From Promethearchaeota archaeon (GTDB taxonomy: Archaea; Asgardarchaeota; Lokiarchaeia; Sigyniarchaeales; SOKP01): a stretch of 64,000 nt of DNA. The notes below the pieces were generated by a model. That model searched no databases. It had not been told where the DNA came from and worked only from the letters and a program-made list of their open reading frames with translations. Position 1 is the first letter of the stretch, and each line of letters opens with the position of its first letter. The position numbers and the translations under genes are program-made. Below, in pieces: positions 1 to 64,000 of the stretch. The stretch spans positions 100,813 through 164,812 of the forward strand of contig JAEOTA010000036.1 in assembly GCA_016840085.1 (NCBI GenBank), written 5' to 3'.

Positions 1-2
1 TT

Positions 3-587
3 CCATATTTAAAGAATCAATCTTATAATTCTTGCTTTGCTGCTGAAGCTTATTATTCTGAATTTCTAAACATTGACGGAGTAAAGCCTCTTAAGGATAA
101 TGAAAAAATCCATATTGGTGAAAATTTATCATTAGAAATTATTGAGACTCCTGGACACATGCCAGATCATATTTCAGTTTATGATATGAGTAATAAAACT
201 GTGTTTACTGGTGATACTATCGGGATGCACTGGTTCCCTGATTTTTATGTATGCAATTCTAATTCTATTTATTGGAAAGAAAAAGATTACCTTGAATCAA
301 TTGAAAAATTAAAATCGCTTGATTTAGAATTTCTTTGTATAGCTCATTTTGGAGTCATTACTAAAGAAGATATCGGACGTTTCTTTGATAATTCTGTCTC
401 TATGTATTATAAATGGATGGAGTTATTTGATCAAAAGAGTGATAAGCTTGACAATCCGCACTTTCTTATCGATTCATTATGGAATTCAGTTTATAATGAT
501 TTTTCAGATAAGCCAATATTGAAAGATACTTTAGAAATTGCTGTATTAAATGCTATAAATTATTATAAAGGACTTAAATCGCTTTAG
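3..587 (+). CDS. MBL-fold metallo-hydrolase (5' truncated by window edge)
   Basis: Frame is open from position 3. IETPGHMPDHISVYD, FTGD and CIAHFG are metallo-beta-lactamase fold motifs. Confidence 0.85.
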   Translation, partial: PYLKNQSYNSCFAAEAYYSEFLNIDGVKPLKDNEKIHIGENLSLEIIETPGHMPDHISVYDMSNKTVFTGDTIGMHWFPDFYVCNSNSIYWKEKDYLESIEKLKSLDLEFLCIAHFGVITKEDIGRFFDNSVSMYYKWMELFDQKSDKLDNPHFLIDSLWNSVYNDFSDKPILKDTLEIAVLNAINYYKGLKSL

Positions 588-588
588 T

Positions 589-825
589 TTAAAATTTATA
601 TTTTTTACTTATCATGTTATTATAAATCACATCTGTTAAACGAACATACTCTAATCCATTAGGTAAAAGAACATAAATAGGATCTTTTGTCTGAGTAATA
701 TCAAAACTTTCCTTTTTCATTAGAGATTTTTGAATCTTGTGTGTACTTGTGGTAGAGAGCGCAGATAAGAATCGGATGAATTTTGGAATAACATATTTAG
801 AAAGATTTTTCTGTAATAATTGCAA
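589..825 (-). pseudogene. C-terminal remnant of a long-chain acyl-CoA synthetase (FATP-like)
   Basis: YVIPKFIRF..TTSTHKIQK..FDITQTKDPIYVL resembles the FATP/acyl-CoA ligase C-terminus. The rest of the gene is absent because the next gene ends at 920. Confidence 0.65.
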
Positions 826-919
826 GAAATGCTTTCAAGTACAATAAAGAGACGTTAAACACCATGGAAATACAATTTTTTTAACAAATCATTTTTTATT
901 TATTTTCAGGATTTACAAG

Positions 920-1411
920 CTATAAATATGGAAGATCGTTTATTTCCATTGTAGTTCTTGTAGCTTTGATCAATTTGTGGAAGCCTGCTTTAGGAATTTG
1001 TAATGTTTCCGTATTAACGTTAGGATGGCAACAAATCTCTTCAGCATTCCAGATATTTTCATCCACCATGAAAATTACTTTATCTTCGATATCATTAACT
1101 AGTCCAATCGGAGACACAGCACCCGGAGTAATACCTAACACTTCAGAGAGATCTTTAGGTTCAGCAAAGCGAACTTTAGGAGCACCTATAATTCTACGAA
1201 ATTGGTTTAAATCAAGACGCTTGTCATGAGGTATTGTTACAAGATAGAATTGACCCAATTTCTTATTCTTCAGAAATAAATTTTTACAATGAGTTCCTGG
1301 GATGTGGCCACAATGTATTTTAGCTTCAGCTACAGTAAACACAGCTGGGTGTGTATGCAAGACATATTGAATATTATGATCCGCTAGCCATTTTTTTAAT
1401 GACTCATCCAT
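920..1411 (-). CDS. YbaK/ProX-family (PrdX-like) aminoacyl-tRNA editing deacylase
   Basis: HPAVFTVAEA, HCKNLFLKNKK, LGITPGAVSPIGL and HPNVNTETL motifs. Confidence 0.9.
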   Translation of the reverse strand: MDESLKKWLADHNIQYVLHTHPAVFTVAEAKIHCGHIPGTHCKNLFLKNKKLGQFYLVTIPHDKRLDLNQFRRIIGAPKVRFAEPKDLSEVLGITPGAVSPIGLVNDIEDKVIFMVDENIWNAEEICCHPNVNTETLQIPKAGFHKLIKATRTTMEINDLPYL

Positions 1412-1507
1412 TTTTTTCTCATCCTAATATACATTTCACATAAAGAAATCTCAAAAAATAAGAATTACTAATAATAAATAAAGGTGCAAAATAAAAACAA
1501 AATGAAA

Positions 1508-2215
1508 TTAAGATTCTCCTTCTGTTTCCTCTCTTCCGAGTAACCTAATTACAGCGTCTGCTAATTTGTTTTGACTTCGGCTCATAATGCCTTTAATTTT
1601 GCCTTCTTTTCCGAGAACTCGTAGCATGATGCCGTTCCAAATAGAAGAAGGTTCTCCTTTAATATTCTTAAATCTATCACGATGAACCTCAACGCTAATA
1701 TTATCATAATTCTTAGCTGCTTCAGTGCATTTAAAACATAAAATACATTTATCCTTATCTACTTCAATTTCTTTACCTTTTTTCTCCATCGCACTGACAG
1801 CACATTCTTCGCAGAATTTATCTATTACTTTTGTATCTTTCTCATTACAAGTAATTGTTATCGAACCTTCGACAACTTTCCTAACTTTATTTCCATTCTC
1901 TAGTGTTCGAACCTCTTCATCAAATTCTGGAAGAGAACCATTTTCTACAAGATTTAGTTTTTTCTCTCCATTAATAAGAAGTTCCAAGGTGTAACCTGGA
2001 CAAATCCAAGTGCATGAACCACACCATACACACTTATCCATATCAACTATAATCTTTTTATCAGACTCAATTTTCATCTCTTCTGGAGTTCCAATAGCGG
2101 TTTTTTTATAGGGTTCATCATATATAGATATTGTAACAGGGCAAACTCTATGGCAAAAACCGCATTCAACGCATTTACTCTCATCATACTTTAGAACCAT
2201 TTCATGATTGAGCAT
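1508..2215 (-). CDS. Polyferredoxin 4Fe-4S protein (FwdF/FwdG-like)
   Basis: CVECGFCHRVCP, CVWCGSCTWICP and CILCFKC motifs. The frame stays open about 28 codons upstream with no ATG/GTG/TTG, so the start is uncertain. Confidence 0.8.
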   Translation of the reverse strand: MLNHEMVLKYDESKCVECGFCHRVCPVTISIYDEPYKKTAIGTPEEMKIESDKKIIVDMDKCVWCGSCTWICPGYTLELLINGEKKLNLVENGSLPEFDEEVRTLENGNKVRKVVEGSITITCNEKDTKVIDKFCEECAVSAMEKKGKEIEVDKDKCILCFKCTEAAKNYDNISVEVHRDRFKNIKGEPSSIWNGIMLRVLGKEGKIKGIMSRSQNKLADAVIRLLGREETEGES

Positions 2216-2472
2216 CTTGAATTGATAATGAGTTATGTTCTCATCAACTTGAATTGCTTTCTTCGATGGTAATGAAATTTTCTTTTCACTTTTTTTTGAA
2301 TTTTAGATTAATTATTAATAATTTATTGAAAATAATAAAAGTTTCATCATTTGTTTCCAACTATATTTGTTAATTTGCTTTTAACATATTCTGAATTATT
2401 TTTTGAAGAATTTTCAGAAGAGATGAAAAATATATTTAAAATAAACTATCTTACTTTTTTAGTAGTTTATGA

Positions 2473-2874
2473 ATGAGGGTGAATCTAATTATGAGATTAC
2501 CTGCATTTATTTTAAAAAAGTGGTTAAAAGAAATTATTATTAGAGATCACAATATAGAAATAAAATTCTATTACAAGAGACGATCCCGTACTATTAAAGA
2601 ACTTTTAGACACCCTTATTATTTGGATTGATAAAAGAGTATTCTTTGACAACCAATTTTATCCAAATGATTTTGATATTGTGGTAAATGGAACACTATAT
2701 AAAAATCAAAACTTAGTTGAAATTAATGATTATCGTATTCAAGCTGGAGATTTGATTCAATTAATTGTCCCTAATAGAACAAATATATTAAGTGGGAGAT
2801 ATAAAATCTCGTTTGGATCCCATGGATATTCTAAAAAGGTGAATTTTAAAATAGACATATTATCTTCGAGGTAA
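2473..2874 (+). CDS. Hypothetical protein, possible beta-grasp (MoaD/ThiS/ubiquitin-like) fold without terminal GG
   Basis: TIKELLDTL...FDIVVNG...DYRIQAGDLIQLI pattern is typical of MoaD/SAMP proteins. Confidence 0.5.
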   Translation: MRVNLIMRLPAFILKKWLKEIIIRDHNIEIKFYYKRRSRTIKELLDTLIIWIDKRVFFDNQFYPNDFDIVVNGTLYKNQNLVEINDYRIQAGDLIQLIVPNRTNILSGRYKISFGSHGYSKKVNFKIDILSSR

Positions 2875-2878
2875 CAGA

Positions 2879-4162
2879 ATGAGTGACCAAAAATCTATTT
2901 CAAAACTATTACAAATAACATATTATTATGCTTTAGGTTCAGTTATCATATATGAAATAATAATAATATATAGTTCCTCAATAAACTATATGTATTTTTT
3001 TATTCCCGGTTTTTTTGTCGCTTTCTTCTTTAGTGTATACTACATAAATCGACAAAGAAATCTATCAAAATATCCTAGACCAATAAGAAAAAAATGGTAT
3101 TCTTCTTTACCAGACTGGTTTTGGTTAGTTTTATGTTATATCATCTTTTTTACATTACTTCTCACTATTCCTTTTGGCATTACTGGATTGTTGTTTGCAA
3201 CTATAATACCTTGTATAATAGTGACTATTGTTTTTTTTAGGATACAATATCTAATTTCGGTAGGAGATAACATAGAGAGAACATCTAGAATATTTAAAAA
3301 TAAAGAGATTATAATTAAGGGATTATTGATTGGGTTTGTTCTGATTCCCTTAGTCATCTTATATATAATTTTCTTAAGTATAATGACGGTGATTATTCTA
3401 ATATTGCCTGGAATTTTTTATTATTTATACTTTAATCGTCAGAAAATAAAATTACAGAAAAAACATGAGTTCTTAATTTTCTTTATTGTCATAATTCTAT
3501 CAATTACCCCATTCATTCTTGAAAGAACCTTGATTAGAAAGAATTATAAATATTTCGAGAATTATAATTTAGATCCAGCAGTTTCAAATAATGTAATTTC
3601 TATTTCTGAATCTTTTGATCACCATCAAGAATTAAATTGGAGTACGATAATAAGCCATGATGATATAGTTTTTCCTAATGAGAGAATATTGTACAAAAAT
3701 AAAATTAATGATCATAAGAATCAATTTTTTATTCCTTATCTTCATGGTAAAGAGTTGTTTAAGTATAGTTTCTCAGCTACCCCAATTATTACTCCTGTGA
3801 TAATTAATTATACAATAGATTATGGTTATTTTGAATATTCTCTTAATGATATTTCTTTCAATATATCAGGAGATTATTTTGATAAAGACTTTTTTGATGA
3901 ATATAGATACTGTTTTTGTTATTTCTATATAAATTCTTCTCTTTACAATCCTCCTAATATTACATCAGAATCAGTAGCATTTTCTAGCGGATTTCTTGTT
4001 ACGATTCATATGAGTTATGAATACCAATCTTCAATTTTTTATTTCGGAGGGGAGAAGGAACAAAAACATATAATAATTCTTAATGATGATTATGAAATTT
4101 TATTCGTTTTAATTGTAAGTTCTATAATTCAATTCATTGATGCTAGTGCATGTGGGTGTTAG
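2879..4162 (+). CDS. Multi-pass membrane protein, paralogue 1 of a tandem pair, ends in CGC
   Basis: About 7 hydrophobic segments followed by a soluble domain; clearly homologous to the next ORF. Confidence 0.8.
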   Translation: MSDQKSISKLLQITYYYALGSVIIYEIIIIYSSSINYMYFFIPGFFVAFFFSVYYINRQRNLSKYPRPIRKKWYSSLPDWFWLVLCYIIFFTLLLTIPFGITGLLFATIIPCIIVTIVFFRIQYLISVGDNIERTSRIFKNKEIIIKGLLIGFVLIPLVILYIIFLSIMTVIILILPGIFYYLYFNRQKIKLQKKHEFLIFFIVIILSITPFILERTLIRKNYKYFENYNLDPAVSNNVISISESFDHHQELNWSTIISHDDIVFPNERILYKNKINDHKNQFFIPYLHGKELFKYSFSATPIITPVIINYTIDYGYFEYSLNDISFNISGDYFDKDFFDEYRYCFCYFYINSSLYNPPNITSESVAFSSGFLVTIHMSYEYQSSIFYFGGEKEQKHIIILNDDYEILFVLIVSSIIQFIDASACGC

Positions 4163-4190
4163 AGACAATTATTTAAAATGATGAAAAAAA

Positions 4191-5471
4191 ATGAGTGAGC
4201 AAAAATCTAGTTCAAAATTATTACAAATAGTATTTTTTGTTGCTTTAGGTTCAGTTATTATTTATGAAATAATAATAATTTATAGTTCCTTAATAAATCC
4301 CTTGTATTTTATTGTCCTAGGTTTTTTTATCTCTTTCTTTTTTAGTGTATACTATATAAATCGACAAAGAAATCTATTAAGACATCCTCGATCAATAAAA
4401 ATAAAATGGTATTCGTCTTTACCAGATTGGGCTCGGATTGTTTTTTGCCCTATTGTGCTTGTACCATTACTTTTCATTATTCCTTTTGGATTTGCTGGAT
4501 TAATATTAGCAATTACAATTTCAGCTTTTGTGTTAATTATTGTATTTGGGAGGTTTTATCTAAATGCACGTGAAACTTATACAGTGGACTCATCTAAAGC
4601 ATTAAAGATGTATAAAAATAAAGATATTATAATTAAAGGATTATTGATTGGATTTGTTCTGATTCCCTTAGTCATCTTATATATAGTTTTTTTAAGTATA
4701 ATGACTTTAATTATATTATTTTTGTCAGGAATTTTTTATTATTTATATTTTAATCGCCAGAAGATAAAATTACAGAAAAAACATGAGCTCTTAATTCTTT
4801 TTATTATCATACTCCTTTCAATTACACCATTCATTCTTGAAAGAACCTTGATTAGAAAGAATTATAATTATATCGAGGTTTATAATCTAGACTCAGGGGT
4901 TCCAAATAATGTTATTTCCATTTCTGAATCTTTTGATTATCATCAAGAATTAAATTGGAGTACGATACGAAGTTACGATCGTCTACTTTTTCCTGATGAG
5001 AGAATATTATACAAAAATAAAATTAATGATCATAAGAATCAATTTTTTATTCCTTATCTTCATGCTAGAGCGCTGTTTAAGTATAGTTTCTCAGCGAAAC
5101 CAATTATTACTCCTGTGATAATTAGTTACAAAGGTGCCCTTCATCATAACTATAAATATCTTAGTGATGTAGATTTTATTTTATCAGGAGACTATTTCGA
5201 TGAAAACTGTTTTAAAGATTACTGTTTTTGCTATTTTTACATAAATTCTTATTATTACAATCCTCCTAATGAGACAATAGAAACAGTATCTTTTTCTAGT
5301 GGATTTCTTGTGAGAATTCATATGAATTATGAACATCAAATTTCGATTTTTGACTTTGATGGTGAAGAACAAGAACATATAATGATTCTTAATGATGATT
5401 ATGAAATTTTGTTCGTATTAGTTATAAGTCCTATAATTCAATTCATTGATGTTGCTGGATGTGGATGCTAA
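4191..5471 (+). CDS. Multi-pass membrane protein, paralogue 2 of a tandem pair, ends in CGC
   Basis: Shares long identical blocks with 2879-4162, e.g. ILYKNKINDHKNQFFIPYLH. Confidence 0.8.
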   Translation: MSEQKSSSKLLQIVFFVALGSVIIYEIIIIYSSLINPLYFIVLGFFISFFFSVYYINRQRNLLRHPRSIKIKWYSSLPDWARIVFCPIVLVPLLFIIPFGFAGLILAITISAFVLIIVFGRFYLNARETYTVDSSKALKMYKNKDIIIKGLLIGFVLIPLVILYIVFLSIMTLIILFLSGIFYYLYFNRQKIKLQKKHELLILFIIILLSITPFILERTLIRKNYNYIEVYNLDSGVPNNVISISESFDYHQELNWSTIRSYDRLLFPDERILYKNKINDHKNQFFIPYLHARALFKYSFSAKPIITPVIISYKGALHHNYKYLSDVDFILSGDYFDENCFKDYCFCYFYINSYYYNPPNETIETVSFSSGFLVRIHMNYEHQISIFDFDGEEQEHIMILNDDYEILFVLVISPIIQFIDVAGCGC

Positions 5472-5576
5472 AGGAAAGATTGAATAAAACATAAGTTCTA
5501 TTTAAAGATTTAAAATTAAGTTGAATTTTATTAAACTATATATGATTAAGCTGTCGTAAAAATAATTTAGAATTAA

Positions 5577-6242
5577 TTATCCATAGAATATGCGATACAA
5601 ATCGTTATATAGTTCAGCTAATTTAGAAATTTTATATTGGTCATTTTGTTGCAAAACATAAGATATATAACCTGCTAAACCATGAGGATTGTTAATCCAT
5701 TGTAAAAAGCCCTCAAGTTCAGCTTTAAGATAAGGATCAACTGTAGAATCCGCTGTTGTCTGAAAACCTGCTACTGTTTGCCCTGAGACGCTTTCATATA
5801 CTACTTTCTCCTTAGTTTCACTGGGCAACTCAACTTTTGTTTCAATAAATTCAGATTTTGAGCCTTTTTTCAACATTGCAGCAGCTCTTGCTACAGCGGG
5901 ATAAGCCATATGAAACCACCCCTTTGCCTTAGGTCGAATATGAGCAACCATATATTTGTCTCCATCTGGAACTGATGCACCAATTAAATGTCCTTTTTTT
6001 TTACGATTAGTACCTATAAAGCGTTCAGGTTCCATTTGTAGAATGGAATATCTAATTCCATTTAATACAACGAATTGTGCATTGCCACTTACCCAGCTAG
6101 CTAAAACACCTTTAATATCTTTTTTAACATCCCATTTACTTGTAGAATAAAGAATCTTTCCATTTTTATCGACAATTGCTACATCTGATGCATCAGGATA
6201 ATGTTTATGCAATTTACTAACAACAGATTTAAAATTTGTCAT
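5577..6242 (-). CDS. Asgard profilin-like protein with C-terminal extension
   Basis: AIVDKNGKILYSTSKWDV...LNGIRYSIL..EPERFIGTN..KKGHLI follows the Loki-profilin pattern in the first ~125 aa. Confidence 0.7.
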   Translation of the reverse strand: MTNFKSVVSKLHKHYPDASDVAIVDKNGKILYSTSKWDVKKDIKGVLASWVSGNAQFVVLNGIRYSILQMEPERFIGTNRKKKGHLIGASVPDGDKYMVAHIRPKAKGWFHMAYPAVARAAAMLKKGSKSEFIETKVELPSETKEKVVYESVSGQTVAGFQTTADSTVDPYLKAELEGFLQWINNPHGLAGYISYVLQQNDQYKISKLAELYNDLYRIFYG

Positions 6243-6243
6243 G

Positions 6244-7635
6244 TTAGATCTCTTTACTTATTTTGTATTCATTTTTTTCAGATAATTTTATCCAATAATC
6301 GATTTCTTCTAATAATTCTTTCTTTTCTTTTTCACTCAAACCAAGATTTTTTTCTGTTCTTTGAAACATATTCGAATATTTACTCATATCCCACAGATAG
6401 TTTAAGTGTAAAACTTTCTTCTTAATATTATCTCGAGCTATTCCGAAAGCTGTTCCTATTGATTGAATATCATAATCTTCCTCAACAATTTTCTTCACAG
6501 TAATTAGAATATCTAAAATATTATCTATAGGGATAGTTGGAAGCGGTTTAAAATCTATAAAAGACCGTTTCATTGTTCTTAGTTCAAATTTATCTTCTTT
6601 CTTTATAAATTCCCCAATTTTAGGCTTTTTTAATCCAGTAGTTTCTTTAGGTTCATACCTGACTGTTTCATCTGGAGTAAAAGATTGTTCTAATTGCACT
6701 TTAGATTGTCTTTTAAATAAATCTGGCCAATCTTTAAAAGAATTCATATATGATTCCGCTGAAATTAATATTGACTCTTTTGGCATTTTACCAGATATCT
6801 CTCTTTCCTGCGGAGGGATTGGTATCCCTATTTTTAAATAAGGCGTTGCATTATCTATTATGGAAAATAAATACATTGGATCGTATTCTATTGATGAAAA
6901 AACATCTTTTAATTGTTGGGTCATCTGTGTTATTGCCTGTAATTCCAAAGAAGAAAAATGGTCATTAAGAATTTTATCTGCTCCTAAAGAGATGTTATTT
7001 AAACCTGCGGTGGCTTGTAAATAGTTAGTTTTCGATTCATAATCCATTTCATTGGAAATTAAAATTTGATTATAAAAATCCCAATGAGTGCTTAATAAGA
7101 TATGTTTGCTTTTTTCTATTTGAAAAGATTTGGGATTATGAAGTGTTTCCATTAATTCCAGAAAGATATCTTTATAAGGTATGAATAAATTTCGCATCAG
7201 TGTTCCTTGAATGAAAGTTTTCTTATTGTCAGTTTTATAAGAAAGATCCATTGGAAGTTTAAATAAATTTTCGCTTACAATTACATCCCTATCATTTTCT
7301 AGTGTAATGTTCTTTGATGTGGCTAGATGGTCATATACAAAATCAGATAGAATTAATCCTGTCAATTGCCGGTTATCTGTAATATATCTTCCAGATTGTA
7401 ATTCAAACTTTACATAATAATATCCTAACCCAAATAAATAGTAAAGTATTCCTTTTTCAGTTAGTATAGCACATTCAGTTCCACCAAAAAAAATAACAAG
7501 ATCTTGAGAAATTTTAGATACATTATGATTAGCATACTTGCCTAAGGTTGGATATCCAAGTAAATTCCCCCAACTAGGGATAACAAAAAATAAATTATTA
7601 TTGACTAATTTGCTCTCGATAATGTGTGTCGACAT
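6244..7635 (-). CDS. Hypothetical protein, probably co-transcribed with the profilin-like gene
   Basis: 463-aa ORF ending 1 nt before the profilin start codon. Confidence 0.75.
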   Translation of the reverse strand: MSTHIIESKLVNNNLFFVIPSWGNLLGYPTLGKYANHNVSKISQDLVIFFGGTECAILTEKGILYYLFGLGYYYVKFELQSGRYITDNRQLTGLILSDFVYDHLATSKNITLENDRDVIVSENLFKLPMDLSYKTDNKKTFIQGTLMRNLFIPYKDIFLELMETLHNPKSFQIEKSKHILLSTHWDFYNQILISNEMDYESKTNYLQATAGLNNISLGADKILNDHFSSLELQAITQMTQQLKDVFSSIEYDPMYLFSIIDNATPYLKIGIPIPPQEREISGKMPKESILISAESYMNSFKDWPDLFKRQSKVQLEQSFTPDETVRYEPKETTGLKKPKIGEFIKKEDKFELRTMKRSFIDFKPLPTIPIDNILDILITVKKIVEEDYDIQSIGTAFGIARDNIKKKVLHLNYLWDMSKYSNMFQRTEKNLGLSEKEKKELLEEIDYWIKLSEKNEYKISKEI

Positions 7636-7784
7636 GGATTATTATTAATATCAATTTTTTTTAAACATTTTTAGGAATTGATTATTTTATTTATAGATTT
7701 TTTTTTTAAAATTCAAAAAATTGAAGATTTTTCTAAAAGATTAGAATATCTAAAGAAATCAGGAGATTAATTAATTCAGTTATT

Positions 7785-8075
7785 TCAATTATCTGCTTTT
7801 ATTGATATTTTTAAAATTTCCGTCGTGTTTTCTAACACATTTACTGTAGTAATGGTTTCTTCCATGGAAGTAATTTATTGTTCGAAAAAGGCATTAATCT
7901 CCTCGAATCCTCTAAAATTTTCTTCATCTGTCGCAGAGATTCTTTCACTATCCTTAATAATACTTTTTATTACATTCATACTTATTTTAATTCTATTAGT
8001 AATTGCTTCAACTTTAGTACTAATTTTTAAAACATCGTATTTAGAAACCTCAGTTAATTTTTTAACTTGATCAAC
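7785..8075 (-). pseudogene. Decayed methyl-accepting chemotaxis protein signalling-domain fragment
   Basis: IVDQVKKLTEVSK...ISATDEENFRGFEEINAFFEQ*ITSMEETITTVNVLENTTEILK matches the MCP heptad pattern and continues in frame past a TAA at 7875-7877. Confidence 0.55.
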
Positions 8076-10003
8076 TATTCTCGCGCTAACCAAACTATCA
8101 TTTCACTTCTACCGCGATTGGCCCAAGCATAATAAGGAATTTGTTTCAGATTTTGTTTCTTATGTTCAATTTTGGATTCTTTAACACAATTAATATCTCC
8201 AGTAATTATAACCAATCCATTTAATATATCATCCCGATATTCTGCTTTTAGTTCAGCAGTATCCTTTAATAACAAATTAAATATTGAATCCCCTTTGTTA
8301 TCTATACTTTCGCTACAATAAACAATAGGACCACGTTCAATAGCGACTTTCTTCGCATTATCTTCAACTTTTTCATGGCTTAGAACTCTTCTAATTGGCA
8401 TAGGTATGTTTAATTCAATTGTATCATTATCTCTCCATGCACGCTGAATTTTAACATACCCCTTTTCTATTTCAAAGTCAACCAATTTATTATTAATTAC
8501 TATACTTACTTCCAAATCATTTGATTTCAAATAATAATATAAATCGCTAGGTTCTGGCCTGTTCTGTGCCCAACCAGGAATGCGGATTGCGATAATTAAT
8601 TCTCTCATTTGAGGGAGACTAATTGTAAATTTCACATTTCCCTCCCAAGGATAATCTGTTTTTTGAGTAATAGAGATTTTCATATTCTCAAGTAAAATCG
8701 TTGCCACACTTCCAATAAACAGATTAATAAAAATTGTCTTTTCCTTTATTGAATAAATGTAATTAGGAATTTGAGGTATAAAGCGCACGATATTAGTAGG
8801 ACAACAAGGGCATTTCCACCAAGACCTTCTATCAACATTTCCTTTTGAAGCGAGAGGATTAATATAGAAAAATTTTTTACCATCTAATGATACTCCTGAG
8901 AGGAACCCATTATATAATGCTCGTTCTAAAATATCAATATACTTTGCATCTCCATATAGTAAAAAAAGACGGTAATTCCAGAATATATTGGCAATAGCTG
9001 CACAGGTTTCAGCATAAGCTTCGAAGTTAGGTAAGTCATAATTTTTCCCGAAACTTTCTCCTTCTGTACGAGCTCCAATCCCCCCTGTTATATATAATTT
9101 TTTAGAAACTACGTTATCCCAAATAAGGTCAATTGAGGTTTTATATTTAGAATCATTGTAAATAGATATTATATCTGTAATTGCTGAATACATATAAGCC
9201 GCTCGAACAGCATGGCCTACAGCTTCATCTTGTTCAATAATTTTTTTATGGGATTGGTTATATTCGGGGGATCTTGCATCTTCAAAATAGATTTTAAATT
9301 TAGTTAAATAATCTTCAAAATCGAATGCTTCAGTAGAACCACGAATATCTAAGAAAAATTTTGCTATATCTAAATATTTTTCATTATTTGTTTGCTTATA
9401 TAGTCGAATTAATGCTATTTCAATTTCTTGATGACCTGGAATTCTTTCGAGTTTTCCTGGACCAAATTCTCTATTTATTAAATCTGCACTTTTAATTGCC
9501 ACGTTTAATAGTTTTATTTTACCTGTAGCTTTGTAGTAAGCAATTCCCGCTTCAATAAGATGCCCCATATTGTATAATTCATGACTTAATATTGAAACTA
9601 ATTCCCATCTTTCTTTCCCAGCCAATACGTGAGGTTTACCAGGATTTATTGTACGAGTAGTATATAAATAACCATCATCTTCTTGAGCTGCCGCTATTTT
9701 TTCAATTAAATTATCGAGATATTCTTCAAGCTTGGGATCAGGGAAATGGATTAATGAATAGGCTGCTCCTTCAATTACTTTAAAAACATCAGAATCATCA
9801 AAAGGAAAGATTGGCTTTTTTCCATCATTCAATAATCCTGCTGCTCTTGAAAAATTGTCAATACGTCCAGTTTTTTCACATTTCTTAAATGCATGAGGAA
9901 TTGTAATAAGATGATTGATTTCTATTCTAGGCGCCCAAAATTTATCATTAATTCTTACTTGAGTAAGAGAAATTGGATGAATTGCATAATCTGAAGAATT
10001 CAA
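8075..10003 (-). CDS. Glycoside hydrolase family 127 (beta-L-arabinofuranosidase-like)
   Basis: FDDSDVFKVIEG, HELYNMGH, GHAVRA, YAETCAAI and CPCCPTN motifs. Confidence 0.93.
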   Translation of the reverse strand: MNSSDYAIHPISLTQVRINDKFWAPRIEINHLITIPHAFKKCEKTGRIDNFSRAAGLLNDGKKPIFPFDDSDVFKVIEGAAYSLIHFPDPKLEEYLDNLIEKIAAAQEDDGYLYTTRTINPGKPHVLAGKERWELVSILSHELYNMGHLIEAGIAYYKATGKIKLLNVAIKSADLINREFGPGKLERIPGHQEIEIALIRLYKQTNNEKYLDIAKFFLDIRGSTEAFDFEDYLTKFKIYFEDARSPEYNQSHKKIIEQDEAVGHAVRAAYMYSAITDIISIYNDSKYKTSIDLIWDNVVSKKLYITGGIGARTEGESFGKNYDLPNFEAYAETCAAIANIFWNYRLFLLYGDAKYIDILERALYNGFLSGVSLDGKKFFYINPLASKGNVDRRSWWKCPCCPTNIVRFIPQIPNYIYSIKEKTIFINLFIGSVATILLENMKISITQKTDYPWEGNVKFTISLPQMRELIIAIRIPGWAQNRPEPSDLYYYLKSNDLEVSIVINNKLVDFEIEKGYVKIQRAWRDNDTIELNIPMPIRRVLSHEKVEDNAKKVAIERGPIVYCSESIDNKGDSIFNLLLKDTAELKAEYRDDILNGLVIITGDINCVKESKIEHKKQNLKQIPYYAWANRGRSEMIVWLARE

Positions 10004-10152
10004 AATATCCTCTTTAAAAAAAAATAACTATTATTGATTACAAGTTTAAATTAGATAAATTAAAAAAATGTAAAATAATTAACTATTTTAAGTTTTTAAA
10101 ATTGATTTGATAATATCCACTTCTTCCTGAGAGTAGAATTAAAAAAATAAAA

Positions 10153-11307
10153 TTAAGTTTTCTCTAATTCCATCTCGGAAATCGCTTTCCCAGATCGAAA
10201 TGGAATATCCTCAAGAGATATCCCAGCTTCATAATTGAATTTCTCTTTAAATGCTTCATTTAATGACTGGAAATATAATGACAACGGTAAATTCTGCGGA
10301 CAATTATTATCGCAGTTTCCACATTCAACACATCGATCAGCAACATGAGCTACCCTTGTTAATTGATACGTTGCATTATCAATGATTTTCTCCTTTCTCT
10401 TCTTCATAAGAATACAATCAACGCAGTAGCAAACTGGGCATCCTCGGATACACGTGTTACACATAGTACATTTGAGTAGTTCTGCAATTTTATCTTCTTG
10501 TGATAAGTTATTCCATTCTTCTAAGTCATTTGCTCGTTTTTCTTTTGCTTTTTCAATTATTTCGTTGTATTTATCTGTATGTTCCTTTTTCCTTTTATCG
10601 GGAAGGATTTTCTTCCCAATACCTGATTTTTCAAGAACATCATTTCCCTTATCAGAATAAACTTTTAAAATTATTTCATCAGAGTCTATGGGGGTTCCGA
10701 TATCGCTCACAGTTAAGTCAGCTACAACTGGGATTTTTCGATAGCATCGTAAACAATTTTCTGCGACAGAAAGATCGAGTTCTTTTATGCTTCCATCATC
10801 CATCTTAACAATTAAGCCTTTATCTCCTACTTTTTCCTTGACAATTTTAGTAGGATCAACATCCTTGATTTTTCTCATTTCACGTCCTGCTTTAGGAAGC
10901 ATTCCTCTATCTTCAATACCAATTATAAAAAGATTATCGAGCTTAACTTGTCTAATTTTAGCAAGTTCTATTAATGCTCTGGTGTCGCAAGGGCGTGCTA
11001 TAAGCCCCACTTTCTCATTCATAGCCCCTGCTACAGATTTATGCAAAAATTTAGAAGCTGAATCTGTTCTTGCGTATCCAAACGCAATCAATGGGGACAA
11101 AGGAAAATCTTTTAGATCTTCTTCTTTTTCTACTAATTTTGGTTGAACAGTAAACCTATCAATTGCACCTGATTTTTTATCAACTCTCAATTGAGCGCCG
11201 ATTATCTTATCAACTACTTTTTCTCTTAATAAAGAACTTAATATTTTGGGAAAATCTTCCAATTTTATCAGATATTCTGCCATTGCATCCATGTATTTCC
11301 AACTCAA
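10153..11307 (-). CDS. FrhB/FdhB-family beta subunit with C-terminal 4Fe-4S dicluster
   Basis: ARPCDTRALIELAK, CTMCNTCIRGCPVCYCVDC and RCVECGNCDNNCP motifs; lies downstream of hdrA-mvhD. Confidence 0.85.
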   Translation of the reverse strand: MSWKYMDAMAEYLIKLEDFPKILSSLLREKVVDKIIGAQLRVDKKSGAIDRFTVQPKLVEKEEDLKDFPLSPLIAFGYARTDSASKFLHKSVAGAMNEKVGLIARPCDTRALIELAKIRQVKLDNLFIIGIEDRGMLPKAGREMRKIKDVDPTKIVKEKVGDKGLIVKMDDGSIKELDLSVAENCLRCYRKIPVVADLTVSDIGTPIDSDEIILKVYSDKGNDVLEKSGIGKKILPDKRKKEHTDKYNEIIEKAKEKRANDLEEWNNLSQEDKIAELLKCTMCNTCIRGCPVCYCVDCILMKKRKEKIIDNATYQLTRVAHVADRCVECGNCDNNCPQNLPLSLYFQSLNEAFKEKFNYEAGISLEDIPFRSGKAISEMELEKT

Positions 11308-11392
11308 TTATTTAGACTTACATTGATTTTTATTTTTGTATTAAATCTTCAAAATTTTTAATAGATTTATTTATAATTATAATAACTTTATT

Positions 11393-11465
11393 ATGTGTTA
11401 TATGGTGCTCCCATTTCTTCAACTGAGTTCTCATTTTTTCAACTCAGTTTCATTAGTCAACACAT
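11393..11465 (-). promoter_or_regulatory. Eukaryote-like SECIS element in the 3' UTR of mvhD
   Basis: The mRNA reads AUGA-AACUGAGUU-GAAAAAAUGAG-AACUCAGUU-GA: AUGA/GA core, perfect 9-bp helix and A-rich apical loop, with a lower helix AUGUGUU/AACACAU. Confidence 0.85.
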
Positions 11466-11471
11466 TAATTT

Positions 11472-11924
11472 TTAAGCCTTAGCTGTTGCTTTAGCTTTTT
11501 CTTGTGCATCGCTTTTTTTTCGTAAAGGATTCGGACCTAGTTCTCGAATTAATTTATCGAATTCTGTTGCTACTTTCTGGAATTTTGCACCTTCTGCGGA
11601 ACTACAATATTCCATTTTTATTCTCTTCGGATTTATTCCTACAGTTTTAGTAACTTCATTGAGATATTCTACTAAACGATAAGCAAAATAATTACCGCTC
11701 TCGTAATCACATTCTCCCGGATATCATCCAACAATTAAAATTCCGTCAGCACCTCTGCCAAAAGCTCTCATTACTAGATCTACTCCTACTCTTCCCGTGC
11801 AAGGAACTAACACTGTTCTTAGGGACGTTGGATACTGAGCCCGAATAGTTCCCGCCATATCTGCACCACCATATCCTCATTTTAAACATAAAAATGCTAA
11901 TATTTTTATATCCTCATTTGTCAT
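11472..11924 (-). CDS. mvhD: MvhD/VhuD [2Fe-2S] subunit, selenoprotein with 2 Sec (150 aa); absent from ORF track
   Basis: MTNEDIKILAFLCLK-U-GYGGADMAG...VPCTGRV...GADGILIVG-U-YPGECDYESGN...CSSAEGAKF. TGA at 11877-11879 and 11724-11726, both at conserved Cys sites. GAGGTG RBS upstream, TAA stop. Confidence 0.95.
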
Positions 11925-11937
11925 TCTATCCACCTCT

Positions 11938-13914
11938 TTAATCCTCAATTGGTAATAATTCATCAATATATGCAACATATTGATTATCTTTGTAATGTGC
12001 TAATTCTATAGCTTTTGATGGGCAAAGTGATTCGCAAATTCCGCATCCTCTACAGGAAATAATATCCACTTGAATTAAACCCTTTTCATTAACTGAAATT
12101 GCACTATAGGGACATGCCTCAATACATTTATAACATTTAGCACAGCGTTCATCTAATGGTTGAGCACGGATTAATTCCATAGTATATTTCTCAAGTTTCA
12201 TGGGTATATTAGCCGTGGAAGCAGCACCCTTTGCTTGACTAACTGTATAATCTATAGATTTTTGACCTTGACAAGAACCTGCTAAATAGATACCTGGGAC
12301 TTTTGTATTAATTGGATCAAGTCGTGGATGCATTTCTTTTAAAAATCCATCTGGTGTTTTTTCTATATTCATTACCGAAGCTATTTCATTTGTACCTTGA
12401 GAAGGTAATGAAGCTGATGAAAGAACAACCATTTCAAATTCCATCTCAATAACAGAATCTGTACCTACAGGTTCAAACTGTACTTTGAGATTTTTTGTTT
12501 TAGGATCTTCTTCAATTTTGCCTATTAAACCTTTAATAAACATAATTCCTGCATCCCTCGCCCTTCTGTAATATTCTTCATACATTTTTCCTCCGCATCT
12601 CATATCTATATAACTAACAACAATTTCAGAATCAGGATATTCAGACATTATTAGCTTAGAGTTTTTTACAGATAAATTACAGCATACAACGCTACAATAC
12701 TCGTGAGTCTTTAAATCCCTGGAACCTACGCAGTTTATAAATAATATTCTTTTAGGATGTTTTCTATCAGAAGGTCTCATTAGATGACCGAAAGTAGGGC
12801 CATTTGGTGCAAGAATTCTTTCTAATTGTATTTGAGTAATTACGTTCTCATATGTTCCATACCCATAATCATCTCCTTGATATAGATCCCACCCTGTAGC
12901 AACTATTATTGTTCCTACATCTAATTCCATGATTTCTTCTTTTTGACTAAAATCTATAGCTTCAGTATCACAGGCATCTACACATGCGAAACATTCAACA
13001 CAAGAGCCTCTTTCAATATCTGAAATTGCAGGAACTGCTTGAGCAAACGCTATATCTATACATTTTCGTGCAGAGAGATTTTCATCAAAGTAATTCGGTA
13101 CATATACTGGGCATGCTTCCGTACATGATCCACATCCGGTACACCTCTCCTCATTGACAAAACGTGGGTTTTTCTTTACTTGTACTCTAAAATTACCAAT
13201 ATATCCTTCAACATTAATGACTTCACTATATGATAAAATTTCGATATTTTCATGCCTATCAGCTTCAAGCATTTTAGGGCCAAGAATTCATATACTACAG
13301 TCATCTGTAGGAAATGTTCGATCAAGTTGGGACATTCGTCCTCCAATTGTAGTATTCTTTTCTACTAAATATACTTTATAACCTGCATCGCCTAAATCTA
13401 TAGCTGCACTTAATCCAGCAATTCCTCCTCCAATGACTAGAGAAGTTGGATTTATTGGAACAGTTTTTGTGGGAATATCTTCTAACAATTGTGCTCGTGA
13501 GATTCCTGCTTTTATTAATTCAATTGCCTTTAATGTTGCTTTATCTCGAATTTCTTTTGCCTGATGAACATAACTACAATGCTCTCTAATATTAGAGAAC
13601 TCTAAATATCTCTGTGGTATACCTGCTTCTTTTAAGATTCCATGAAAAACAGGTTCATGTGTTAAAGGAGTTCAAGCGGCAACAACAATACGATTAAATC
13701 CCTTTTCTTCTATTTGTTCCTTAATATACTCGGCACCACCAGAAGTACACATGTTTAAATATTCATAACTATACACGTTAGGTAATCTATCAATTTCATT
13801 TACGATTTTTGGAATGTCCAAAATACCTGCTATGTTAATGCCTCAGCGACACACAAATACGCCAACTACTGGCAATTCATTGTTATTATTATCATTGGTC
13901 TGTTTTTCAGACAA
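11938..13914 (-). CDS. hdrA: Heterodisulfide reductase subunit A, selenoprotein with 3 Sec (658 aa)
   Basis: One continuous frame from TTG 13914 (AGGTGG RBS): GVFVCR-U-GINIAG (13843-13845), VVAA-U-TPLTHE (13672-13674), TFPTDDCSI-U-ILGPKM (13288-13290). Has the GGGIAG FAD motif and ferredoxin motifs, and joins the two track ORFs. Confidence 0.95.
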
Positions 13915-14241
13915 ATTAACCACCTATATTAAACCTAACCTCCTAAGTTTTTATGGCTATATTTTCTCTTAGTTTCTTAGAGTCTTTCTAAGAAATGTGT
14001 TATGATCTTGTAAATAGTCAATATTATTAAAATTAAATTATTATCAAATTTTAATTCAATTCTTCAATCATCTGATAAATTAATCGAAGTACCATCTTTA
14101 AGAAAAAAAAAAGAGAAAAAAAGAATTTTATTATTTATTTTAAGTTTTTTAATAGGTTGATGACAAAGAGATTTTTCGCGCCTTTCATCTATATCAATAA
14201 TAGAAGATCGAACTATTCGTCTAATTTCAACTTATTTCTCC

Positions 14242-16125
14242 TTAAGATATTATTCCTAATTCTTTTAATTTTTCTTCAGTTGGTCTTCCTGTTTCCCAAT
14301 CCCATCCACGAATACTATAATACTTCTTCAAATTGTCCTCTAAGTCAAGTTTTACTCCTTTTATTCTTCCTGAGGATAAAATTTTCATATTATGATTAGT
14401 TAATCTGTCGTCTTTTCTTGTAATTCCTAAATTACAGCTGATTAAACGTTTCAGATTGTTTATACGCTCCCCAACTTTCATTAGTGATTTTCTATCATAA
14501 TTAAACCCAGTGGCAGCATTAATATATCCGATAATGTGTTCGAGTGAAGGATTTGCAAAATTACAATTCACAGCAGAATCATCAATAGCTCTAAGATCTT
14601 GAAGATTAATAATTCCTCTTTCTCTTCCTTTAATATCATTTCTTCCTTTACTTCTTTTGATACGTAGAACTTGAAAAGTTACATTTCCTAATTCAGCTCC
14701 ATACCAATCACATTTATTATGATTCGCACCTACACATCCAGTCATATAACTTAAAGCTTGTCCTGCAAATGCGCGAGGTTCATGCATGGGTATCTCTAGT
14801 CCCTTTACGTGAGCTGCTAATTCAGGATCAACTTCTAACTTATCAGCTATGATTCTCACACCTTCAGCAAGAACCTCACCTATTCCTTCCCTTTTAACTA
14901 TTTTTTCAATAAGTTTGCAGACAATTTCACCATTTCCCCACTTAATATCTTCTATTGGAATATTATTTAAGTACTTCTTTATTTTTTCAATTCCTAGATT
15001 ATTTTGAACTAAATAAATTAGAAACGCAATTGAGACGCCACAAGAAATAGTATCGATTCCATATTTATTACATAAATGATTTGCAAGAATAACAGGTTTT
15101 GAATTAAATACACCGCATAAAGTTCCTAATGCAGCAACAGATTCATATTCTGGACCGTCAATTTCAATATCTTTACCATCTATATTAATTATTGTTGATT
15201 TACCACACTTTATTGTACAACCTACGCATCCATAATTAAAGACAGGATATTTTTCTCTTAGAGTCTTCCCAGTTAAATTTTCGGCAAAAAATTCTGCCTC
15301 TGTAAAATAATATCCTGGTGTATCCCCGTTAACCATCCCCAGATCGAGATACATATTTGTACCATATAAATTAAAAAGTAAGGAACCTATATTTGCCATC
15401 ATATTTTCTTCCTTTTCGAGTTCCTCCTGCTTTCTTAATTTTTTACCGAGTTCATTATCAGCAAGATTAATCCTTTTTGTTCCCTCTATTACTAGCGCTT
15501 TTAAATTCTTTGACCCCATAAGAGCTCCTAATCCACATCTACCTACTGCTCTTCTCTCATCATTTATTATTGCTCCATATTTCACAAGGCTTTCTCCCCC
15601 AGGTCCAATACAAGCAATCCGAACTTTTGGGTTATTTAATTCATCTTTAATTAGTTTTTGAGTCTCATAACAATCTTTTCCGTTTAAATTTGAAGCGTCT
15701 CTAAACTCAAATTCCCCATTATGGATATACAAATAAGTTGATTTCTCTGCCTTTCCTGAGAAAACAATAGCATCAAATCCACTATTTCTCAAGGAGATAC
15801 AAAACGATCCTCCTGAAGATCCTTCACCCCAAATCCCCGTTAAGGGTGATATACCACTCACAGTATAACGACCTGAAGATGGTCGAATAGTGCCTGTTAT
15901 AGGACCAGTCGCAAAAATTAATGGGTTAATATCTGAATAAGGATTTTCTTTCAATTTATTGTAATCATCTTTTGATAGTAGATCGTAGATTATTTTAGCG
16001 CTTAAACCTGTCCCTCCTAAGTATTCTTTAGCAGTTTTTGGATCTAAATCTTTTATTTCAAAATTTTTTTTGGTTAAATCAACAAAAAGGATTTTTCCAT
16101 TATAACCATATAATTTATCATTCAT
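14242..16125 (-). CDS. aor: Tungsten aldehyde:ferredoxin oxidoreductase family protein
   Basis: SPLTG, GRCGLGALMGSKNLKA, CVGCTIKC, GPEYE, GIDTIS and KGLEIPMHEPR motifs. Confidence 0.93.
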   Translation of the reverse strand: MNDKLYGYNGKILFVDLTKKNFEIKDLDPKTAKEYLGGTGLSAKIIYDLLSKDDYNKLKENPYSDINPLIFATGPITGTIRPSSGRYTVSGISPLTGIWGEGSSGGSFCISLRNSGFDAIVFSGKAEKSTYLYIHNGEFEFRDASNLNGKDCYETQKLIKDELNNPKVRIACIGPGGESLVKYGAIINDERRAVGRCGLGALMGSKNLKALVIEGTKRINLADNELGKKLRKQEELEKEENMMANIGSLLFNLYGTNMYLDLGMVNGDTPGYYFTEAEFFAENLTGKTLREKYPVFNYGCVGCTIKCGKSTIINIDGKDIEIDGPEYESVAALGTLCGVFNSKPVILANHLCNKYGIDTISCGVSIAFLIYLVQNNLGIEKIKKYLNNIPIEDIKWGNGEIVCKLIEKIVKREGIGEVLAEGVRIIADKLEVDPELAAHVKGLEIPMHEPRAFAGQALSYMTGCVGANHNKCDWYGAELGNVTFQVLRIKRSKGRNDIKGRERGIINLQDLRAIDDSAVNCNFANPSLEHIIGYINAATGFNYDRKSLMKVGERINNLKRLISCNLGITRKDDRLTNHNMKILSSGRIKGVKLDLEDNLKKYYSIRGWDWETGRPTEEKLKELGIIS

Positions 16126-16148
16126 TCTTTTAAATCACTCCAAATAAT

Positions 16149-17444
16149 TTAAAAATCAATAGTTCTGCCGTCCCAGGCATATTCAAACATTCTTTTTAAA
16201 ATTTCTTTATCGATATAACGAGAAGATAAGAGAGCTACTGCATCATTTTCAGCATAATTTACTAAGAGATCTAAATTTTTGTGATATTCCTCCTCATTAA
16301 TAACAGGATTCTTTATTTCTTTCACACATACTGGGCCATCTAATGAATATATGAAATCTTTAACATTTTGAAGAAATTCAATAAATAACTCATCATTATC
16401 TTTGTTTTTAGAATCAATTCCAAAAAGAGGGCATAAATCTTTCCACCTTTCTGAAATTTTCGCTTGGAAAGCGATCGTATAAGGTAGAAACATGCCTACA
16501 CAGAGTCCATGATGAACCCTGCATACTTTCCCTAAACTATGGCCTAAGGCATGATCAATTCCAACGCGAGAATTACTAAATCCGAGTCCTGCCATCAATG
16601 CTGCTAATTGCATATGTAATCTTGCTTCTATATCTTTTGCTCCATATTTATATGCTCGAGGCAAATATGTTATTATTTCTTTAATAGCATATATATTCAT
16701 GGCATCCGTGAGGGGGTTTCCCCAAGATGATACGTACGCTCCTGCTGCATGAGCTAATGCGTCAAGTCCGGTCGCCATGGTTAAAAAAGGTGGCATATCT
16801 TTTACAAAATCAGTTATTAAAACTGCAAAATCAGGAACTAACTCAGAATGGGCGAGGGCTAATTTTTTCGGAGGATCTCGATTTATGTCAGTTAACATTG
16901 CTGCACTGGTAACTTCAGATCCCGTTCCTGATGTTGTCGGAATAGCTATTAAATATTTAATTTTTTTACGTAAACCAAGGCTTCCAAAAGGTAAAATCAT
17001 ATATAGATTCGTTTCAGGTTTCTCGTATTTAATCATTACAGCTTTTGCAGTGTCAATTACACTCCCTCCACCAATTGCCACAAAGATTTTAGGCTTAAAA
17101 TCTTCACATATTTTTACAGCTTCTTCAATAGTATCAAAAGGAGCCTCTGGTTTCACTCCTGACCATACTTTTGACGACATATTAATTTTATTTAATTCTT
17201 TGCTTATTTGGCTGGCAAATTTCACAGTAAAATCATCAGTTATTATTAAAGCCCTTCTATCTTCTTCTTCAAGACTGGCATCTAAGAATCCACTTAACTG
17301 ATTTAATGCTGCTATTCCAAATAAAATTTGTGCTGTTCGAAAAGATGCCATTAATCCAGCTGGTGCTCGTCCTTTCAATGCACCTATAAGATCTTTTATC
17401 ATATCACTTTCATAAAAAGCTATTTGCTCAGGTTCATTTTCCAA
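16149..17444 (-). CDS. Iron-containing alcohol dehydrogenase
   Basis: AIGGGSVIDTAK, IPTTSGTGSEVT, GLDALAHA and HALGHSLG..HHG motifs. Confidence 0.93.
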   Translation of the reverse strand: MENEPEQIAFYESDMIKDLIGALKGRAPAGLMASFRTAQILFGIAALNQLSGFLDASLEEEDRRALIITDDFTVKFASQISKELNKINMSSKVWSGVKPEAPFDTIEEAVKICEDFKPKIFVAIGGGSVIDTAKAVMIKYEKPETNLYMILPFGSLGLRKKIKYLIAIPTTSGTGSEVTSAAMLTDINRDPPKKLALAHSELVPDFAVLITDFVKDMPPFLTMATGLDALAHAAGAYVSSWGNPLTDAMNIYAIKEIITYLPRAYKYGAKDIEARLHMQLAALMAGLGFSNSRVGIDHALGHSLGKVCRVHHGLCVGMFLPYTIAFQAKISERWKDLCPLFGIDSKNKDNDELFIEFLQNVKDFIYSLDGPVCVKEIKNPVINEEEYHKNLDLLVNYAENDAVALLSSRYIDKEILKRMFEYAWDGRTIDF

Positions 17445-17580
17445 AAAATACCACCTCTTTATTTCTTAATGTATTTTTCGATAAAATGTTTTATTAAATT
17501 AACTCTTCTTAATAAATTTTAATTCCAACAAAAACGAATTATTAAATATTATTATCTTCAAATTCTTGAGAAAACTCGAT

Positions 17581-18246
17581 ATGAACACGTTTATAACTCT
17601 TCGGAAGGAAAATGAAAGAGAAATACCTGATAAGTTTAAAAAATATGACTTTCGAATGCCTGAAGCTTTAATTCGGTATTTTTTTAAAATTTATACGAAA
17701 AACGGAGATAAAGTATTTGACATGTTCGCTGGTCTTGGCACAACCTTAATTGTGGCAGAAGAAATGAACCTTATACCCTTTGGAATTGAACTGAGAGAGG
17801 AATTTTGTGATTATATTAAAACTATATTAATAAATAAAAACAACATTATTCATGGTGATGCACGTAATTTAAACAATTATAATCTTCCTAAAATGGACTT
17901 TTGTATTACATCACCACCATATATGCATAAAGATGATGAAGAATTCGCCCTTTCATCATATACAACTAAAGGCACATATAATAAGTATTTACAAGAATTA
18001 AGAGAAATTTATGTAAAGCTCAAAACAATTTTAAAACCTGATTGTTATATCATTATCGAAGTTGCAAATCTAAAAAGAAATGAAATCACCACTCTCGCAT
18101 GGGATATTGGAAGAGCAATCTCTAAAGTCTTTCAATTCATAGGAGAAGTTATAATTGGCTGGGAAAAAGAAGAAAGTTCAAAAGAAAATGGTACTTATGG
18201 GTATGGATATGACCATTCTTACTGTTTAATTTTTAGAAATACTTAA
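17581..18246 (+). CDS. N4/N6-type (SPPY) DNA/RNA methyltransferase, solitary
   Basis: DMFAGLGTT SAM motif followed by ITSPPY. ATG 17581 preferred over TTG 17566. Confidence 0.8.
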   Translation: MNTFITLRKENEREIPDKFKKYDFRMPEALIRYFFKIYTKNGDKVFDMFAGLGTTLIVAEEMNLIPFGIELREEFCDYIKTILINKNNIIHGDARNLNNYNLPKMDFCITSPPYMHKDDEEFALSSYTTKGTYNKYLQELREIYVKLKTILKPDCYIIIEVANLKRNEITTLAWDIGRAISKVFQFIGEVIIGWEKEESSKENGTYGYGYDHSYCLIFRNT

Positions 18247-18304
18247 ATTTGGAAGAATTAATTAAATTTTTCCTTCTGATTCCATACTTTAAATAGAGAT
18301 CATT

Positions 18305-19102
18305 CTAGCGATCATCAGATTTACTTTGTTTATAATCCAGTTCTCTCTTGATGAAATTTATATTCTCTTTAAGAGTATCTGCGATAGGTTCATCACTCAG
18401 ATTAAGGTTATCCAAAATATCTATAGCATCTTCAAAAAGTTTTAATGCTTCTGGATATTGAGAACGTTTGTAATACACACCAGGTATGTTGAAGAATTTA
18501 AACGCAATACATTGTATTGCTGTTATTAAAACCCAAATTATTATAAGTATTGTTAATATCCATTCTATTAATGGATTAAGCGTAATTAAAAGGAGCAATA
18601 AAACACCTCCTATAATAAAGCCGTAATATGCTACGTATTTTTTAAAAGCTGGTCCTTTATATAATTTTGATTTAGGGCCTTGATACATTAATATACTATA
18701 AAGAACAATATATATACCTGATCCAGTAAAAGCTATAACTGCAACAAAAGCGTGAAATATAAGAAAGGCTTCTATGTATGTCTCATCAGGAATTATACCA
18801 ACTAAAGCAATACACACACAAGTGAAAACCGATATCCCTGTAGCTAGTCTTCTAATATTGTCTTCTATATTTACTAATTCTCTTTCGAGATATAGAAAAA
18901 ATGGGATTAGTAATGACCCAGCTACCACAAAACCAATACTAAATAATGACTTTGCTTGACCTTCCCCTAAAGAACTTACAGCATGTCTTAATGGAGTATA
19001 TCCAGGAGTAAGACATGCAGCAATAGGCAATATTATAGCTACAAATAATGTTCCAAAAAAACCAAATAAAACTTCCATCCTAGTTTCCTTTCTTGATACC
19101 AT
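18305..19102 (-). CDS. DUF998-family membrane protein with C-terminal TPR-like helix pair
   Basis: PGYTPLRHAVSSLG and IFHAFVA motifs, ~6 TM segments, GVYYKRSQYPEALKLFEDAI tail. Confidence 0.7.
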   Translation of the reverse strand: MVSRKETRMEVLFGFFGTLFVAIILPIAACLTPGYTPLRHAVSSLGEGQAKSLFSIGFVVAGSLLIPFFLYLERELVNIEDNIRRLATGISVFTCVCIALVGIIPDETYIEAFLIFHAFVAVIAFTGSGIYIVLYSILMYQGPKSKLYKGPAFKKYVAYYGFIIGGVLLLLLITLNPLIEWILTILIIIWVLITAIQCIAFKFFNIPGVYYKRSQYPEALKLFEDAIDILDNLNLSDEPIADTLKENINFIKRELDYKQSKSDDR

Positions 19103-19420
19103 TATAATTTAACCTCATTTAATATAGCCTTTTTGAATCTCTAGTTTTTTTTTAATAAAATAATTTGTCAATAAACTTATTAAATTTTTACTTGATTTGT
19201 GTTAATTAAATTTTTTTTGGTGATAGGGAAATACAAAAAAATTTGAAAAAATATCAACCTTTAGTAAATGTTTTAAATAAATATGTAATATTCATTAAAC
19301 ATAAAAAATTAAATAAAAAAGAATCATAAAGTCTTAATTAAGAAAAAAGAGCTAAAAATTTTTGTTCAATCTATAATAAAGCTCTAAAAATTAACATTAT
19401 TCGAGATATTGTGAAAAATC

Positions 19421-19966
19421 ATGGAAGAAGAATTAAAAGAAAAATTTACATTTAAGGTAACGGTCATTGGAGACGGATTTGTAGGGAAGACATCTTTAAT
19501 AAATAAATTTACTCAAGGAGGTTTTCAAGAAGATTACATTCAAACTATTGGAGCTCAATGGTCAAAATTTGAAGAAGAACTTGAGGGAGATATATGTAAA
19601 CTATTTTTTTGGGATATAGCTGGTCAAGATGCGTTCCATTTTTTACGACCTGTTTTTTATAAATCAAGTTTAGCAGCTATTATAGTCTTTTCTATTGAGG
19701 ATAATGATTTTGGTCAAGAAAGTTTCAAACATGTAGTGAATTGGCATGACGAGATCAAGAAATTTTGTGGTGATATTCCAGTTGTACTTTTCGGTAATAA
19801 ATTTGATCTAGTTGATGAAGAAAATATAGATGATGAAAATATTTTAAAATTAGTTGACAAGCGGAACTTTATTGGGTATTATCGAACATCAGCAAAAACA
19901 GGACATAATGTTGAGGATGCCTTCAAAGCAATAATTAAAGAATTACATGATAGATATAAATCTTAA
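19421..19966 (+). CDS. Rab-like small GTPase
   Basis: GDGFVGKT, WDIAGQ, NKFD and TSAK motifs. Confidence 0.93.
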   Translation: MEEELKEKFTFKVTVIGDGFVGKTSLINKFTQGGFQEDYIQTIGAQWSKFEEELEGDICKLFFWDIAGQDAFHFLRPVFYKSSLAAIIVFSIEDNDFGQESFKHVVNWHDEIKKFCGDIPVVLFGNKFDLVDEENIDDENILKLVDKRNFIGYYRTSAKTGHNVEDAFKAIIKELHDRYKS

Positions 19967-20117
19967 AACTCAGTTTCAATCTCAAAACATAAATTATCCC
20001 TAAAAAAATGCAGTTTCTGTGGTAAGAAAATTGAAATAGAGCCATCCTAATTAATATGTTTTAGACATTTTATAGGAGTAATCAAGATAAAAAAAAATAA
20101 GAAAAAATAATTAATTT

Positions 20118-20704
20118 CTAACTTTTATAGTCTTCAAGAATAGTGCCAAAAAGACGCTTTACAGCATCAATTCGAGTTTCTTCGCCAATTTGTTCAACAT
20201 CTTTCAAGCTAATAGCTTCTTTTGGACAAACTAAGATACACTGGGGTTCCTTTACACCACTTTCCTCATCAATAAATTCTTCTTTCATGTTTTCGCAGAG
20301 ATCACAAACCAATGCTTTTTGAGTATCCAAGTGTAGGCTAATCACGCCAAAATCGCAGGCTCTCTTGCTAATGTACGCGATTTGCTAATACATTCTACGC
20401 AGAACCCGCAACCATTACATTTATCATCATCTACGATAATAGATCCTGTTTCTGGATTTTGTTCTAAAGCTTTTTCTGGACAACTACGAATACATGGCGC
20501 ATCTTCGCATTTTTGGCATGCTAATGCAATATTAAATATTGGTTCGATTCTAACTCTATGAATTCTTGCATTAATAGGGTTAAATTCACTATCATGAACA
20601 AAAGAACATACTGATTCGCATGTTTCACATCCTGTGCATAAATTCGGGTCAATAACAATGAATTGGTGGACTTTGCCACCTCTCTTTTTTATTTTACTTG
20701 ACAT
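20118..20704 (-). CDS. 4Fe-4S electron-transfer subunit of AOR, interrupted by a 32-nt putative intron; join(20704..20396, 20363..20118), 184 aa
   Basis: Removing 20364-20395 fuses the two track ORFs into ...KCNGCGFCVRACDFGVISLHLDTQKALVCDLC..., a complete DmsB/HydN-type four-cluster protein. The ATG directly follows the aor stop codon. Confidence 0.85.
20364..20395 (-). other. Putative bulge-helix-bulge (BHB) intron in an mRNA
   Basis: Sequence GAAUGUAUUAGCAAAUCGCGUACAUUAGCAAG. Outer exon-exon helix of 10-12 bp, 3-nt bulges UA^G and AG^A, central helix UGCG/AGCA with one G.A pair, inner helix AAUGUA/UACAUU. Confidence 0.75.
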
Positions 20705-22633
20705 TTACTTTTTCTTACCTCCTGCTGGGGTTAATTTTCCAATTACAAAATCCATACCAAGTTTCTTTAGGGTTGCATCTGTTGGGATTCCTGTTTCTTT
20801 ATCCCATCCTCTTGCTTCATAATATCCACTAAGTAACTTCTGATACCCATCTTCATCTAATGTAACTCCTTTTGCTGGACCTTTCGTATGAGGTTCCTTA
20901 AAGAATCTTTCAGGCGGATGATCGTCCGCTCTTGTCCAACCCTCCCTGATATTAAAACACTTTGAAAGTGTTACAATCGCATCTCCTCTTAAAAGCATGG
21001 ATTCTTCTGTGTGTGGAATGCCTGTGACTAATTCATATACCTTTGCCATTTCTGCGTCAGATTCGTAAATACCTCTCGTAAATTTACAAATTATATAAGA
21101 ATCAATAAGAGCATAGACATCTTCTAGCCCCTTAATTGTTTTTCCGCGATCAAGTGGTTTATCATAAGCAAATCTATCAAAAGTACCTTTGGCATCTAAA
21201 CCATATGCTCCATTACGTAAGTGGCAAGCACCTCGTATTGAAACACTCTCTCCAACTGCAAAAGAAGTCATACCATGTAAATCAAAAGCAGGCATCTCTA
21301 AACCTTTAATATGCATACCATAATAGCTAGCATTCTTCCGACCCATTTCTTCTAATCTCCTTCCAGCTTCTTTGGTGCCATCACCAAAAACTTCTCCAGC
21401 AAAACCTTTTCCAAGGATCATTTCTTCTGTAAATCGTACTAGATTTTTCGTAGAACCAAAGGGTAATTTATATCCTAAATCTTTTTCTGTAACAATACCT
21501 TCCTCGAAGCATTCCATACACATTGCAGCCGTAACTCCGCCCGAAATAGCGTCGATTCCTAAGTCATCACATAAAGCAACGCATTTGAATACCGTAGGCC
21601 AGTCATCATTACCACAGGCAGTACCAAAGCTATAACAAATCTCAACATCAATGCTCGCAAATGTGTTTGGCCAATCGGGATGAGTTTTTGGAATTCGTGC
21701 AATATGATCACATGCTATTGAACATTGGGAACAAGCAACTTTTTTCACAACCCAATCAATATTAAGTGTATCACCAGTAAATGTACCATCATCAATTTTC
21801 TCCCAGGTACCCTCCTGGTGATTACGAATAGGAAACATACCAAGCTTATTATAGCTTGTAATACCTGCGGGCGTCCCTAAATCTCGATACTTCGCGGTTG
21901 CTGGGCCATTTGCTACTTTAATCAATTTTTTAGCCTTATTATAGAATTCAACTGGTTTTGCTACTTTGGTACCTTTAGTACCTCTGAAACAAATTGCTTT
22001 TAAATTTTTAGATCCCATAACAGCTCCCATACCTGTTCTACCAGCCTGACGATTTCTATCATTAGTGATACACGCCAATTTACTCATTCTCTCACCCGCA
22101 GAACCTATTGCTAATACAGCTAGTCGTTGATCTTGAAATTCTTCTCGTAGTAATTCTTCAGTTTCCCAACAACCTTTACCCAACAAAGTTTTTTCACATG
22201 GAACTAAATAATAATCGTCATCATCCACAACCATATAAATGGGTTCAGGAGACTTTCCCTTGATTACAATCATATTAATTCCTGCTCTACGAGCTTGGGC
22301 CCCTATAGAGCCAGAAGAAATTGACATACCAAACATTCCAGTTAATGGAGACTTTGCAAAAATACCATATTTGGAGCTAGTTGGTAATATTGTTGTTGGA
22401 AAAGGACCAATGTTCCATATAAATATATTATCTGGGCCTAATGGGTCAATCCCGGGTTTTAGCTCGTCCCATAATACTTTAGCACCAAAACCATAACCTC
22501 CGATCCAATCACGACAGAATTCATCAGATAATTCAGTTTTATCAATTTTTCCCGTAGTCAAATCAACATCAAGTCTAACTTGAGTATATCCTTCAATCTT
22601 ATCAGGTAAAGTTACTTCTTTAGCCTTACTCAT
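20705..22633 (-). CDS. aor: Tungsten aldehyde:ferredoxin oxidoreductase family protein (second paralogue)
   Basis: KSPLTG, AGRTGMGAVMGSKNLKA, CSQCSIAC, GIDAIS and RGACH motifs. ATG 22633 preferred; GTG 22642 is an alternative start. Confidence 0.93.
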   Translation of the reverse strand: MSKAKEVTLPDKIEGYTQVRLDVDLTTGKIDKTELSDEFCRDWIGGYGFGAKVLWDELKPGIDPLGPDNIFIWNIGPFPTTILPTSSKYGIFAKSPLTGMFGMSISSGSIGAQARRAGINMIVIKGKSPEPIYMVVDDDDYYLVPCEKTLLGKGCWETEELLREEFQDQRLAVLAIGSAGERMSKLACITNDRNRQAGRTGMGAVMGSKNLKAICFRGTKGTKVAKPVEFYNKAKKLIKVANGPATAKYRDLGTPAGITSYNKLGMFPIRNHQEGTWEKIDDGTFTGDTLNIDWVVKKVACSQCSIACDHIARIPKTHPDWPNTFASIDVEICYSFGTACGNDDWPTVFKCVALCDDLGIDAISGGVTAAMCMECFEEGIVTEKDLGYKLPFGSTKNLVRFTEEMILGKGFAGEVFGDGTKEAGRRLEEMGRKNASYYGMHIKGLEMPAFDLHGMTSFAVGESVSIRGACHLRNGAYGLDAKGTFDRFAYDKPLDRGKTIKGLEDVYALIDSYIICKFTRGIYESDAEMAKVYELVTGIPHTEESMLLRGDAIVTLSKCFNIREGWTRADDHPPERFFKEPHTKGPAKGVTLDEDGYQKLLSGYYEARGWDKETGIPTDATLKKLGMDFVIGKLTPAGGKKK

Positions 22634-22847
22634 ATTTTTCACTTAAAATTAATTTTTAAATTTGTATTTGATTGTAGATATTAAAAATAAACTATCAAAA
22701 TTTTAAAGGTTACTTGTTAACCCTAAAAAACACTTTCTTTAAGATTAGTGAAATCATAAATAGGAGTAAGAATGGTTGGTGTTGTTGATTAATTTACATA
22801 ACTGTAAATGTAGTGTTTTTAAAATGAATTTTCTTACTAACTCTTTC

Positions 22848-23294
22848 TTACCAAAATTCGACCTTCAATGTATTTTGAATTGTTTTTACTATACTAAAAT
22901 GGTTTTTATCTGAAGTTATTATAGTAAAATCTCTTGAAATTGCTATTGCACTAAGAATTGCATCAATTAAAGGAATTGGTTTTCCGTTTAGTTTTAATTT
23001 ATATAATAACTCTCCAAGAATCTTAGCATCCTCCAAGTTTAAGGAAATTACTCTTTTTTGAGCATCTAGATAATTGACCATTTTATCAAAAAGCTTTTTC
23101 TGAATATTCAATTTTTCAAGACTTTTTTGTTGAAATTCCTGATCTTGAAATCCAATATATATTTCTGAAATCGAATAAGTAGTAAGATAGATAGGTTGAT
23201 TTTTAGAGGATATTGACTGATATTTTTTTACAATTTCTTGTTTTCCGCGTAAAATCGCAATGATAATATTAGTATCAAGTAAAAACATTGTCAT
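22848..23294 (-). CDS. vapC: VapC PIN-domain toxin
   Basis: FLLDTNIII, SISEIYIG, IDAILSAIA and ITSDKNHF motifs. Confidence 0.9.
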   Translation of the reverse strand: MTMFLLDTNIIIAILRGKQEIVKKYQSISSKNQPIYLTTYSISEIYIGFQDQEFQQKSLEKLNIQKKLFDKMVNYLDAQKRVISLNLEDAKILGELLYKLKLNGKPIPLIDAILSAIAISRDFTIITSDKNHFSIVKTIQNTLKVEFW

Positions 23295-23297
23295 CTA

Positions 23298-23540
23298 TTA
23301 TTTTATATTATTCGTTAAATAAGAGGATCGATAAGATTTTATTAGTTGTTCGATTTCTTCCCACAACTCATTATCATCACTAAAAATACCAGAAAATTCT
23401 AGTAAGGGATCCTTTAAAAACGGATCTTGCATAGAACAGAGACGAATAATCAAATCTGAATATGATTCATTTTCTTTCTTCAATTTTTTAAGCATTTTAT
23501 AAGATTTTTCATTTAACGAGATTGTTTTTTGAGTCATCAT
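23298..23540 (-). CDS. vapB: VapB-family antitoxin
   Basis: KTISLNEKSYKMLKKLKKENESYSDLIIRL pattern; 3 nt upstream of vapC. Confidence 0.88.
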   Translation of the reverse strand: MMTQKTISLNEKSYKMLKKLKKENESYSDLIIRLCSMQDPFLKDPLLEFSGIFSDDNELWEEIEQLIKSYRSSYLTNNIK

Positions 23541-23627
23541 TAGTCTTATATTATTTTAAATATAAATAGATTTCTATTTAGATCTATTTACCCTAAAAAA
23601 ATAGAATATAGTAAAAATTTTAAAGTC

Positions 23628-26390
23628 TTAAATGAGAAATAGTAGTTTACCAATGAAATTTATAAGATCAATTATTTTTATCTTATATTTTAGCTCTTTA
23701 TGTTCATTTAGATAACAATTTAGATGAGCTATGCACTTAGGGCATGCAGTAATTAAATATTCTGCACCTGTATCAATAGCTTGAGTAATTTTCTTTTCTT
23801 GTAAGAGTTTTGAATCTTCACTACATGAAATATATGCTGAAACTCCGCAACAATCAGCATCTTGTCTATTGTCTTCCATTTCAATTAACTCTACAGAGGG
23901 TATTAATTTTAAAACTTCTCGAGGGGCATCGAAAACCTTACTCAATCTACCAAGTCTACATGGATCATGATAGGTTACTTTAATTTTATCAAAACTTGGA
24001 AATGTTATGCCTTCAAATAAGTTTTCTTTTAAAATATATTCAGTAATATGGTATATTTCAAAATCAAACTCAGCACTGTCTTTGAAAAGAGTTTTATATT
24101 CATTTTTCCAAGTATAATATCCTTCAGCGCAGCTAAACACAATTGTTTTAACTCCTGCTTCTTTAAAGAGTTTAACGTTATATTTAGCTAGTTTCTCAAA
24201 ACTTTTGATATCACCTTGCCATAAAAGATCATGCCCACAACATTTTTCTTCACCTAAAACTACTGGTGTAATATCACTTTGGTTCATTAGTGCTATTACA
24301 CTTTTTGGTATCTCTAAATAATCTAATGTATTAGTTGAACTAAAATTTGGCTGTTCTCCATAATGACAAGTCATAATCCCTGAAGAATCAAGCGATTTAT
24401 TATAATCATCAAGAATTTGATCATAGCTACAGCAGCAATTACAATTCATGCATCTATTTGCCTCTTCAATTGCTTGTGCCTCTGTAAAACCAATTTCTAT
24501 TTCTTCAAAATTAGAGAGTCTTTTTTTTCCTGGTACAAGATTGATTTTTTGTTGCTCTTCTTCTTCAATCTGTTTTTTGGGTATAGGTGAACGTTTTAAA
24601 TTTTCTTTTTTTATCCTTCCTTTTTTTAAATTACGTCCTCTGAGATAACGATCAATTGAATATGCAGCTTCTTGTCCGTGCCCTATTGCTGTTATAGCAA
24701 CCATTTTCGGATTTGGAACAATATCTCCTCCCGCAAAAACACCAGGAATGCTTGTTTCAAAAGTGGTGTTGTCTACTAAGATTTTACCTCTTTCATGTTT
24801 TAATTGATCACCAGTAGCAGCTAGGATTGGTTCTAAGTCCAATCCTTGACCAATTGCGATAACAATTATATCAGCAGTAATTTTAACTTCCGAATTCTCA
24901 ACTTTACTTAATGATTTTCGCCCTGTTTTCGGATCAGGTTCACCCCATTCAATTTTATAACAATTTAAAGCTAATTTATTGTCAGACTCTTCCGTTATTT
25001 TTGAAGTAGAGGTCTTAAAGTGATAAGTTATTAATTCCCATTCAGCGTCATGAATATCTCTAAGAACTAGTTTTAGATCTTCTTCAGTTAATATATCTAC
25101 AAGATCAACTTTAGTTGCCCCTAGCCGTAGGGCAATTTCAGCAACATCAACAGCAACAGCCCCACCCCCTATAATTCCAAACCTTTTCCCTTTGAACTCA
25201 TCTTTATTTTGGGGGAATTTATATTTACGTTCTAATAGAAAATCAAGAGCAACATGCACATTTGGGAGATTTTCTCCCTCAAGGCGAAGAGTTTTTGGAA
25301 TATATAGGCCTGTAGCAAGAAAAAATGCTTTATAATCCTGTTTTTTAAGATCAGCAAGAGTTAAATCTGGTCCAAAGGATTTATTTGTTAAGATTTCAAC
25401 TCCCATATTTTTTATGAACTCAACATCATTATCAAGTGCTTTATCTGAGAGTCTATGTTGTGGAACTCCATATCTAACCATCCCCCCAATTTTATCCCCT
25501 TTTTCGAAAATTGTAGGTTTATATCCCATTCTTGCAAGAAAATAAGCAGCAGATAATCCTGCAGGTCCGGCACCAATTATTGCTATTTTTTCTTTATCTT
25601 GTTTTACAGGTTTTATTTTACTTAAATTAGGATTATTCATTTCCCAATCTGAGACAAATCGTTTTAAAACTCTAATAGCAATTGGATCGTCAATATATTG
25701 ACGATTGCAATTTAGCGCACAGTATTCTGTACATATTCTCCCGCATAAGAAAGGTAAAGGGTTAGCTTCCCTTATAAGATCAATAGCTTCTTGAAACTTT
25801 CCTTCTGCTATTAAAGAGACATAGCCTTGGACATCTACACCAGCAGGACATGCGCATGAACATGGGGCAATTCCAGTCATATATGGAGTGCACCCCATAA
25901 AATAACCAATTTCTCCCTTATCAGTTACCTTTAAATCGGTTCCTTCCAAAAAACCAAGCTTATTTGTAATTTTTATTTTATCATTAGCCATTAAATAGGG
26001 TAAACTAGAGTATTCTCTATTATGATGACATTTAAGCATTTCATCTTGTAATGGTTTGTAATCTGAAGCGAGAGAACGGAGATCTTTTATAATTTGAGTG
26101 AAATTAACCCCAATTTCTTCTTTTGTCATAGGGCAATATTCGGAACATAATCCACATGTAAGGCATTTCCAAATATTATTATTCTTTAGAACCTCTTCTG
26201 GAGATAAAAAGGATAAATCCACAATTAAACTACGAGGATAAAAGAGGTCAAGAAATGCTGTAGGACAAACATTATTACAGCGATTACAATTATAACAGTA
26301 ATCAGCAGCAGCATTTACTTTCTTAATAATTTCTATTGACTCCTTACTCACAAGTTTTTCAATTGGTTCTTTATCTTTAGATACCATCAT
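23628..26390 (-). CDS. HdrD/GlpC-like CCG Fe-S oxidoreductase with an inserted GltD/NfnB-like FAD/NAD(P) domain
   Basis: N-terminal CYNCNRCNNVCP and CLTCGLCSEYCP, then GYFMGC. GltD block: CPAGVDVQGY, CGRIC, IIGAGPAGL, VFAGGD, EANRCMNC. Then CCGHD, YHDPCRLGR, CCG and TACPKC. Confidence 0.88.
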   Translation of the reverse strand: MMVSKDKEPIEKLVSKESIEIIKKVNAAADYCYNCNRCNNVCPTAFLDLFYPRSLIVDLSFLSPEEVLKNNNIWKCLTCGLCSEYCPMTKEEIGVNFTQIIKDLRSLASDYKPLQDEMLKCHHNREYSSLPYLMANDKIKITNKLGFLEGTDLKVTDKGEIGYFMGCTPYMTGIAPCSCACPAGVDVQGYVSLIAEGKFQEAIDLIREANPLPFLCGRICTEYCALNCNRQYIDDPIAIRVLKRFVSDWEMNNPNLSKIKPVKQDKEKIAIIGAGPAGLSAAYFLARMGYKPTIFEKGDKIGGMVRYGVPQHRLSDKALDNDVEFIKNMGVEILTNKSFGPDLTLADLKKQDYKAFFLATGLYIPKTLRLEGENLPNVHVALDFLLERKYKFPQNKDEFKGKRFGIIGGGAVAVDVAEIALRLGATKVDLVDILTEEDLKLVLRDIHDAEWELITYHFKTSTSKITEESDNKLALNCYKIEWGEPDPKTGRKSLSKVENSEVKITADIIVIAIGQGLDLEPILAATGDQLKHERGKILVDNTTFETSIPGVFAGGDIVPNPKMVAITAIGHGQEAAYSIDRYLRGRNLKKGRIKKENLKRSPIPKKQIEEEEQQKINLVPGKKRLSNFEEIEIGFTEAQAIEEANRCMNCNCCCSYDQILDDYNKSLDSSGIMTCHYGEQPNFSSTNTLDYLEIPKSVIALMNQSDITPVVLGEEKCCGHDLLWQGDIKSFEKLAKYNVKLFKEAGVKTIVFSCAEGYYTWKNEYKTLFKDSAEFDFEIYHITEYILKENLFEGITFPSFDKIKVTYHDPCRLGRLSKVFDAPREVLKLIPSVELIEMEDNRQDADCCGVSAYISCSEDSKLLQEKKITQAIDTGAEYLITACPKCIAHLNCYLNEHKELKYKIKIIDLINFIGKLLFLI

Positions 26391-26584
26391 TTTATCTCAA
26401 ATTTTATCATATTAATTCTTAATCCTCTGTTTATCAAAAATCTTACGCTAATATGAATATAACTATTATATTTTGATAATAAAAGTTTTATAAGAATTTG
26501 TTAAAGATGATATAAGTTATTTTGTCAGTGTTAACTGTGAAAATTAATGAATTATATTCCTGTTATAAAAGTATCTCTGTTTTA

Positions 26585-26833
26585 TTAGCCATTTACTCCT
26601 TTTTTTTTCCTATATGTGTGTTTATCTCCTCTAGGGGATAAGCCAGGATCCCTTCCTCCCCCCGAAACAGTTCTACCATTCCAATCAATCATTCCTGGTT
26701 TAGATACACCATCTGCTGCTAAGGCTCTATTAATTACCGCATCCTTTCTTTTCTTTTTAAATTCTTTCCACCTCTCAGAGAAATTTTTTTTCATATTTCG
26801 ACAAGTATAATAATTCAGTATAATAAGATTCAA
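26585..26833 (-). CDS. Small basic hypothetical protein
   Basis: Short ORF with coding-like GC content between two genes; the true start may be the internal ATG (MKKNFSERW). Confidence 0.5.
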   Translation of the reverse strand: MNLIILNYYTCRNMKKNFSERWKEFKKKRKDAVINRALAADGVSKPGMIDWNGRTVSGGGRDPGLSPRGDKHTYRKKKGVNG

Positions 26834-26849
26834 ATTATCAGTTTTTTAA

Positions 26850-27713
26850 CTATTTTTTAGGATGACCTACAGGACATACTCTCAGACAATAACTACAATA
26901 ATTATTATTCAATAAACTCTCAATGCATTTAGAACGATCTATATGGGTAATTATTCCAGAAGTTTTTTTTATTGGTTCTTCATATACCGATCCACCTTTG
27001 CAATTTTTTATACAAGTTCCACATCCTTTGCAAAATTCTTTCAATTCATTGAAATCTCTTTTTACAGTCTTAGGTATCTCAGCATCAGTAGTAATCATGC
27101 TCCATCTTTGTCTAGGCCCAAATTCAGGAGTAATAATAAGTCCATTACTACCCTTTATTCCTAAATTTGCTGCTACAGCGTGTGGTCCATCTAAAAGTTT
27201 CCCTCCAAAAGGATGGTGTGCTTCACTTTTATATCCTTGATCTTTTAAATATTCCGTTAATTCAATTGTAATATCTCCCAATACTTTATATACGCGAAAA
27301 ACTTCAATCTGGCAGATTCCACTAGGAGCTGTTTTGATTTTATCCCATTTCATTTCCATACCGAGAATTATAGCATTTTTTCCATAAACTTTTAGACCTT
27401 TAAAAATAAAATTTTCAATAACGGGAGTATATCCTATGAAATCTATATCAAGTTCTTTTGCTTTATTTTCAAATTTTTCCCAAAAATCGGGTGGAACTAT
27501 TATTTTAGTGTTATTCTCATTTCCATACTTTGTTTGTCTTGTACGCTGAAACCCTTTAAATGTGCCTCTTATATATCTACTAAATAATTTTGCATTTTCA
27601 CGGTCTAATACTTCTGCTGGACCTAAATTCATATTAAATAATTCTTGAGGAATTATAAAGACTAAATCCTCATTTTTTCCTATATATGTTGGTTTAATCC
27701 CTACATCTGACAT
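26850..27713 (-). CDS. Reductive dehalogenase / QueG-like cobalamin Fe-S protein
   Basis: AVAANLGIKGSNGLIITPEFGPRQR..ITTD, FCKGCGTCIKNC and C..CSYCLRVCP motifs. Confidence 0.8.
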   Translation of the reverse strand: MSDVGIKPTYIGKNEDLVFIIPQELFNMNLGPAEVLDRENAKLFSRYIRGTFKGFQRTRQTKYGNENNTKIIVPPDFWEKFENKAKELDIDFIGYTPVIENFIFKGLKVYGKNAIILGMEMKWDKIKTAPSGICQIEVFRVYKVLGDITIELTEYLKDQGYKSEAHHPFGGKLLDGPHAVAANLGIKGSNGLIITPEFGPRQRWSMITTDAEIPKTVKRDFNELKEFCKGCGTCIKNCKGGSVYEEPIKKTSGIITHIDRSKCIESLLNNNYCSYCLRVCPVGHPKK

Positions 27714-27783
27714 TTTGACATCAGTTTTAATATAATATGCGAAAATTTTTACTTGTTTTTATATTAAATATAATATAAAGATA

Positions 27784-30700
27784 ATGGTTTTACAGATAAA
27801 ACCTTTAAATTACAATTGCCCTTTCTGTGGAAACGAATTAGAATCAAGATATTCCAAATGTTTCAATATCTATTGCCAAGGGCGGAAGTTTAATGTAGGA
27901 AATCTAGTTATATTTAGGTTAAATCCAACATTGGGGATAGGAAGGATTGTCAAAAGATTAGATATTCCCACCTCAAAATCTCTTGATGAAGAAGATATAA
28001 GTTTTATTACAAAATATAAAGTTATTTTTAAAGATAATACTGTTAAAATATTACTTTCAGTTGATCTTATTCATTATGTCTTTGAACTTAATGAAAGAAT
28101 CGAAACTAAGAAAGGAATAGGTATTGTAAATTCCAAAGATTTCTTAATTAAGGATGGGATTATTTCATATGAATTTTTAAATCAGGAGGGTAAACGAACT
28201 CAAATCTATGAATCTGAAATTTATTCTAAATATGTAACTCCAATACAAAAATTAATTTTAAATAAAAAAATTGATCCCCCAAGAAATTTCTTCATCAAAT
28301 ATTGGGCAAATCTCTTTTATTCTTATTATACTTCATATCAGGTAAAATGCATTGTTAATTCACGGTTATCTTTAATGCCCCACCAAATTAATGTTACACA
28401 TCGTTTAGCAGAAAAACACTTCCCAAGAGTAATATTAGCAGATGAAGTTGGGCTTGGTAAAACAATTGAAGCAGGGATTTATATTAAAGAAATGATGGCA
28501 AGGAACCTCGCAGAACGTATTCTAATAATTGTTCCTGCCTCTTTAGTTAAACAATGGCAGTTTGAGATGCAAAATAAATTCCATATTAATTTTACTATCT
28601 ATGATGGAAAAAAGATAAAAGAATTGAAGAGACGAGGTAATTATAAATCCGCTGAAATACTAAAAAATCCTTTTTATTATGATAATTTAATTATATGTTC
28701 ACTTCAATTTGCCAGAAATCAAAAATATATTGATTTATTATCCCAAATTTCATGGGATATAGTTATTTTTGATGAAGCCCATCATTTAAGAAGGTATTTA
28801 ATTAATGCAACTACTGGAAGTTATCGAGAAACGCTTAATTATGAATTGGCTAGGAATTTGAGTACAAATTCAGAAAGTATGCTCCTTTTAAGTGCTACTC
28901 CATTGCAACTTCACTCATTTGAATTATATTCGTTAATTGAGCTTATCCATCCCGAAGTTTTTGAAAACTTCAGTGAATTTGAACATTTCAGAAAGAATAA
29001 GCCATTTATTAATTTAATTATTACAAACCTTAATCAAATTGAAAAACTGAATAGCTTTGAAGTAAAAACCACAGTAAAGCTTCTAAAAGATCTTCAGTAT
29101 ATAAATAAAAAAATGAACAATGAACAAATTCTCTTAGAGCTTAACAATGAGGATTTCAAGCAATCTATTATAAAAAAACTCGAAGAAGATCATACATTAT
29201 CAAAATTTTTAATTAGAAATCGTAAAAAGAATGTCTTTACTGAAGAATTGTTAAGTAAAAGAATTGTTAACACTATCATGGTTAATCCTACAAAAGAAGA
29301 ATTGGAAATATATAATGAAATTAGACTTTACCTAGCCAAAATTTATAATACTGCAACAAGTAAAGAAAATTTAGGATTAGGATTTGTAATAACAACATTA
29401 CAAAAGTTATTAACTAGTTCAAAATATGCATTTTTAAAAAGTTTAGAACGTAGATTAGAGCAAATAGAAAGGTATAAAGATATCTTTCTTAAGATAAGAG
29501 AAGACGACCCTGAATATTTTGAATTGGAATTGGAAGAAGAATCTCTTGATGCTGAAACCTTCAATATAATTGAGGAAGAATTAAATGAAAAACAAATAGA
29601 AAAAAACCAAGATATATTCAATCAAGAAAAGATTCTAAAAGAATTTTATAATAAACTAAAAACTATTCCTTATGATTCAAAATCAGAGAAATTACTAGAA
29701 ATAATAAGTCAAATATATTTACGCAATCCAAATGAGAAAATAATCATTTTTACTCAATTCGTTGACACCCTTCTTTTTTTAAAAGATTTATTAGAAAAGC
29801 AAGGAAGTAATTATTTTGTCGAAATCTTTTACGGAGGCCTGGATAAAGACCAAAAAGATAAAGCAGTAAATAAATTTCGAAATAGTAAAAAATTCTCAAT
29901 CCTCCTTTCAACTGAAATTGGTGGTGAAGGAAGAAATTTTCAATTTTGCCGCATACTCATAAATTATGATTTACCATGGAATCCTATGAAACTTGAGCAG
30001 AGAATTGGCCGTCTTGATCGAATAGGACAAGAATCCCAAGAAATATTTATCTATAATTTTTTTACGGAAGGAACAGTTGAAACAGACGTTGTACATGCTT
30101 TAGTTAAAAGGATTATTTTATTTGAAGAATCTATAGGCGTACTAGAACCTATTATCGGTCGAATTGAGAAAGATCTTAAAAATGTGATTTTTGCTGAAGA
30201 TGATAGAAAGAAAAGGACTAGGTTAAATGAGTTTTACCGTACTCTTGATGAAGAAATTCAGAAAGCAAAAGAAATCGAGATGCAATTAGATGATTTAATG
30301 ATTGATAAGAAATCATTTCAGATGGAGGGCTTACTTGATTCATTAGCTGCCTGTATCGATGTAAAACTTTCTCATAATGAATTATTCTTACTTATGAATT
30401 ATTTTTTTAATCTTAATAATAATATATATGGTTATTTAGAGAAAATCGATTCAATAAATAGTGAGCCGAATTTTATTTTTAAAATTAAAATTAAGAATAC
30501 TTTATTAGAAAACCCTAAATATAAACTTTTAAGTAATTACACCGGAACTTTTAATTTAGATCTTGCCAGAGAAAAAGAAGAAATAGATTTTTTTGCTTTA
30601 GGTCATCCTTTAATTAATACAATTTTAGATTTTTGTAGAGGGGACACATTTAAAGGTAGTTATACTATCCTTAATTTAAAGAAAGACTCTCTCTCAAGAA

Positions 30701-31371
30701 ATTTTAATTTCGAATTAGATAAACAAGAAAATCTCTATCTCTTAATTTTTTCAGTTAAATTTCAAGGCTATATCATAGAAAACCAATTCTTTTCGATTGT
30801 TGCAGATAGAAATGGCAATGAAATAGAAAATTTAGCAGAATTTGTTTTAAATATAGAAAATTATGAAAATATATTAGAATTCAGTGAAAATGTGAAAAAT
30901 CTTAACATTGATAATAATCTCTTTAATAGAATCCGTCAAATGACAAAAAAGATTATAAAATTTCGAAGTACTATCTGGAAAAAGGAAGTTACGAGATTGA
31001 ACGATAAAATATTTGCTTTAGAAAGAAGTAAAAAAGAAAAAATCTATAAGTATAAAAGAAGAGTCCTAAATCTTAAAATTGAATTATTAAAGCAAAGAAT
31101 CGAAAGACAAAAAAATAAAAAGCCCACCAGAAGACAACTTCAAAATATAAACAAAATTACTGATGAAAATAGAAAACAGGAACGTTTGAAATCAATTCAA
31201 CAATTAGAAGAAGATATTAAATTTCTTGAGAAAGACTTACAAGTAGCAGAAAAAAAGATAGACGATTTAGCTTTTGAATTCGAAGATATGAAAAATGAAA
31301 TGATTAGAAAAAATTTAGCTAAGTTTTATACAAATTTATCCTCAGTTGCTATAATTAATTTAGTAGATTGA
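27784..31371 (+). CDS. SNF2-family helicase/ATPase (RapA/HepA-like)
   Basis: ILADEVGLGKTIEAG, DEAHH, LSATP, GGEGRNFQF and PWNPMKLEQRIGRLDRIGQ motifs. Confidence 0.93.
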   Translation: MVLQIKPLNYNCPFCGNELESRYSKCFNIYCQGRKFNVGNLVIFRLNPTLGIGRIVKRLDIPTSKSLDEEDISFITKYKVIFKDNTVKILLSVDLIHYVFELNERIETKKGIGIVNSKDFLIKDGIISYEFLNQEGKRTQIYESEIYSKYVTPIQKLILNKKIDPPRNFFIKYWANLFYSYYTSYQVKCIVNSRLSLMPHQINVTHRLAEKHFPRVILADEVGLGKTIEAGIYIKEMMARNLAERILIIVPASLVKQWQFEMQNKFHINFTIYDGKKIKELKRRGNYKSAEILKNPFYYDNLIICSLQFARNQKYIDLLSQISWDIVIFDEAHHLRRYLINATTGSYRETLNYELARNLSTNSESMLLLSATPLQLHSFELYSLIELIHPEVFENFSEFEHFRKNKPFINLIITNLNQIEKLNSFEVKTTVKLLKDLQYINKKMNNEQILLELNNEDFKQSIIKKLEEDHTLSKFLIRNRKKNVFTEELLSKRIVNTIMVNPTKEELEIYNEIRLYLAKIYNTATSKENLGLGFVITTLQKLLTSSKYAFLKSLERRLEQIERYKDIFLKIREDDPEYFELELEEESLDAETFNIIEEELNEKQIEKNQDIFNQEKILKEFYNKLKTIPYDSKSEKLLEIISQIYLRNPNEKIIIFTQFVDTLLFLKDLLEKQGSNYFVEIFYGGLDKDQKDKAVNKFRNSKKFSILLSTEIGGEGRNFQFCRILINYDLPWNPMKLEQRIGRLDRIGQESQEIFIYNFFTEGTVETDVVHALVKRIILFEESIGVLEPIIGRIEKDLKNVIFAEDDRKKRTRLNEFYRTLDEEIQKAKEIEMQLDDLMIDKKSFQMEGLLDSLAACIDVKLSHNELFLLMNYFFNLNNNIYGYLEKIDSINSEPNFIFKIKIKNTLLENPKYKLLSNYTGTFNLDLAREKEEIDFFALGHPLINTILDFCRGDTFKGSYTILNLKKDSLSRNFNFELDKQENLYLLIFSVKFQGYIIENQFFSIVADRNGNEIENLAEFVLNIENYENILEFSENVKNLNIDNNLFNRIRQMTKKIIKFRSTIWKKEVTRLNDKIFALERSKKEKIYKYKRRVLNLKIELLKQRIERQKNKKPTRRQLQNINKITDENRKQERLKSIQQLEEDIKFLEKDLQVAEKKIDDLAFEFEDMKNEMIRKNLAKFYTNLSSVAIINLVD

Positions 31372-31381
31372 GAGTTTAGTG

Positions 31382-31918
31382 TTATTTATATCCTACATTT
31401 TTAAGCATCCTAGCAGCTAGATTTAAAAAAGCGTCCTCAACATTTTCTCCTGTCTTAGCAGAAGTCTCTACAAAATAGGTTTTCTTTTTTTTAGCAAATA
31501 ATTCAGCACTTTCTTTATTATATGTCTTATTTTCTTCCTGAATTATGTCTATCTTATTTCCTATTAAAATAAAAGGGATATTTTCTCCAGCATATTCTCG
31601 CAAATCACTATACCATTCTTCTAACTCTTCAAAAGTATGCCATCTTGTTAGATCAAAAACTAATATGGCACCTTTAGCACCATCAAAAAAACTAGGTCTT
31701 AAAAATTTATATCTCTCTTGGCCCCCTATATCCCAGATTTGAAATTTAACTGTATTTCCTGGTCTTGGATAAGCTTCAATAATCTTAGATAAAAAATCGG
31801 CACCAATAGTCATTTTATATTTAAAAGAAAATTTATTCTCCACAAAACGGTAAAGAAGTGATGTTTTACCCACTGCCCCGCTGCCAAGGATTATAACCTT
31901 AAATACATATAAAGACAT
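31382..31918 (-). CDS. Rab-like small GTPase
   Basis: GSGAVGKT, TIGADF, WDIGGQE, NKID and ETSAK motifs. Confidence 0.93.
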   Translation of the reverse strand: MSLYVFKVIILGSGAVGKTSLLYRFVENKFSFKYKMTIGADFLSKIIEAYPRPGNTVKFQIWDIGGQERYKFLRPSFFDGAKGAILVFDLTRWHTFEELEEWYSDLREYAGENIPFILIGNKIDIIQEENKTYNKESAELFAKKKKTYFVETSAKTGENVEDAFLNLAARMLKNVGYK

Positions 31919-32070
31919 AATTCATTAAAATTTCTATAAGTGAATTATATATTCTAATAAATAATCTCATTTAGATATTTAAACATTTTCAATACTAAAT
32001 TTGTTTAAAAGAAACGAATTTATTTCTTTTTAATAAATCTGTAATAATCTATTTATTTATGAAATAAAAA

Positions 32071-32595
32071 TTAAGAAAATTGTTTCATCATGCGTTGAGT
32101 AAGTTCTGTAAAAGCTTTTTCAACATTATCGCCAGTTTTAGCAGAAGTTTCGATATATACACTTTCTTCTTTGTTCGCGTATGCTTGAGTTTCATTTCTG
32201 TCTATAACTTCTCCTATATCAGGAATTAAATCAACCTTATTTCCTATTATTACCAAAGGAATCTTTCCTCGAATTGTACTACGCATGTCTGTTAGCCATT
32301 GTTTCATTTTTGGGAAGGTAGATGCCCTCGAAAGATCAAAAATTAAGAGAGCACCATTTGTCCCTTCATAGAAACTGCGACGTAAGAATTTGAAACGTTC
32401 TTGTCCACCAATGTCCCATATAGTAAGTTTTGCAGATTTTCCGGACTCATATTCTACTTCTTTACTCATAAAATCAACACCTATAGTAAAACGATAATCC
32501 GTTGAGAATTGGTTTTCTACAAATCGACGGATAAGGCTAGATTTACCAACCGCAGCGGGTCCTAAAACAACTGTTTTAAAAGTAAATTCTGACAT
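32071..32595 (-). CDS. Rab-like small GTPase
   Basis: GPAAVGKS, TIGVDF, WDIGGQE, NKVD and ETSAK motifs. Confidence 0.93.
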   Translation of the reverse strand: MSEFTFKTVVLGPAAVGKSSLIRRFVENQFSTDYRFTIGVDFMSKEVEYESGKSAKLTIWDIGGQERFKFLRRSFYEGTNGALLIFDLSRASTFPKMKQWLTDMRSTIRGKIPLVIIGNKVDLIPDIGEVIDRNETQAYANKEESVYIETSAKTGDNVEKAFTELTQRMMKQFS

Positions 32596-32661
32596 GATTT
32601 TAATATTAATATGTATATTTTATTAATTTGTAATTGTTTTATAATATATATTTTTTTATTT

Positions 32662-33474
32662 CTATTTCTTATACAAATTGTATTTTTTTCCATATTGCTT
32701 AAATATCTTAGTACCCCCTCCTTCTTGCAAGACCTTTAAAGTGGCTTCTGAATCAAAGATTTCCATCCCACCAACAATATCAACTCCATAGTCAAATAAG
32801 ATATCAGGAATCATACTCGCAGTAGGTCCAATTAAGAGAATTTTTCCAGCTTTATTTTTAAACAAATCTAATATAACTTCAATAGTATTATTTATTAAGA
32901 TAGTTCCGGTGCAGAATAAAATGTCATTATAAAGCTCTTTTTTGTTTAATTGATCTATACTATTTTTAATTTGAAATTTACTAAATTCTGGTGAAATTGG
33001 GATAGTATCTTCAATTAATGTAATTTTTTGTGTTATTTCACTTAATTTTTGAACAAGTGGTTTTATTAATCCAATTATCGTTATGTTTGTGTCTTGATTA
33101 ATATCTAAATAATCATATGAGTCACCCATGATCTTGGGATAGTGATTCTTCATTTTGAAGATATGTTGAGATACAGCATTTAATGTAGCAATTCCTATTA
33201 TCTTTTTCAAGCTCGGCGGTTCATAAGACCAATTTAACAATTCTAAAAGAGTTTTATCAGTAAGACTTCCAGCAAAATTTATCTTACTGCAATCATTTGC
33301 TTTAATTATGCTTGGTAAGGTAGCTGCTAATCCCAAAAATGGTTTAAATGCATGTGCAGAAACTTCCACCCCAGTATACCCTAATCCTATAACAACGCTA
33401 GTTACTTTTGGGGGTACAATCTTATGAATTTTGTAGATTTGTTGAATAAGGTCGACAGTTTTTTCTAAAATCAT
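32662..33474 (-). CDS. DUF364/DUF4213 Rossmann-like protein
   Basis: IGIATLNAVSQ, CTGTILINNT, LIGPTAS and GVDIVGG motifs. Confidence 0.85.
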   Translation of the reverse strand: MILEKTVDLIQQIYKIHKIVPPKVTSVVIGLGYTGVEVSAHAFKPFLGLAATLPSIIKANDCSKINFAGSLTDKTLLELLNWSYEPPSLKKIIGIATLNAVSQHIFKMKNHYPKIMGDSYDYLDINQDTNITIIGLIKPLVQKLSEITQKITLIEDTIPISPEFSKFQIKNSIDQLNKKELYNDILFCTGTILINNTIEVILDLFKNKAGKILLIGPTASMIPDILFDYGVDIVGGMEIFDSEATLKVLQEGGGTKIFKQYGKKYNLYKK

Positions 33475-33674
33475 CAGTTTAACTCTTATTAATTAATTTT
33501 ACCTAAATAGAATACTGAAGAATATTAGTTTAGATAAATATATGAATAAAACTCAATTAAATTTTTAGATCGATTGTTCTTTCTTAGAAAGAATGGTCTT
33601 TTCTGCATTTAATCTTAGCAATATAACATATCTAAAAAAAAATTAAAGAAAAAAAAATAGATATTAAAACTATT

Positions 33675-36600
33675 CTAATATCTTTTCTTTATTTTTATTA
33701 TAATCAGAGAAACAATAGAAATCGCACAGATTAGGAAAATTACATTATATCCGGGAATTCCTGGTGAGGTCGTTTCAGATGGTTCTTCGGGTGGTTCTTC
33801 AGGTGGTTCTTCGGGTGCTTCTACAATAATTTTAACAATTCCTGTACAATAGTTATCATAAGGATCATAAGCTCTCACCTCTAGCCAATAAGATCCTACA
33901 TCTAATGTTGTCATGTTTGTTATTATACCATTCTCATCAATATTAAAATTGGAAGTATCATTTATCCCCCAATGATCGATACCTGATGAATCTGATGCAT
34001 TTAGGTCAAATAATAAATTCTCACCAAATTCAATGAATTGATCAGTTGGTAATTGATCCCACGTTGGAAAAGTAGTATCTTCAACAGTGATTTTTATAGC
34101 TTCCGTGCAATAGTTATTAAAAGGATCATAAGCACGAACTTCTACCCAATACTCCCCTATAACTAGAGGTATAGTGTTAGTTATAATTCCATTATTATCG
34201 ATATTAAAATTAGAAGTATCATTAATCCACCAATGATCGATACCTGATGAATCTGACGCATTTAGGTCATATATTAAATTCTCGCCAAATTCAATGATTT
34301 GATCTACTGGTATTTGATCCCAAATTGGAGATTCAGAATAAGCAGCAAAAGACCATACTGATGATATAGTATTACTTATTCCATCATCTATAATAACATA
34401 CCAGCTATATAGCATTCCTTCTGATAAACCAAACCATGTTATCGATGCTGTAGCTCCACTGGTAACTCCTAAATCTGCACCAATCAAATTGTCGTTGGAA
34501 GCATCGTAGAAATACACATCCATTAAATCTCCATCAGCATCAGATACATCTATGCTTAACGTTGGATTCAAAATTATTCCAATAGCTCCATTAAGAGGTG
34601 TTGGATTTGTGGGTGTATCTGGTACATAATTAGTTGAAAATGACCAAACAGAAGATATAGTCAATGAAATTCCATCACTTGCCACAGCATACCAATTATA
34701 AGTTGTGCCTTCAGAAAGACTAAGCCAAGGAATATTGGCTGTCCCTCCACTAGGAACTCCTATGTCAGTACCAATTAAACTATCATCAAAAGCATCATAG
34801 AATGAAACATCCATGGAATCTCCATCTGGATCAGTTATATCTACGCTTAATATAGGATTTAAAATTATTCCAGTAGCGCCATCTGCTGGATAAGGATTAG
34901 TTATTATACCAGGTGCATAATTAGTTGTAAATGACCAAGTAAAAGATGTGGTATATGATGTTCCATCATTTGCAATAGCATACCAACTATATGTTGTACC
35001 GTCAGATAAACCCAACCAAGTAATAGAGGCGCTGCTTCCGCTATGAACTCCTGTATTGGTACCAATCAAACTATCATCATAAGCATCATAGAACGAAACA
35101 TCCATGGAATCTCCATCAGCATCAGTTACATCTACACTTAATATTGGATTTAAATCTACACCCGTAGCCAAATCTGAGGGAGTAGGATTAGATAGTGAGG
35201 GAACATAATTAGTTGAAAATGCCCATATTGATGATGTCGTACTATAGGTACCATCATCAGCTACAGCATACCAAGAATAACTAGTACCTTCTGATAATCT
35301 GGGCCATATAATTGAAGCAGTTCCTCCATTTTCTACTAAATAATCAGAATCTATTAAATTATCATCAGAAGCGTCATAAAAATAGACATTCATTGAATCA
35401 TCATCAGCATCAGTTACATCCACACTTAAAATTGGATTTAAATTTACTTTAATTGCTCCATTTGAGGGGAAAGGATTACTAGGAGGATTTGGAGCATGTC
35501 TGATTCCTGTCTGACCAGGATTTAATGAACCCTTTGAACCAGAAGAAGATATTGTCCAATCAGACGCCATATTTCTATCAATATCGCTTGTTCTATAAGC
35601 ATAATTATCGTTTAAAACCAATGCTACATCTTGATTCCATTCAACATTAACTGGTGTTTCCCCATGAGTACTAGTTTGGAACCAATCAATATTTTCGCCT
35701 TTATCATTAAACAATCCTGCACCTATAGGTCTATCTAGCCAAAATATATTAAAATCAGTATATAAGTCTGTATCATTGTTAGTTCCACTAAATTCATGTA
35801 AAACAACAATATAATTATTATGAAAAGTCCATCCATCGGGAAAGTAATATGTAGAATGCAGCATATTGTTATCCCAAAATTCAAAATACCAACCAGTCAT
35901 ATCTTGATCTTGACCATAGTTGTAGAATTCAACATAATCATCGGGAGCAGCACTGATTTCATTTATCATCATGGGAGAGGAAATACCATGAGATCCTGTT
36001 TTAAAAGACCATATTGACGATTGGGTTGTATATATCCCATCAGTCGCATTAGCGTACCAGTAATAAGATGTATCTATGATAAGCCCTGTCCAATCTATAG
36101 ATGCTGTTCCTTTATTTGGGACGTTGGTAACTATTCCAATTAAACTATCGTCGGTAGCATCAAAGAATGATACATCCATCGAATCCTCATCAGGATCATA
36201 TACATCAACACTTAATGTAAGACTTGTTGGTACTCCAGAGATTCCATCTGGAGGATATGGATTACTTGGCTTATATGGTCTTTCAGAATTTCGCTCAGGT
36301 GGAGGTATAGTAAGTTCAGGATCTCCTAAAAGATTAAATTCTTCAAATTCGCATAATGTTTTTTCTGGTGTTGGTGTCCAAGGATATCCACTGCCTCCTG
36401 TAAGAACATATTTATCATACATAAAAATTTTCCCAAAATTCAAAGTAGGTCCTAATTTTGGAGAATTTCCAACATAATTTGTGTAACCAGAATAATATTC
36501 AGGCCAAATTGAAGTGATTAGCCCTTTATTAAATTCATCATTATAACCACTATAACTAACTCTTGTAGAGCCAATGTATCCAACGACACCTTTATTCTGG

Positions 36601-38240
36601 GCTTTTAGAATCGCTTCACCAAAGCAATCTGAAGAACCGTCAAACCAACCACTTTCGCAATTGATTGAAAACATAACAGGTGTCATATTACCATTATTAA
36701 GTGAATTAATATCTGAAATTTCAAATGAAGGATGAACCCACCCGTCAGTACTTCCATGATCTCTATGATTCACAAGAAAGGCACCCTCATTCATGTAATT
36801 TAAAACGTCTTGAGTTGTTCCTGTATAGGATCCACCAGTATAAACTGTATTACATATGAATTCTTCAGTTTCTAAATACTGTCTAATAGATTCTGAAGTA
36901 GCAATAAAATAGCGTCCTGATTGTTCATATGCTGCTAATAATACTTTATTTCTCCAGACATCTAATGGATCAAATTCCATTTCATAATTTATTATTTTAT
37001 TTATAATAATATCTAAATCTGCATTCGTTTGAACTGGTAATCTTCCGATAAAAATATCTGGAAAATAATCGGTTCCATCAACAGTAGTATAATAAAGATC
37101 ACTTGCAATCCATTCACCTGTAGCCGGATGTTGTGTCTTATAATGCACTGGTAATAAGTTCGAATCCCCAACTAATAGTATATAAGATGGAGCAGGATTC
37201 CATGAATCGTAAGCATTCTGGATATACGCACTTATATCGTCAGCAGTAGGATTAGTTCCAATATTAGATAGGTTTACGATATTAGTAATAAGACCTTTCA
37301 ATTCTTTGTTCTGAGCAAGTGGTAGAATATTATTATAAAATTGATCAGCAGTGATTATAAGATAATCTGCCCCACCATTATCCTGATCTCCTAATTTTCC
37401 AATCTCAAGTTCTTCTGTATTTATTGGTGTTTCTTGATAATTTAAGTAAATACTCTTAAAAAAGGAATTAAATGCTTCTGAATTATATTTATTACTCGCT
37501 ATAGATGTTGAATCTTTATTCAAAGAATCTAAATTCACTTTTTTAAACGCTATATGGATATTTATTGTTGTATATATTCTTATTTTATTTAAATAAGGAT
37601 TGTGAGCAACAGGACAGATTAATAATAATGCTGTATTATGTCCTCTTATTACACCCACATTTAAAATGTTAGCAATTTCATTTGGATAAAATTTATTCAT
37701 TGAATATGTAATTACATCCTTTTCGAAAGGAAGTTCGGTAATCTCACAATCAATCTGGGCAGGTTGGGCCGGATAAATCATATACCCTTCTTTTTCATAG
37801 TACTCTGACTTTTCGATATGCAATTCAAATTCAATTCCTTTTGGAATATCTAAATAGACTCCTTTTACAGGAAGTTCTGGTTTACCAATATCAGCAAGAT
37901 GTCCACCACCTAAAATATTCAATCTTTGATAAATTTCACCTGAACTACTAATAATTTCTCCTTCAATCAAATCTGTTAACTTAATATCTAAATCAATATA
38001 TCTTTCATTTGATTCTATTACATTTATTTCAATCTTCCCTGAGGATTCTTGTTCGTATAAATGTATATCATTCTGCAAAAAAAGGTTATTGAAATTATTA
38101 GAATTATCAATAATCGATGTAGTCTTTATCTTATCTGTCAAAAATGTCGGGACTATAAATAAGAGCAATATAAAACAAAGAGGTCTATAAATACGATTTA
38201 CTTTTTTGAATTTAATTGTCATAATTTTGTATTTCACCAA
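33675..38240 (-). CDS. Cell-surface C25 (gingipain-type) cysteine peptidase with propeptide, lamin-tail-like domain, FN3/Ig-like repeats and Loki-CTERM-type tail
   Basis: N-terminal hydrophobic signal; GKPELP propeptide; YILLVGD, IGRLP, HRDHG, SINCESG and LLGDP motifs; MINEI..DYVEFYN; tail IPGY-TM-KKRY. Confidence 0.9.
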   Translation of the reverse strand: MVKYKIMTIKFKKVNRIYRPLCFILLLFIVPTFLTDKIKTTSIIDNSNNFNNLFLQNDIHLYEQESSGKIEINVIESNERYIDLDIKLTDLIEGEIISSSGEIYQRLNILGGGHLADIGKPELPVKGVYLDIPKGIEFELHIEKSEYYEKEGYMIYPAQPAQIDCEITELPFEKDVITYSMNKFYPNEIANILNVGVIRGHNTALLLICPVAHNPYLNKIRIYTTINIHIAFKKVNLDSLNKDSTSIASNKYNSEAFNSFFKSIYLNYQETPINTEELEIGKLGDQDNGGADYLIITADQFYNNILPLAQNKELKGLITNIVNLSNIGTNPTADDISAYIQNAYDSWNPAPSYILLVGDSNLLPVHYKTQHPATGEWIASDLYYTTVDGTDYFPDIFIGRLPVQTNADLDIIINKIINYEMEFDPLDVWRNKVLLAAYEQSGRYFIATSESIRQYLETEEFICNTVYTGGSYTGTTQDVLNYMNEGAFLVNHRDHGSTDGWVHPSFEISDINSLNNGNMTPVMFSINCESGWFDGSSDCFGEAILKAQNKGVVGYIGSTRVSYSGYNDEFNKGLITSIWPEYYSGYTNYVGNSPKLGPTLNFGKIFMYDKYVLTGGSGYPWTPTPEKTLCEFEEFNLLGDPELTIPPPERNSERPYKPSNPYPPDGISGVPTSLTLSVDVYDPDEDSMDVSFFDATDDSLIGIVTNVPNKGTASIDWTGLIIDTSYYWYANATDGIYTTQSSIWSFKTGSHGISSPMMINEISAAPDDYVEFYNYGQDQDMTGWYFEFWDNNMLHSTYYFPDGWTFHNNYIVVLHEFSGTNNDTDLYTDFNIFWLDRPIGAGLFNDKGENIDWFQTSTHGETPVNVEWNQDVALVLNDNYAYRTSDIDRNMASDWTISSSGSKGSLNPGQTGIRHAPNPPSNPFPSNGAIKVNLNPILSVDVTDADDDSMNVYFYDASDDNLIDSDYLVENGGTASIIWPRLSEGTSYSWYAVADDGTYSTTSSIWAFSTNYVPSLSNPTPSDLATGVDLNPILSVDVTDADGDSMDVSFYDAYDDSLIGTNTGVHSGSSASITWLGLSDGTTYSWYAIANDGTSYTTSFTWSFTTNYAPGIITNPYPADGATGIILNPILSVDITDPDGDSMDVSFYDAFDDSLIGTDIGVPSGGTANIPWLSLSEGTTYNWYAVASDGISLTISSVWSFSTNYVPDTPTNPTPLNGAIGIILNPTLSIDVSDADGDLMDVYFYDASNDNLIGADLGVTSGATASITWFGLSEGMLYSWYVIIDDGISNTISSVWSFAAYSESPIWDQIPVDQIIEFGENLIYDLNASDSSGIDHWWINDTSNFNIDNNGIITNTIPLVIGEYWVEVRAYDPFNNYCTEAIKITVEDTTFPTWDQLPTDQFIEFGENLLFDLNASDSSGIDHWGINDTSNFNIDENGIITNMTTLDVGSYWLEVRAYDPYDNYCTGIVKIIVEAPEEPPEEPPEEPSETTSPGIPGYNVIFLICAISIVSLIIIKIKKRY
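33780..36285 (-). repeat. Intragenic domain repeats: five ~95-aa FN3-like units, two ~88-aa Ig/cadherin-like units and a PEEP linker
   Basis: Recurring NP.P.DG..LNPILSVDV.D.DGDSMDVSFYDA.DD.LIG..WSF.T and P.WDQ.P.DQ.IEFGENL..DLNASDSSGIDHW; the DNA repeats are visible directly. Confidence 0.85.
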
Positions 38241-38518
38241 AATTTTGTTTTTAAATAATAATCATTTATATTTACAATGGAAAATATAAAAATTTTTCTT
38301 ACACTTCTGTAAATATAAAGAATTATTAAATATCTTTTTCCTATTAATATACCCTTTTAATAATCTTGAAAAGATGATTTAGAAATACTCTATTTTTCTC
38401 TCTACTGTCACTAATTATTATTTTTTTAATTTATTATTCATATGAGATAAAAATTTTTATTTCTTCAATAATTAACTCTTTAAATTAATTATAATTTTTA
38501 ATATATAATCTAAGGGAC

Positions 38519-38911
38519 GTGATTTACTTTATGGATTATATAATCATTGAGAATGAAAAAATTGGTCAAGTAAAAGCAAAACTTCTCACAGATAGAAATC
38601 CTAAAACATGTGAAGCAATATGGAATGCGTTACCATTTGAGGTTAACCTAGCCCGTTGGGGAGAAGAATTATATGGTGAAATTCCTATCTCTATAGGGCA
38701 AGAGAATTCCCAAGTTGAATGTGAAGTGGGTGATGTAGGTTATTGGCTAAGTGGAAGTGGTTTTTGCATCTTTTTTGGGCCTACACCTGCCAGTAAGGGA
38801 GATAAGCCAGTTGCTGCATCTCCGGTCAATATTTTTGCTAAAATTGAAGGAGATCCTAAGATATTTAATCAATTCTCTTCCTTTTCAGGAAATGTGATTA
38901 AAGGAGATTAA
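38519..38911 (+). CDS. Cyclophilin-like fold protein (DUF369)
   Basis: PKTCEAIWNALP, WGEELYG, GDVGYW and FCIFFGPTPAS motifs. Confidence 0.85.
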   Translation: MIYFMDYIIIENEKIGQVKAKLLTDRNPKTCEAIWNALPFEVNLARWGEELYGEIPISIGQENSQVECEVGDVGYWLSGSGFCIFFGPTPASKGDKPVAASPVNIFAKIEGDPKIFNQFSSFSGNVIKGD

Positions 38912-38912
38912 G

Positions 38913-39560
38913 ACGCAAAAAAAAAAAGAAAAGGATTATTGGAATAGACGATTTTCAACTGAAGGCACAATTTGGGGTAATAAACCTAGTAAAACAGCTA
39001 TTTATGCCTTAGAATTATTTAAAAGGTATAATATTCATTCAGTTTTAATCCCTGGTTCTGGATATGGGAGAAATTCAAAATTGTTTTCTGAAAATAATTT
39101 CAATGTGGTTGGTGTTGAGATCTCTGATATAGCTTTTGAGATGGCAAAAGAATTTGATCCAAAGACAAAATTTTTTAATGGTTCAGTTCTAGAAATGACT
39201 TTTACAGATGAAAAATATGACGCAATTTACTGTTTTAACACACTTCATTTATTTCTCAGAAAAGAACGTATTAAATTTCTTACTAAATGTTATAATCAGT
39301 TGCGAGAGAATGGATTTGTTTTTTTCACCATGTTTTCTGAAAAAGAAGCAAGCTTCGGAACTGGAAAAGAAATAGAGAATAATACATTCGAAAGTAAACC
39401 TGGTAGACCAACTCATTATTTTTCTAAAAGTGATTTAATTCAACATTTTAAAGATTATCTTATTATCAAGAAAGGAATTATGGAAGATCAAGAAACCCAT
39501 GGTGAAGTTGGCCCCCACATTCATAAATTAAGTTATATTTTTGCTCAAAAAAGAGTTTAA
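38913..39560 (+). CDS. Class I SAM-dependent methyltransferase, extended upstream of track ORF
   Basis: The frame of 39081 is open back to 38898 and encodes YWNRRF..IWGNKPS..VLIPGSGYGRNS (motif I). The best-placed start candidate is ACG at 38913, 6 nt after AAGGAG. Confidence 0.75.
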   Translation, partial: TQKKKEKDYWNRRFSTEGTIWGNKPSKTAIYALELFKRYNIHSVLIPGSGYGRNSKLFSENNFNVVGVEISDIAFEMAKEFDPKTKFFNGSVLEMTFTDEKYDAIYCFNTLHLFLRKERIKFLTKCYNQLRENGFVFFTMFSEKEASFGTGKEIENNTFESKPGRPTHYFSKSDLIQHFKDYLIIKKGIMEDQETHGEVGPHIHKLSYIFAQKRV

Positions 39561-39638
39561 ACAATTCAATTAATGAATAAGGACTTTTTTCTCCTTTCTT
39601 AAAAAGATAATAAAGAAAGTGAATAAGTCTTAAAATGC

Positions 39639-39983
39639 CTAGAGGTACGACGAAATACTCTCAAATTTAAGTTTATATATTTTTATCCAAGTATTAAATT
39701 CTTCTTCAGTTAATAAATGAAATTCAAACGGATGACTAAGTGGTAATCCCGCATTTACTTCAATTTTTGCGATTAATTCAGCTCTTTTTAAATGTTTTTT
39801 GGGGACATTCGAAATTATAAGTATGTCAATATCACTTCCAGCAACTAGATTGCCTTCAATTACACTTCCAAATAAATATGCTTTAGAATCGCTTAAAATA
39901 GTGTTAATACTTTTATTAATAATTTTCAAATATTTTTTGTAATTTTTAAGCATTTCATTCATCTCAATCATCATCTCTAACAA
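39639..39983 (-). CDS. Minimal nucleotidyltransferase (MNT) domain protein
   Basis: YLFGSVIEG....SDIDILI motif. Confidence 0.85.
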   Translation of the reverse strand: MLEMMIEMNEMLKNYKKYLKIINKSINTILSDSKAYLFGSVIEGNLVAGSDIDILIISNVPKKHLKRAELIAKIEVNAGLPLSHPFEFHLLTEEEFNTWIKIYKLKFESISSYL

Positions 39984-40069
39984 ATTCTTTGACCTTAATC
40001 AATATAATATTATTATGAGATCTATAATTTTTCGTGAAAGAGAGATTTCACGAAGATTTTATTCTATAG

Positions 40070-41113
40070 TTAGATACGAGATTTATATAATAAATTAGCA
40101 ATCGTTGAAAAAGCATAATCTACATTTTCTCCTAATAATGCTGAAGTTTCAATAAAACCTAATTTTAACTGACCTGCCAATTTATTTGCCATATCAGCCG
40201 TTATTTTTCTTAGATCAGTTAAATCTTTTTTATTTCCTATAATGAAGCCTATTAACTCTTCAGAGCGTTCTTTTAATTGGGCAAGCACGTCTGAGAACCA
40301 TTTAGGAATGTTATTATAACTTTCGGGCTTTGTCAAGTCGAAAATTAAAAAAACTGCATCAGAACCGCGATAAAATTGTTGTCTCATGGTTTGAAACTTT
40401 TCCTGACCACCTATATCCCATAATGTTAGTTGAACTATAGCATTTTCAATTTTAAAAATTTTACTACTTACATGTACTCCTATGGTGGGCACGTATGACC
40501 TTCTAAATGCATTGTTCGTATATCTTAATATCAATGAAGTTTTACCGACACTCGGATCCCCAACTATAATTATTTTAAATTGATAATCAATTAAATTCCG
40601 ATCTACCACTTGCTGATCAGGAAACTGTTCACCCTCAAATTGGGTCATTTCTTGAGTTTTTAATTCTTCTAGAAGACTAGAGATATTAGTTTCAAGTTCT
40701 TCTAATAAATGAACAAAATCTTCCCGAGTTGCTTCTGATTTTTCTAAATTTATAATTTTTTGAGAGATTTCATCAAAAGGGGCAGATATTTGATTCATAT
40801 ATTTATAAAAAATGACATCATCCATTTCTTCAAAAAATAATCCTATTGCGGATTGTCCTATATTTCCACGTCTTGATGAATCATCCCATTTGAGGTATTT
40901 GATCAATCCTTTTGATCTTAATGAAGGAAAAGGTAGAATTACTAAAGATTCTGGGACAAGGCCCTTTTCTCCCGTGAGAACAGTTAAAGTTTTTATGCTA
41001 ATATGAAGTAGATCCATTTGCGAAAACGTAGTTGGGAGCCATGCCACAGGATTTGGACCTATTTCGTCATTCATTTCAATATATATAACCCCTGTTATTA
41101 TTTTTTTCTGCAT
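40070..41113 (-). CDS. Rab-like GTPase with N-terminal uDENN/longin-like domain
   Basis: C-terminal GDPSVGKT, WDIGGQE, NKKD and ETSAL; N-terminal EMNDEIGPNP..LPFP domain. Confidence 0.88.
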   Translation of the reverse strand: MQKKIITGVIYIEMNDEIGPNPVAWLPTTFSQMDLLHISIKTLTVLTGEKGLVPESLVILPFPSLRSKGLIKYLKWDDSSRRGNIGQSAIGLFFEEMDDVIFYKYMNQISAPFDEISQKIINLEKSEATREDFVHLLEELETNISSLLEELKTQEMTQFEGEQFPDQQVVDRNLIDYQFKIIIVGDPSVGKTSLILRYTNNAFRRSYVPTIGVHVSSKIFKIENAIVQLTLWDIGGQEKFQTMRQQFYRGSDAVFLIFDLTKPESYNNIPKWFSDVLAQLKERSEELIGFIIGNKKDLTDLRKITADMANKLAGQLKLGFIETSALLGENVDYAFSTIANLLYKSRI

Positions 41114-41235
41114 AAAAATCCCTCTTAATGGTATAAATATTTGATAAACAGTAAAATTTTCGCTTTTATCTAATAATATAACACTTTGATATAAATAATG
41201 ATCGATAGGATAAAAAAAGAATTAAAAATAGAATT

Positions 41236-41940
41236 TTATAATCCAGAATACATAAGCCAGAAGCTACTTAAATACCCAATTCTAACTAGAATGATTAGAA
41301 ATCCTGGAATAGTTAACCCTTCTAACAACCCAAATATACAAAAACATATTGATCCTGCTGATAAGTAAAAGAATTTTTTACGTATTATCCCTGAGGATTG
41401 AAAAGCTTTGTATAAAAAACCAAAACCAAGAAAAATAAGAACCATCAATAGTAATCCGCCCATAATCATTCCAGCTAAAGTAAATAGATTTACGTTATAA
41501 TCAATAAGGTTAATGCTCGGAGCATCGGGTGGTTCTGGAACAAAATTAAAAGATTCTAAAGGTTGAATAAATATAATTATTTCAAATACTATAGAAATAA
41601 TTAAAATAATAATTACAATGTGTCGCTTTATTTTTGGAGTTAAAAGTTCTGCACCAATATACATCGAAATTATTATTACAGGGGCAAACCAAATATATGA
41701 TAAAATAGCAACAGTGCCGTTATTTGCCATATTCTCTCGAATCGTGAGAACAAATAGAAAATCAAGAAATACTCCTAAAAACATAAGGCCCGCGAGCATA
41801 TTAGCTAAACCTAAATAAGCAAGTAGTCTGGCGTTTGTTTTTTTTGCTCTATAGATAAAGAATAAACCAAATATTATACCAAAAACCACAACTCCGCTAG
41901 CGGTAATTCCATCGATCCAGCCATTTATATCTAGCGACAA
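41236..41940 (-). CDS. Multi-pass (about 7 TM) membrane protein
   Basis: Alternating hydrophobic segments along the whole ORF. Confidence 0.75.
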   Translation of the reverse strand: MSLDINGWIDGITASGVVVFGIIFGLFFIYRAKKTNARLLAYLGLANMLAGLMFLGVFLDFLFVLTIRENMANNGTVAILSYIWFAPVIIISMYIGAELLTPKIKRHIVIIILIISIVFEIIIFIQPLESFNFVPEPPDAPSINLIDYNVNLFTLAGMIMGGLLLMVLIFLGFGFLYKAFQSSGIIRKKFFYLSAGSICFCIFGLLEGLTIPGFLIILVRIGYLSSFWLMYSGL

Positions 41941-42038
41941 ATCTAAATCTCACCAAATTCTATCCTTTTATTCATTGGAAAAAGAATTAATTATTAATAT
42001 ATTATATGATTTTACAGTTTAATAAATAATTGGTTTAA

Positions 42039-42112
42039 TGGGAAAGGGGGGATTTGAACCCCCGACCTCTTGGTCCCGGACCAAGAATCATACCAATCTA
42101 GACTACCTTCCC
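42039..42112 (-). tRNA. tRNA-Pro(CGG), intronless, no encoded CCA
   Basis: Acceptor stem GGGAAGG/CUUUCCC with discriminator A; anticodon arm CUUGG-UCCGGGA-CCAAG; T arm GGGGG-UUCAAAU-CCCCC. Confidence 0.93.
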
Positions 42113-42213
42113 TCCTTAATTAATACATGAATTAAAGTAATTTACATGAGAAATTGTTATTACTCTATAGAATTCTTAAAAATGGAATATTTAAGAATTA
42201 TGAAAATTAAGGT

Positions 42214-42489
42214 TTAATCTTTAACCTTTTCTAATATTGAGATAATTCGGTAAACTGTTGTGCGCGCATGAAAGGGGATATTTGCGTCTTGAGCAAGATC
42301 GTCAACCATATACATCACATTACTGGCAAGCACACCTGGTGTTTCATCTTCCCGATTTAACTCGTTAATACATCTTTGAGCTATTCTTTTTATATTTCGG
42401 GGGACACTACGATCACTTAACATACCATTTAAAAGGTTTTCAATGCTTTCAAAAGCTTTTTTCAATTCTTCAGGAGTCACTTTAGGCAT
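42214..42489 (-). CDS. UPF0147 family protein
   Basis: DRSVPRNIKRIA and DANIPFHARTTVYRIISILE motifs. Confidence 0.9.
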   Translation of the reverse strand: MPKVTPEELKKAFESIENLLNGMLSDRSVPRNIKRIAQRCINELNREDETPGVLASNVMYMVDDLAQDANIPFHARTTVYRIISILEKVKD

Positions 42490-42583
42490 GAAGAAACCAC
42501 CAAAAAAAGTATTTATGATAGGTAATGAAAATATAAAGTGTAATATTACTTAAAATATATTTTTTTTTATTTGACATAAAAAT

Positions 42584-45502
42584 CTAATATATACCAAATT
42601 CACGTATATCTCGTTTCAATCGAGGTATTTTTCCACCAATATCTTTTATTTGATTTTGATATTTTGTAAAGAAACTTATAAAATCGTCAATTTTTCCTTG
42701 ATCTATTCTAGAAACGAAATCAAATGCTATTTTTTCGATATCATTAAACTTTTCATCATATTCTTTTGTTTTTTCAATTAATTTAAGATCTACAGATTTA
42801 CCTTGTTTTCGAACCATATTTCGAAGTTTACCTCGTGGAACTCTTACATTTTCAATTAATTTGTCACATTCATTAAGGAATTCATACGATTTTTCCTTGT
42901 ATTTTTCTTCTAGTTTCGCCTCAATCGCCTCGGTTCTCCAAGTATTTATACGACCTCGGGCAAAAGTATCAAAATTAAGAGATAATGAATCAATACTTTC
43001 TCTTACTAAGAATCGAAGGAAATCGGGGTCATCACTTGGAGCTTGTCCACATATCCCTACTTTTCTCCCAAATTCATGAGCTGTTTTAATTAAATGGCTG
43101 ACAGATCTTCTTATTGCTACACTATTTGTATTATAATTGTATCTATTCATTAATGGAATCATCTTTTCATTGTCCCGTCCTACACCATACGTAAGTTGGG
43201 TCAGGTCGTTTGAACCAATGCTGAAACCATCAAAAAATTGACTGAAAATATCAGCACAAATAATATTTGATGGAATCTCTGCCATAACATATACCTTAAG
43301 TCCATCCTGACCTCTTATTAATCCTTCACTTTCCATAATATTCATTATTTTTTGGGCTTCTTCTGGACTTCTACAAAAGGGTAGCATTGGGATTATATTT
43401 TTCAAACCCCAATCTCGGGCTTTTTTAATTGCTCTTAATTCTAACATAAACGCATTCTGAAATTCATCGTGCACATAACGCGAACAACCTCTAAATCCGA
43501 GCATTGGGTTATTTTCTTCTCCTTCATAAATCCAACCCCCAAAAAGATTTGCATATTCGTTAGTTTTAAAATCTGAAAGTCTTACTACACATTCAGCAAG
43601 ACTTCCATCAGGCAAAGTTTTCCATACTCCAGCAGCAATAGTTGCAATTCCTTCTGCTAATTTTTCAACATAAAATTCTTCTTTATCGTCATAACCAACT
43701 GTGAGATTTCTGATTTTATCTAATGTTTGCTTTAACTGAAAAATTTCTTGATTAAAAGGATCTTTATGGTATAAATCGCTTTTTTTAATAGTTTCGATCT
43801 TATTTCTTTGATCTAATAGAATATCATATCTCATTACTAAAGCTTCGAAATCTATTAATGCATTTGGGTGAATTTGGATCTCATCATTAATTATAAATTC
43901 TAATCTTGCTAAACCAGTTCCATCTGGATGTTTTCCAGAAGATAATGCTCCTTTTGGAATTCCTAAATTTACTAATACCTTGGTCTTTGTACTAGGTAGT
44001 TTAGCAAATTCGATCGTATCAAAATCATACTCTACATCTTTTAACCATATTCTTGGTTCACCTGTACTGCAATCAATAGTAACATACTCAATATCTTCAC
44101 GTTGTTTTTCTTTCATTATTTGTACTATATTATCCGCGCCAACAATAGAAGCGATATTTAATTCTCTTGAAACTATAGCAGCATGACACGTTGGTCCACC
44201 TCTTTCAGTAATTACACCTCCTAAGTTTTGCATATAAGAAGTCCAATCAGGGTTAGTCTCTTCTGTAATAAGAATGTCACCCTCCCTCAATAGATAAGCA
44301 TTGTTGATAGATTCTATTATTTTTACTTTTCCAAACCCAATTCTTCTTCCTATAGCAATACCTGAATTTTCAATTAATATACCTTTTTCAATTAATTCTT
44401 CAGGGTCTTCAAGAAGATAGAAGATTTCTTCAACATCTCCTTTAATACTATGAACAGTTTCAGGGCGGGCTTGAACAATATACACTTTCCCATTATTACC
44501 AACAGCCCATTCGATATCCATTCTTCTGCCGTAATGATCTCTGATTTTTTGGGCATATTCAGCTAAAGTATAGACTTCATTTTCTGTAAGACAATATTGC
44601 ATCTGTTTTTCTTGTGGTAGAGAAACTACTTCGGTGCCAATTTTTTCCATTCCTTTAGAAAAAACCATCATTTTTTCTTTTTTCACAAGTTCACGACGAA
44701 TTATTCTCAGCTGTTTTGGGTCATGTTTAAAAACAATGAACTCATCTCCTTTTTCGATCCCTTGAACTATTAATTCTCCCAAACCCCAAGTTCCTCTGAT
44801 AACCACAACATTTGGATTTCCTGAATCAGGATCTTCTGTGAACATAACACCAGAAGATTTAACGCCCTCTAATCCTCCCGCCATTTCTTGGATTCCTACT
44901 GAAAGTTTCACAGCAAAATGATCAAAACCTGCTCTTTCACGGTACATTGTTGCTCTTGTGGTAAACACAGATGCCATATCCTTTAAAATATATTCTAAAA
45001 TCTCTTTCTCACCAGATATATTTAAATGCGTATCCTGTTGTCCCGCAAATGACGCATCAGGTAGATCTTCTGCTGTTGCTGAGCTTCTCACAGCAAATGT
45101 GGATTCTTCTCCAATCATTTCAATTAATTTGGTATATGCATCTATGATCTCATCTGCTAAGGAATCAGGGATTTTTGATTGCTCAATAACATATCGTATA
45201 TTTGCGCAGATTTTGTCAACTTTCTCTACAGCTTTAATATTTTCTGATTTCAACTCATTAGAAATATTCTTAATATCTCTAGCTATCAATTCTCGAAGAG
45301 AAACTTCCTTCTCTTTAATAGTGTAGAAATTACTATCTAAAACATAATCAAAAGCTTTTGAAGTTACTGCAAAACCAAAAGGAACAGAAATCCCAAAACT
45401 TAATAATTCTCCAAGGGATGCGTTCTTACCCCCAACAAGAGGGACATCACTCACTCGAACATCTTGAAAGAACTTTATGTATTTAAAATCATTCATTTTC
45501 AA
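42584..45502 (-). CDS. ppsA: Phosphoenolpyruvate synthase with C-terminal helical extension
   Basis: VGGKNASLGE, AVRSSATAEDLPDASFAGQQDT, GGPTCHAAIVSRE, FSIGSNDLTQL and GICGQAPSD motifs. Confidence 0.95.
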   Translation of the reverse strand: MKMNDFKYIKFFQDVRVSDVPLVGGKNASLGELLSFGISVPFGFAVTSKAFDYVLDSNFYTIKEKEVSLRELIARDIKNISNELKSENIKAVEKVDKICANIRYVIEQSKIPDSLADEIIDAYTKLIEMIGEESTFAVRSSATAEDLPDASFAGQQDTHLNISGEKEILEYILKDMASVFTTRATMYRERAGFDHFAVKLSVGIQEMAGGLEGVKSSGVMFTEDPDSGNPNVVVIRGTWGLGELIVQGIEKGDEFIVFKHDPKQLRIIRRELVKKEKMMVFSKGMEKIGTEVVSLPQEKQMQYCLTENEVYTLAEYAQKIRDHYGRRMDIEWAVGNNGKVYIVQARPETVHSIKGDVEEIFYLLEDPEELIEKGILIENSGIAIGRRIGFGKVKIIESINNAYLLREGDILITEETNPDWTSYMQNLGGVITERGGPTCHAAIVSRELNIASIVGADNIVQIMKEKQREDIEYVTIDCSTGEPRIWLKDVEYDFDTIEFAKLPSTKTKVLVNLGIPKGALSSGKHPDGTGLARLEFIINDEIQIHPNALIDFEALVMRYDILLDQRNKIETIKKSDLYHKDPFNQEIFQLKQTLDKIRNLTVGYDDKEEFYVEKLAEGIATIAAGVWKTLPDGSLAECVVRLSDFKTNEYANLFGGWIYEGEENNPMLGFRGCSRYVHDEFQNAFMLELRAIKKARDWGLKNIIPMLPFCRSPEEAQKIMNIMESEGLIRGQDGLKVYVMAEIPSNIICADIFSQFFDGFSIGSNDLTQLTYGVGRDNEKMIPLMNRYNYNTNSVAIRRSVSHLIKTAHEFGRKVGICGQAPSDDPDFLRFLVRESIDSLSLNFDTFARGRINTWRTEAIEAKLEEKYKEKSYEFLNECDKLIENVRVPRGKLRNMVRKQGKSVDLKLIEKTKEYDEKFNDIEKIAFDFVSRIDQGKIDDFISFFTKYQNQIKDIGGKIPRLKRDIREFGIY

Positions 45503-45606
45503 GAGAACCCCTTAAATATACCTTATATTGAGAATTTCTCTAAATAATAATTCTTCTTCTAATTATAAATTAAACGTTAATAAAAAAATTAACGTCAAAA
45601 AAAAAA

Positions 45607-46125
45607 TTATTTTAATTCCTTCTCAAAAACTTCATAATCTGAAGCAGTGTAAAGACAAAAAACGACTTCTTCAATTTGCGTATTACTACTTAAATATTCT
45701 TTTACCGTGGAAATCATTAATTTTGCACATCTATCTATGGGATACCCAAATATTCCTGTAGATATTGCAGGAAATGCTATTGTCTTTAAATTGTTCTCAT
45801 CCATTAATTTAAGACTATTTAACGTAGCTTTCTTTAATTTTTTATCCTCATTCCCTTCTCCCCTTCTTGGCCCTACTGCATGAATCACGTAATTAGCTTT
45901 TAAGTTTCCTCCCGTTGTAATCACAGCTCCACCAACAAATGTGCTACCAATCTTGTCACATTCTTCTTGGATACTTGGGCCTCCCTTCCTTCGAATTGCC
46001 CCAGCAACCCCCCCACCTAATTTTAATTGAGCATTAGCGGCATTAACAATAACTTCAGTAGTTATTTCAGTAATATCGCCTTGAGTTAATATAATCTTTG
46101 AACTTTTTATAACTAACTCTTTCAT
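45607..46125 (-). CDS. Macro domain (O-acetyl-ADP-ribose deacetylase-like) protein
   Basis: GDIT, IVNAAN, GGGVAGAI, VIHAVGP and AFPAISTGIFGYP motifs. Confidence 0.93.
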   Translation of the reverse strand: MKELVIKSSKIILTQGDITEITTEVIVNAANAQLKLGGGVAGAIRRKGGPSIQEECDKIGSTFVGGAVITTGGNLKANYVIHAVGPRRGEGNEDKKLKKATLNSLKLMDENNLKTIAFPAISTGIFGYPIDRCAKLMISTVKEYLSSNTQIEEVVFCLYTASDYEVFEKELK

Positions 46126-46150
46126 AAATTCCCTCTATTTGATTAAATTA

Positions 46151-46894
46151 TTATGAAGATTCCTCTTCTCGACTTTTCTTAAAAATTTCATCGAGTCTTT
46201 GCCTGTCTTCATCGGACATTTTATTCATCGCTTCTAAATTTTGCCTCATTAAATCCATCATTATATTCTGTGAAATTATCTGATTTAAAACTGGTAAGCC
46301 AATTCTCATTCTTGTTAATTCATAGTACATTGTTTTTGCTGTTTCTCTCATCTCCATTAATTCTTCTTTAGTCATTCCTTCTTCGCCTATCCCTGGACAA
46401 TCAGCATCGACAACTATAAAATTCTTTCCATCAAACTCCAATGGATATGTGCGGCAACTAAGAGGCCGATTATCATAAATTAAACACCTTTTATCATCCT
46501 TATTATACAACGGGCATTTAACATTTAGTAATTCTTCAAGAGGTACACTTTTCAACGGGTCACCAGGCGTTTTATCTTCTTCTCCCTCTTCTGGCGGAGG
46601 AGGTAAAGGTTTTAAAATTAAATCAATCCTCCCATCTGGCTTATTATATATATTCAAATATGGCATAAAGTTTGCAACCACACCATTTCGAGCCCATAAT
46701 TCTAAATCCCACAATGTGATAGGAATTGGTCCCCTCGTAGAACAACAGTTATCACAGCGAGTACATTTGAAAGTAAATTTAGCTTTAGGTTTTTCTTCAG
46801 GCGTTTTTTCTTCTACAACTTTTTTGTCAGACTCGTCATCTTTAATTTTTTCATTTTCATTTTGTTTCTCGTTTTCTTGATTATTTTCTGACAT
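46151..46894 (-). CDS. YkgJ-family CxxCxxCC cysteine-cluster protein
   Basis: FKCTRCDNCC, CPLY...CLIYDNRPLSCRTYP and CPGIG motifs. Confidence 0.88.
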   Translation of the reverse strand: MSENNQENEKQNENEKIKDDESDKKVVEEKTPEEKPKAKFTFKCTRCDNCCSTRGPIPITLWDLELWARNGVVANFMPYLNIYNKPDGRIDLILKPLPPPPEEGEEDKTPGDPLKSVPLEELLNVKCPLYNKDDKRCLIYDNRPLSCRTYPLEFDGKNFIVVDADCPGIGEEGMTKEELMEMRETAKTMYYELTRMRIGLPVLNQIISQNIMMDLMRQNLEAMNKMSDEDRQRLDEIFKKSREEESS

Positions 46895-47125
46895 TTACTC
46901 TAAACCTTTACATTATTAATTTTAATGTTCAAATAAGATTATCAACAAATTGAATTTATACTAAGTAAAAAATTTTATTTTTTAATTTCATAATAATAAG
47001 CTTATTCACAATAAAAATTATATTAAAATATAATAAACAAAGATTAACATTAAATAGAATTAAGATTTAACCTTTCTATTAAAGACTCATTATTTTTTAA
47101 TAAAAACCTATACTTGAAATAAATT

Positions 47126-47377
47126 ATGGAGCAGTTTTTAGTAAAAAAGTTAATTATCTGGATATTATTAACAATTAATTTATTATTCGCTTTTGTTATT
47201 GGCTTTACTATTCCAATATTGGAATCTGAAAGTAGAAATAATCTTGGCTTTGTGATGATTCCACTACTCATAATTCTTAATTACATAATAATTGATAGAT
47301 TTCACTATTATATAACACACAAAAGTAGCAAAGAGGAAAATACTGATGCAAATAATAAAAAAGCTAAGAGAAATTAA
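47126..47377 (+). CDS. Small 2-TM membrane protein overlapping the archaeosortase start
   Basis: Two hydrophobic helices; overlaps the next gene by 32 nt. Confidence 0.6.
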   Translation: MEQFLVKKLIIWILLTINLLFAFVIGFTIPILESESRNNLGFVMIPLLIILNYIIIDRFHYYITHKSSKEENTDANNKKAKRN

Positions 47378-48227
47378 AAAACCAGTCATTGAATTTGAAA
47401 ATAAAAAATATATTTTTTCAATTCGATCAATAATTTTATTGGCTATTGGAGCACCTGTTTCGGCGTATCTTATTTATCTATTCTTTGATTGGAACGCTAA
47501 TTACTGGCTACACGAATGTGTAGTAAAGCAAACAATTTATTTTTTGAATTTATTTTTTAATATGGACGCAGAAGCTCAATATGCTCCAAGTGGAAAGTAT
47601 TATTGGAGATTCGTTATACCTGGAAAGGAAGCAATTTCTTTTGAAACATTTTGTACAGGGGTACAAGCTATTTGTATCTTCGCAGGGATTATCATTTTTA
47701 CACCTCATAGCCAAGATTCAGCAACAAAAAAAGATATTATATGGCGAAAAACAAAATCGCTAATAGTGTCCTCAGTAATCTTTTATGTTGTAAATATAAT
47801 CCGGATGATTATTCAAATTGATTTATATTATATTGGCTATGCCTGGGAAGACATTCATTTCTCTATAAGCGCAGCAAGTTCTTTCATTGCGGCTATAATC
47901 GTTCTTTTAATGCACCGAACTATTCCTGAATTTATCATTTCTATAATCTATGTAGGGACATTGATAAGCGAACCAATAAAGCAAAAAAGAAAAGAAACAA
48001 TAAAAAACACTGTGAAAACTACGAATAAAGTTGAACTAAAATTAATGCGACCAATTTTAAGAATGGAAAAGAAAGGATTTTATAAGAAAATTTCTGAATG
48101 GGCAGAGAGTTTTGGTTATACAATTGAAGGAGAGAATTTAGTGATCCCAAAAATTAAAGTTTCAGATTTTATAGAATTACTCATGAGGGATAAACCCTTT
48201 ACCACAAAAAATAATTTAAAAAATTAA
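47346..48227 (+). CDS. Archaeosortase/exosortase-family protein
   Basis: Multi-TM protein with FETFCTGVQA (catalytic Cys), VNIIRM (Arg) and WEDIH (His). Confidence 0.85.
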   Translation: MQIIKKLREIKKPVIEFENKKYIFSIRSIILLAIGAPVSAYLIYLFFDWNANYWLHECVVKQTIYFLNLFFNMDAEAQYAPSGKYYWRFVIPGKEAISFETFCTGVQAICIFAGIIIFTPHSQDSATKKDIIWRKTKSLIVSSVIFYVVNIIRMIIQIDLYYIGYAWEDIHFSISAASSFIAAIIVLLMHRTIPEFIISIIYVGTLISEPIKQKRKETIKNTVKTTNKVELKLMRPILRMEKKGFYKKISEWAESFGYTIEGENLVIPKIKVSDFIELLMRDKPFTTKNNLKN

Positions 48228-48280
48228 TATACCACTTTTTTATATAATGCCTATATAAAAAAATTAGGATTTAATGAGAT

Positions 48281-49183
48281 ATGGTGAATTTTGAAACTGA
48301 ACAAAAAATTGTTCAAATTGGAAAGGTAAAGTTAGGTGGGCAACCTGGTGAGAATCCGATTGTATTAATTGGTACTGTTTTTTATGCAAAACATGCAGCA
48401 CTATTAAATGAAAAAACCGGAGAAATCGATAAAAAACTTACAGAGCAGGAATTGAATAATTTCACAGAAATTATCGAAGATACAAGACTGCAAGGGATAA
48501 TTGATGTGATAGGCTCATATCCAGATGCACTAATAAATCAGTGTGAATTCATCGCCGATAACGTGGAGTACCCTTTTTTAGTTGATGGATTGAATGATTC
48601 CTCTCGAATTCCTGCAATGGAAGGATTACATGAAATAGGATTATTAGACAGAGCCATACTAAACAGTATTGATGAGAATACAAATGATGAGAGTTTAGAA
48701 AAATTAAAAGAAATTGGTGTTAAAAATGCTGTTTTATTAACATTTGGAAATAGATATATATTTCCAAAAAGTAAGTTAAAATTCTTAGAAGAGATACTAA
48801 TTCCAAAAGTTAAAAAGGCAAATATCGACAATTATATGGTTGATACAGCTGTATTAGATTTACCTTCCATTTCAATAAACTTTGAAACCACAAGGTTAGT
48901 TAAAAATAAATTTGGAATACCTAGCGGATTTGCGCCTGCTAATGCTATTTATGGATGGAGTTTTGTAAAAAAATTTGGTGAGAATGCTCGATGTGGAGCA
49001 GTTGCTTCAATAATGACATATTGTGCTTCCGCTCCTAGTGATTTTATTTTATTTGGTCCAATTAAGTTCGTTAACTGTGTAGCACCTGCAATTTCTTTAA
49101 TATCTGGGGTGAATTCTTATTATCGAAAAAGAGTATTAAGAAAAGAAATATCAGAATCTAATCCATTAAAAGTTATTTTTTAA
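48281..49183 (+). CDS. mtrH: Tetrahydromethanopterin S-methyltransferase subunit H-like pterin methyltransferase
   Basis: FETEQKIVQIGKVKLGGQPGENP, PFLVD, RAILNSI, VDTAV and DFILFGPI motifs. No other mtr genes are nearby. Confidence 0.88.
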   Translation: MVNFETEQKIVQIGKVKLGGQPGENPIVLIGTVFYAKHAALLNEKTGEIDKKLTEQELNNFTEIIEDTRLQGIIDVIGSYPDALINQCEFIADNVEYPFLVDGLNDSSRIPAMEGLHEIGLLDRAILNSIDENTNDESLEKLKEIGVKNAVLLTFGNRYIFPKSKLKFLEEILIPKVKKANIDNYMVDTAVLDLPSISINFETTRLVKNKFGIPSGFAPANAIYGWSFVKKFGENARCGAVASIMTYCASAPSDFILFGPIKFVNCVAPAISLISGVNSYYRKRVLRKEISESNPLKVIF

Positions 49184-50685
49184 GCAATGTATCTTAGTAA
49201 TAAGTCTTTAGTCTGTTCTAAGAACCCACGTAATTTGCGATTTATCTTCTTCTTTTTTTTTTCCTCATCAGTTAAAAATAAAATAAACATTGTATCATCA
49301 GAGATATGAATTCTCTTAAAAAGAATTATGGAGTCAGCAACTTTAAAAATAGCTTCTTCTTGTTTTAATGCTTTAAATTTTGCAAAGATTTTAAATATCA
49401 TGGCAAATTGTGGAGCAGAGACTTCAAAAGCATTAACTAATTCCTCCGATTTTGGGATCTCAGTTAATTGCATTGCTTTTGGTGAATAGAAATCTGATAA
49501 AACTAATCCATCAACACTTAATAATAAAGTTAAATAAGTATCAGTTTCAATGGAAAAATTTTTAAGATTATTATTGATAATATCCCTATTTGGACTTAAT
49601 TTAGCTATACCAGAAGAGAACGCTCTTAATATTGTAAATATCTGAAATATACTAGTTATATAAATTTCAAGTGATTCTTCAGGTGAAATTTCAGCTAATC
49701 TTTTCTGAATAAATTCAATATTTTCTTTTATTTCTCCAGAATCCAAAATATCAGAATCTCCTTTTGAGAGTACATATATAATTGGAGTGGATTGATTAAA
49801 TTTATTAAGCACTTGTTTAAGATCTTGAAGATACTCAATACTTTCTTCAAACCTGATTTTATTCCGGATATCGATAAAATAAAATAATAGATCTGCTTCA
49901 TACAGATATATTTCTGCTTTATTTATATATTTTTTACGAAATTGCAATTGGCCTCCAAGATCCCAGAGAAATATAGTCGCCCCTAATGCTTCAATTGATT
50001 TAATACTAGCACCGACAGTTGGTTTTAAGCCAATTAACTTGCTATATTTTCGATCAACTGATAGTAAGAAACTAGTTTTACCTGAATCGTCTAATCCTGA
50101 GAATAAAATCTTCATCTTACGATGACTGGTTATAGGCGTCGAAGGATTTCTTTCAATCTCAATTAGTTTCTTAAGTAAATCGTAAAAAACAGGCTCTACA
50201 CTCTCTTGAGGAGGATAGCTATTAGTTATTTTAGTATCAAATGTATTAAAAAATTCATTAACAATAGGTTTTATTCTATTTATATTATTATATAAAAAAC
50301 TTCTACTATATTCATCAACTAATATTGAGAAAGCAGTAGGAATAGGAGAATTAGAAGAATTTGAAATGATACAATGAAAATACGTTAAAGAAGTTACTTT
50401 AAAATCTGGATATGGTAAAATCGCAAAATATTGCAAATTTTGAATATCTATACTTGATGAGAATGTCCGATCGCTTATAAATAAACTAAGGTTCTTAATT
50501 GAGATTTGTGTTACATCTCTGGTTGTTAAGGTGAGGGTCCCCTCACATCCTTTCTCTTTTTTAATCTCTGCTAATTCTTTCTCACTATAATATTTTGGCC
50601 AAACATAAATCGGTTGTGGACCCAATTCTCCATAAGAACTGAAAATAAAACCCTTAATAATTGAATTTTTAAATAGTTCTTCCAT
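49180..50685 (-). CDS. uDENN/longin-like + Arf/Rag-like GTPase + roadblock-like fusion protein
   Basis: GLDDSGKT, WDLGGQ, SKGD and TSIF motifs; C-terminal LLLSVDGLVLS roadblock pattern. Confidence 0.85.
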   Translation of the reverse strand: MEELFKNSIIKGFIFSSYGELGPQPIYVWPKYYSEKELAEIKKEKGCEGTLTLTTRDVTQISIKNLSLFISDRTFSSSIDIQNLQYFAILPYPDFKVTSLTYFHCIISNSSNSPIPTAFSILVDEYSRSFLYNNINRIKPIVNEFFNTFDTKITNSYPPQESVEPVFYDLLKKLIEIERNPSTPITSHRKMKILFSGLDDSGKTSFLLSVDRKYSKLIGLKPTVGASIKSIEALGATIFLWDLGGQLQFRKKYINKAEIYLYEADLLFYFIDIRNKIRFEESIEYLQDLKQVLNKFNQSTPIIYVLSKGDSDILDSGEIKENIEFIQKRLAEISPEESLEIYITSIFQIFTILRAFSSGIAKLSPNRDIINNNLKNFSIETDTYLTLLLSVDGLVLSDFYSPKAMQLTEIPKSEELVNAFEVSAPQFAMIFKIFAKFKALKQEEAIFKVADSIILFKRIHISDDTMFILFLTDEEKKKKKINRKLRGFLEQTKDLLLRYIA

Positions 50686-50777
50686 TGCTTAAGATAATAT
50701 TTTGTTATTATAAATTTTAAATTCTTTAAATTTATTTAAACAATATTAATTATTAATAGCTTTATATAAAATCATAG

Positions 50778-51740
50778 ATGATCCTAAAAAAAATCGCAGA
50801 TAGTATTAAAAATAATCGAAATATTCTAGAAAAGCAAGAAATTAATCCCTTCATTCAATTTATAGATAAAAATTCTTTTAAAAGTTCTAAGATCTTTTCA
50901 GATATCGGAGAAGATTCAGCAGCTATAATAAATGAAGATAATTATATATTAGTAACTACAGATAGAATAAAAACATCTTTTATTGAAAATTTCCCGTATG
51001 GTGCTGGATTTTCTGCCATCTTAGTTGGAGTTGATGATATTTATTGTTGCGGTGGTTTTCCATTAGCTGCTAGTTTGATTATCTCATATAAAGAAGAAAA
51101 AATTGGACATCAAATTATAGAGGGTGTAAGTGAAGGTTCTAGAAAGTTTAAAGTACCAATTGTAAGAGGCCATACAAATCCAAAAGGAGATCATTATGAA
51201 TTAAGTTCTACAATGATAGGAGAAATTCAAAAAAAACATTATATTTCAGCAAAAAATGCACAAGTTAATGATTACATAATTTTGGCCGTTGATTTTGATG
51301 GAAAGATTGGAAAAGCAAGTAGATTATATTGGGATACTGTTACTTTTAAAAGCTCTGAAGAAATTTTGTACAAAAGAAAATCTATGAATAAAATTGCCAA
51401 ATTACAATTAGTGAATTCTTCGAAAGATATTTCTAATGGTGGTATTTTTGGCACGTTACTTCAAATAATAAGATATTCAAACGTAGGAGCAAATGTGAAT
51501 GTAAACGAAATTAAAATACCTCAAAAATTAATAGATAAAGGTTATGATTTAGAAAAATACATTAAAATGTATTTAACTACATCATATTTAACTACCGCCT
51601 CATCTCGTAATTATAAATCAGTAATTGAATTATTTAAAGAATTTGGATTGACTGCAAAAGTAATTGGTAAAATTATTAAAGAAAAAAATCTTTTGAAAAT
51701 AAACGATGGTATTGAATCTATTGATGTAATTAAATTTTAA
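50778..51740 (+). CDS. AIR-synthase-related (PurM/ThiL superfamily) protein
   Basis: IGEDSAAI, VDDIYCCGGFPLA, VPIVRGHT and SKDISNGGIFGTL motifs. Confidence 0.85.
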   Translation: MILKKIADSIKNNRNILEKQEINPFIQFIDKNSFKSSKIFSDIGEDSAAIINEDNYILVTTDRIKTSFIENFPYGAGFSAILVGVDDIYCCGGFPLAASLIISYKEEKIGHQIIEGVSEGSRKFKVPIVRGHTNPKGDHYELSSTMIGEIQKKHYISAKNAQVNDYIILAVDFDGKIGKASRLYWDTVTFKSSEEILYKRKSMNKIAKLQLVNSSKDISNGGIFGTLLQIIRYSNVGANVNVNEIKIPQKLIDKGYDLEKYIKMYLTTSYLTTASSRNYKSVIELFKEFGLTAKVIGKIIKEKNLLKINDGIESIDVIKF

Positions 51741-51761
51741 CAATAATAGGATGTAATCTTA

Positions 51762-52487
51762 ATGAATATTGATATAAGAAAATGTTTTAATACTACCTTT
51801 ATCATTTCTTTACTACTCTTACCTTCTCTAATTATATTTGTGGTAATGAACTCCGAATATTTCACAGATTTCAAAAAAAACAATTTTAATTCATCGTCAT
51901 TAAATATGAGTCAAGGAACAGATAATTATTCTGTTGAATGTAAATTGCATAAGTTAGCTTGGATTGAACTTCAATTAACCCTAAAAATCACTTCTAATCA
52001 AAGTGGACTTATATCATGTGAATTTACGGATTTTAAAAGTGGTAAATATTTTAAAAGTATAAATAAGTCTGTAAGTTTAAACGGAGATAATGAATCTCAA
52101 ACAGTTCGATTAATTTCACGACCTTACCTTCTAACTTTTCCGGGAAAATATAATTTTTCATTGAATATTAATGGCTTGTTTAGTTATAATAAGGATTTTG
52201 AAATAATTTTCGGTATGGGTTATATTGCTCTAATTTTACTCTCATCAATTCTGGGAATTGGTCTAATATTAATCCTAATAAAGAAATCAGATAGTAAGAT
52301 TATAAAAGCAGCATCACCAACTCTTGAAGAGTATAGTCCAGCAGAAATAGCTGAAATTGTTAGTAATAAGATAACATGCCCTGAGTGTAAAAAAATAATA
52401 AATGAGGGCTTAGCATTTTGCCCTGAATGTGGAAGTAGAATTCCTGAATTTATGAGATTTAATCCAGATTCTACAAGAGGATTATAA
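51762..52487 (+). CDS. Membrane-anchored protein with C-terminal zinc ribbon
   Basis: N-terminal and central TM segments; CPECKK..FCPECG. Confidence 0.75.
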   Translation: MNIDIRKCFNTTFIISLLLLPSLIIFVVMNSEYFTDFKKNNFNSSSLNMSQGTDNYSVECKLHKLAWIELQLTLKITSNQSGLISCEFTDFKSGKYFKSINKSVSLNGDNESQTVRLISRPYLLTFPGKYNFSLNINGLFSYNKDFEIIFGMGYIALILLSSILGIGLILILIKKSDSKIIKAASPTLEEYSPAEIAEIVSNKITCPECKKIINEGLAFCPECGSRIPEFMRFNPDSTRGL

Positions 52488-52564
52488 ATCTGATGCTTAT
52501 TTTAATTTTGAGTTAACTAATGGAATTAATAAAATTAGCAAAATAAGAATTTTCATTTAACTTT

Positions 52565-53227
52565 CTAATTAAGGAGAGAATGACATGCTTGACAATATTT
52601 ATGAGTAGCATCGTTCATTGCGCCGCACATTGGACATATGATTTTTCTTGATTTTTTTTGTTTAATTTCAGCTTCTTTTTCTGCTTGAAATTTAGCCATT
52701 TTTTCAGCTATTTCTCTTGCTTCTTTTTCTCTCGCTTTTCTTTCAGCTCTCTCTCTTGCTTCTTTTTCAGCTCTTATTCTAGCTTCTCTTTCCACTTTCT
52801 CTTTGGCTTCTCTTATAGCTCGTTCTTTTAACTCTTTTTCTTCTCTCTCTTTTGCTTTTCTTTCAGCCCATTCTCTCATTTCTCTCTCAGTTTTTTCCTT
52901 AGCTTCTCTTTCTTCTCGCTCTTTGGCTTCTTTCTCAGCTCTCTCTTTTGTTTCTATCTTAATTTTTTCTTTAGCTTCTCTTTCTGCTTTTTTCAAAAGC
53001 TCTTTTTCTTTTTGTTCAATTTCTTTTTTTTCTTTTCTTTGTTCCATCTTTTCTTTACTTTCTCCAACTTTCTCTTTAATCTTTGAAGCAAATTTGCTTA
53101 ATTTCTCTTTACTACTTCCAATTCTTTCTGTTAACTTTGCTTTAAAAGAACTACTATCTTTCTCTTCTGTTTCTTCTAAATCTTCAGAATTTTCGTTTGC
53201 ATCTTTTTCATTATTAAACTCGTGCAT
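52565..53227 (-). CDS. Charged coiled-coil/single-alpha-helix protein with C-terminal zinc ribbon
   Basis: EREAKEKA-type repeats; CPMCG..CQAC. Confidence 0.8.
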   Translation of the reverse strand: MHEFNNEKDANENSEDLEETEEKDSSSFKAKLTERIGSSKEKLSKFASKIKEKVGESKEKMEQRKEKKEIEQKEKELLKKAEREAKEKIKIETKERAEKEAKEREEREAKEKTEREMREWAERKAKEREEKELKERAIREAKEKVEREARIRAEKEARERAERKAREKEAREIAEKMAKFQAEKEAEIKQKKSRKIICPMCGAMNDATHKYCQACHSLLN

Positions 53228-53457
53228 AGCGATATTACACTTTATATTTAATTATTCAAATATGATTAATTTTCATCGGGATTTATATTTTTTATTTATT
53301 ATGCATTTATTTTGTATAATAAAATGAATATTTAGGGAAAATAATATTTACTCTTAACAACTTGTATTTTAATGTTAAATTTTTTACTTTTGCGAAAATT
53401 TTAAAAACAATTTAATAATTTTACAGTTTCTCCTTATTAATAATATGGTGTATAATA

Positions 53458-54015
53458 ATGGATTTTGATTTGAAAAGAAAACTTAAAGGAATAGTTTCTG
53501 TTATTGGAGCGAGTGAAATTACTAAAGAAATTAGAGATAAAACGATTGAAATTGGAAGATTAATTGCTAAAAACAATTATGCTATAGCATGTGGAGGGCT
53601 TTCAGGTGTGATGGAAGCTGTATGTCAAGGTGCTAAGGAGGAAGGAGGTTTTACTATTGGAATTATACCATTTTTGGAGAAATCAGCAGCAAATAAATAT
53701 ATAGATTTAGTTATTCCTTGTCCATTTTCGCAGGCTAGAAATATCGTTGTTGTTTTAACTGGTGATGTCTGCTTAGCTATAAGTGGTAAAGCGGGTACTT
53801 TATCTGAAATTTCATTTGCTTGGATATATCAAAAACCAATAGTTGCTTTAACGAATATAGAAGGTTGGTCTTCAAAAATTGCTAATATGAAATTAGATGA
53901 CAGAAGATCTGATAAAATCTACGGCGTAAAAACACCAAAAGAAGTAATTGAAAAAATTATCGAACTATTTAAAAAAATAAATAAAAGGGAGTTAAAAAAT
54001 ATAGATAAGTTCTAA
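53458..54015 (+). CDS. LOG-family (TIGR00725-type) Rossmann nucleotide-binding protein
   Basis: CGGLSGVMEAVCQGA, ARNIVVV and GKAGTLSEI motifs. Confidence 0.9.
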   Translation: MDFDLKRKLKGIVSVIGASEITKEIRDKTIEIGRLIAKNNYAIACGGLSGVMEAVCQGAKEEGGFTIGIIPFLEKSAANKYIDLVIPCPFSQARNIVVVLTGDVCLAISGKAGTLSEISFAWIYQKPIVALTNIEGWSSKIANMKLDDRRSDKIYGVKTPKEVIEKIIELFKKINKRELKNIDKF

Positions 54016-54764
54016 TTTTTTTTTAATCTTAAAAAGAAATATTCCTCTTCAAGTTTTTGTGTACTAATTTTAAATCCTACTTTTCTTGCTAAATCAATAA
54101 AATATTCGAGATTCTGTTCCTTATTCCAACGAGTCCCATATCCAGTTACTATTTTTTTGCCTTTAATTTGAATTTTAATCGGAATTGCATAAATTCTCTT
54201 TTTTTTTGTGTTTTTTGGAATTATGAGATCCCACAATATAAATTCTCCATTTTCTATTAAGACACTATAAATTTCTTTAAATATCTGTTCGTGATCATTA
54301 TTAGGAACATACATAAGTGAAAAAAATGCTGTTACCGTATCAAAAGTATTATCCAAGAATTTCAAATCTTTTGCATCCATTATGATTTTAAGGCTTTCTT
54401 TGTCTCCTGCTTCAAATGATTCTTCAAGTTCGCTTTTTCGTAAATCAATTGCTACGACACTACTTCCTTTCAATTGCCCAATCACACCCTCTCCGCCTCC
54501 TCCTATATCTAAAATCCTTTTATTTAATTCAATATTCCTTAAATCAATTTCTTGAGGATCGGTAAAAGCGATGCTTACATTTTCTACTTTTTCGATTAAT
54601 CCTTCAACATCTTCTTTGGTAGCATGCCATTCACCATCAATTTTTTTACCATTAAGTTTTTTAGTTTCAAAATAATTTTTAATGGATTCTTCTGTTTCAC
54701 CACTTGAGAATAATTCTACAATTTCCAAGATATCAAAATATTTAACATTATTCACTTCTTTCAT
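54012..54764 (-). CDS. Class I SAM methyltransferase with N-terminal excisionase-like HTH
   Basis: ILDIGGGGEG and MDAKDLKFLDNTFD motifs; N-terminal KLNGKKIDGEWH wing. Confidence 0.8.
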   Translation of the reverse strand: MKEVNNVKYFDILEIVELFSSGETEESIKNYFETKKLNGKKIDGEWHATKEDVEGLIEKVENVSIAFTDPQEIDLRNIELNKRILDIGGGGEGVIGQLKGSSVVAIDLRKSELEESFEAGDKESLKIIMDAKDLKFLDNTFDTVTAFFSLMYVPNNDHEQIFKEIYSVLIENGEFILWDLIIPKNTKKKRIYAIPIKIQIKGKKIVTGYGTRWNKEQNLEYFIDLARKVGFKISTQKLEEEYFFLRLKKN

Positions 54765-55041
54765 AATTACATTAAAAATTAAAAGCTTTTTTAATATTTT
54801 TTTCTTTACACTTTAAATTATTTGGATAAAAGGATTTATATAAGAAATTTTAATATAAAAATAAATATAAATTGATCCCGGTTAAAAAGAATATCCATAT
54901 CTAATTGAAATGAGCAATTATCAAAATGTTTAATTATGTAATTTATAAAGCATAATTTAAATAAATGATGATGTAATTTATTTTTATTACAAAAGAATAT
55001 ATTTGTAATTTTACTTTTATTATGTTATAGGTGAAATTAAT

Positions 55042-56010
55042 TTGGAAAAGAATCTAAAGCAATCTATTCTATATTTAAAAAAAGAAGAACCACAAGTACC
55101 AGAACCATCAAAGATTTTATTCACGGGGCTTGACGGAGCGGGTAAAACCTCTATTATTTTAGCTCTTCAGAGAGAATTTTCAAAAATAGCGATTTTATCT
55201 CCCACTAGAGGAGCACAAAGAAGAATATTCAGCTTTTTAGGAAAAGATATTAGTGAATGGGATTTAGGAGGTCAAATTTCTTATAGAATATCCTATTTAA
55301 AAAATCCTGATAAATATTTTGATGGAACAGAAATAGCTATTTATGTTATAGATATCCAAAATAAACCAAGAATCCCCGAGGCAATTAGTTATTTCAAGGA
55401 TGTTATAGAACAATTTAAAAAATTAGAGATTGAACCGCCCATATATATATTTCTGCATAAATATGATCCTGCATTAAAAAGAAATGCTCCAAATGAAATG
55501 AAAAACCTAATAATAGATTTAAAACAGACAATAAGAAAAGCTACTGATTATAAAGAATTATATTATTATCAAACATCAATTTATGATTTACCTTCTATTA
55601 TAACTGCTATGTCCGAAATTCTTTTAAGTTTATACCCAAAGTCAGAATTAATAGAAAAAACAATAATTGAATTTGCTAAAAAAGTAAATTCAGAAGGCGT
55701 TGTAATTATTGATTCGAACTCGTTAGTAGTAGGTTCTTATTATCAAAATGATGAAACCAAGCATTTACTGACCGCTTCAACGCCTTACTTCCTTACCCTT
55801 AATGATAGCTTTCAGTATACAAATGTTTTGGAGGATAAATTCGAAGATCGAATGATTGTGCAAAGATTTGGGAAAAACTTTATTTTTAAACAAATCGATA
55901 TAAGGAAAGATTCACCATATTATTTATTGCTCCTTAAAGAAGATCCTGTCTTTCGAAAGGAAGATTTTGAATCTTTTGCATATTTATTAAAAGAGATCCT
56001 TTCTAAATAA
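55042..56010 (+). CDS. Rag-like GTPase with C-terminal roadblock domain
   Basis: GLDGAGKT, WDLGGQ, HKYD and TSIYD motifs, then the GVVIIDSNSLVVG roadblock pattern. Confidence 0.88.
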   Translation: MEKNLKQSILYLKKEEPQVPEPSKILFTGLDGAGKTSIILALQREFSKIAILSPTRGAQRRIFSFLGKDISEWDLGGQISYRISYLKNPDKYFDGTEIAIYVIDIQNKPRIPEAISYFKDVIEQFKKLEIEPPIYIFLHKYDPALKRNAPNEMKNLIIDLKQTIRKATDYKELYYYQTSIYDLPSIITAMSEILLSLYPKSELIEKTIIEFAKKVNSEGVVIIDSNSLVVGSYYQNDETKHLLTASTPYFLTLNDSFQYTNVLEDKFEDRMIVQRFGKNFIFKQIDIRKDSPYYLLLLKEDPVFRKEDFESFAYLLKEILSK

Positions 56011-56169
56011 TTAAAATTATATTATTTCATTTTCTGAATGGTGCAACTATTAAGAACTCAATATCAGAGTAATTAACGTAAACTAAATTATGGTTGCTAA
56101 CATTAATAAAATTAGATTTTTATAAATAAAATATATAAAAGCATTTAATAATGGAGGAGAGAACAAGCA

Positions 56170-57204
56170 ATAATTATATGTCAAAATTGTGGTACTACCA
56201 ATAATGAAACAGTTAGTCGTACTTGTAGGAAGTGTGGAGCATTATTGCCAGTATCTTCAAAAACTACGCGAAAAAGAAAACTTAAAACTGAAAAAAAGGA
56301 GAAGAAAAAACAAGAAATCATTCAACATGAAATAGAAAAACCAATCGAACCACCAGAACAAAAGCCAGTTAATTTGGATTTACAAGAAATTCCTTTAGAA
56401 CAAGAGGAAAATGCTGAAATCAATCATACTTTACAGACTGAATATAAAGAAGAACCGATAATTAAGCAAGATGAACCAGAAATTTTACAAGAGATTCCCC
56501 CAAAACCATTTGAAAGTTCTCTCATCACGTCTCATAAACCTTTAGCAAAGCCACTTCCAAGATCGAATAATATAGTCTCAGATGCTTTTAAAGAACTTAA
56601 ACAGTCAGTTTTTGAAGAAGAAGCTGAAGAATATAAACCTAAATTAACTCCAATTCCAAAGGATGGAAAAGAAAGTGAATCAGCCTTATTAAAACAGAAA
56701 AAATTAGAAAGAGACATGATAGAGGTTTTAAGTTTCCTTTCTAAAAAAATTTCAGTAAAAAAATTAGATCTAGCTAAACCTATCGAAAAGAAAGAACCTG
56801 AGAAAAAGATACCTCCTACTAGTATGAATGAAATATTAAAAGGACTAATAAGCCTAGATTCAAATATAGAAGCTTCTGCAATACTTAAAACAGATGGTAA
56901 AATATTAGCTTCGGCAATCTCAACTCGAATTTCTGATTCTTTATTTGCGACTGTAGGTATGAATCTTTCGATGATAGGAACAGATATAATTGAAGGTTTA
57001 AGTGCTGGTACATTAAAATCTATCTCAGTGCAAGGTTCAAATGGCGTTTTAAGCTTAGCTCCTATTGATAAAAAAAATCCAAGCTTAAAAGATATGATTT
57101 TAATATTATTTTCAGATCCTAAAGTAAAAAGTGGAATTATTTCATTTGCAGTTCATATGGTAAAAAAGCAAGTAAAAGAGTATTTAGGATTTGAACAACA
57201 ATGA
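56170..57204 (+). CDS. Zinc ribbon + low-complexity linker + roadblock/LC7 domain protein, extended upstream of track ORF
   Basis: In frame upstream of 56245: IIICQNCG..TCRKCGALLP. C-terminal IEASAILKTDGKILASA roadblock. Start uncertain: ATA 56170, or a frameshifted ATG at 56151. Confidence 0.8.
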   Translation: MIICQNCGTTNNETVSRTCRKCGALLPVSSKTTRKRKLKTEKKEKKKQEIIQHEIEKPIEPPEQKPVNLDLQEIPLEQEENAEINHTLQTEYKEEPIIKQDEPEILQEIPPKPFESSLITSHKPLAKPLPRSNNIVSDAFKELKQSVFEEEAEEYKPKLTPIPKDGKESESALLKQKKLERDMIEVLSFLSKKISVKKLDLAKPIEKKEPEKKIPPTSMNEILKGLISLDSNIEASAILKTDGKILASAISTRISDSLFATVGMNLSMIGTDIIEGLSAGTLKSISVQGSNGVLSLAPIDKKNPSLKDMILILFSDPKVKSGIISFAVHMVKKQVKEYLGFEQQ

Positions 57205-57235
57205 AATTTTGTGTTTTATTATTCAAATATGTATT

Positions 57236-58033
57236 TTACAATTTTTTTTGAACATTAATTTTATTGATTTGAATTGTCTTAAAATAATGTAAATTGTTAG
57301 GTAATTCTTGCAAAAAAGAGTTAAATTCATAGATTGAAACGAGAGGAATTTGATTATCATTTATTTTGATACTATTATCTTCAATAGTAACCATAATGGG
57401 GATTAAAATAAATGGTAAATACTTCTTTACACTCATACTTGGTTCTAATAGGTTCATAATAAGGTTTGAAAAGACTTCAGAATTTTGTTTTAATGCTAAA
57501 ACACGGCGAAATTGCAAATTTGCGGCTTTATTTAACGAACTGAAAGTATCTTTTCGTTTCCACTGTTTTGCATCTATTATTAAAATATATTTTGAATATA
57601 TGCCAATAACATCAATTTCATATCTTTTTTGTAAAGTTTTGGATTTAAAGTTTGATTTATCTGAAAACCTGAAATTTTTCACTGTTCGATAATCGTTTTT
57701 AGATAATATTTCTTTAATTAATTTTTCAAATCCACTATAATCTAGTATTTCAGAAATTCGTTTAATATCAAATTGAAGAAATTTTATTGATTCCAAAATA
57801 AATAAAATTTTATTAATAACGATATAATGAGTAGTATAGTTTCCTTTTTTAAGATAAATAAATTCAAATCTTTCAAGGAAATCAAATAGTTCTGAGTTAT
57901 TAATATTCTCAAAAAAAGGAATCTCTGAAGGGTTACACCAAACTTCAATTATATTAATATCAATATCTTTAATGATGTTATAAATTTCTGTAAAAAATTG
58001 CGTTAATGAGCCTTCTGAGTATGATTTTTGCAT
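57236..58033 (-). CDS. PD-(D/E)xK nuclease (Mrr/NERD-like) domain protein
   Basis: GFEKLIKEIL...YEIDVIG...IIDAKQW motifs. Confidence 0.8.
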   Translation of the reverse strand: MQKSYSEGSLTQFFTEIYNIIKDIDINIIEVWCNPSEIPFFENINNSELFDFLERFEFIYLKKGNYTTHYIVINKILFILESIKFLQFDIKRISEILDYSGFEKLIKEILSKNDYRTVKNFRFSDKSNFKSKTLQKRYEIDVIGIYSKYILIIDAKQWKRKDTFSSLNKAANLQFRRVLALKQNSEVFSNLIMNLLEPSMSVKKYLPFILIPIMVTIEDNSIKINDNQIPLVSIYEFNSFLQELPNNLHYFKTIQINKINVQKKL

Positions 58034-58306
58034 ATATATTAATAAGTAAAAAAAGAAAAATAAGATAAAGAGAGTAATGAAATTCTAAAAAAACTGATGT
58101 AATTGCTATTAAAGAAAGAATCAATTATTTCTAATAACAGGTTTATGAAAATTATTAATAAACTACGATAAAATTCTAAGAAACAATTATTTAACCGAAA
58201 ATTGACACTAAAATTCAAACCTTTAATCAGTTAATAAAATTATTTTTTTAAGTGTTTTGATTAATTTAAAATATTGGCTTTTAACTATAGAAAAATATGA
58301 TTTATT

Positions 58307-60115
58307 ATGGATTTATTACCAAAAGTCTTTAGAACAGAAGGAGATTTAGCTGAGTTTGATTCATCGAGAATTCTAAATAGTATTATTAAAGAAACAGGAT
58401 TAGATGAAAAAGAGGCTAATAAAATAACAGAACTCGTTGTTAGAAGAATTATTAGCTCAGGTATTAAGTTCCTCTCTGGACCTCATATAAGAGAGATTGT
58501 ATGTTCAATCCTTTCTGAGCAGCATTTTGAAAATGAACGTAAATTATATACCCGAATAGGAATGCCCGTGATGGATTATGAAGAGATTCTTGAAAAAGGA
58601 CCATTGAATAAATTAAAAGAAAAAGTGAATCCCGAGAAAGTTCTTCACTGGGCTGCTAATCGGATTGCTGAAGAATATGCACACTTACGAATTTTAAGCA
58701 ATGAAGAATCAAAAGCTCATTTATATGGAGATATTCATATTCATAAATTAAAATATTTTGATTTACGACCTTTAAATCATGTTTGGGATCCACGAATAAT
58801 TTTGAAATATGGTATTCCTCCACTTGCAGACATTTCTCCGTGCTCTAATTTAGAACCCGCAAAAAATCTTAAGGAAGCTATCCACCATCTCGTAAAATGG
58901 TTAGCTATGGTCCAAAATGAATTCTGTGGAAACCAAGGTTTCAATTTCATAACAGTCTTTTTAGCGCCCTATGCTAAAGGTTTAAGCGAAGATAAAATAC
59001 AATATAATATAAAAGAAGCGATTTTTGAAATAAATCAATTATCTGCTATAATTGGTAGAAAAATTTCTCCAATATCTCTCTTTACTTGTCCAACATTTTT
59101 GAAAGAACTTTCAGAAATCCCTGCTGTTGGACCATATGGTAAAGTTCAAAATAGTTATGGAGATTATTATGATGAATGTTTAAAACTGTTTAATTCGTTT
59201 ACACACGTTTTTAAACAAGGTTATAATAATAAAAAATCATTTAAAACACCAAAACATGAAATCTTCATTACACCAAACTGGTTAGATCAATTTAAGGATG
59301 CCTATGCAAAAGTTTGGGAAGAAGTGGAATTAATGAAAACTCCTTATCTTAAAAATTTATGTTTTGATTTATATCGAAATAACTTTATAAATAAGTTAAC
59401 AGAGGATACTTATACTAATTTTGGTATTCTTCAAGATATCTGTTTAAACTTACCCCGTTATGCATATACAACTAAAGACGAAGAAGAATTTATCGAAATT
59501 TTGAAATCTAAAATACAATTATGTGCAGAAATACTATTAAAAAAATATAAAGTTATAAAAAAGAGATTACATTCAAATCATCTTCCTCTATGTTCTGGTA
59601 TATTAAATAATAGTTATATCTTTAACTTGAAAAACCAAGGGTTATCTATAAGTTTTGTTGGTTTAAATGAAACTGTTAAATTTTTGACAAATTGTGAGCT
59701 TCATGAAAGTACCGATACTTATAATTTTGGTAAAAAAATTTTGAGTGAAATGAATAAATCTTGCCAGGAGTTTTCTGAAAAATATGAAAAAACATATTTA
59801 TTAAGTGAAAATATTTCAAGAAAAGCTCTAATTCGATTTACTAATTTAGATTTAAAACATTTTCCTAAGATCACATTGCCTCAATTTAAAAAACAGAATT
59901 ATCTTTATACCAATTCAGCCCATTTTAGAAAAAATGCAAAAATCGATATAGTTGATAAAATAAAAATGCAAGAAAATTTTCATTTATTAATTCAAAATGA
60001 AGCAATTGAATTCATATCTTTAAAAGAGTTAAATATTGCTAATATTGAATTAGAAGATTTTGTAAAAGAAATATATTCAAGGTCAAAGATAGCTTGCTTA
60101 AAATTTATACCTTAA
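58307..60115 (+). CDS. nrdD: ATP-cone NrdD-like protein (class III RNR paralogue, apparently catalytically degenerate)
   Basis: ATP cone, AHLYGDIHIH, LNLPRYAY, ISFVGLNE and YTNSAHF present; no C-terminal zinc or glycyl-radical motif. Confidence 0.8.
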   Translation: MDLLPKVFRTEGDLAEFDSSRILNSIIKETGLDEKEANKITELVVRRIISSGIKFLSGPHIREIVCSILSEQHFENERKLYTRIGMPVMDYEEILEKGPLNKLKEKVNPEKVLHWAANRIAEEYAHLRILSNEESKAHLYGDIHIHKLKYFDLRPLNHVWDPRIILKYGIPPLADISPCSNLEPAKNLKEAIHHLVKWLAMVQNEFCGNQGFNFITVFLAPYAKGLSEDKIQYNIKEAIFEINQLSAIIGRKISPISLFTCPTFLKELSEIPAVGPYGKVQNSYGDYYDECLKLFNSFTHVFKQGYNNKKSFKTPKHEIFITPNWLDQFKDAYAKVWEEVELMKTPYLKNLCFDLYRNNFINKLTEDTYTNFGILQDICLNLPRYAYTTKDEEEFIEILKSKIQLCAEILLKKYKVIKKRLHSNHLPLCSGILNNSYIFNLKNQGLSISFVGLNETVKFLTNCELHESTDTYNFGKKILSEMNKSCQEFSEKYEKTYLLSENISRKALIRFTNLDLKHFPKITLPQFKKQNYLYTNSAHFRKNAKIDIVDKIKMQENFHLLIQNEAIEFISLKELNIANIELEDFVKEIYSRSKIACLKFIP

Positions 60116-60288
60116 ATAAATAGTTATCCATTTATTTCATAGATACAAAAAAGAAATGATTTAATAGGAATAATTATTGTGTAGTAATATATAATTATTG
60201 AGTAGTAATATTTAGATTTTATAACACTTTTAATAAGAGAATGTAATTAATTACGATTTAATTAATTCTTTTATATTAAAGATCTTGG

Positions 60289-61758
60289 TTGACCTTGACA
60301 ACATCAAAAACAAAAGCCAAAAAAGAAAAACCTGTTGAGAAAAATGAACAGGCAGAAAAATCGAGTATTATAAAGACAATTGTTTTAAGTGTATTCGATG
60401 AAAATGGACCATCTCCTCACATTGTTTGGCCTGAAGACTTAAAGCAAGAAGCAGGCCTTCTTATAGCCATGAAAACCATCTCTCTCCTTATGGGTGATAG
60501 TACATACCAAAATGGAGAAGTAACAGAAGGTGTTAACTACTTTGGGGTCTTACCATTTCCTGATTTGAAATTAAACGGATTAACCTATTTTTTCTTGATA
60601 CCTGAACCAAAAGCTCGTGGCCAAGCTTTAGCTGCGACTATTACTATATTAATAGATGACGAAAACAAGGTTTTTTTTTATGAAAATATGAAATATTTAA
60701 GAATTATTATTGATAAAACTGCTTCACAAATTCAAAAGGTTAAGAAATTTGATAAACAGAAAGAAATAATGGACAATCTACGAGAAGAATTATTTGAATT
60801 TTCTAAGGATTTAAAAGACCCCTATTCCGCTAGAAGAACACTTAAAATATTGCTTGTCGGATTGGACAGAGCTGGAAAGACAAGCTTTCTATATGGAATA
60901 AGAAAACAATATTCAGAAATCATAAAAGCTTTACCTACAAAAGGAGTTGAAAGAACAGAAGAGACTATTTTCGAAGAACAACACTCTGCTATATCCATCT
61001 GGGATTTAGGTGGTCAAAAAGAGTATCGAGAAAGATTTCTTGAACAGAGGAAAGTCTATTTATATAATGTTGATTTAATGTTTTTCTTTATCGATATACA
61101 AGATATGGATAGAATAAATGAAGTATTAGAATTATTTACAAAAATTTTAGATTCTTTAATAGAATTAGAGGAATTTCCACCCATAATCCTATGTTTAAAT
61201 AAATTCGATCCTGATCTTAAAGGTTCAAAAGACATTTTTAAAAGTTTAGAATTAATAGCTGACGAAATTAAAAAGAATTCCGAAAGATTTTTCATAAAAA
61301 TCTTTCAAACGAGTATTTTTGATCATTGGAGTCTTATTTCTGCTTATTCTTTTGGACTCTCCCAGTTAAGTCCTAATCGTGAATTATTTAAGAACCAATT
61401 AAAGAAATTCGCAAAAAAAACTAATTCAGATGCAATACTATTACTTAATGAAAATGGCATAATATTATCAAATTATTCTAAATCTGATATTTCTGAGAAA
61501 GTTTTTGAAATCTCAGCACCACATTTCCAAGAACTCTATAAATTATTCAAGGAATTTAAATTATTAAAGCAGGATTTCATAGTATCATCAGGTATGGTAG
61601 ATGAATCAAAGAAAGTCATTTTTAAAAAAATAACAGTTGATAAATATAATTTATATCTATTATTGTTTATGAAGAAATCGCTTGAAATTGAAAAAATTGA
61701 GAGAAATTTACCTGATTTTTCAAAAAATCTAGCAGAAATCATTTATACATATATATAA
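60289..61758 (+). CDS. uDENN/longin-like + Arf/Rag-like GTPase + roadblock-like fusion protein
   Basis: FDENGPSP..LPFP N-domain; GLDRAGKT, WDLGGQ, NKFD and TSIFD; AILLLNENGIILS roadblock pattern. Confidence 0.87.
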   Translation: MTLTTSKTKAKKEKPVEKNEQAEKSSIIKTIVLSVFDENGPSPHIVWPEDLKQEAGLLIAMKTISLLMGDSTYQNGEVTEGVNYFGVLPFPDLKLNGLTYFFLIPEPKARGQALAATITILIDDENKVFFYENMKYLRIIIDKTASQIQKVKKFDKQKEIMDNLREELFEFSKDLKDPYSARRTLKILLVGLDRAGKTSFLYGIRKQYSEIIKALPTKGVERTEETIFEEQHSAISIWDLGGQKEYRERFLEQRKVYLYNVDLMFFFIDIQDMDRINEVLELFTKILDSLIELEEFPPIILCLNKFDPDLKGSKDIFKSLELIADEIKKNSERFFIKIFQTSIFDHWSLISAYSFGLSQLSPNRELFKNQLKKFAKKTNSDAILLLNENGIILSNYSKSDISEKVFEISAPHFQELYKLFKEFKLLKQDFIVSSGMVDESKKVIFKKITVDKYNLYLLLFMKKSLEIEKIERNLPDFSKNLAEIIYTYI

Positions 61759-61785
61759 ACTGTGAAATGGAAAAAAAAGTTTAAG

Positions 61786-63075
61786 TTAGTAATTGTATAT
61801 TTTCTTTTTACTCCTTTTTTTAATTATAACAATTAGAATAATTATAACAATAGAAAAAATTCCAACTATGATAATTATAGGAATCAATGGAAAAGGATTT
61901 GAAAGTATTAGATCTGTGTCAATTACTGTTATTTTTACATTATAGGCAAATTCAAAGGAAGCTAAAATCGGATAACTAAATATAGGATTAGCAAATTCAC
62001 TGATAATTTCACAGGGAGGAAAAAAGAAATTAGCACCAACTGTTTCAGCAAATCGCAAATAATCTATTCTGTTAAAGTAATCGACATTTTTACTCCAAGT
62101 AGGATCACAAGCAATCCATCCAATATTGGGTACGTAATATTCCACCCAAGCATGCCCTAAAACATCTGAACCTGAATTTGAAGAATAGAAATTCCATGTA
62201 TCACCAATTTTAGGTTGTATCGAAGGATCATTTGATATTACGAATCCCATGACTTTTCTAGCAGGAATTCCTTGAATTCTTAATAATGTAATCATTAGAC
62301 TTGAATATTCACTGCAATCTCCTTTAGCATTATCATAGGCCCATAAAGCGCCCTTCTCTTGAGCTGGTAATCCCTCAGTATAGGTGAGATAATCTGAAAC
62401 CCAATTATAAATCTTCTCTGCTTTTACAACAGGATTATTATTTTTATTAACAATGTTATTTGACAAATTAATTAAAGAGGGATCATCTCGTTCATAGTAA
62501 GGTTCAGAATTATTACAATATAATTCAAATATCTTATCAGATGTATCATAGTTTCCGATTTCAGAATCTGAAATTTCTTCGAAACGAATTTCATTTAGAT
62601 TTATTTGATACTTTTGATCTAAATCAACTTTTTGTTCGGATAATAAAGATGCATTAAATGAATCAAAAGTATTATTGAACTTGTCATAATGGCCCAACAT
62701 TGTCTCAGTAGGCTTATTCCCTGAAATTCTATTGTAAAGCAGTTTACTTTCTTGATAGGGAGGGCAATATTGAGTTAACGATGAATCAGGCATTCTATTA
62801 TTCAATCTAGCAAATTTAAAAATGTAATTTCCGGGTCCTGAATTATGAGTTAAAGAAAAGTTTATCTCTAATTGATATGTGACACTTTGAGTAATATTAT
62901 AATTAGAAACTCCATTAGTGAGAGAAGAAAATCGAGGATAGGATGTCAATGAGAGTTCTGCTGATGAATATATAGGGATTGCTAAAGGAAAAAGAAAGAG
63001 GTAAATAATAACAAAGATTGGTTTTATTTTTATATCCCCCACTTGATTTAAATAATTTTTATAAAATGAATACAA
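61786..63075 (-). CDS. Membrane-anchored transglutaminase-like domain protein
   Basis: GDCSEYS, GIPARKVMG, HAWVEYY and WIACDPTW catalytic triad motifs; signal peptide and C-terminal TM plus basic tail. Confidence 0.9.
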   Translation of the reverse strand: MYSFYKNYLNQVGDIKIKPIFVIIYLFLFPLAIPIYSSAELSLTSYPRFSSLTNGVSNYNITQSVTYQLEINFSLTHNSGPGNYIFKFARLNNRMPDSSLTQYCPPYQESKLLYNRISGNKPTETMLGHYDKFNNTFDSFNASLLSEQKVDLDQKYQINLNEIRFEEISDSEIGNYDTSDKIFELYCNNSEPYYERDDPSLINLSNNIVNKNNNPVVKAEKIYNWVSDYLTYTEGLPAQEKGALWAYDNAKGDCSEYSSLMITLLRIQGIPARKVMGFVISNDPSIQPKIGDTWNFYSSNSGSDVLGHAWVEYYVPNIGWIACDPTWSKNVDYFNRIDYLRFAETVGANFFFPPCEIISEFANPIFSYPILASFEFAYNVKITVIDTDLILSNPFPLIPIIIIVGIFSIVIIILIVIIKKRSKKKIYNY

Positions 63076-63169
63076 TTTTTTATTTATAATTTTAATTATT
63101 TAGGAGTATTCAAAAGAGCGAATTTTCTTTATTTAAGTAATAAAAATTTCATTTATTCTAATTTTAAAT

Positions 63170-63811
63170 TTGCTATATAAAATCTATCTTATTGACAGTG
63201 GCTCTGGTATAAGTCTTTTAGAGTCAACATTTAAGGAATTAAAAAAAATTCAAGACGATATCCTAACAGGATTCTTCAATGCAATTAATAAAACGATAGA
63301 TCTTATTCAAGAAGCGATGGCTAAAGGAAGACGTGTAAATGAAATGTATAGAGTTGTTGAAGCAGAAGACTCAATAATTCTTATTTATTATCATCCATTA
63401 TCAAGGATATTATTTTGCTCAATATCTGATGCTGATGATAATACTGAAAAAATAAAGGAAGTACTGAAAAAAATAGCAAATCGATTTTGGAAAAAACATC
63501 AATCAGATCTTAAAATATATAGAACAACCACAGAAAAAAGTAGGTTCCAGACTTTAAATGTCGATATAGAAAATCTTACAATTGGAGGAAAAATTGCGGA
63601 AGAATTCCCGAAATTACTTATAGTTAAAAGTGTTTTAGAAAAGGTTCTATCTATGGGTATGATTACTGATTTTGATTTTCAAGTCGCAATTAATTGTACA
63701 GGGAAAAATTCACCTTTAAAAATCTCAAGGATTCTAAATAAAAAGCAATCTGAAATAATTGATGTATTAAAAAAGTTAGAGCAACTTGATATTATAAAAA
63801 TTCGAATTTGA
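63170..63811 (+). CDS. Longin-like domain protein with C-terminal winged helix
   Basis: IYLIDSGSGISLL...ILTGFFNAI longin pattern; SPLKISRIL..LKKLEQLDII wHTH. Confidence 0.65.
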   Translation: MLYKIYLIDSGSGISLLESTFKELKKIQDDILTGFFNAINKTIDLIQEAMAKGRRVNEMYRVVEAEDSIILIYYHPLSRILFCSISDADDNTEKIKEVLKKIANRFWKKHQSDLKIYRTTTEKSRFQTLNVDIENLTIGGKIAEEFPKLLIVKSVLEKVLSMGMITDFDFQVAINCTGKNSPLKISRILNKKQSEIIDVLKKLEQLDIIKIRI

Positions 63812-64000
63812 ATCTTATTGTGAAATTTTTTTAATTTTTAAAGAATTCATAATTCTATATTCTACTTACCTCTAAAGATAATTTTTAATTTACCTTCTTT
63901 TTTTAAATCTTCAATCACCTTTAAATTTTAATCCGACATTATTTTCTTATTTTCTTAAGTCAAATCAGTAATTTATATGAAGTTTTATGGAGCATTTGAG

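Follow-up and report, generated by a model that had tools for sequence, protein, structure and literature searches.

A putative bulge-helix-bulge mRNA intron in the 4Fe-4S subunit gene of an Asgard aldehyde oxidoreductase operon

The window (the whole 64,000-nt stretch of DNA analysed here) carries on its minus strand a gene for a 4x[4Fe-4S] subunit, hereafter the host gene, directly behind a gene of the aldehyde ferredoxin oxidoreductase (AFOR) family, and the two genes probably form one operon (Table 1). The AFOR-family gene (22642-20705) matches NCBIfam NF007354 with an E-value of 2e-60, under the equivalog cut-off, and the same neighbour is matched by Pfam AFOR_N/AFOR_C beside other carriers of the insert described below. 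Relatives of the host gene, mostly labelled Promethearchaeota (Lokiarchaeia), possess it as a single ORF of about 184-188 aa, and its 5' exon shares 83-92% identity with orthologues of the same genus. An intact orthologue (L004), which also sits behind an AFOR-family gene, matches the Fe-S subunits of tungsten aldehyde oxidoreductases (PDB 6x6u_B, 6x1o_B and 8c0z_C; E 1e-23 to 1e-21), a likeness that identifies the host protein only. For the genes of these subunits no interruption is known, whereas the host gene would, without splicing, consist of a 120-aa ORF (20704-20342) and a separate tail frame ending at 20118.

Several further genes surround the operon. A second AFOR-family gene (627 aa; window 14242-17444, minus strand) lies 3 kb from the AOR operon and follows an iron-containing alcohol dehydrogenase. 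Upstream (22848-26390, minus strand), genes of 80 and 148 aa resemble an antitoxin/PIN (VapBC-like) pair, which stands between AOR and a 920-aa HdrD/GltD-like fusion; these assignments were read from the sequence. A small Rab/Ras-like GTPase gene (19421-19966, plus strand; motifs identified by eye) is convergent with the host gene and faces its 3' end.

Table 1. Coordinates of the host gene, its neighbour and the elements of the predicted intron in the window.
Feature	Position	Strand	Remark
AFOR (aldehyde ferredoxin oxidoreductase) family gene	20705..22642	-	adjoins host gene on upstream side, probable operon
5' exon, codons 1-103, 4x[4Fe-4S] subunit (HydN/DmsB-like, AorA/WOR-S type)	20396..20704	-	
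Outer (exon-exon) helix, 5' arm	20402..20413	-	20411-20402, extendable by GG at 20413-20412
Central helix, 5' strand UGCG	20398..20401	-	
5' bulge UAG, predicted cut after second base	20395..20397	-	cut rule PMC2738675
Putative intron, 32 nt, predicted cuts UA^G and AG^A	20364..20395	-	absent from 131 orthologues
Intron hairpin, inner helix of 6-7 bp and loop	20370..20394	-	inner arms 20394-20389 and 20375-20370
Central helix, 3' strand AGCA	20366..20369	-	
3' bulge AGA, predicted cut after second base	20363..20365	-	
Outer (exon-exon) helix, 3' arm	20351..20362	-	
3' exon, codons 104-184 and stop	20118..20363	-	begins with invariant Arg; carries fourth Cys of interrupted motif

The insert lies between codons 103 and 104, within the third Cys motif (CxxCxxCxxxC) of the host gene. 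An earlier note on this DNA had proposed that a 32-nt insert at 20395-20364 of the minus strand breaks the 4Fe-4S gene and folds into a bulge-helix-bulge (BHB), and both the insert and every element of the fold were recovered to the base. The 10-bp outer helix with its GG extension amounts to 12 contiguous pairs, followed by three of four central pairs (three Watson-Crick, with a G.A beside the 5' bulge) and seven inner pairs. The splicing endonuclease EndA cuts between the second and third bulge base (PMC2738675). As the note had predicted from this rule, taking out 20395-20364 restores a 184-aa frame with zero internal stops that reads CNGCGFCVRAC. The predicted spliced junction joins TTCTGCGTA to AGAGCCTGC, and the peptides expected are CNGCGFCVR if the transcript is spliced and CNGCGFCVECISK if it is not. 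The codons flanking the insert, likewise remarked upon in the note, are indeed unusual: among the intron-free orthologues GCC occurs in 6/131 and TTC in 29/131, and GGG is outside the six commonest codons at its place.

The fold of the BHB stretch is stronger than that of shuffled sequence (z = -3.37; none of 200 shuffles equals it), and when shuffled inserts are placed between the real exon flanks, 8 of 20,000 pair equally well. The genome (4.7 Mb) was also scanned for BHB-like sites at which excision would fuse two open frames. Of the 794 sites of this kind, the one in the window comes first with -22.2 kcal/mol, against -16.1 kcal/mol for the runner-up and -13.8 kcal/mol for the best mirror-geometry control; since true and mirror geometries are about equally frequent in bulk (794 vs 804), this top rank is the only informative outcome, and a genome-wide de novo count of mRNA introns from the scan is unusable. 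A codon-usage filter proved too strict, as it lost the window site itself. We note that the second-ranked site (G000:C8:8126, minus strand) is a 37-nt BHB-like candidate with 4/4 central pairs, between frames of 74 and 201 codons.

Without constraints, the minimum free energy structure opens the central helix into a 6x6 internal loop, and the BHB conformer lies about 2.5 kcal/mol higher. Because the energy model favours the open central helix by this amount, we regard the motif as relaxed rather than canonical. The best-paired register yields C-V-R-A-C, and the Arg is found in 131/131 intron-free orthologues; the Cys columns of this alignment are invariant partly through the construction of the filter, the Arg column is not. 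Alternative registers, both those shifted by one base and those with CVEAC or CVGAC joins, form weak pairing and do not retain the invariant Arg, and other 32-nt or frame-restoring removals in the window pair poorly and leave Gly or Lys at the junction. Fold and protein homology thus agree, independently of each other, on the same predicted cut. Group I or II self-splicing introns and other Rfam families were rejected, the insert being only 32 nt long and showing no Rfam match at E<=1 in a search of 19000-24000. The insert was not found a second time in the genome, either among tRNA introns or at other sites; the best match is 14 nt. Within the insert there is an 8-nt direct repeat, ATTAGCAA, at window positions 20382-20389 and 20365-20372 (minus strand), 17 nt apart; a deletion between its copies would give an in-frame 15-nt insert, which is seen in no relative.

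The window's insert type recurs in L062, L027 (genome G024), L292 and L293 with 1-3 substitutions in 32 positions, and an independent contig from a marsh study (X9 record 23) covers 20326-20481 gap-free. The earlier note had allowed for an assembly artefact. Although the genome is a metagenome bin, such an origin has a negligible probability, already refuted by these contigs, which bring the same insert, with substitutions, from independent assemblies and studies.

In a core set of 139 orthologues, 8 carry an intron and 131 do not, close sisters of the carriers among the latter. The three tree-placed carriers of the window's insert type form one clade (support 100/97). Among them, dN/dS in the 3' exon is 0.030/1.00, 0.036/1.00 and 0.048/0.34 (range 0.03-0.14), and in the 5' exon of carriers of this type it is 0.02-0.05. 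Synonymous divergence among them is about one half, whereas protein and insert have hardly changed and the gene has acquired no further lesions. To judge from these substitutions, both exons are under purifying selection and the host gene is maintained in carriers. It would be a dead gene if the insert were an inactivating lesion and the hairpin a relic or a product of chance, as the broken frame and the presence of other 4Fe-4S paralogues in the genome (27-33% identity to the host protein) might suggest. We consider such a pseudogene highly improbable, because protein and insert stayed nearly the same while synonymous sites diverged (dS up to 1.0 between insert-sharing carriers), and because the inserts of many lineages all restore the gene exactly under the BHB rule. 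A protein search returned no full-length product more than 90% identical to that of the window, and only truncated products of further carriers.

A second intron family lies one base upstream, within an Ile codon, in at least seven further lineages (L020; L036/L063/L290/L294; L088; L297; L115; L303; L127; L299/L300; L295). Its members are 31 or 32 nt long, most have a complete central helix (4/4), and all yield C-I-R-A-C under the same cut rule. In five of them (L020, L036, L088, L115, L127), 94% of cells pair, compared with 32-57% in slid controls, and four pairs show double (compensatory) changes, a number reached by 0/500 shuffles, although with so few and related sequences this figure is not a probability. 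The covariation that the earlier note had looked to among orthologues is consequently present in the upstream family, and missing from the window's own type, where the three carriers show zero compensatory pairs and one inner pair is broken in L027. The intron of L295 (within 801-1226) is 31 nt long with a perfect central helix and gives the same spliced protein; intron length is therefore free modulo 3.

These variants also bear on whether the ribosome, rather than RNA splicing, could deal with the insert, by programmed frameshifting, by a bypassing hop, or by translating the two halves separately. In the window, the frame does stay open through the insert, and a GTG, a possible restart, shares bases with the TGA that closes the 120-aa frame. 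A frameshift, on the other hand, would set about 10 residues between the Cys ligands, the take-off and landing codons for a hop are mismatched, and L027 and L062 have GTA in place of the putative GTG restart, which would in any case lose the fourth Cys. In addition, some upstream-family carriers have a stop codon two codons into the insert; because these and the 31-nt insert of L295 all give C-I-R-A-C, a shared frameshift mechanism is excluded. Taken as a whole, recoding or split translation has in our estimate a very small probability, and a spliced intron remains the preferred reading.

Further inserts of this kind occur in the same gene and in another. A 30-nt in-frame BHB insert with divergent sequences is found in the first Cys motif in four lineages (L027; L036/L063/L290/L294; L127; L299/L300); the window's copy is without it. 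The sole gene for RNA polymerase subunit N, rpo10 (G000:C69:52786-52816; L222), is split by a 31-nt relaxed BHB insert, and the sole copy is likewise split in three relatives, G001, G008 and G016 (L286, L287, L289). Taking out the rpo10 insert restores the conserved HVDLID tail, so that the same process would be required for a core subunit of RNA polymerase. As a separate observation, in the 638-bp contig L298 the host gene breaks off three codons past the intron site, where an unrelated ORF (397-636; 80 aa or more) takes its place. Pfam and protein searches gave no match for this ORF, and the only lead, an annexin-like one from the atlas, is weak; either an insertion or chimerism of the contig could account for it.

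With regard to the machinery, RtcB is present in the genome. The single EndA match in the assembly lacks the catalytic His and groups with the weaker-scoring of the two subunits of relatives. A catalytic EndA alpha subunit was not found in the window's assembly (98.8% marker completeness); because it is missing together with most of its neighbouring genes, its absence suggests an assembly gap. The alpha subunit was found in 24/24 genus relatives searched, the carriers G016 and G024 included. Asgard EndA is an (alpha-beta)2 enzyme with an L1 loop linked to relaxed substrates (PMC5829648). We note that ARAGORN calls only 26 tRNA genes on the window's assembly (G000); most of the calls contain introns and the anticodons of several are implausible, which would fit tRNAs that are heavily interrupted.

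The missing catalytic subunit might be taken to mean that the insert is removed otherwise, by another nuclease and ligase pair, or by precise DNA excision in part of the population, and one contig of run X5 is indeed without the insert. At the joint, however, the letters of that contig are different, and an intron-free relative is its best reading. The insert shows no repeats at its ends, the geometry obeys the EndA rule in every carrier family, and EndA alpha is universal among the relatives searched. We thus hold removal by a route other than EndA to be very unlikely.

The upstream family is spread over several parts of the tree, its carriers being nested among sisters that have no intron. 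In the 30 exon bases round the junction, L020, L036 and L115 differ from one another at 1-3 positions and from their own sisters at 5-10, and their distal exons differ by 23-31%. Similarly, the flanks of most carriers that are distant from one another show 0-4/30 differences, as opposed to 4-10/30 to intron-free sisters. The 30-nt flank of L295 differs from that of the window clade at 0-1 positions, its distal exon by 20-37%, and 0/131 intron-free genes come within 3 differences of that flank. These comparisons suggest that the intron travelled from lineage to lineage along with about 30 nt of flank. The shared flanks could in part reflect convergent selection for pairing rather than transfer; pure convergence is argued against because the flanks of L295 suit the window's register better than L295's own.

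The window's version lies one base downstream of the commoner register, and a one-base slide possibly gave rise to its weaker central helix, with L295 as a possible intermediate for both the lateral transfer and the 1-nt slide. Within its one small clade, we infer that this version was inherited vertically. Homing typically leaves a signature in which flanking exon is transferred along with the intron. No homing endonuclease was noted among the ORFs round seven carriers or among called neighbours, and the LAGLIDADG matches of the genome are all on contigs other than that of the host gene. A homing intron with its own nuclease was accordingly rejected, the insert being 32 nt long, ORF-less and without an adjacent homing endonuclease.

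The earlier note had further likened the insert to the introns of HAC1 and XBP1 and proposed that its splicing gates production of the AOR electron-transfer subunit. In HAC1 and XBP1, a short non-spliceosomal mRNA intron is cut out by IRE1 at two stem-loops under stress and the exons are joined by a tRNA ligase (RtcB for XBP1); these introns are conserved and regulatory, and that of XBP1 also shifts the frame. A conserved, regulated gate would be a sub-case of EndA/RtcB splicing. Its appeal is that the intron lies in a ligand motif, so that unspliced mRNA would give a dead product, that a relaxed central helix could make splicing rate-limiting, and that the cbf5 intron has been proposed to act in regulation (PMC2738675). 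Conservation is where the comparison fails: the intron is absent from 131/139 orthologues, close sisters of the carriers included. Its position varies (two registers and a second site), carriers are scattered over the tree, the flanks are apparently mobile, the pattern of spread looks selfish, and unrelated rpo10 has similar inserts. A regulatory gate of this type is therefore unlikely. Of the note's interpretation, the BHB mRNA intron has gained strong support from the comparison of carriers, and the gate has gained none.

In sum, we assign a probability of roughly 0.88 to the reading that the insert is an mRNA intron spliced by EndA and RtcB. The transcript would fold into the BHB, an (alpha-beta)2 EndA would cut behind the second base of both bulges, and RtcB would ligate the exons, giving the 184-aa 4x[4Fe-4S] partner of AOR. 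Our best reading of the distribution is that the intron is tolerated and mobile rather than a regulatory gate: a mobile insert with no nuclease of its own, which may persist at this conserved Cys motif since nothing but its exact removal would be viable, and whose family would have travelled between lineages with about 30 nt of flanking exon. Beyond this locus, we think it somewhat more likely than not that Loki-type Asgard archaea routinely splice protein-coding mRNAs with their tRNA machinery, and that ORF-less mini-introns form mobile families that carry flanks and slide by single bases. If so, a non-spliceosomal wave of coding-gene introns would exist in the closest prokaryotic relatives of eukaryotes, and many "frameshifted" or "split" Asgard genes would be intact, which would put metabolic reconstructions and pseudogene counts off. 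The site would offer a living model of how short introns enter and persist in conserved coding motifs with no spliceosome. It is also a convenient test case, with the strongest fold in the genome, a spliced product made unambiguous by the frameshift, and variants in two registers and two lengths.

In the literature searched (most subscription journals not covered), no BHB introns in coding genes of Asgard archaea are described. EndA splicing of archaeal mRNA is confirmed there only for cbf5 and one Haloferax 5' UTR (PMC7714728, PMC10485636), which leaves archaeal cbf5, within that same coverage, as the only confirmed case inside a coding sequence. The HVO_1309 5' UTR intron of Haloferax volcanii (PMC7714728; spliced form in PMC10485636) is likewise an mRNA BHB intron and is cleaved by EndA; unlike the window site, it lies in an untranslated leader, breaks no frame and is cut by an alpha2 enzyme. 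The tRNA introns of Asgard archaea (bioRxiv 10.64898/2026.10.13.758758) are, as here, short BHB-bounded inserts with repeated gains in Asgard lineages. That study is confined to tRNA genes and nowhere uses the word mRNA, and it found no general arrival route, whereas at the window site distant carriers have flanks in common. As portrayed in PMC2738675, archaeal rRNA introns with homing endonucleases are BHB-spliced, patchy among close relatives and mobile, similarly to the family described here; the window intron differs from them in that it is too short for a nuclease gene and lies in an mRNA.

The closest likeness is with the cbf5 intron of Desulfurococcales and Sulfolobales (Watanabe 2002; Yokobori 2009, PMC2738675), which is 16-44 nt long, compared with 31-32 nt here. 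In both cases an ORF-less intron interrupts a coding sequence at a functionally critical codon, the BHB is relaxed with cuts (predicted, in the present case) between the second and third bulge base, and the host has, or in the present case probably has, an (alpha-beta)2 EndA. The cbf5 intron occupies one site, was gained once and is mostly inherited; the introns described here, by contrast, occupy at least three positions, are patchy and show signs of lateral spread with their flanks. Furthermore, cbf5 is an RNA-modification gene whose splicing was shown by cDNA, while the present case concerns the predicted splicing of an Asgard redox gene. In every feature that sequence could settle, namely fold, restored protein, selection and conservation of structure, the insert resembles what would be expected of a cbf5-type intron.
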